Part shown: piece after piece, positions 1 through 21,941 of the stretch
How the letters are laid out: the number at the start of each line of letters is the position of its first letter
Position numbering within the stretch: position 1 is the first letter of the stretch
Virus record (IMG/VR): IMGVR_UViG_3300043433_000105
Coordinates: 64,001 to 85,941 of that record
Length of the DNA: 21,941 nt
From: a virus
Lineage: Duplodnaviria > Heunggongvirae > Uroviricota > Caudoviricetes
Direction: 5' to 3' (one strand)
Translations under genes and position numbers: made by a program
Notes under the pieces: generated by a model
Seen by the model: the letters and a program-made list of their open reading frames with translations, nothing else
Told to the model about the DNA's origin: nothing
Databases searched by the model: none

Positions 1-72
1 GCTTGCCAAAACGCGAATGGTTTGACCGCTTTTCTTGGATTTAAACTTTTGACCGACTTTCACTTTCAACAT
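1..72 (-). CDS. 5' end of a hypothetical gene running off the window edge
   Basis: ATG at 72 with AAGGA 7-8 nt upstream. Only 23 codons are visible. Confidence 0.4.
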   Translation of the reverse strand, partial: MLKVKVGQKFKSKKSGQTIRVLAS

Positions 73-116
73 AATGTTTTCCTTTTAAAAATACTGAATA
101 ACTGATTCAGCGACAG

Positions 117-344
117 TTACGCCTGCAAAATGAAATCAGCGACAACGCCAACCTTTGCAAGTGTAGAACCTTCTGGAAGCTGAGACAACAGAGCCATTTT
201 AGCATCGGTTGAACTCATGGAGATGACAGCAACAACTTTAGAGTCGCCATCAGGTGTTGTAAATTTGTAACTGAACACCTTTGGTCGCCCTTGATCTTCA
301 AGTACATCAATCACTTCATCGCTTGTCTGTTTTGTATCTTCCAT
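117..344 (-). CDS. hypothetical protein (75 aa)
   Basis: ATG with AAGGA RBS, downstream of a TGTGCTATAAT promoter. Same strand as neighbours. Confidence 0.75.
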   Translation of the reverse strand: MEDTKQTSDEVIDVLEDQGRPKVFSYKFTTPDGDSKVVAVISMSSTDAKMALLSQLPEGSTLAKVGVVADFILQA

Positions 345-363
345 AACAATTCCTTAAAAATTC

Positions 364-376
364 ATTATAGCACAGA
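364..376 (-). promoter_or_regulatory. extended -10 sigma70-type promoter (TCTGTGCTATAAT)
   Basis: Perfect TATAAT at 364-369 with a TG extension. The same motif recurs at 10448-10459 and 11998-12009. Confidence 0.7.
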
Positions 377-380
377 TTTA

Positions 381-1904
381 CTATGCTCTCCACTTTCCAT
401 TGATAATATTGATCAATTGACGCTTGCCATTCGAATACACAATACAGTGGGTGTTGATCCAACTAGATGGGCCAGATGTATACTCCAGCTTCAAGTTGCT
501 GGAAGTGCCTACCTGATATGCGCCATAGATGATTCCTGGCGTGTGGCTATGACCAATCACATAACGTTGAGACAAGTCAGCATATTGGTTAATCGAGCCA
601 CGCGCACCATTTTTACCCTCATGTCCGTGAGAACCTAATTCTACACCAGAAATACTGAAGGATTCGCCATGCGCTAAAAACTGCGTTCTAGGCGTATCAA
701 CAGACTCACAGTACAGTTTAAATGGGTCAGCATAAGAAACTCCACTCTCACCTTGCTTCAATGTATTGAGTACATTATACATCATTTTATGGTAGAAAAG
801 TGCATTCCATGGCTCATGTTTGATATCAACTGTTGTTAGCCATTTAGTCAAGTGATCACTATGATTAGAAGGGACAATGATATTTTTATAGTTACCAAGG
901 GTTGTCTCTTTAATATATTCAACCGTCTTTTTTAACTCATCTTCGACCTTATCCATACCAAAAACGTGTTTTGCTACAGTCTTGATAGAGTCGCCCCTAT
1001 GGTGATGACTACCGGAGTACATATCCAACACATCGTGACGCACAACAAAATCAGGGTTTAACACATTGACAATCGAATCTTTGTTTGTGTATGTCGCCGC
1101 TTTGACTGTAGGGGATGCAAAAATTGCATGCTCATCACCAGTAACCAAGGCAGCAGCATAATCAAAACCGTCTGGCCCATGTTTGCTGTCTGCAGACCAA
1201 ATATTACCTATATCACGGAATTTGTTATCACCGTCACATGATAGCACACGAACATGAAAATCATTATCACTATCGATTTCAACCAAAACAGCAGAATAGG
1301 AATGGTTGAATTGTGCTTTTTCACCAACTTTGTTGTTTGCATACTGAGGGTGACTAATTGCACCTGTCGTATGCAAAATTGCAGGATGTCGAGACGCGCT
1401 TACTGCACTTGCTTTCATTCGAAGCTGTGGTGAAGGTACAATTAATGTATCACCACGAGAAAGAGACTCTAAGCCTGCCAATGGGTTAACTGTTGTCGGT
1501 ATGAAGTTGAATTTACCCATAACAAAAACTTCGTCATGAATCTTTAACTTTGTTGTAACGAGAGTGTGTTCTACATCCTCGGGGATTTCATATTCCAAAA
1601 CATCATAATCACTTGCACGGTAGTTGATAGGAACAATCAACAATTCAGCATTGTGATAATCACAATAGTTGCGCAGAGCGTATAAAAATTCCTCATGCAC
1701 AGGAGTATTGTTTTGACAAGATGTAATCACATACTTGCTCACTGCGCCATCACGTACAGGTTCAGCTACAACATCTTCTAGTTGTTTACTAAACCAACGG
1801 TTACAAGTTTGACACATATATCGTTGTGTCGTTGTGCCATTTTTGTTCAGTCGATTTTTAATAAACTTAGTGTCTGCAGATGTGCAGTGTGTACAATTAT
1901 GCAT
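381..1904 (-). CDS. T5 A1-like calcineurin-type metallophosphoesterase/nuclease with N-terminal zinc ribbon
   Basis: GDEH, HDVLD, SNHSDH, HGHEG, GHSH metallophosphoesterase motifs; GKNGARGS and GPSSW segments recall A1-family proteins; N-terminal CxxC...CxxC. Start reassigned to ATG at 1904 (AGGA RBS). Confidence 0.75.
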   Translation of the reverse strand: MHNCTHCTSADTKFIKNRLNKNGTTTQRYMCQTCNRWFSKQLEDVVAEPVRDGAVSKYVITSCQNNTPVHEEFLYALRNYCDYHNAELLIVPINYRASDYDVLEYEIPEDVEHTLVTTKLKIHDEVFVMGKFNFIPTTVNPLAGLESLSRGDTLIVPSPQLRMKASAVSASRHPAILHTTGAISHPQYANNKVGEKAQFNHSYSAVLVEIDSDNDFHVRVLSCDGDNKFRDIGNIWSADSKHGPDGFDYAAALVTGDEHAIFASPTVKAATYTNKDSIVNVLNPDFVVRHDVLDMYSGSHHHRGDSIKTVAKHVFGMDKVEDELKKTVEYIKETTLGNYKNIIVPSNHSDHLTKWLTTVDIKHEPWNALFYHKMMYNVLNTLKQGESGVSYADPFKLYCESVDTPRTQFLAHGESFSISGVELGSHGHEGKNGARGSINQYADLSQRYVIGHSHTPGIIYGAYQVGTSSNLKLEYTSGPSSWINTHCIVYSNGKRQLINIINGKWRA

Positions 1905-1940
1905 CTTTTTCCTAAAGTTAAGAGCGAGTTTTCCAAAATA

Positions 1941-1947
1941 ATAAATA
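1941..1947 (+). promoter_or_regulatory. T4-type late promoter-like ATAAATA upstream of the endonuclease gene
   Basis: ATAAATA ~30 nt before the ATG at 1976. The context is AT-rich, so a chance match is possible. Confidence 0.45.
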
Positions 1948-1975
1948 AAAGAAACCAATATCACGAAAGAAAACC

Positions 1976-2977
1976 ATGCCAGCAAAGATTAAATGGAGCA
2001 TCGAAGAAGATGCGTTACTAACAGATTTATGGGTAAATTCTACACTACCTTCAAAAGAAATCAAGATAGGCAATAAAACGCTACGCCAAATGCAAACTAG
2101 ATCGACGCAGCTTGGGTTGAAACGCAACTTAGAAGCAAAACGTCTAGCGACTGTAGAATTCAATAAAACCAAAGGGAGAGATTTATCACCCGAGGTACTT
2201 TACAAAATAGCAAAACAATATACAACATTCCAAGAATTTAAGTCATGTGACGAAAGTGCTTACACTACAGCCTTAAAACAAAAATTATTGGGAACCTATG
2301 ATTGGCTTTTGCCAAGTAGAATTCATCTACCAGAGACAATAATTAAAATAATTCTTGAAATGGCATACGAAAATAAAACCATCTTATGCAATGACAGGAA
2401 TTTGATAAAACCATATGAACTCGATGTTGTGGTTCTCGATGATTTAATAGCATTTGAATATGATGGCGTAAATTTCCATGACATTAAAGAATCTATTGAG
2501 CGTGACAACCTAAAGGAAAAGTTATGCCAAGAAAAAGGTATCACACTAATACGAATTGTAGAAAAGTGTAAAAAACGACCATTTGAAAATATAAAGGATG
2601 TAATGTTAAGCCACGGCTTAAAAGTCGATCATATTTCCGAAAAAGAAGTTTTGGAAAAAGTTGTAAAAATAATGCGGTTAGACTTAGATCGCATTAAAAC
2701 GGAAATTTTAAGCAAATACAAAACACTCAAATCATTTCGAGAAAATGATGTGACAACTTATAACCTTCTGTACAAAATAGGTAGACTAGATATAGTCGAT
2801 TCAATTAGAACAAAAAAATTAAATAATTCTTATAATCATAACGAAATGAATGAGCAACTGTCGAAAGTTGGTTCTAAAAATGAATTTAGAACCAACTTTC
2901 ACGCATTATACATTCATATGATGAAGAATAAAACTAAATTTAAAAATCAAATTTTGACTTATAAAAGTTTAAAATAA
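1976..2977 (+). CDS. free-standing homing endonuclease, Vsr/DUF559 (Hef-like) PD-(D/E)XK family
   Basis: PYELDV...AFEYDGVNFH catalytic segment; repeated KY-T-x-x-F...Y helical units; Myb-like N-terminus (KWSIEEDALL); AT-rich and opposite in strand to its neighbours. Confidence 0.75.
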   Translation: MPAKIKWSIEEDALLTDLWVNSTLPSKEIKIGNKTLRQMQTRSTQLGLKRNLEAKRLATVEFNKTKGRDLSPEVLYKIAKQYTTFQEFKSCDESAYTTALKQKLLGTYDWLLPSRIHLPETIIKIILEMAYENKTILCNDRNLIKPYELDVVVLDDLIAFEYDGVNFHDIKESIERDNLKEKLCQEKGITLIRIVEKCKKRPFENIKDVMLSHGLKVDHISEKEVLEKVVKIMRLDLDRIKTEILSKYKTLKSFRENDVTTYNLLYKIGRLDIVDSIRTKKLNNSYNHNEMNEQLSKVGSKNEFRTNFHALYIHMMKNKTKFKNQILTYKSLK

Positions 2978-3793
2978 TCCTAATTTTTCAGTCGCAATAA
3001 GCCATGACTTACATAGGCCACTACGAACAATATCATCGATGGTGAATTTAATTACTCCAAACTCTCGCATGTTTGAAATAACACGCATCATATCATGAAA
3101 ACCAGACATATCAGTCTTGGTTTTAGAGATATCAGTTTGGGCACCATCACCAATTACAACCAGCTTAGAATCTTTACCAGTGCGTGTAATAACAGTAGAA
3201 ATTTCAGAAAATGTGCAATTTTGCACTTCATCTAAAACAATAATGCTATTATTGAAAGTAAGGCCCCGAGTATGTGATGTTGTCGCAAACTCGATAACCT
3301 CCATATCTTTTAGTTTTTCATAAGCATCTTTTCTACCAAATAAAGCACCACAAATATCTTGATATGGCGCTTCAAATGGTGCGCTCTTTTCATCTAAATC
3401 GCCTTTGAGATATCCCATTTCACGCACAGCAGCAATACTGCGTAAAATCACAATACGTTTATACGGTGTTTCCCCAGACAGAACATCAGCCAAAGCCAGT
3501 GCAAGTGCAATATATGACTTACCAGAACCAGCACTACCAACAGCAGCAATAGCATCCTTTGAATCCCATGCATCAAAAAAATCTTCTTGTGCCCGAGTCA
3601 TGGGATTTACGGTTTTTAATTCACGAAGGGTGATTCCCCGACTTCTCGTAGTTGCGCTTGTGGTCGCAAGTGGAGCAGAAACCATTAATTCCTGTTCAAG
3701 TCTTTTCTGTTGTCGTGTTAGCCGTTTGGCTTGACGTTGCAACGCTGCGGGTGCAGAAGTGAGTGTAGATTTTTTAGTAGCAGAACGTGCCAA
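2969..3793 (-). CDS. phoH: PhoH-like ATPase
   Basis: Walker A GSAGSGKS, MGYLKGD, RGLTF, LDEVQN, GDGAQTD and RSGL motifs. TTG start with GGAG RBS. Confidence 0.95.
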   Translation of the reverse strand: MARSATKKSTLTSAPAALQRQAKRLTRQQKRLEQELMVSAPLATTSATTRSRGITLRELKTVNPMTRAQEDFFDAWDSKDAIAAVGSAGSGKSYIALALALADVLSGETPYKRIVILRSIAAVREMGYLKGDLDEKSAPFEAPYQDICGALFGRKDAYEKLKDMEVIEFATTSHTRGLTFNNSIIVLDEVQNCTFSEISTVITRTGKDSKLVVIGDGAQTDISKTKTDMSGFHDMMRVISNMREFGVIKFTIDDIVRSGLCKSWLIATEKLGLF

Positions 3794-3794
3794 G

Positions 3795-3870
3795 TTGAAA
3801 CTCCATGGTTGTTAAAAAAATTCGAGGGCTACTCACTTCACCCTCAAATCGATTTAATGCGGAGTTTCAA
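3795..3870 (-). promoter_or_regulatory. anti-Shine-Dalgarno helix over the phoH RBS
   Basis: Perfect 10-bp inverted repeat TTGAAACTCC (3870-3861) / GGAGTTTCAA (3804-3795). The 3' arm contains the phoH SD. Confidence 0.6.
3814..3849 (-). terminator. intrinsic terminator between fmdB-like gene and phoH
   Basis: ATTTGAGGG / CCCTCGAAT stem (one G-U) followed by a run of T on the minus strand. Confidence 0.65.
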
Positions 3871-4151
3871 TACTTCCCAACATCATAGCTACTCAGCTTG
3901 TCTAGATTACTTCCAACTGTGCGACTATGCACTTTTGCAAGTACATCCTTAAAACCACCCAGATTTGACCCATAACCGCCCTTGGTGACGACTGTATAGG
4001 CAAACATAGGCGCACCTAGCTGCCGTGCAATTTCTCCCGTAGTGCCACATTTTGGGCATATCACATCACGAGTTTCATCACGATCTGCAATCTTCATATT
4101 CATGTCAAAAGTGTGTTCGCACCGTTGACATGTATAGTCATACATTGGCAT
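3867..4151 (-). CDS. FmdB-family zinc ribbon protein
   Basis: MPMYDYTCQRC...CPKCG signature; start reassigned to ATG 4151. Confidence 0.9.
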   Translation of the reverse strand: MPMYDYTCQRCEHTFDMNMKIADRDETRDVICPKCGTTGEIARQLGAPMFAYTVVTKGGYGSNLGGFKDVLAKVHSRTVGSNLDKLSSYDVGKY

Positions 4152-4152
4152 A

Positions 4153-4488
4153 TTAGCTTGCGAGAACCAAACTAGATTCAGGCAAAACGATCTTGCTGAA
4201 TTGGCGACTGTGGGCTTCACGCAGTTCAGAGCCTGGGGTAGCCATGATCACCTGTGAGACTGGTGCAGAAATTGCCCCGTCAGCATAGACCATAAAAGGC
4301 GCAAGGCTAAACTTAAAGTTTCCTTTACCGTCAGCCATGGTGATGATTTCCAACACATTCGTAAGGATCAACGATCCATCAACAAAGTTTACATCGGCAA
4401 TCACCTTTTCACCCGAAGGCAAACCAAGCACCAGCAATTGGGTTTCATCAATCGTCTGCATATTCTGGTTCTGTGTGTCTGTTGTCAT
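4153..4488 (-). CDS. conserved T4-like phage protein, probable Sm-like fold
   Basis: LGLPSGEKVIADV...LAPFMVY pattern resembles Sm-like proteins of T4-like phages. The start is uncertain (4488 or 4461). Confidence 0.55.
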   Translation of the reverse strand: MTTDTQNQNMQTIDETQLLVLGLPSGEKVIADVNFVDGSLILTNVLEIITMADGKGNFKFSLAPFMVYADGAISAPVSQVIMATPGSELREAHSRQFSKIVLPESSLVLAS

Positions 4489-4642
4489 GTATAATTTCAC
4501 TTTCTTTAATTTTATCTAAGGATTTCGGGTCTATTTTCTTACACTTGCTACATTCAAAGCCCACATAAATGTAACCATTTTCTCTGTATGTTATAACCTT
4601 ACCTTCATATTGTCCAGTAAGGTGTGCTAACCAGTGAAACAT
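4448..4642 (-). CDS. small hypothetical protein with CxxC
   Basis: ATG directly abuts the upstream stop codon at 4643; contains FECSKC. Confidence 0.65.
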   Translation of the reverse strand: MFHWLAHLTGQYEGKVITYRENGYIYVGFECSKCKKIDPKSLDKIKESEIIHDNRHTEPEYADD

Positions 4643-5581
4643 TTAATCCCACTTAGCTTCGTTAGGAATCAACTTACGGTACTGAATAAAACCTTGCAGG
4701 TTTGCAGACCAATAGTTACCTTTACGATCAACATGGGTCACACCTTCTTCCCAATCCAATTGATTAGGCCCTTGGTCATCCATCATCGGGGTTGCCTGAT
4801 GTTCAACAGGTGATGCATGAATGCGCGAACCACTAAACAGCTTGTTGAAAATGTCAATAGCCTTCTCTACACTGTCATCCAGTTTGCGGTATGATACCTG
4901 TGCGCAGCAAGAGGCAGAGATTTTACGCGCTGTATCAAGATCAATTTCGTTACCGGCTGTATCCAAGTAAACAAGCGCTTCGTGACCACCCGAATACAAA
5001 ACAACTTTAGTTTCAACGTAAGGCAAATGCCATTCACCTGGGTGCAGCAAAAATGGCGTCGATTGATTGATAGCTTCGGTGATACAACGTGCCAATTCAG
5101 CGAATTCTGGCTGTGCATCCTCATGATCACGCAACCAAACCAAGTTAGCCCATTCGGTACCAGACACCACAGCTTTATGCATCTGAAATGCTTCGAGTGG
5201 TCGAGCAGCGATTTGTTTGTGCAAATTAGCAGAACCCATTTCAGCAACATAGTGCATGATAGACTGCTTACACGATTCCCAAAGGTGTTGTGCGCGGCTC
5301 AATTCAGTATCTGACAACTCTTCTTTAGCAGACATACCAGACTGGTTTTTACCCCACCAAACAGGCACAAACCCGTTTTGGGATGCGTACTCAAGTGCGC
5401 GGGTCAGTGGAACGGCACGGCTGGATTGGCTGTTCTTAGACAGCATGCGATGCGTCATCAATTCACCATGGATAACACGAGGGTAGATCATCTCAAGAGT
5501 AATCATTCGATTACCCAAACTATTAATCGAATCAGCAATCACTGTTGCTGAGATACCATTTTTACCTTCAACTTTTACCAT
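4643..5581 (-). CDS. thyX: flavin-dependent thymidylate synthase (Thy1/ThyX-like, phage type)
   Basis: THRMLSKNSQSSR fits the (R/T)HRx7S motif; SASCCAQVSY and HASPVEHQATP segments; AAGGA RBS. Confidence 0.8.
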   Translation of the reverse strand: MVKVEGKNGISATVIADSINSLGNRMITLEMIYPRVIHGELMTHRMLSKNSQSSRAVPLTRALEYASQNGFVPVWWGKNQSGMSAKEELSDTELSRAQHLWESCKQSIMHYVAEMGSANLHKQIAARPLEAFQMHKAVVSGTEWANLVWLRDHEDAQPEFAELARCITEAINQSTPFLLHPGEWHLPYVETKVVLYSGGHEALVYLDTAGNEIDLDTARKISASCCAQVSYRKLDDSVEKAIDIFNKLFSGSRIHASPVEHQATPMMDDQGPNQLDWEEGVTHVDRKGNYWSANLQGFIQYRKLIPNEAKWD

Positions 5582-5610
5582 TCATTTTCCTTAACATTAC
5601 AAAGTTTTAT

Positions 5611-5991
5611 TTATCTACCATACAGCCCACGCTGATAAGCAGCCTCATTTCGATTACGCTGCAGATTACCCAAACATTGATAGTACATCTCATTCAAGTA
5701 AACTGCACAGTAGCCATGATCTCTCTGATTGTATCCCTGCATCTGTGATTGGTCAATAACAACAGGTGGTTGCGATACATGAGGATACCCATACGTAGGA
5801 TATGGAGACGGCGCATAAACAGGCTCACGCTTATCTTTACCCACAACATACCCAATAATGCCGCCAACAACCGCTGCTTGGCCTTCGGTCAATTGAGCAT
5901 TAGCAGGAGAGCAGTTAGCTAGGATTGCTGCAAATGCTATTGCTGTGCAAATTACTTTCAATCGGATTTTATTAATTAGTTTCATATTCAC
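5611..5991 (-). CDS. hypothetical exported/membrane protein with glycine-zipper-like segment
   Basis: Basic N-terminus, hydrophobic stretch and PANA cleavage-like site; AAVVGGIIGYVVG; Pro/Tyr-rich linker. Confidence 0.7.
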   Translation of the reverse strand: MNMKLINKIRLKVICTAIAFAAILANCSPANAQLTEGQAAVVGGIIGYVVGKDKREPVYAPSPYPTYGYPHVSQPPVVIDQSQMQGYNQRDHGYCAVYLNEMYYQCLGNLQRNRNEAAYQRGLYGR

Positions 5992-6002
5992 CTCGTCACT
6001 AA

Positions 6003-6030
6003 AATATACACCAGTTTTCTATATTGTCAA
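6003..6030 (-). promoter_or_regulatory. sigma70-like promoter TTGACA-16nt-TATATT
   Basis: Perfect -35 directly downstream of a terminator; TG precedes the -10. Confidence 0.55.
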
Positions 6031-6032
6031 CG

Positions 6033-6055
6033 AAAAAGACCCCGAAGGGTCTTTT
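6033..6055 (-). terminator. intrinsic terminator with UUCG loop
   Basis: AAAAGACCC-TTCG-GGGTCTTTTT. Confidence 0.9.
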
Positions 6056-6073
6056 ATTTCTTTTCTTCTTAGC

Positions 6074-6583
6074 TTATGCTTCGAAAGTGATACCACCAAC
6101 CTTCAGCCGAGTGATAGATTCTTCTGCAAAGGTGCGGATAATAACTTTGTTATCCAATCCACCTTGATCACCATTGCTGGAAGACTGTTCACCAACCAGT
6201 TCAGCGCTGATCACTTTACCATCCAACTGGTATTCAACTTCGCCAGCACGGAGGAAAATCACTTCCAAGTAACGTTTACCTTTGTGTTCAACGATAGGAG
6301 TGCCTTCAACACGCTCACCCCACTGGCGAGGGCCGACATTGAAATCAGTAGCTTTACCTTCTTTTTCGAGACGACGCTTAACCATGGCTTCGTAACCATT
6401 AGTGTTCTTGTTTTGGAAAACCATCACAGAAGCACCACGCATAACCTTGGTGACACGACCTTGCAGAGGGTTGCTCTTACCACCCTTCAGAACAGGCTTA
6501 GTGGCGGTATCCATGCTAATGATGGTGTTGCCATTCACTGCGGAGAAGATTTGAGCGATGGTTTTGTTAACTACTTGTTTCAT
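6074..6583 (-). CDS. hypothetical phage protein (169 aa)
   Basis: AAAGG RBS; bounded by a promoter and a terminator; protein-like composition. Confidence 0.8.
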   Translation of the reverse strand: MKQVVNKTIAQIFSAVNGNTIISMDTATKPVLKGGKSNPLQGRVTKVMRGASVMVFQNKNTNGYEAMVKRRLEKEGKATDFNVGPRQWGERVEGTPIVEHKGKRYLEVIFLRAGEVEYQLDGKVISAELVGEQSSSNGDQGGLDNKVIIRTFAEESITRLKVGGITFEA

Positions 6584-6618
6584 AATCGTACCTTTTGAAG
6601 TTTTGTTGCGATGAATGA

Positions 6619-6628
6619 ATTATACAAC
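6619..6628 (-). promoter_or_regulatory. -10 element (GTTGTATAAT) immediately after the terminator
   Basis: Perfect TATAAT ~35 nt upstream of the ATG at 6583; no recognisable -35. Confidence 0.5.
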
Positions 6629-6654
6629 AAAAAAGGCCCCATAAGGGCCTTTTT
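6629..6654. terminator. bidirectional intrinsic terminator
   Basis: AAAAAAGGCCC-CATAA-GGGCCTTTTT. Confidence 0.85.
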
Positions 6655-6675
6655 CGAAATTATTTTAAAATAATT

Positions 6676-8409
6676 TTATTGGGCAGCTTTCTTCAGCCCA
6701 CCGATTTTACTCAATGGCACAGCATGCTCTTCACCGTTATAGTCTTTGCCACGTGATGCTTCCTGTTCTTCCGGTGCATCAATCTCATGGATACCAGTCT
6801 GCTTGATTTTGTCAAGTTTATACTGATCAATTCGGTGTGTGAAAGAAGAGTTGCTACGCTCACCACTTGTAGAAGTTGTTGCAGAAGTAACCACAACACC
6901 ACCTGCAGATTTAACATTTTTAGACTTGAAACGAGTAGCTTCCGAAGGCATATGATCATCGTCTTTGAAACGCGAATCAGATGGGATATCATGACCATTT
7001 ACACTTGTCATCCGTGGATGCAAGATATGTTGGTTTTGATACTCATACTTACGCGCACCCACTACTTTAAAGCCATGGTGCGCATTGCTTTCGGTTGTAG
7101 GCTTGCCAGAACCATCAAAGTGACCTTCTTTAGGCGTAGATGACAATTCAGAATCAGACAGCTTTGTACCGCGATCCCAGTATTTGATAGTCTTTGCATG
7201 TGCCTGATACTCTTTATCCATAACGCCACCACGTGGCAAGTTAGTGACCAAGTAAGAATGCATTGCAGGAGTCTTGTTACCTTGAACGTTGCGCAAGTCT
7301 TCACCAGATGACTTAGTAGCAGTCACGGTGTTATTGACACGATGCGAATCACGGTTAACGTTTTCACGCACCATTTTACCATTGATGACCTTTGGCCCAA
7401 TGTTCGAGTGTGTAACATGAGTACCGTTCTCTGGATCGTTCAATTCGTTGGTCTTGCTGTACTGATAGCTGATGATCTTTGACTTACCTTCAGATGCACG
7501 TTGCGCATTCAATTGACGAACCACGTGCTTAGTAGAACGATCATTCTCATTCAATGTGTTTGGACGAATGACAAAGTTTTTGTCTTTCTTGTCAGCCTTC
7601 TCAGCACCCATACGAATAGAGTGGGTGTGTGCCAAAATGTAATCCTGTGTCATCTTTGGATCGTGTTTAGATTGATCCAAATATGCGCGACGAATAGATG
7701 CACCTGGGTATTGTGCTTCAGCATTAGGAGCAAAGCAAGTACCTTTGGTTGTATTTGCCACGCCATGGGCATCTACACCACCACCACAGCCCCGAGTCTG
7801 CCCAGGGCACGTATTCACCACCCGATGTTGCGCATGCTCACCACCGCCCGATGTGTAAACCGCATGACCAGCAACACCTTTACATGCAGCAGCAATATAT
7901 CCACGACCAGCACTATCTTTTTCATGCAAAATGGTATCAGTCTTTTCAGATTCGTCAGTAGTGCTACCGGAATCCAAATGTTTTGCTGCCTTTAGACGAC
8001 CAATGGCTTCTTTCTCATGTGCAATCTGAAGCGCTTTAGGCTTTGCAAAATGTCGATCCAACACACTTTTATGCGATTCTTCCATTTCAGTAACAGAAAG
8101 CGGTTCACGATGTTCAGAACCATAGACTTCAGCACGTGCTTTGTTACGCTCTGACATTCCTGTCATGGTCTTGGAACCTTCCCACATATGGCGAGGAACA
8201 CTCAGCCCAGATACACCCTTTGGCGCACCTTCACCATCATGACGCATAATGATGCGTTTTGCATTTTCTGGATCAGGAGAAACTGATTCATTGATTTTTG
8301 TACCCTCAGACATGACATCATACTCGTTAGTGTCGAAGTGTTTTGCCTGAACATGAGCCTCTGTCGGGTTCATTCTTTCAGTTCTAAATTCTTTAAAAGT
8401 TTGCATCAT
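6676..8409 (-). CDS. large His-rich protein with GP88-like Cys-containing core; possible capsid-internal protein
   Basis: NTCPGQTRGC...TCF, IRPNTLNE, SYQYSK and THVTHS motifs in GP88-like order; N-terminal MMQTFKEFRTE leader. Confidence 0.55.
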   Translation of the reverse strand: MMQTFKEFRTERMNPTEAHVQAKHFDTNEYDVMSEGTKINESVSPDPENAKRIIMRHDGEGAPKGVSGLSVPRHMWEGSKTMTGMSERNKARAEVYGSEHREPLSVTEMEESHKSVLDRHFAKPKALQIAHEKEAIGRLKAAKHLDSGSTTDESEKTDTILHEKDSAGRGYIAAACKGVAGHAVYTSGGGEHAQHRVVNTCPGQTRGCGGGVDAHGVANTTKGTCFAPNAEAQYPGASIRRAYLDQSKHDPKMTQDYILAHTHSIRMGAEKADKKDKNFVIRPNTLNENDRSTKHVVRQLNAQRASEGKSKIISYQYSKTNELNDPENGTHVTHSNIGPKVINGKMVRENVNRDSHRVNNTVTATKSSGEDLRNVQGNKTPAMHSYLVTNLPRGGVMDKEYQAHAKTIKYWDRGTKLSDSELSSTPKEGHFDGSGKPTTESNAHHGFKVVGARKYEYQNQHILHPRMTSVNGHDIPSDSRFKDDDHMPSEATRFKSKNVKSAGGVVVTSATTSTSGERSNSSFTHRIDQYKLDKIKQTGIHEIDAPEEQEASRGKDYNGEEHAVPLSKIGGLKKAAQ

Positions 8410-8576
8410 TATTTTCCTAGTTGATTAGATTCGATAACATATTTATCGTCTTCAATTTTTTGAGGTGTTTCTACCTCTTTTTTACGAAAAATAAGATCAA
8501 AATTGCTCAAATAATCCTGCGAAGGGATTTTCGAAGCAATTTTGTCTCCGGTAATTTCATTAAAATTTTTACTCAT
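8409..8576 (-). CDS. small conserved T4-like phage protein (55 aa)
   Basis: MSKNFNEITGDKIASK...YLSNFDLIF pattern; AAGGA RBS; TAATG overlap with the next gene. Confidence 0.7.
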   Translation of the reverse strand: MSKNFNEITGDKIASKIPSQDYLSNFDLIFRKKEVETPQKIEDDKYVIESNQLGK

Positions 8577-8596
8577 ATGAGAGATGTCCTTATCAT

Positions 8597-8666
8597 TAAA
8601 TAGAAATGACAGTCGCGAAAGTTCGAAGTTCCCACTGTCTCTACTCAACCAACATGAAAGGCTTAT
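8597..8666 (+). promoter_or_regulatory. conserved HEG leader copy 1 (TAAATA + hairpin + RBS)
   Basis: 22-nt and 32-nt blocks identical to 20633-20612 and 20600-20569 on the minus strand. Confidence 0.85.
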
Positions 8667-9479
8667 ATGAGCAGCAAAGATATTTATAGGTTTTATGTAT
8701 ACGCATACCTGCGTTCTAGTGATTCTAACACAGCCAAAGCTGGTACACCATACTATATTGGTAAGGGGTGTGGAAACCGAGCTTGGGCTAAACATTCAAA
8801 CGTAAGTAAACCAAAGGATATTACAAAAATTGTAATATTAGAATCAAACCTTTCAGAAATTGGGTCACTTGCTATTGAACGTAGATTAATTTCTTGGTGG
8901 GGTAAAAAGAATGATAATGGTATACTTTTAAATAAAACCGATGGTGGTAATGGGTTTGCAGGCATTGCCAGAAAAAAAGGTTACATATTATGTAAAAACA
9001 GCGATGGGGCTATATACAAAGCTAAAAAAGATGACCCTAAAATTAAATCAAGAGAGTTTTTACCATTTGCGTCTGAAATGGTTGCAGCTTTTAATAAAAA
9101 TGGCGAAAATGTTTTTATAGCAAGTGACGAATACTCAACAGGAGAGTATACCAGATCATCAACAGGTAAATCCTGTTACTTAGATGCCGATGGTAATATC
9201 GTGTATAGAAGTAAAGATGCTGATGAAGTAAAAAGTGGTATTTTAAAATCAATTTTTAAAAACACGATACCAGTTGTTAATACAATAACCGGCGAGTATA
9301 CACGTATTTCAAGAGATGATCCGTTATATGTAAATGGCACGTTTGTGCATATAAACAAAGGAAAACCTATGCCAAATGCAAAAACAGATCATATGAATAT
9401 AAGTGTCTCATGTATTTTCTGCAGAAAATTAGTTAATGGTATTGGTAATCTTAAAAGATGGCATAAAAATTGCCATTAG
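8667..9479 (+). CDS. free-standing GIY-YIG-family homing endonuclease (HEG-A)
   Basis: FYVYAYLR...PYYIGKG...R catalytic module, E in [16 protein letters not shown]; C-terminal repeats and CxxC...H...C finger; AT-rich and opposite strand. Confidence 0.85.
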
Positions 9480-9485
9480 TTTCCT

Positions 9486-10163
9486 TTATACATCATTTAC
9501 AATTGCCTTGTAGATTTCATCATCATATTTGCGCTTTGTCAACAACACCTTAGTGGCATATACCGGTGCTTGGCCCAATGAACCGTTGTATCGCAACAAC
9601 GTTTCAACTTCAGTCTTAGAACGAGCAGAATACTCCGCGATGATCTGTGTACCAACAAAGATTGCGTTCTTTGGATCGTACAGAGCTACTTCACTTGTTT
9701 TTTCACGATGCCAAGATGCAATCACCTGCATTAGCCCACGTGCGCCAGTAGGGGATGTTGCCTTATAGTCAAACTGCGATTCATTACGCATCACAGAAAG
9801 CACCAATGTAGGATCAACAGAGTGTTTAGACGCTGCTTGATAAATCCACATTGCATATTTAGTTGCAACTTCTTTGGATGTTGGTACCTTGGCGTCACGG
9901 CGAATGATATCAGCCGTAGCTTGAATCACAACAGAATCTTCACCAGACAGCGCCTTTTTGGTTTCTTCTGCAACGTAGTTTTGCTTTGCAATGTATTCTT
10001 GATACGTAGCATTGCCAACAGTGTATGCAGCGGAAGCAATTGCTATGATTACGATAGCAATAAACCATTTAGCTCCTTGAACCCAGCGGTTCTTTTTAAC
10101 TTGGATGACAGCATCACCAAATGCATTGGTGATTTTTAGATTGGGTAGTTTAGTTTGTTTCAT
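9486..10163 (-). CDS. lytic transglycosylase (SLT domain) with N-terminal membrane anchor
   Basis: VMRNESQF (catalytic E), GARGLMQV and YNG motifs; hydrophobic WFIAIVIIAIASAAY. Confidence 0.9.
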   Translation of the reverse strand: MKQTKLPNLKITNAFGDAVIQVKKNRWVQGAKWFIAIVIIAIASAAYTVGNATYQEYIAKQNYVAEETKKALSGEDSVVIQATADIIRRDAKVPTSKEVATKYAMWIYQAASKHSVDPTLVLSVMRNESQFDYKATSPTGARGLMQVIASWHREKTSEVALYDPKNAIFVGTQIIAEYSARSKTEVETLLRYNGSLGQAPVYATKVLLTKRKYDDEIYKAIVNDV

Positions 10164-10168
10164 ATTGT

Positions 10169-10441
10169 TTACATTTTTTGAAGTTCAGCAGCAACCAAAG
10201 AAACTTGTTTAGTCATATATGCGTCAACAACACGACCATAGGTTGCTTGGAGAAGATTGCAAGCAATAGAAATGAATGCAGAATCGTTCGGTACAGTCGA
10301 TAGGTACAAGGCTTCGTATGCATATTCAACGAAGTCTTTTTCAAATTCAGGATAAACACCAACACCTGCTGGATCGTACTTACGCAGCAGGTTTAGAATG
10401 TTGGCTTCGCGGGTTTTGATTTGGGTGTATGTTTGTGTCAT
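10169..10441 (-). CDS. hypothetical protein, weak DUF1871-like pattern
   Basis: LLRKYDPAG...EY..E; start reassigned to ATG 10441. Confidence 0.6.
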   Translation of the reverse strand: MTQTYTQIKTREANILNLLRKYDPAGVGVYPEFEKDFVEYAYEALYLSTVPNDSAFISIACNLLQATYGRVVDAYMTKQVSLVAAELQKM

Positions 10442-10447
10442 GCCCAA

Positions 10448-10459
10448 ATTATAGCACAG
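10448..10459 (-). promoter_or_regulatory. extended -10 promoter (CTGTGCTATAAT)
   Basis: 12 nt identical to the promoter at 364-375. Confidence 0.75.
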
Positions 10460-10460
10460 T

Positions 10461-11492
10461 TTAATCTACTTCAACAAATTTTTCTGAAATAGATTCAAAA
10501 ATAACTCGACCATCACCTTCTTTTGTTGGTCGGTACTTTCCACGTGGAAGAACAGTGACAATATTCAGCTTCTTAGATTCATGATCCACGTGAGTGACAT
10601 AGCCTTGATCCATGTGACGACTAAACATTACATGGTAACCAGAAGGTACACCATGTTTATGAATAGCAGCAACAGATTTGTCATGCAGTTTATTCCAGTC
10701 ATCAGTAGAAAACTCAGGCCGACGATCAGCCGCTTGTGCTGCAGGGTGTGTGTTTGGAACCACTGTCCAGCCACCGGTTGAGTAGTGACTACGATTGAAT
10801 CGTGACTTTGATGCCTTGAAATGATCCTCTGCAGTTGCCTCAGTGATCTTTAACCCCTGTTTACCAAGCATAATCTTAGTCTTTTTCTCTCCACCAAGTT
10901 CACGAGAGTACATAAAGTGCTTTAACTCAGGATGGCGAACAACTTCTGGATCGTTATCATCAGGACGTTCAATTTTATTACCACGAGATGCGTGAAACTT
11001 CTCAGCATCCTCGTAACTACGTGCAAAATCTCCAATGGAAACCATTTTCTTCAAAAAAGATAATGATTTACCAGAAACTTCCATGTGGGCGCGTTGCTTT
11101 CTCAAATCAGCATCAACAACTTTAGCAGCAGATGCCTTTCCTTCTGGAGTACCATCAGTTGCGATAGCAACACGTTTACGTCCATTCGAATCCTTGTACA
11201 TTGCGACACTGCGGATTTTACCATCTTGTTTATGCAATTTCCACATAGGAATATTATGAACCATACTTTCAGGTGATTCAAACCCAGTGCCCTTGATACC
11301 ACCTTGGTCAGCATATGCTTTACTCAGCATGGCATGAACTTCTTCAGCATGGGCACGTTTTTTATCTACATCGGAAGGTAGAAAGTTATGAAATCCCTCA
11401 TTCAATAAACGAAAATCAGAAAACCGTAGAGCTACGGTAACATTTTCAAAGATTATTTCATCCGAGTTGATTTGATCTGAATTTCCAGTCAT
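10461..11492 (-). CDS. two-domain hypothetical protein, possible capsid-internal protein
   Basis: Long ORF; LLNE-G and ITE-A protease-site-like boundaries; His-rich. Confidence 0.7.
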   Translation of the reverse strand: MTGNSDQINSDEIIFENVTVALRFSDFRLLNEGFHNFLPSDVDKKRAHAEEVHAMLSKAYADQGGIKGTGFESPESMVHNIPMWKLHKQDGKIRSVAMYKDSNGRKRVAIATDGTPEGKASAAKVVDADLRKQRAHMEVSGKSLSFLKKMVSIGDFARSYEDAEKFHASRGNKIERPDDNDPEVVRHPELKHFMYSRELGGEKKTKIMLGKQGLKITEATAEDHFKASKSRFNRSHYSTGGWTVVPNTHPAAQAADRRPEFSTDDWNKLHDKSVAAIHKHGVPSGYHVMFSRHMDQGYVTHVDHESKKLNIVTVLPRGKYRPTKEGDGRVIFESISEKFVEVD

Positions 11493-11973
11493 TTACGATA
11501 ATTTCCATGTTAGTTGGGGTCATTCTATGACCACCATATGTGTTGATCATTTTTGACTTACCTGCATATTTATTACAAGCAAATTCTGGATCAACAACAG
11601 TATCATCAAGAGACAGTAAAACAGTACGATCAATATTTGAATTGATCAAAACATCACGATAAAGATTGGTAACAGTTTCGGGTAACCCATACTTTTTCAG
11701 AGACTCGCGAGGATTCAAAGAAGGGTTGTACAGTGTCAAAGATACAGAAATAATCGAAGCAATACGCTCCGCATACCAGCCGCCCAAAGAAGACGCAATG
11801 ATATGAATTGGTTCATCTATTGTTTTTAGATAGCTGACAATGTTCAAAATAGACGACATTGGTGCATTACTGTCATAAGTCAAGCATTCAATGTCTGGAA
11901 TAGCTGCCTTGAAGTCTAGAAATGTCTGAGACTTCGGGGAAGAGCCATAACCATGAATATAAAAAGTTTTCAT
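11458..11973 (-). CDS. YqiA/YcfP-like alpha/beta hydrolase (esterase)
   Basis: YIHGYGSS, ASSLGG nucleophile elbow, DTVV and GGHRM (Ser-Asp-His triad); ATG 11973 with AAGGA RBS. Confidence 0.85.
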   Translation of the reverse strand: MKTFYIHGYGSSPKSQTFLDFKAAIPDIECLTYDSNAPMSSILNIVSYLKTIDEPIHIIASSLGGWYAERIASIISVSLTLYNPSLNPRESLKKYGLPETVTNLYRDVLINSNIDRTVLLSLDDTVVDPEFACNKYAGKSKMINTYGGHRMTPTNMEIIVNDWKFRSNQLG

Positions 11974-11997
11974 CTTGTTTTCCTTATCGATGAAACA

Positions 11998-12009
11998 ATT
12001 ATACCACAA
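11998..12009 (-). promoter_or_regulatory. extended -10 promoter (TTGTGGTATAAT)
   Basis: Perfect TATAAT with a TG extension, directly after the upstream stop codon. Confidence 0.7.
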
Positions 12010-12468
12010 TTATTCTTGTTTCTGAAAATATTTATACACATGCGCCTTTGCTACTCGCATGTTTACGATACCGTTGTAAGTTTCATCATACGAAATTTCC
12101 ATCACTCTTGCTGCAAACTGATATTTGGCTTCGAGGTATGACGCATGAGACTTACTCAAACAAAATTCTAAAATCTCTCGGGTAAAGGCATCCTCACCCA
12201 AAGTTTCAACATCCTTCAACAACTCGGTAGAACTACCCCAGTAGGTAGGCCAGTCAGAAGGTACCAGACTCTTGATCTTCTTTACTTTTTTGTTGCCATT
12301 CTTTAGCTTAACCGTTTTTTGTGTGGTTTTCTGAAAGAAGCAAAGTTTTTTTCCGAGGTAAAATTTACCATCAGATTTCCGTGTAATCTTGTACACAAAA
12401 GAAAAAGCATCGCTAGGTATTTGATCCTGCGATGCTATTGTAACACCGTTGTATGTCCACTGACTCAT
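12010..12468 (-). CDS. GIY-YIG nuclease, DenA/endonuclease II-like conserved T4-like phage protein
   Basis: FVYKIT...FYLGKK, YWGSS, FTREIL, YLEAKYQF and YNG motifs; AGGAG RBS; genome-typical GC. Confidence 0.75.
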   Translation of the reverse strand: MSQWTYNGVTIASQDQIPSDAFSFVYKITRKSDGKFYLGKKLCFFQKTTQKTVKLKNGNKKVKKIKSLVPSDWPTYWGSSTELLKDVETLGEDAFTREILEFCLSKSHASYLEAKYQFAARVMEISYDETYNGIVNMRVAKAHVYKYFQKQE

Positions 12469-12488
12469 AGATTTCTCCTATAAGTCAG

Positions 12489-12495
12489 TATTTAT
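12489..12495 (-). promoter_or_regulatory. late promoter-like ATAAATA
   Basis: Lies in the 30-nt gap before the GIY-YIG gene. Confidence 0.4.
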
Positions 12496-12497
12496 TG

Positions 12498-12752
12498 TTA
12501 TGTCAAAACTTTACGCAACTCAGGTAAAGAACCAACAAACTCACCATTCGGTAATGTAATGACAGGTGCCATACGAATATTGGAATACTGCTGCTTTAGT
12601 GCTTGCAGTTCAACATATTCGACATCAGGCTTTTTATCCTGCCCAACATCAATTTGTTTTTCGATGTATGTTTTGCCCTTGGATTTAATAAGAGCCTTGG
12701 CTTGGTCACACTGCACACATGCAGGTTTTGAATAAACTACGAAATCACTCAT
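12498..12752 (-). CDS. nrdC: glutaredoxin (NrdC/NrdH-like)
   Basis: YSKPACVQC, APVI and FVG motifs; follows nrdB. Confidence 0.9.
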   Translation of the reverse strand: MSDFVVYSKPACVQCDQAKALIKSKGKTYIEKQIDVGQDKKPDVEYVELQALKQQYSNIRMAPVITLPNGEFVGSLPELRKVLT

Positions 12753-13852
12753 TAAAAATCTACCTCAAATGTTTTACCAGAATCGTCGTTCACAATTGTG
12801 TTAACCTTATATGCATTATTGACTTCTTCTTGTGGAGCAGCCTGCACGTTACCGATATTTACCCAGTCTTCAAGGTGAGGACATGGGTTCTTTGTAGGAA
12901 AAACGTAATCGCTGTTCAAATCCAAAAACTTATCAACATCACGAGCATTGAACAAAACCCATTGCTTCATTGTTGCTGCAGTAGCACCGGTCAAGGATCG
13001 ACCCTCAGAAAACATATAGTCAATGAAGGTAAATTCTGATTGCAAAACTTCCTCAAAAAGCTGCTTGATCTTAGGCAACTGACGTTTGTACGATGCTTGA
13101 CCACGTGCCGTTTTAAGTTCGATTTTCAGAACTTCCTTGTCAGCTTTTGCATGGATTTCTAGTTCATCTTGACAGATTTTTTGAACTGCTTTACCAATAG
13201 CTTGAAACAGGCCAGTAGCAGCAATCGTAAAGGTTACACCAAAAGACCCTGTAAACTGCACACGCTCCAACATGAGAAGTGCGCAATACATCAAAAAAAT
13301 CGAATCATATAATTCGTCTAAATCAACCTTTTCACCAGCACCATACAAAGCGCAGAGTCGTTTAGCATTTTCAAAAACAGCAACAACGTGAGTGAGGCGA
13401 TTGATTGATTCTTTCGCATCCAAAACTTCACGCAGTGCCATTTCTGGATTATCAAAGGACATACGGACAATCTCAGAATACGTAGACGCATGAACAACTT
13501 CGTTATCTGCAATTCGGCCTGTCAATGCCCAAAGGGAAGAGTCTGTAATGACGTTACCCAAAATGGTTGTAATTGTGGTTGCGGCAGAATCACCACCCCA
13601 CTGCCAAGCTAGATTGATCAACATCATCTGATATGTTGACCGGTCACAAGTTTTAAATTCTTGATTAGATTGGGAATAATCAAATTCCACTTCATCCCAA
13701 TCAAGAGATTTCAACTCTTTATACAAATCCCAAATCTTAGGATATTGCTTGTTTACTGTATTAAAAAGACCAGGCTCTACACCAAGGAAAAGGGGCGACC
13801 CCTTTTCCATGTATTCCTCAATCGTTTTTTCTGTGTTAAAAACTGTACTCAT
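12752..13852 (-). CDS. nrdB: class Ia ribonucleotide reductase beta subunit
   Basis: Ligands D (WGGDS), EVVH..Y (radical Tyr), LER and DELEIH; ATG 13852 with AAGGA RBS. Confidence 0.95.
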   Translation of the reverse strand: MSTVFNTEKTIEEYMEKGSPLFLGVEPGLFNTVNKQYPKIWDLYKELKSLDWDEVEFDYSQSNQEFKTCDRSTYQMMLINLAWQWGGDSAATTITTILGNVITDSSLWALTGRIADNEVVHASTYSEIVRMSFDNPEMALREVLDAKESINRLTHVVAVFENAKRLCALYGAGEKVDLDELYDSIFLMYCALLMLERVQFTGSFGVTFTIAATGLFQAIGKAVQKICQDELEIHAKADKEVLKIELKTARGQASYKRQLPKIKQLFEEVLQSEFTFIDYMFSEGRSLTGATAATMKQWVLFNARDVDKFLDLNSDYVFPTKNPCPHLEDWVNIGNVQAAPQEEVNNAYKVNTIVNDDSGKTFEVDF

Positions 13853-13859
13853 ATTTCCT

Positions 13860-16142
13860 TTACAAAGCGCATGATTCGCAATATTCATTTTCCTCAACTG
13901 GTTCAGTCGGGAGAGTATTTAATTGTACGGCGTTTTCACTAGAGGTCAAATCAACACCTTCCGATGTTTTTGATACCACGTAATAACGACTCTTCAAACC
14001 ATACTTAGCGATATCAAGGTAATCCTGAATAATCTGCGAAGATGAAATTTTTGTATTACCAGTAACATCAGCATAAATGTCAGCCGAAATACCTTGATCT
14101 GTCCACTTCTGTTCTACCGCATAGTTTTTAATATGGTCGGTATTTGAAATATCCCATGCAAGCTGATAATACTTACCAAGTTTTCCTGCATCCGGTGCTT
14201 CCCAATATGTTGTGGCTGTGTCGTTCGTTTTCATAATAGAAAGCGCACGAATCGCATATACACCATTGGTTGTACCGGATGCTGATGCTGATGATTCAGC
14301 AGGCATATGAGCAACAAGAACGGAGTTACGAATACCACCATTTGCAATAATTTCTTTGCGAATCCATTCCCAATCGCGCTTATTTTCTACAGTGACAAGA
14401 CTATCAACATTCTTGTTATATGTATCGAGTGGCAACCATCCTTGGGGCCATAAAGTCTTGTGCATCCATGGTGCATTACCTAGCTCTTTACCAAGACGCA
14501 AAGATGCATTCAACAAGTGCCAGTAATGTGTTTCGAATGTCTCATGAATAAAGTTGCGACCCTCTTGCGTATCGAACTTCAGATGCTTCTTAGCCATCAA
14601 GTGAGCAAGACCGATAACACCCACACCAGCACTCATGCGAGACTTAGCGGTATGCTCCAGACTCGGGAAAACATAATCTGCTTTGTGGATACAAACATCA
14701 ATCATTTTCAATGTATAGTATGCAACATCAGCATATTCTTCATCGGAATCAATGTTACCAACAACCACGCCACCGAGTGAGCAAAGACCAATCTCACCAT
14801 CACCCTCTTTGTACTCTTCGTACAACTCTTTGACTGACTTAAATCCCTTACTCACCAAACCAATTTCTTGGCAAAGATTGGATGACCAGATTGGTTCCAA
14901 AAATGGGGTGTGTCGATTCAATTCATCAGTACGGTGGTCGTACTGCACACCAGTCTCATACGCTTGACGCAGTGCATCTACAAGCACTTCACGTGCGCTT
15001 AGTTTAAAGGTAGCAGTCTTCTCATACTCAGTATAAAGACGTTCAAAAATACTCTGGTCTTTTGCATACTGTGCGTTATAAAGATCAGGGTTCGACTGAT
15101 ATGAAAATGGCGCATACATTTCATCACGTGCAACCTTACGCGCAAACAGTTTATTAGAACCAAAAGAGTAATGTGCCCCTGCAATACGTTTAGCAGCAGG
15201 AGTCATTGGATGACGCAGTTTCTGAATTGTTTTAACTTCAGGATCAAACGCTGTATAGTGAACAGTAGATGCACCACCACGACCATTTTGCAGGTTAGCA
15301 CCGATAGCACCTACCATAGCACGGTAGTAAGGTAGTTTACCTTGATGCTCAATCAAACCGCCGCGAATTGGATCACCTAATGAACGTGTCTTGATGTGCG
15401 ACCCAATACCTGCAGACATACATGTCATCATGTATGCAATATGATCACCAGCAGCCAAAGAAGGTGCAGTATCATCAGTAGTGTACACGCAGCAAGATGC
15501 ATAACCATTCAACCGAGTGCCGAGGTTTACATAGTTCGGTGTTGGTGCATTGATCTTATTTTTAGACAGGTATGTATACCACTTTTTAACATGCTCCATA
15601 CGATGCTCTTTAGGCTCGTTTTCAGCCAAAGCCATAGCCATACGCATAAACACAAACTGTGGTGTCTCATATTCCTTTTTCAGAACCTTGTTACGCAATG
15701 CATACTTGGTACGAATCTGATGAATCTGAAAGTGAGCATACTTCAAATCTTGACTATGATTAATCATAGTCTCTACTTGATCATATTCTTCTGATGAATA
15801 GTTCAAGTAGACCATCAAACCAGCGGTAAAAAGCTCCGCATGTAGTTCTCTTACAGTAGGGTGCTTCTCACCATAAAATTCACGCACTAACTGTGGTGCA
15901 TAAAGACGACCAGCCATACGGTTATATTCCCATGTCTTGCGATTCAGACATGAGTAAATAAGACCCTTTTGAAAATCCAATGTAGTGCATTGCTCACCAA
16001 GTTTGGATACAGTCTCCAGAACAACAGAACTCCAGTCAACATAGCTACCTAAAGTCTTTGCAGCAAATTCACCCCATCCATTTGCCTTTGATGCGTCATA
16101 CGCTTGAATAGTACCGTCTCTTTTAATCAGTGTTTTTAACAT
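13860..16142 (-). CDS. nrdA: class Ia ribonucleotide reductase alpha subunit
   Basis: ATP-cone-like IKRDG start, ASCC, SNLCQEI, GLCSLG, RYY and C-terminal CESC. No intron or intein is evident. Confidence 0.97.
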   Translation of the reverse strand: MLKTLIKRDGTIQAYDASKANGWGEFAAKTLGSYVDWSSVVLETVSKLGEQCTTLDFQKGLIYSCLNRKTWEYNRMAGRLYAPQLVREFYGEKHPTVRELHAELFTAGLMVYLNYSSEEYDQVETMINHSQDLKYAHFQIHQIRTKYALRNKVLKKEYETPQFVFMRMAMALAENEPKEHRMEHVKKWYTYLSKNKINAPTPNYVNLGTRLNGYASCCVYTTDDTAPSLAAGDHIAYMMTCMSAGIGSHIKTRSLGDPIRGGLIEHQGKLPYYRAMVGAIGANLQNGRGGASTVHYTAFDPEVKTIQKLRHPMTPAAKRIAGAHYSFGSNKLFARKVARDEMYAPFSYQSNPDLYNAQYAKDQSIFERLYTEYEKTATFKLSAREVLVDALRQAYETGVQYDHRTDELNRHTPFLEPIWSSNLCQEIGLVSKGFKSVKELYEEYKEGDGEIGLCSLGGVVVGNIDSDEEYADVAYYTLKMIDVCIHKADYVFPSLEHTAKSRMSAGVGVIGLAHLMAKKHLKFDTQEGRNFIHETFETHYWHLLNASLRLGKELGNAPWMHKTLWPQGWLPLDTYNKNVDSLVTVENKRDWEWIRKEIIANGGIRNSVLVAHMPAESSASASGTTNGVYAIRALSIMKTNDTATTYWEAPDAGKLGKYYQLAWDISNTDHIKNYAVEQKWTDQGISADIYADVTGNTKISSSQIIQDYLDIAKYGLKSRYYVVSKTSEGVDLTSSENAVQLNTLPTEPVEENEYCESCAL

Positions 16143-17153
16143 CTAAACCTTTTTCCATTCGTTAAATTTCATCATACCCATGAGGCCTTGATATGTGTTT
16201 GCTTCGATTATCTTCAGTGGGTCTTTACCCGCTTTAACCAAATCGTTGATATCTACTTTCTTTGCACCAGAATTGGGCCAAATAACAACTTTGTATCCCT
16301 CATCAAGTGCCTTCTTGTACATCAAAACAATATCCTTGTTTCTTGGTTCACAGTCAAATATAAGCGTAATTTTGTCTTTGTCAACGCCTAGCTTTTTAGC
16401 GGTTGAAAGTAGACCAGCATTAACCGAAGCAAGACAGTTCGGTAAAAATAATGAATCCAACGGCCCTTCAACCAATAATATATTCTTTTTTCGTGTCACC
16501 CGATCTATGCCAAATATAGTGGGCATTTTCTTGTCGATGTTGACAGTGAGGTATTTATGGGTGGATTTACCTGTAAGGTCGCGACCTTGATAAGCAAAAA
16601 TATTGCCCTGCTTATCAAAAAACGGGATGATCAATCGTGGGCCTTCAGGTGCCTTTGCCATTTCAGGATTGAACTGTGCGGAAAACTCAGAAAACTTCTC
16701 CGCATAGTAAAAGGGGTATTTAGGTAGCTGTCTGGAAGCCACATAACGCGCTACGTCGCTGTTTTCAGGCATGTCCGATACAAGCTCTAGGTCAAGCTCT
16801 GAAAACGTGTCCTGCGCCTGTTTAACGCTTTCCTGAGTGGTTGCCTTACTTGTTATGACTGCACCACCATCACCATTGACGCGATATTTTTCAAATTTGT
16901 AGTCACCAAACAGGTCTGGTTCATACAGATTCATATATGCGCCAATAGGCAAGGCTAGGCCACAATTAAAACACGTACACATGACAGTATCGCCAAGTGT
17001 ACGCATATGAAATCGCATCTTACTTTTGGATTCTTTGGAATCCCCACAAACACCGCAACGGCCTTGAAAGTGAAATGGGTTCTCGTTTTTCAACCGACCC
17101 CGCTCTACCCTCTGTCCTACCATCTTGGCATACTTAATATCAATGAAAAGCAT
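16143..17153 (-). CDS. 61: T4 gp61-like DNA primase
   Basis: RCGVCGDS...CFNCG zinc finger, RLIIPF, YQGR, VEGPLDSLF and KVDIND. Confidence 0.95.
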   Translation of the reverse strand: MLFIDIKYAKMVGQRVERGRLKNENPFHFQGRCGVCGDSKESKSKMRFHMRTLGDTVMCTCFNCGLALPIGAYMNLYEPDLFGDYKFEKYRVNGDGGAVITSKATTQESVKQAQDTFSELDLELVSDMPENSDVARYVASRQLPKYPFYYAEKFSEFSAQFNPEMAKAPEGPRLIIPFFDKQGNIFAYQGRDLTGKSTHKYLTVNIDKKMPTIFGIDRVTRKKNILLVEGPLDSLFLPNCLASVNAGLLSTAKKLGVDKDKITLIFDCEPRNKDIVLMYKKALDEGYKVVIWPNSGAKKVDINDLVKAGKDPLKIIEANTYQGLMGMMKFNEWKKV

Positions 17154-17160
17154 TACGACC

Positions 17161-18690
17161 TTAGTTAAAATCTACCATCACAGTTTCAAACTCGTGGCCC
17201 TCCTGCGCTAGAGTTTCCATGCGAATGCCAAAGTGCTTAAACGTGTTGTTTGGTTTTCGCTTGTGCGTGAGGTTATCACCGATATCGTAAAGGTTACAAT
17301 GTGTCTTGCCCTTCTTCAATCGAATTCCCCGCCCAAGGGTTTGCACGTACTGAATCTTTCCCTTGGTGGGGTGACAGTAGATGATGTTTTCAATAGCAGG
17401 CATATTCACACCTGCCGCCATTGTTTTAAGCGAAGCAACGATTATACAGTCTTCTAGCCCTGCCAAAAGTCGTATTTCTTCGCGTTTTTCTTTCTTGACT
17501 GAACCATCAATGATATAGACAGGGCGAGTGCCACCAACAAGTGCTTGAATTTTTTCATATATAGTTTTTCCGTGGTCTGAGTAGTTAAACATAACTAAAG
17601 TTGTGCCCTTTAACTTCGAGGCCAACTTAGCGATAAAATTGTTTCGTTTCGGATTAAGCGCCAGCCAACTAATTTCTTGGTCGTAATCTGCTTTTTTCAT
17701 AGCAGCACACCACTCTTGGCTGTAGTTTAGTTGGATCGCCTTAACCTTCAATGGTACCGCTCTGCCACGTGCAATAAGCTCTGCAGCGTTAATCACATGC
17801 ACCACTGGCCCAGTCAACCCGATCATTTGCAAAAGGTTACATTTTAGCTCTTGAAGGGTACCCGTACACGCAAGTCGGAAAGGTACTTCGGTCGCCTTGC
17901 CGTAGATGTTTTTAAACGTGTCAGCAGTGATCTTGTGACCTTCATCAGTCAATATACATGAGAAGGAGTTGAAGTATTCAGCATCCTCTTTCGCAAGCGA
18001 CTGAAACGTAGAAATAGTTATACGCTTTTTTGTCTTTTTGTCAATCCCTGCACTGATCAAATGCACTGAGTTCTCAACACTCCATCCGTTGTGACTGGAA
18101 TAGTCTTGAAAATCGGATTTGAACTGTGTAGTAAGACCAACAGTAGGTACCAGAATCAGCACTCGACCATCCAACTCTTCCGTGATGTATCGAGCAATCG
18201 AGTATACCATAAGTGACTTACCCGCACTTGTTGCCGCTTCAAGGATACACTGTCGATTGTATAGCGCCTGATAGATTCCATGGTGCTGAAAGTCATCCAC
18301 CACCAGTTTTTCACCACGTGCGTGAATATTCAGACTCTCCACGTATTCTTGGCACTCTTCCTTGGTTAGCTCTAGCTTTTGGTTTGGAAGCCCGTATGCG
18401 TCGTTTTGTGGGTTCGGAACAGTACGAAGTGTCCACCCACGACTTTCACATAGTGTAGCAAGATGGGAATACAGGCCAGATGGTAAAGTACGTTTGCCAA
18501 GGCTAAAGATGCGGATGTATCCATCCCAGCGACCCATCTTGAATAGCGGCGAAAACTTATGCCCATCCATGAGAAAACTGTATGCCTCATTGATTTCCAT
18601 AGCAATAGACTGAAAGCACATAATTTTCAATGTACTCTCATCTTGCTTGAAAACGACAACTTCGTTTTCTCCGTATTCCAAATTACTCAT
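17161..18690 (-). CDS. uvsW: UvsW SF2 DNA helicase
   Basis: FSPLFKMGRWDGYIR, ATSAGKS, DEGH, TGT and QTLGRGIR motifs; adjacent to uvsY. Confidence 0.95.
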   Translation of the reverse strand: MSNLEYGENEVVVFKQDESTLKIMCFQSIAMEINEAYSFLMDGHKFSPLFKMGRWDGYIRIFSLGKRTLPSGLYSHLATLCESRGWTLRTVPNPQNDAYGLPNQKLELTKEECQEYVESLNIHARGEKLVVDDFQHHGIYQALYNRQCILEAATSAGKSLMVYSIARYITEELDGRVLILVPTVGLTTQFKSDFQDYSSHNGWSVENSVHLISAGIDKKTKKRITISTFQSLAKEDAEYFNSFSCILTDEGHKITADTFKNIYGKATEVPFRLACTGTLQELKCNLLQMIGLTGPVVHVINAAELIARGRAVPLKVKAIQLNYSQEWCAAMKKADYDQEISWLALNPKRNNFIAKLASKLKGTTLVMFNYSDHGKTIYEKIQALVGGTRPVYIIDGSVKKEKREEIRLLAGLEDCIIVASLKTMAAGVNMPAIENIIYCHPTKGKIQYVQTLGRGIRLKKGKTHCNLYDIGDNLTHKRKPNNTFKHFGIRMETLAQEGHEFETVMVDFN

Positions 18691-18692
18691 AA

Positions 18693-19133
18693 TTATCCAC
18701 CACTTAAAAATTTCTGGTATTCCACCATGCTTTTAAACAAATAATATCGATTCCCAAGGTCTTTCAAAATAGACTCACATGATTGCATCAACGACTCGAT
18801 ATAAAGCGTCTGCTCTTGCAACTTCTGCAAATCAGCATCACCTTCCAACAGTGCCTCCATTTCCGCCTTTAACGGTTTGCGAAACAGGTACTGCGACCAA
18901 CCCTTTGCATCAAGTTCTGCCTTGGGCATTTCCCCGTTGTAGTAGCGAACTTTATCACTACGGAGAGACAAGTATTTAGCGGTCATCTGACGCAGCTTGA
19001 CCTTGTAAGTTTGGAGATGCGTGAGATACTTGCTGTGTTTCATCGGATGCCGATACATCTCATTCAACAGATTTGTCTCGTCAAGGTCAGAGTCTTGTGC
19101 CCACTCAGTCATGAGTTGTTCGTGATTCAACAT
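18693..19133 (-). CDS. uvsY: UvsY recombination mediator
   Basis: W..DS.LD, HSKYL, YYNG and EYQKFLSG patterns; start reassigned to ATG 19133. Confidence 0.9.
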   Translation of the reverse strand: MLNHEQLMTEWAQDSDLDETNLLNEMYRHPMKHSKYLTHLQTYKVKLRQMTAKYLSLRSDKVRYYNGEMPKAELDAKGWSQYLFRKPLKAEMEALLEGDADLQKLQEQTLYIESLMQSCESILKDLGNRYYLFKSMVEYQKFLSGG

Positions 19134-19155
19134 AAAATTACACCATAAATAGAAC

Positions 19156-19184
19156 ATTGTAGCTCATGTGAAAAGCGAAGTCAA
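19156..19184 (-). promoter_or_regulatory. near-consensus sigma70 promoter for uvsY (TTGACT-17-TACAAT)
   Basis: -35 at 19184-19179, exact 17-nt spacer, -10 at 19161-19156. Confidence 0.85.
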
Positions 19185-19190
19185 GGGTTC

Positions 19191-19218
19191 TTGACATTTT
19201 TTCAAGTGAGTAAATAAT
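19191..19218 (+). promoter_or_regulatory. divergent plus-strand promoter (TTGACA...TAAATAAT)
   Basis: Perfect TTGACA; TAAATA at 19211-19216 and AATAAT at 19213-19218 (16-nt spacer). It points into the ORF-free region. Confidence 0.6.
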
Positions 19219-19221
19219 AAG

Positions 19222-19775
19222 AACTTGTAGCCAGTTTGGTGGTACTTAACTAGCTATTTATGCCTCGTGATGGGCACGTACCAAAAAAGTCACCGTCTTT
19301 ACTTGCTGTTTGAGCAGACGTTAAAGAACCTAGGGTAGCGCCCTATACAACTATGAAAACAAGCTACCACCTGTTTACTAAGCAACCCGCAGGAAGTATG
19401 TCTCATCTGGGCATACAAGACACGACACACCGAAAGGCATGATTTTAACTCAGTTGTGTGGAGAGCACTACCACATAGGAGTCTGAGCGTTGGAGCAATT
19501 CAACGATAAAAACTCTGTCGATAATTGGATAAGATTGAATGACCAGTACGACTCAATACGAGATACGGAAAATCATAAGAGCTAGAGACATAAACACTCT
19601 CTTCGAAGCAGCAACGTATAGACACAGGAACTAAAAGAATAGATCGATAAGACCAACAGAACGTAATTAAACCCATTGTAGTAGAAACACCTAATAAGTG
19701 CCTACGGCAAGGCTACGCCTGTACATCTTTTCCTATTCTTTTAGTTCTCTTGATTTATCATGCTGCGGGTTGCTG
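19222..19775 (+). ncRNA. candidate large structured non-coding RNA of unknown family
   Basis: No ORF of 60 aa or more; at least 9 helices, including nested perfect 12-bp and 15-bp long-range inverted repeats; GCAA/GAAA loops; G-U wobbles valid only on the plus strand; upstream promoter. Ends are approximate. Confidence 0.65.
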
Positions 19776-19800
19776 ACTGCCTGTTTATATACCTAACCAA
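19758..19800. repeat. direct repeat copy 1 flanking HEG-B
   Basis: TCATGCTGCGGGTTGCT (17 nt) + 14 nt + ATACCTAACCAA (12 nt). Confidence 0.9.
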
Positions 19801-20566
19801 GTATATTGTATGCATAATGAATTTAGTTGATCAATTGATAGTGATCGAGTGTCAATAACTCTACATTTCATTAGAGTGTCTGAAACAGCTTTAGATGGGT
19901 TATTCTGTGTCCATTTTCTTATTTGAGAATATGTTAAATCTTTATAAAATCGGCTTATAATTAAAAATTTTGATGTTATATACTTATCATCAATAATGTA
20001 CAGGTTTATAGCACGTGCTGATTCTACATGCAAAATTGGTGTTGGGGTTTGTTCAGAAATTTTGACTATTTTACCAGTTATTAACGATTTAACACAACGA
20101 CCAACTTTTTGTTTTTTACTGGCTTCTGACATGTTAAGTAGTGATTTTTTGATGTGATTTTTCTGACAATTCTTGATTTTGCCATTTTTTGACGAAATTC
20201 TGTACATTTATACTTTTCGTTTAATATGTTAGATCGTGTCTTTTTACTCAAATCAGTAATCTTAGTATTAGTTACACCATCACCACCAGATGTGCGGTTT
20301 TGAAGTATCCCATTACCGATGTCTTTACGACCCCACCATTCTATCAGTCTACGCTCTAATGCTAAAGCACCTAAATCAGTTAAATTAGATTCCAATATCA
20401 CAATATGGTTTCTATTTTTAGGCAGATGAAGTTTCCCATGTTTAGCCCAAGCACGGTTTCCTGTACCCTTTCCAATATAGTATGGTGTACCAGCTTTAGC
20501 TGTAGTAGAATCACTAGAACGCAAGTATGCGTAAACATAGAATCGATAAATAGAATCGCTGCTCAT
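19785..20566 (-). pseudogene. GIY-YIG homing endonuclease (HEG-B) split by a -1 frameshift
   Basis: N-terminal ORF 20566-20081 is nearly identical to HEG-A at its start; overlapping ORF 20207-19785 in the -1 frame supplies a plausible C-terminal domain. Confidence 0.7.
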
Positions 20567-20633
20567 ATAGCCTTTCATGTTGGTTGAGTAGAGACAGTGG
20601 ATATTGACGTATCGCGACTGTCATTTCTATTTA
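20567..20633 (-). promoter_or_regulatory. conserved HEG leader copy 2
   Basis: Identical 22-nt and 32-nt blocks to 8597-8663, with a different loop. Confidence 0.85.
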
Positions 20634-20647
20634 TTGTTTTTAAACTC

Positions 20648-20691
20648 TCATGCTGCGGGTTGCTCTATGGTTATTTATAATACCTAACCAA
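20648..20691. repeat. direct repeat copy 2 flanking HEG-B
   Basis: Same 17-nt and 12-nt blocks separated by 15 nt containing TATAAATA on the minus strand. Confidence 0.9.
20672..20679 (-). promoter_or_regulatory. T4 consensus late promoter TATAAATA
   Basis: Exact 8-nt gp55 consensus, intergenic. Confidence 0.75.
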
Positions 20692-20729
20692 ACATGTGAT
20701 CATGCTGCACGAAGTCAGATATAGAATCG

Positions 20730-20750
20730 AATCCCCGTGCTGAGGGGATT
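20730..20750 (-). terminator. stem-loop at the stop codon of the tail gene (terminator or stabilising hairpin)
   Basis: AATCCCC-7nt-GGGGATT; the U-tract is weak. Confidence 0.5.
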
Positions 20751-21941
20751 AGGCTGTTCCTGCGGCGTCCAAGAGATTCCAAAGGTCGGACACGGTGCCG
20801 GTACTCAGTAGTCCCTGATCGGCTCGCAGCTTCAGTTGGTCAAGGTACGCGCAGAAGTTACGCATAGACGCCTCGGTGCTGAAGTGGTGGTGATAGTTCG
20901 CCGCGATGCCGCCCCGCTTCACCAGATCGTCAACAAAGGTGCGGATAGCCGTCTGGGCATCCACGCCGCTTGCGTGGGTGTCTATCGCTGTCGGCAGGTT
21001 CAGCCACTCGGTCACGCTTGTGCCCTGCGGAGTTGTCGTAGTCCCGCCGAGGCCCGCAGACATATGACCGATGGCAATGCGCGGGATGTAGCTATTCTGA
21101 GCAATCCCGCTATTGGCGAAAGTGCCGCCCACAGTCCGCATGTTTCCAGCCGTGCGCAGGGCAACAATCGCGGCTTCTGTGTTGATGTCGTAAGCGCCCT
21201 GATTCATCGCGTAATGACGCCAGGCTTTGAAGCCCATGGCCTGCATAGCTGCTTGGCCCGTTGCAAAGTCGGCGGCAATGGCCGTGCTGTCATTTGCACT
21301 GCCTGCGTAACGATAGCCCCAATTCGCGGGGGTGCCAGCGCTGCTGAAGGTGATCGGGTTCACGTTGTTACAGGAGTCGGCTTCCGTCCGGTGCATGGTG
21401 AAGGTTGTGGTTGTCACGTTGCGCAGCCACACGGTATCCCCAGCGGACAAGCTACCGGACACCGGAACAGGAAAGCCAGAACCAATGAGGGTTACCGGAT
21501 AGCCTTGGTTTCCAGCAATGCCCGAAGTCAATCCGATGCTGTGCGTTGCGCTTGTGACTGCACCAGTGCCTGTGTTTACTGCGCTGATTTGGCCCACCGG
21601 CATCACGTTGAAGCCATCAGGCCCCAGCAAGCGAAGCCCTCGGTTGTCCCCGCTCAGTGGGTTTGCATGGCTTTGAAAACCAATATCCCAGCCGTAGTTG
21701 TCTTGCAAGTCGCGGAGCTGCGCAGCGGTCAAAAAACCTTTGGCCGTGTCCCCGATGTGCCGAGTCAGCACATAGCAAGTGGCCTTGAGTCCAAACGCCT
21801 GCACCAGAGATAGCGCAGATTGCGGGACGCCTTGCGGAATTGTGACGCCAGAGGTTCCCACAAAGGGCGTCGAAAGCGACAAGCGCGGAACGTATTGATC
21901 TAACACGCCGTCATCGAGTCGCACATAAGCAAAGGGCTTGG
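20749..21941 (-). CDS. C-terminal part of a probable tail fibre/spike protein with polysaccharide deacetylase-like (NodB) domain; 5'-truncated by the window
   Basis: Frame stays open to the edge (KPFAYVRLDDG); LDDG, WDIGFQSH and NYHH motifs; Gly/Thr-rich beta insert; markedly higher GC. Confidence 0.6.
   Translation of the reverse strand, partial: KPFAYVRLDDGVLDQYVPRLSLSTPFVGTSGVTIPQGVPQSALSLVQAFGLKATCYVLTRHIGDTAKGFLTAAQLRDLQDNYGWDIGFQSHANPLSGDNRGLRLLGPDGFNVMPVGQISAVNTGTGAVTSATHSIGLTSGIAGNQGYPVTLIGSGFPVPVSGSLSAGDTVWLRNVTTTTFTMHRTEADSCNNVNPITFSSAGTPANWGYRYAGSANDSTAIAADFATGQAAMQAMGFKAWRHYAMNQGAYDINTEAAIVALRTAGNMRTVGGTFANSGIAQNSYIPRIAIGHMSAGLGGTTTTPQGTSVTEWLNLPTAIDTHASGVDAQTAIRTFVDDLVKRGGIAANYHHHFSTEASMRNFCAYLDQLKLRADQGLLSTGTVSDLWNLLDAAGTA

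What the first reader, a model, noticed from the sequence alone, without database searches (positions are those of the whole stretch)
19156..19775. Candidate ~550-nt structured RNA transcribed divergently from uvsY
Seen: the only long ORF-free stretch in a densely coded window. It has a plus-strand promoter (TTGACA 19191; TAAATA 19211) and dense pairing. Long-range perfect inverted repeats are AGCAACCCGCAG 19381-92 / 19763-74 (12 bp) enclosing GAACTAAAAGAATAG 19628-42 / 19733-47 (15 bp). Local helices are 19261-76, 19294-320, 19331-45, 19396-416, 19423-27/19516-20, 19449-87 (with inner 19455-77) and 19488-505 (GCAA tetraloop). The wobbles T19265-G19272, T19401-G19411, G19456-T19476 and G19493-T19500 are all G-U on the plus strand and would be A-C mismatches on the minus strand, which points to selection on a plus-strand RNA. 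I cannot match it to tRNA, tmRNA, RNase P, SRP or a group I core. Known: T4 ori(uvsY) is a promoter-driven R-loop origin that UvsW dismantles, and ColE1 RNA II is a ~555-nt structured primer. Inference: this is either an undescribed phage large ncRNA or a structured primer RNA/origin beside uvsY-uvsW.
Basis: partly seen in the sequence, partly recalled or inferred. Interest (0 to 1): 0.88.

Follow-up and report, generated by a model that had tools for sequence, protein, structure and literature searches.

The report
New large knotted phage RNA gene
The gene-free gap beside uvsY in this uncultured T4-like phage is a real gene for a roughly 550-base, intricately folded non-coding RNA of a family in no RNA catalogue; its job is unknown, and it is not tied to uvsY or to a replication origin.

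Summary
Observation confirmed.

I found the element in about 11 lineages of uncultured T4-like phages.
- In the 170-nt central domain (12 sequences, 39 pairs), 96.8% of cells pair and 26 pairs change on both sides. None of 500 shuffles reach these values.
- G-U outnumbers A-C 38 to 4, so the RNA is the + strand.
- A sigma-70-type promoter (TTGACA-16-AATAAT, 19191-19218) is kept in the A-type lineages while its spacer drifts.
- The 12-bp long-range helix (19381-92/19763-74) covaries in four sequence versions. This sets the length at about 550 nt.
- Several pseudoknots are also supported.

Rfam gives no match. A diverged second copy lies between gp4 and gp55 in a complete 198-kb relative, and some relatives carry only that copy. 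This argues against a uvsY-linked origin or primer and for a free-standing, trans-acting folded RNA. The closest analogues are GOLLD and ROOL.

Extras: the 3' hairpin domain is inverted between 97%-identical relatives, and an endonuclease-like cassette sits just past the RNA's 3' end.

The scan found this family before on other DNA (e1-5398308, e1-5385310).

The parts
19145..19151 (+). ATAAATA, a T4-type late-promoter-like motif about 40 nt upstream of the -35 box
   Evidence: Present on the + strand at the same place in all five A-type lineages of alignment A4. Function is inferred only.
19191..19218 (+). Sigma-70-type promoter TTGACA-16 nt-AATAAT; inferred transcription start near 19225
   Evidence: 11 of 12 consensus matches and the best site in the scan. 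The -35 TTGAC is invariant in the eight A-type sequences of A4 while the spacer sequence diverges. A TTGAC-type box also lies ahead of most other family members.
19225..19345 (+). 5' domain. H2 is 19241-45/19278-82. H3 is 19261-65/19272-76. Pseudoknot PK1 joins the H3 loop (19267-71) to 19289-93. H4 is 19294-98/19316-20. H5 is a hairpin at 19331-45.
   Evidence: H2, PK1, H4 and H5 each change on both sides across 10 sequences with no mismatch. PK1 ends in a U-G pair in all 10. H5 has five different stem sequences.
19370..19416 (+). H6 (19370-74/19389-93), whose loop carries the 5' strand of the long-range helix (19381-92), followed by the H7 hairpin (19396-403/19409-16)
   Evidence: H7 has 8 bp with 6 covarying pairs and two invariant U-G pairs. 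Its loop AUCU (19405-08) pairs with AGAU (19532-35) in five different pair sets.
19417..19585 (+). Central 170-nt domain. H8 (19423-27/19516-20) closes a multi-helix junction holding H9 (GAAA loop), H17 (19449-53/19483-87), H10, H11 (19479-82/19512-15, knotted with H17), H12 (GCAA loop), H14 and H15. The junction strands are highly conserved, with several invariant stretches.
   Evidence: Covariance models R1 and R2. 96.8% of cells pair, 26 of 39 pairs are compensatory, 0 of 500 shuffles reach this, and slid controls pair at 30-37%. Counts are WC 380, GU 38, AC 4, other 10. H17 is not part of the modelled 39 pairs: it covaries as CUCAG/CUGAG, UUCAG/CUGAA, UCCAG/CUGGA and CACAG/CUGUG, read by eye from the alignments.
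19584..19613 (+). H16 hairpin (19584-88/19598-602), the conserved UUCGAAG (19602-08), and GCAGCA (19608-13), the 5' strand of helix c
   Evidence: The H16 stem differs in every lineage (AGAGA/UCUCU, AGAUUGA/UCAAUCU, GGUCUGG/CCAUUCC). Helix c is tentative.
19614..19760 (+). Variable 3' hairpin domain with the 15-bp perfect stem 19628-42/19733-47. This segment is inverted in some close relatives.
   Evidence: Inverted repeat. L012, L013 and L014 carry the reverse complement of this segment, whereas L005, L015, L020 and the window carry this orientation. The small inner hairpins (stem-UUCG/ACGGCA-stem, then stem-UAC-stem) recur in B-type copies and in L124 in the window's orientation.
19757..19774 (+). 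3' tail. AUCAUGCU (19757-64) pairs with GGCAUGAU (19436-43) as helix b. UGCUGC (19761-66) pairs with 19608-13 as helix c. CUGCGGGUUGCU (19763-74) pairs with 19381-92 as the long-range helix.
   Evidence: The long-range helix is perfect and differs in sequence in L039, L122 and L037. Cognate pairs score above non-cognate ones. Helices b and c overlap on the tail and so exclude each other. Helix b is the better supported of the two.
19775..20700 (-). Inserted cassette, not part of the RNA. It has two overlapping ORFs (20081-20578 and 19785-20207) and is flanked by a split direct repeat of about 45 nt (19758-19800 and 20648-20691) that duplicates the RNA's 3' tail.
   Evidence: Absent from all relatives. 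Repeat shown. The endonuclease identity rests on a GIY-YIG-like motif seen by eye and on PHROG families of unknown function. There is no Pfam or PDB match.
18693..19133 (-). uvsY, the divergent neighbour (context only)
   Evidence: Pfam PF11056 at 3.9e-21 and phrog_231. Start inferred from alignment A2.

Best explanation
Window 19225-19775 (+ strand) is a free-standing gene for a non-coding RNA of about 550 nt. It belongs to a previously uncatalogued family of uncultured T4-like phages.

What is shown:
- A sigma-70-type promoter lies directly upstream and is kept across the A-type lineages.
- The sequence is kept so as to fold into more than 15 helices. These form a 5' pseudoknot domain, two connector hairpins whose loops dock on distant strands, and a 170-nt central multi-helix junction with a second knot and highly conserved unpaired strands. 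A variable 3' hairpin domain follows, and the 3' tail zips back onto the H6 loop and the central junction, which closes the fold.

What is inferred:
- The host polymerase makes the RNA early in infection.
- The RNA acts in trans through its three-dimensional shape, as a protein-binding scaffold or decoy, a self-assembling particle like ROOL or GOLLD, or a ribozyme.
- It does not act as a primer, an origin or a leader of a neighbouring gene.

My odds: real + strand structured RNA gene, about 0.9. Acts in trans through its fold and is not an origin, about 0.7. Within that, scaffold or decoy about 0.35, self-assembling particle about 0.15, ribozyme about 0.15, and the rest unknown.
For: Homologous elements occur in about 11 lineages.
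- A-type copies lie upstream of uvsY in the window, the L005 group, L018, L016, L024, L022 and L125.
- B-type copies lie between gp4 and gp55 in L039, L122 and L037/L038.
- L124 carries one beside a tail-tube gene.

Fold and covariation:
- RNAalifold on four A-type sequences gives 78 pairs, 33 of them compensatory.
- In the central domain of 12 sequences, 96.8% of cells pair, 26 of 39 pairs and 98 cells change on both sides, 0 of 500 shuffles reach this, and slid controls pair at 30-37%.
- A stringent stem finder recovers H2, PK1, H4, H5, H7 and H14 with no mismatch, plus the contact between the H7 loop and AGAU.
- The long-range helix covaries in four sequence versions and prefers its cognate tail.

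Strand:
- G-U 38 against A-C 4 in the modelled helices.
- PK1 and the H7 extension exist only if G-U is allowed.
- GAAA, GCAA and UUCG loops read correctly only on the + strand.
- The alignment fold is -61.5 kcal/mol on + against -50.4 on -.
- Covariance-model hits are strand-consistent even where the neighbouring genes point the other way.

Promoter: 11 of 12 consensus matches, with the -35 invariant in the A-type lineages while the spacer drifts.

Conservation: the central domain is 93.5% identical to the L005 lineage, whose UvsY protein is 89% identical.

Not uvsY-bound: there are two diverged copies in one complete genome (63% identical over the domain).

No Rfam match for any member at E up to 10. 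No tRNA or tmRNA.
Against: - There is no expression evidence.
- No intrinsic terminator follows the 3' tail, so how the 3' end forms is unknown.
- The alignment used for the main covariation count was fitted to the model's structure, which inflates the percentage paired.
- The sequences are related, so the shuffle counts are not probabilities.
- The 151-bp 3' domain is found inverted in near-identical relatives. That is odd for an RNA whose every part matters.
- The biochemical function is a guess by analogy.
Confidence: 0.78

Rival explanations
1. It is a structured primer RNA or R-loop replication origin, analogous to T4 ori(uvsY) or ColE1 RNA II. The promoter-driven transcript would stay hybridised to the DNA beside uvsY-uvsW-primase and prime leading-strand synthesis.
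For: It lies directly beside uvsY, uvsW and the primase gene. It has its own promoter. Its size is like that of RNA II. In the complete relative G001 the B copy lies a few kb from the cumulative GC-skew minimum and from the main strand switch.
Against: - The family is not tied to uvsY. B-type copies lie between gp4 and gp55, and L124 lies beside a tail-tube gene.
- Close uvsY loci such as L017 and L019 lack the element.
- The A copy in G001 sits at no skew extreme, and skew there simply follows gene direction.
- More than 15 covarying helices, several knots and highly conserved junction strands go far beyond what a primer needs.
- No AT-rich unwinding element or iterons were seen.
Confidence: 0.07
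2. It is a cis-acting element of the - strand: a long structured 5' leader of the uvsY-uvsW-primase transcript, made from the late promoter just right of the element.
For: A TATAAATA-type motif on the - strand lies just right of the element in relatives, and in both repeat copies in the window. The - strand also folds better than shuffles (z -2.4) and gives 72 alignment pairs.
Against: - G-U outnumbers A-C 38 to 4.
- PK1 and the H7 extension fail on the - strand.
- The tetraloops are correct only on the + strand.
- The conserved -35/-10 promoter faces the + direction.
- In B-type loci the sense strand has the same direction as the flanking genes, so the two loci share no leader logic.
Confidence: 0.03
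3. It is a remnant or a novel form of a mobile ribozyme, intron-like or endonuclease-associated. Its conservation would then serve mobility rather than the phage.
For: An endonuclease-like cassette is inserted within 10 nt of the RNA's 3' end and duplicates its tail. The right flank differs between near-identical relatives, so this is a recombination hot spot. The RNA's distribution among uvsY loci is patchy.
Against: - The cassette is absent from every relative, so it is a recent guest and not a partner.
- There are no exons or splice context.
- No group I, group II or HEARO match appears at E up to 10.
- No reverse transcriptase or recombinase is found in the complete genomes.
- The RNA has its own promoter.
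Confidence: 0.04
4. Only the 3' hairpin domain matters, and at the DNA level: it would be a flip-flop inverted-repeat switch or cruciform, and the rest would be a decaying sequence.
For: Both orientations of the 151-bp segment occur in phages that are 97-99% identical. In one group the repeat arms are a perfect 34 bp.
Against: - The part best conserved and most covarying is the core at 19225-19620, not the invertible domain.
- B-type copies keep the core with a much shorter 3' domain.
- No site-specific recombinase is found in the complete genomes.
Confidence: 0.03

Closest known systems
GOLLD (RF01998) and ROOL (RF03087), large 'ornate' RNAs often carried by phages and prophages (cryo-EM study PMC12286853)
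   Same: The size class is the same (about 0.5-0.8 kb). Like them it is phage-borne, has many helices and pseudoknots with conserved unpaired strands, is a free-standing gene, and has no known function.
   Different: There is no sequence or structure match to either model at E up to 10. It is not next to tRNA genes. So far it occurs only in one clade of uncultured T4-like phages. It exists as two diverged paralogs at fixed positions (beside uvsY, and between gp4 and gp55). Its oligomeric state is untested.
T4 ori(uvsY)/oriF R-loop origin and the ColE1 RNA II primer
   Same: It is a promoter-driven transcript beside uvsY and uvsW, and its length is similar to that of RNA II.
   Different: It is transcribed away from uvsY. 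The family also occurs far from uvsY and is missing from close uvsY loci. Its fold is far more elaborate and its junction nucleotides are highly conserved. No unwinding element was seen.
Small hairpin-loop inversions of chloroplast DNA and bacterial invertons (comparison for the 3' domain only; from my own knowledge)
   Same: A short segment flanked by inverted repeats is found in both orientations among near-identical genomes.
   Different: No invertase is found in the complete phage genomes. The segment lies inside an RNA gene rather than around a promoter of a protein-coding gene. Homologous recombination or template switching between the arms is the likelier cause.

Membership tests
GOLLD / ROOL / OLE / raiA / HEARO (Rfam large RNAs) | Match to the family covariance model | tested here: not met
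   cmscan against all 4227 Rfam 15 models gave no match in the RNA of the window, L016, L018, L020, L024, L037, L039, L122 or L125, at gathering score or at E up to 10.
Group I / group II intron | Match to intron models, and flanking exons that form a continuous gene | tested here: not met
   No Rfam match. Both flanks are non-coding or belong to separate genes. The RNA has its own promoter.
RNase P RNA, tmRNA, SRP RNA, 6S RNA, tRNA | Match to the Rfam model or an ARAGORN call | tested here: not met
   No Rfam match. ARAGORN found nothing in 19100-19850.
R-loop origin of the T4 ori(uvsY) type | Fixed linkage to the origin locus (uvsY) across relatives | tested here: not met
   B-type copies lie between gp4 and gp55. 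G003 and G004 carry only that copy. L017 and L019 have uvsY without the element.
R-loop origin of the T4 ori(uvsY) type | Persistent RNA-DNA hybrid and replication initiation at the site | not testable with these tools
   This needs DRIP, 2D gels or marker-frequency data. The GC-skew profile of G001 was uninformative because skew follows gene direction.
Inverton (invertible DNA switch), for the 3' domain only | Inverted repeats flanking a segment that is seen in both orientations | tested here: met
   L012, L013 and L014 against L005, L015, L020 and the window. The inverted segment is 151 bp, in phages whose collinear flanks are 97.4% identical.
Inverton (invertible DNA switch), for the 3' domain only | A cognate site-specific recombinase | tested here: not met
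   No PF00239 match in G000, G001 or G002, and no PF00589 match in G000, G001 or G004. G001 and G004 are estimated complete. A host enzyme cannot be excluded.
New family defined here (T4-like phage large RNA, A and B types) | Match to the central-domain covariance model with the covarying helices H8-H15 | tested here: met
   Window 198 bits against R1. Independent members that were not in the seed scored 55-111 bits.

The most novel reading that the evidence does not exclude
This is a new class of large catalytic or self-assembling RNA that T4-like phages make early in infection. Its 3' tail would toggle between two conserved, mutually exclusive helices (b and c), acting as an RNA conformational switch. 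Its 3' domain would also be flipped at the DNA level between phage lineages, giving a phase-variable RNA.
Probability: 0.15. Interest if true: 0.92.

Novelty: categorically new. Interest (0 to 1): 0.8.

Why it matters
Very few natural RNAs of this size and complexity are known. Each one found so far (RNase P, group I and II introns, OLE, GOLLD, ROOL) has opened new biochemistry or structural biology.

This family has strong comparative support, a defined promoter, a defined closing helix and several knots. It also has two diverged paralogs within one phage genome. That makes it an immediate candidate for in-vitro transcription, chemical probing, cryo-EM and partner pull-downs.

It also shows that T4-like phages, among the best-studied viruses, carry conserved large RNA genes that protein-centred annotation leaves as empty gaps.

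The rearrangements at its 3' end (inversion, endonuclease-like insert, swapped neighbour cassettes) mark the RNA gene's end as a recombination hot spot, probably because it is a conserved target.

Tried and rejected
- **Rfam:** at gathering score and at E up to 10, on the window and eight relatives, nothing fell in the RNA.
- **BLAST against 50,697 deposited phage genomes:** no DNA match. The closest cultured phage by UvsW is Synechococcus phage BUCT-ZZ01 at 42%, and it has no such gap.
- **Exact-motif scans:** IMG/VR returned only the same clade. JGI metagenome contigs and GTDB genomes returned only chance matches inside ORFs.
- **Distant T4-like phages:** 80 gp55 loci gave no model match.
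- **Link to the RaK2-type jumbo-phage RNA family noted earlier in this scan:** only 12-13-bit matches inside RaK2 coding genes with broken pairs, so rejected.
- **Enzymes in genomes that carry the RNA:** no reverse transcriptase, serine recombinase or tyrosine recombinase.
- **GC skew of the complete relative G001 as an origin test:** uninformative, because skew follows gene direction.
- **tRNA or tmRNA:** none.
- **Coding reading:** the small ORFs in the gap are not conserved. For example, the ATG at 19353 is absent in L005.
- **Endonuclease identity of the inserted ORFs:** no Pfam or PDB support. It rests on a motif seen by eye.
- **Helix c (19608-13/19761-66):** the cognate versus non-cognate control did not separate it, so it is kept only as tentative.
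- **The weak helix AGUUU/GAGCU joining 19233-37 to 19578-82:** it has little covariation and one mismatch, so it is not claimed.

Full report
**1. The observation**

The window comes from an 86-kb IMG/VR record of an uncultured T4-like phage. nrdA, primase, uvsW and uvsY all lie on the - strand up to 19157. Between uvsY and the next - strand ORF lies a 627-nt stretch with no ORF of 60 aa or more. It is the longest such gap in the window.

The promoter scan ranks TTGACA-16-AATAAT (19191-19218, + strand) first, with 11 of 12 matches.

The single sequence folds better than shuffles on both strands (z -3.2 and -2.4). That alone decides little.

**2. Relatives**

The element has no DNA match in deposited phage genomes. 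I used UvsY as a handle in IMG/VR, in the 5.8-billion-protein collection and in its contigs. This recovered the same ORF-free element upstream of uvsY in:
- a tight group of phages 82-83% identical to the window over the element (L002-L005, L012-L015, L020, L021);
- four more distant lineages, L018, L016, L024/L023 and L022, whose UvsY is 67-85% identical.

Other uvsY loci of similar distance (L017, L019, L028-L031) lack it.

The alignments show different hairpin sequences at the same positions and invariant strands between them. RNAalifold on four lineages predicts 78 pairs, 33 of them with changes on both sides.

**3. A model of the central domain widens the family**

I built a covariance model of window 19417-19585 (R1). 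Besides the known copies it found:
- a second, diverged copy in the complete 198-kb relative G001 (91 bits);
- single copies in G003 and G004, phages whose uvsY loci lack the element.

A degenerate motif scan added L122, L125 and L124.

Context:
- The B-type copies (L039, L122, L037/L038) lie between the head-closure gene gp4 and the late sigma gene gp55. They have the same direction as those genes.
- L125 is another uvsY-divergent A type.
- L124 lies beside a gp19-like tail-tube gene.

Eighty more distant T4-like gp55 loci have nothing, and neither does phage BUCT-ZZ01. The family is therefore confined, as far as these collections show, to one clade of uncultured T4-like phages. It occurs there at two or more fixed positions.

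**4. Covariation**

I counted pairs on the 12-sequence alignment of the central domain:

| Measure | Value |
|---|---|
| Cells forming a standard pair | 96.8% of 432 |
| Pairs with a change on both sides | 26 of 39 |
| Cells with a change on both sides | 98 |
| Shuffles reaching any measure | 0 of 500 |
| Pairing when partners are slid 1-3 columns | 30-37% |

The alignment was fitted to the model and the sequences are related, so these are not probabilities. The margin is nevertheless large.

Outside that domain, a strict stem finder (no mismatch allowed) on plain MAFFT alignments recovers H2, H4, H5, H7 and H14. It also recovers a pseudoknot between the H3 loop and 19289-93.

The same search found two further contacts:
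- The H7 loop pairs with a strand of the central junction in five pair sets: AUCU/AGAU, AUCC/GGAU, UCUC/GAGA, UUCC/GGAA and ACUC/GAGU.
- The strand after H9 pairs with the 3' tail (helix b).

H17 covaries through CUCAG/CUGAG, UUCAG/CUGAA, UCCAG/CUGGA and CACAG/CUGUG, and it is knotted with H11. I read this from the alignments by eye.

| Member | 5' strand / 3' strand |
|---|---|
| L039 | UCGCAACCCG / CGGGUUGCGG |
| L122 | CGCAGCCG / CGGCUGCG |
| L037 | GGAAAGCAG / CUGCUUUCC |

In each case the helix lies at the homologous place, and the cognate tail scores above non-cognate tails. That fixes the 3' boundary at about 19774 and the length at about 549 nt from the inferred start.

**5. Strand**

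- In the modelled helices there are 38 G-U cells against 4 A-C cells.
- The H7 stem ends in U-G, C-G, U-G. Both wobbles are invariant, and the middle pair swaps to G-C in L018.
- The 5' pseudoknot ends in U-G in all ten sequences, and the stem finder sees it only when G-U is allowed.
- The loops read GAAA, GCAA and UUCG on the + strand.
- The alignment folds 11 kcal/mol better on +.
- The conserved promoter faces +.
- In B-type loci the same sense strand runs with the neighbouring genes, while in A-type loci it runs against them. The element is therefore not a leader or an antisense partner of a particular neighbour.

**6. What it is not**

No Rfam family matches any member. ARAGORN finds nothing. 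The small ORFs are not conserved.

The origin or primer idea loses its main support, which was linkage to uvsY. The skew profile of G001 only mirrors gene direction. No reverse transcriptase or recombinase is present in the complete genomes.

Earlier notes of this scan describe other large RNAs in RaK2-like jumbo phages. My model gives only 12-13-bit, broken matches inside RaK2 coding genes, so I see no relation.

**7. How it probably works**

Shown:
- a promoter kept across the A-type lineages;
- a compact, multiply knotted fold whose peripheral stems drift freely while the junction strands are highly conserved, with several invariant stretches (AACGAC, GUCUG, AAAAC, GUCGAUAA);
- a 3' tail that closes the molecule.

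Inferred:
- early transcription by the host polymerase, and possibly late transcription as well, given the ATAAATA motif at 19145-51 that all A-type lineages keep;
- action in trans through shape.

Highly conserved unpaired junction nucleotides are the mark of a binding pocket or active site rather than of a simple antisense or sponge RNA. Two diverged paralogs in one genome suggest two specificities of one activity. I cannot say which activity, and my odds are given under the best explanation.

One unusual feature is that the tail segment 19757-66 can pair with either 19436-43 (helix b) or 19608-13 (helix c). Both pairings are possible in four sequence versions. Only b passes the cross-control, so a conformational switch is a lead and not a finding.

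**8. Rearrangements at the 3' end**

- **Inversion.** L012, L013 and L014 carry the 151-bp 3' hairpin domain in reverse complement relative to L005, L015, L020 and the window. L012 and L005 are otherwise 97.4% identical, and the repeat arms are a perfect 34 bp in L012. The window's orientation matches B-type copies and L124 in its inner hairpins, so it is probably ancestral.
- **Fold-back contigs.** L014 and L015 fold back into the reverse complement of the RNA core. This may be an assembly or library artefact at the long hairpin, or they may be real palindromic molecules.
- **Inserted cassette.** In the window a 0.9-kb cassette with two overlapping ORFs lies immediately after 19774. It is flanked by a split repeat that duplicates the RNA tail. 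One repeat copy resembles the L012 flank and the other resembles the L005 flank.
- **Neighbour genes.** The gene to the right differs among near-identical relatives.

The conserved end of the RNA gene therefore looks like a recombination target.

**9. Standing**

The scan has met this family before on other DNA. Note e1-5398308 covers an A-type copy and e1-5385310 covers a B-type copy, with the same verdict. I reached the B-type copy independently before reading those notes.

Noticed in passing
window 19614-19760; L012:854-1004 against L005:3380-3532: The 151-bp 3' hairpin domain of the RNA gene is inverted between phages that are 97-99% identical elsewhere. In the L012 group the flanking inverted repeat is a perfect 34 bp. 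No recombinase is found in the complete genomes.
   Followed up: partly
L014:1-315 and L015:1-255: Two MEGAHIT contigs fold back after the hairpin domain into the reverse complement of the RNA core, giving an A-S-rc(A) layout. In L014 the arm (164 nt) is longer than k=141, so reads must span the junction. This is either a library or assembly artefact at the long hairpin, or real snap-back molecules.
   Followed up: partly
window 19775-20700: A cassette absent from all relatives has two overlapping - strand ORFs (165 and 140 aa). The first carries a GIY-YIG-like motif by eye but has no Pfam or PDB match. The cassette is bracketed by a split repeat of about 45 nt that duplicates the RNA's 3' tail. 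The two repeat copies resemble the right flanks of two different relatives (L012 type and L005 type), as expected after endonuclease-driven recombination.
   Followed up: partly
window 20749-21924: The ORF to the right has about 60% G+C against about 42% for the rest of the window, and only a weak polysaccharide-deacetylase hit. Near-identical relatives carry different genes here (a 455-aa ORF with a GDSL-like hit in L005, a 180-aa ORF in L012). This is a swappable cassette site.
   Followed up: no
L039:1501-1679 (G001:175609-175787), L037, L038, L122: A diverged paralog of the RNA (about 63-65% identical over the central domain, about 460-540 nt) lies between gp4 (head closure) and gp55-gp47, on the same strand as those genes, and has its own TTGACA promoter. 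G001 carries both paralogs.
   Followed up: yes
window 19436-43, 19608-13 and 19757-66: The 3' tail can pair with two different upstream strands (helices b and c), and these pairings exclude each other. Both are possible in four sequence versions, but only b passes a cognate versus non-cognate control.
   Followed up: partly
window 19133 against 19157: The longest uvsY ORF starts at 19157, but all relatives begin at the MLNHEQL methionine (19133). The real start is probably 19133.
   Followed up: partly
window 19156-19184 (- strand) and 19254-19262: A - strand sigma-70-like promoter (TTGACT-17-TACAAT) lies back to back with the RNA promoter. An ATAAATA motif on the - strand inside the RNA's 5' part is kept only in the window and the L005 lineage. 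These are possible uvsY promoters.
   Followed up: no
G001 whole genome (L137-L146): Genes run on the + strand from about 180 kb, through the record ends, to about 108 kb, and on the - strand from about 108 to 176 kb. Cumulative GC skew follows this pattern. The B-type RNA lies a few kb from the divergent switch.
   Followed up: partly
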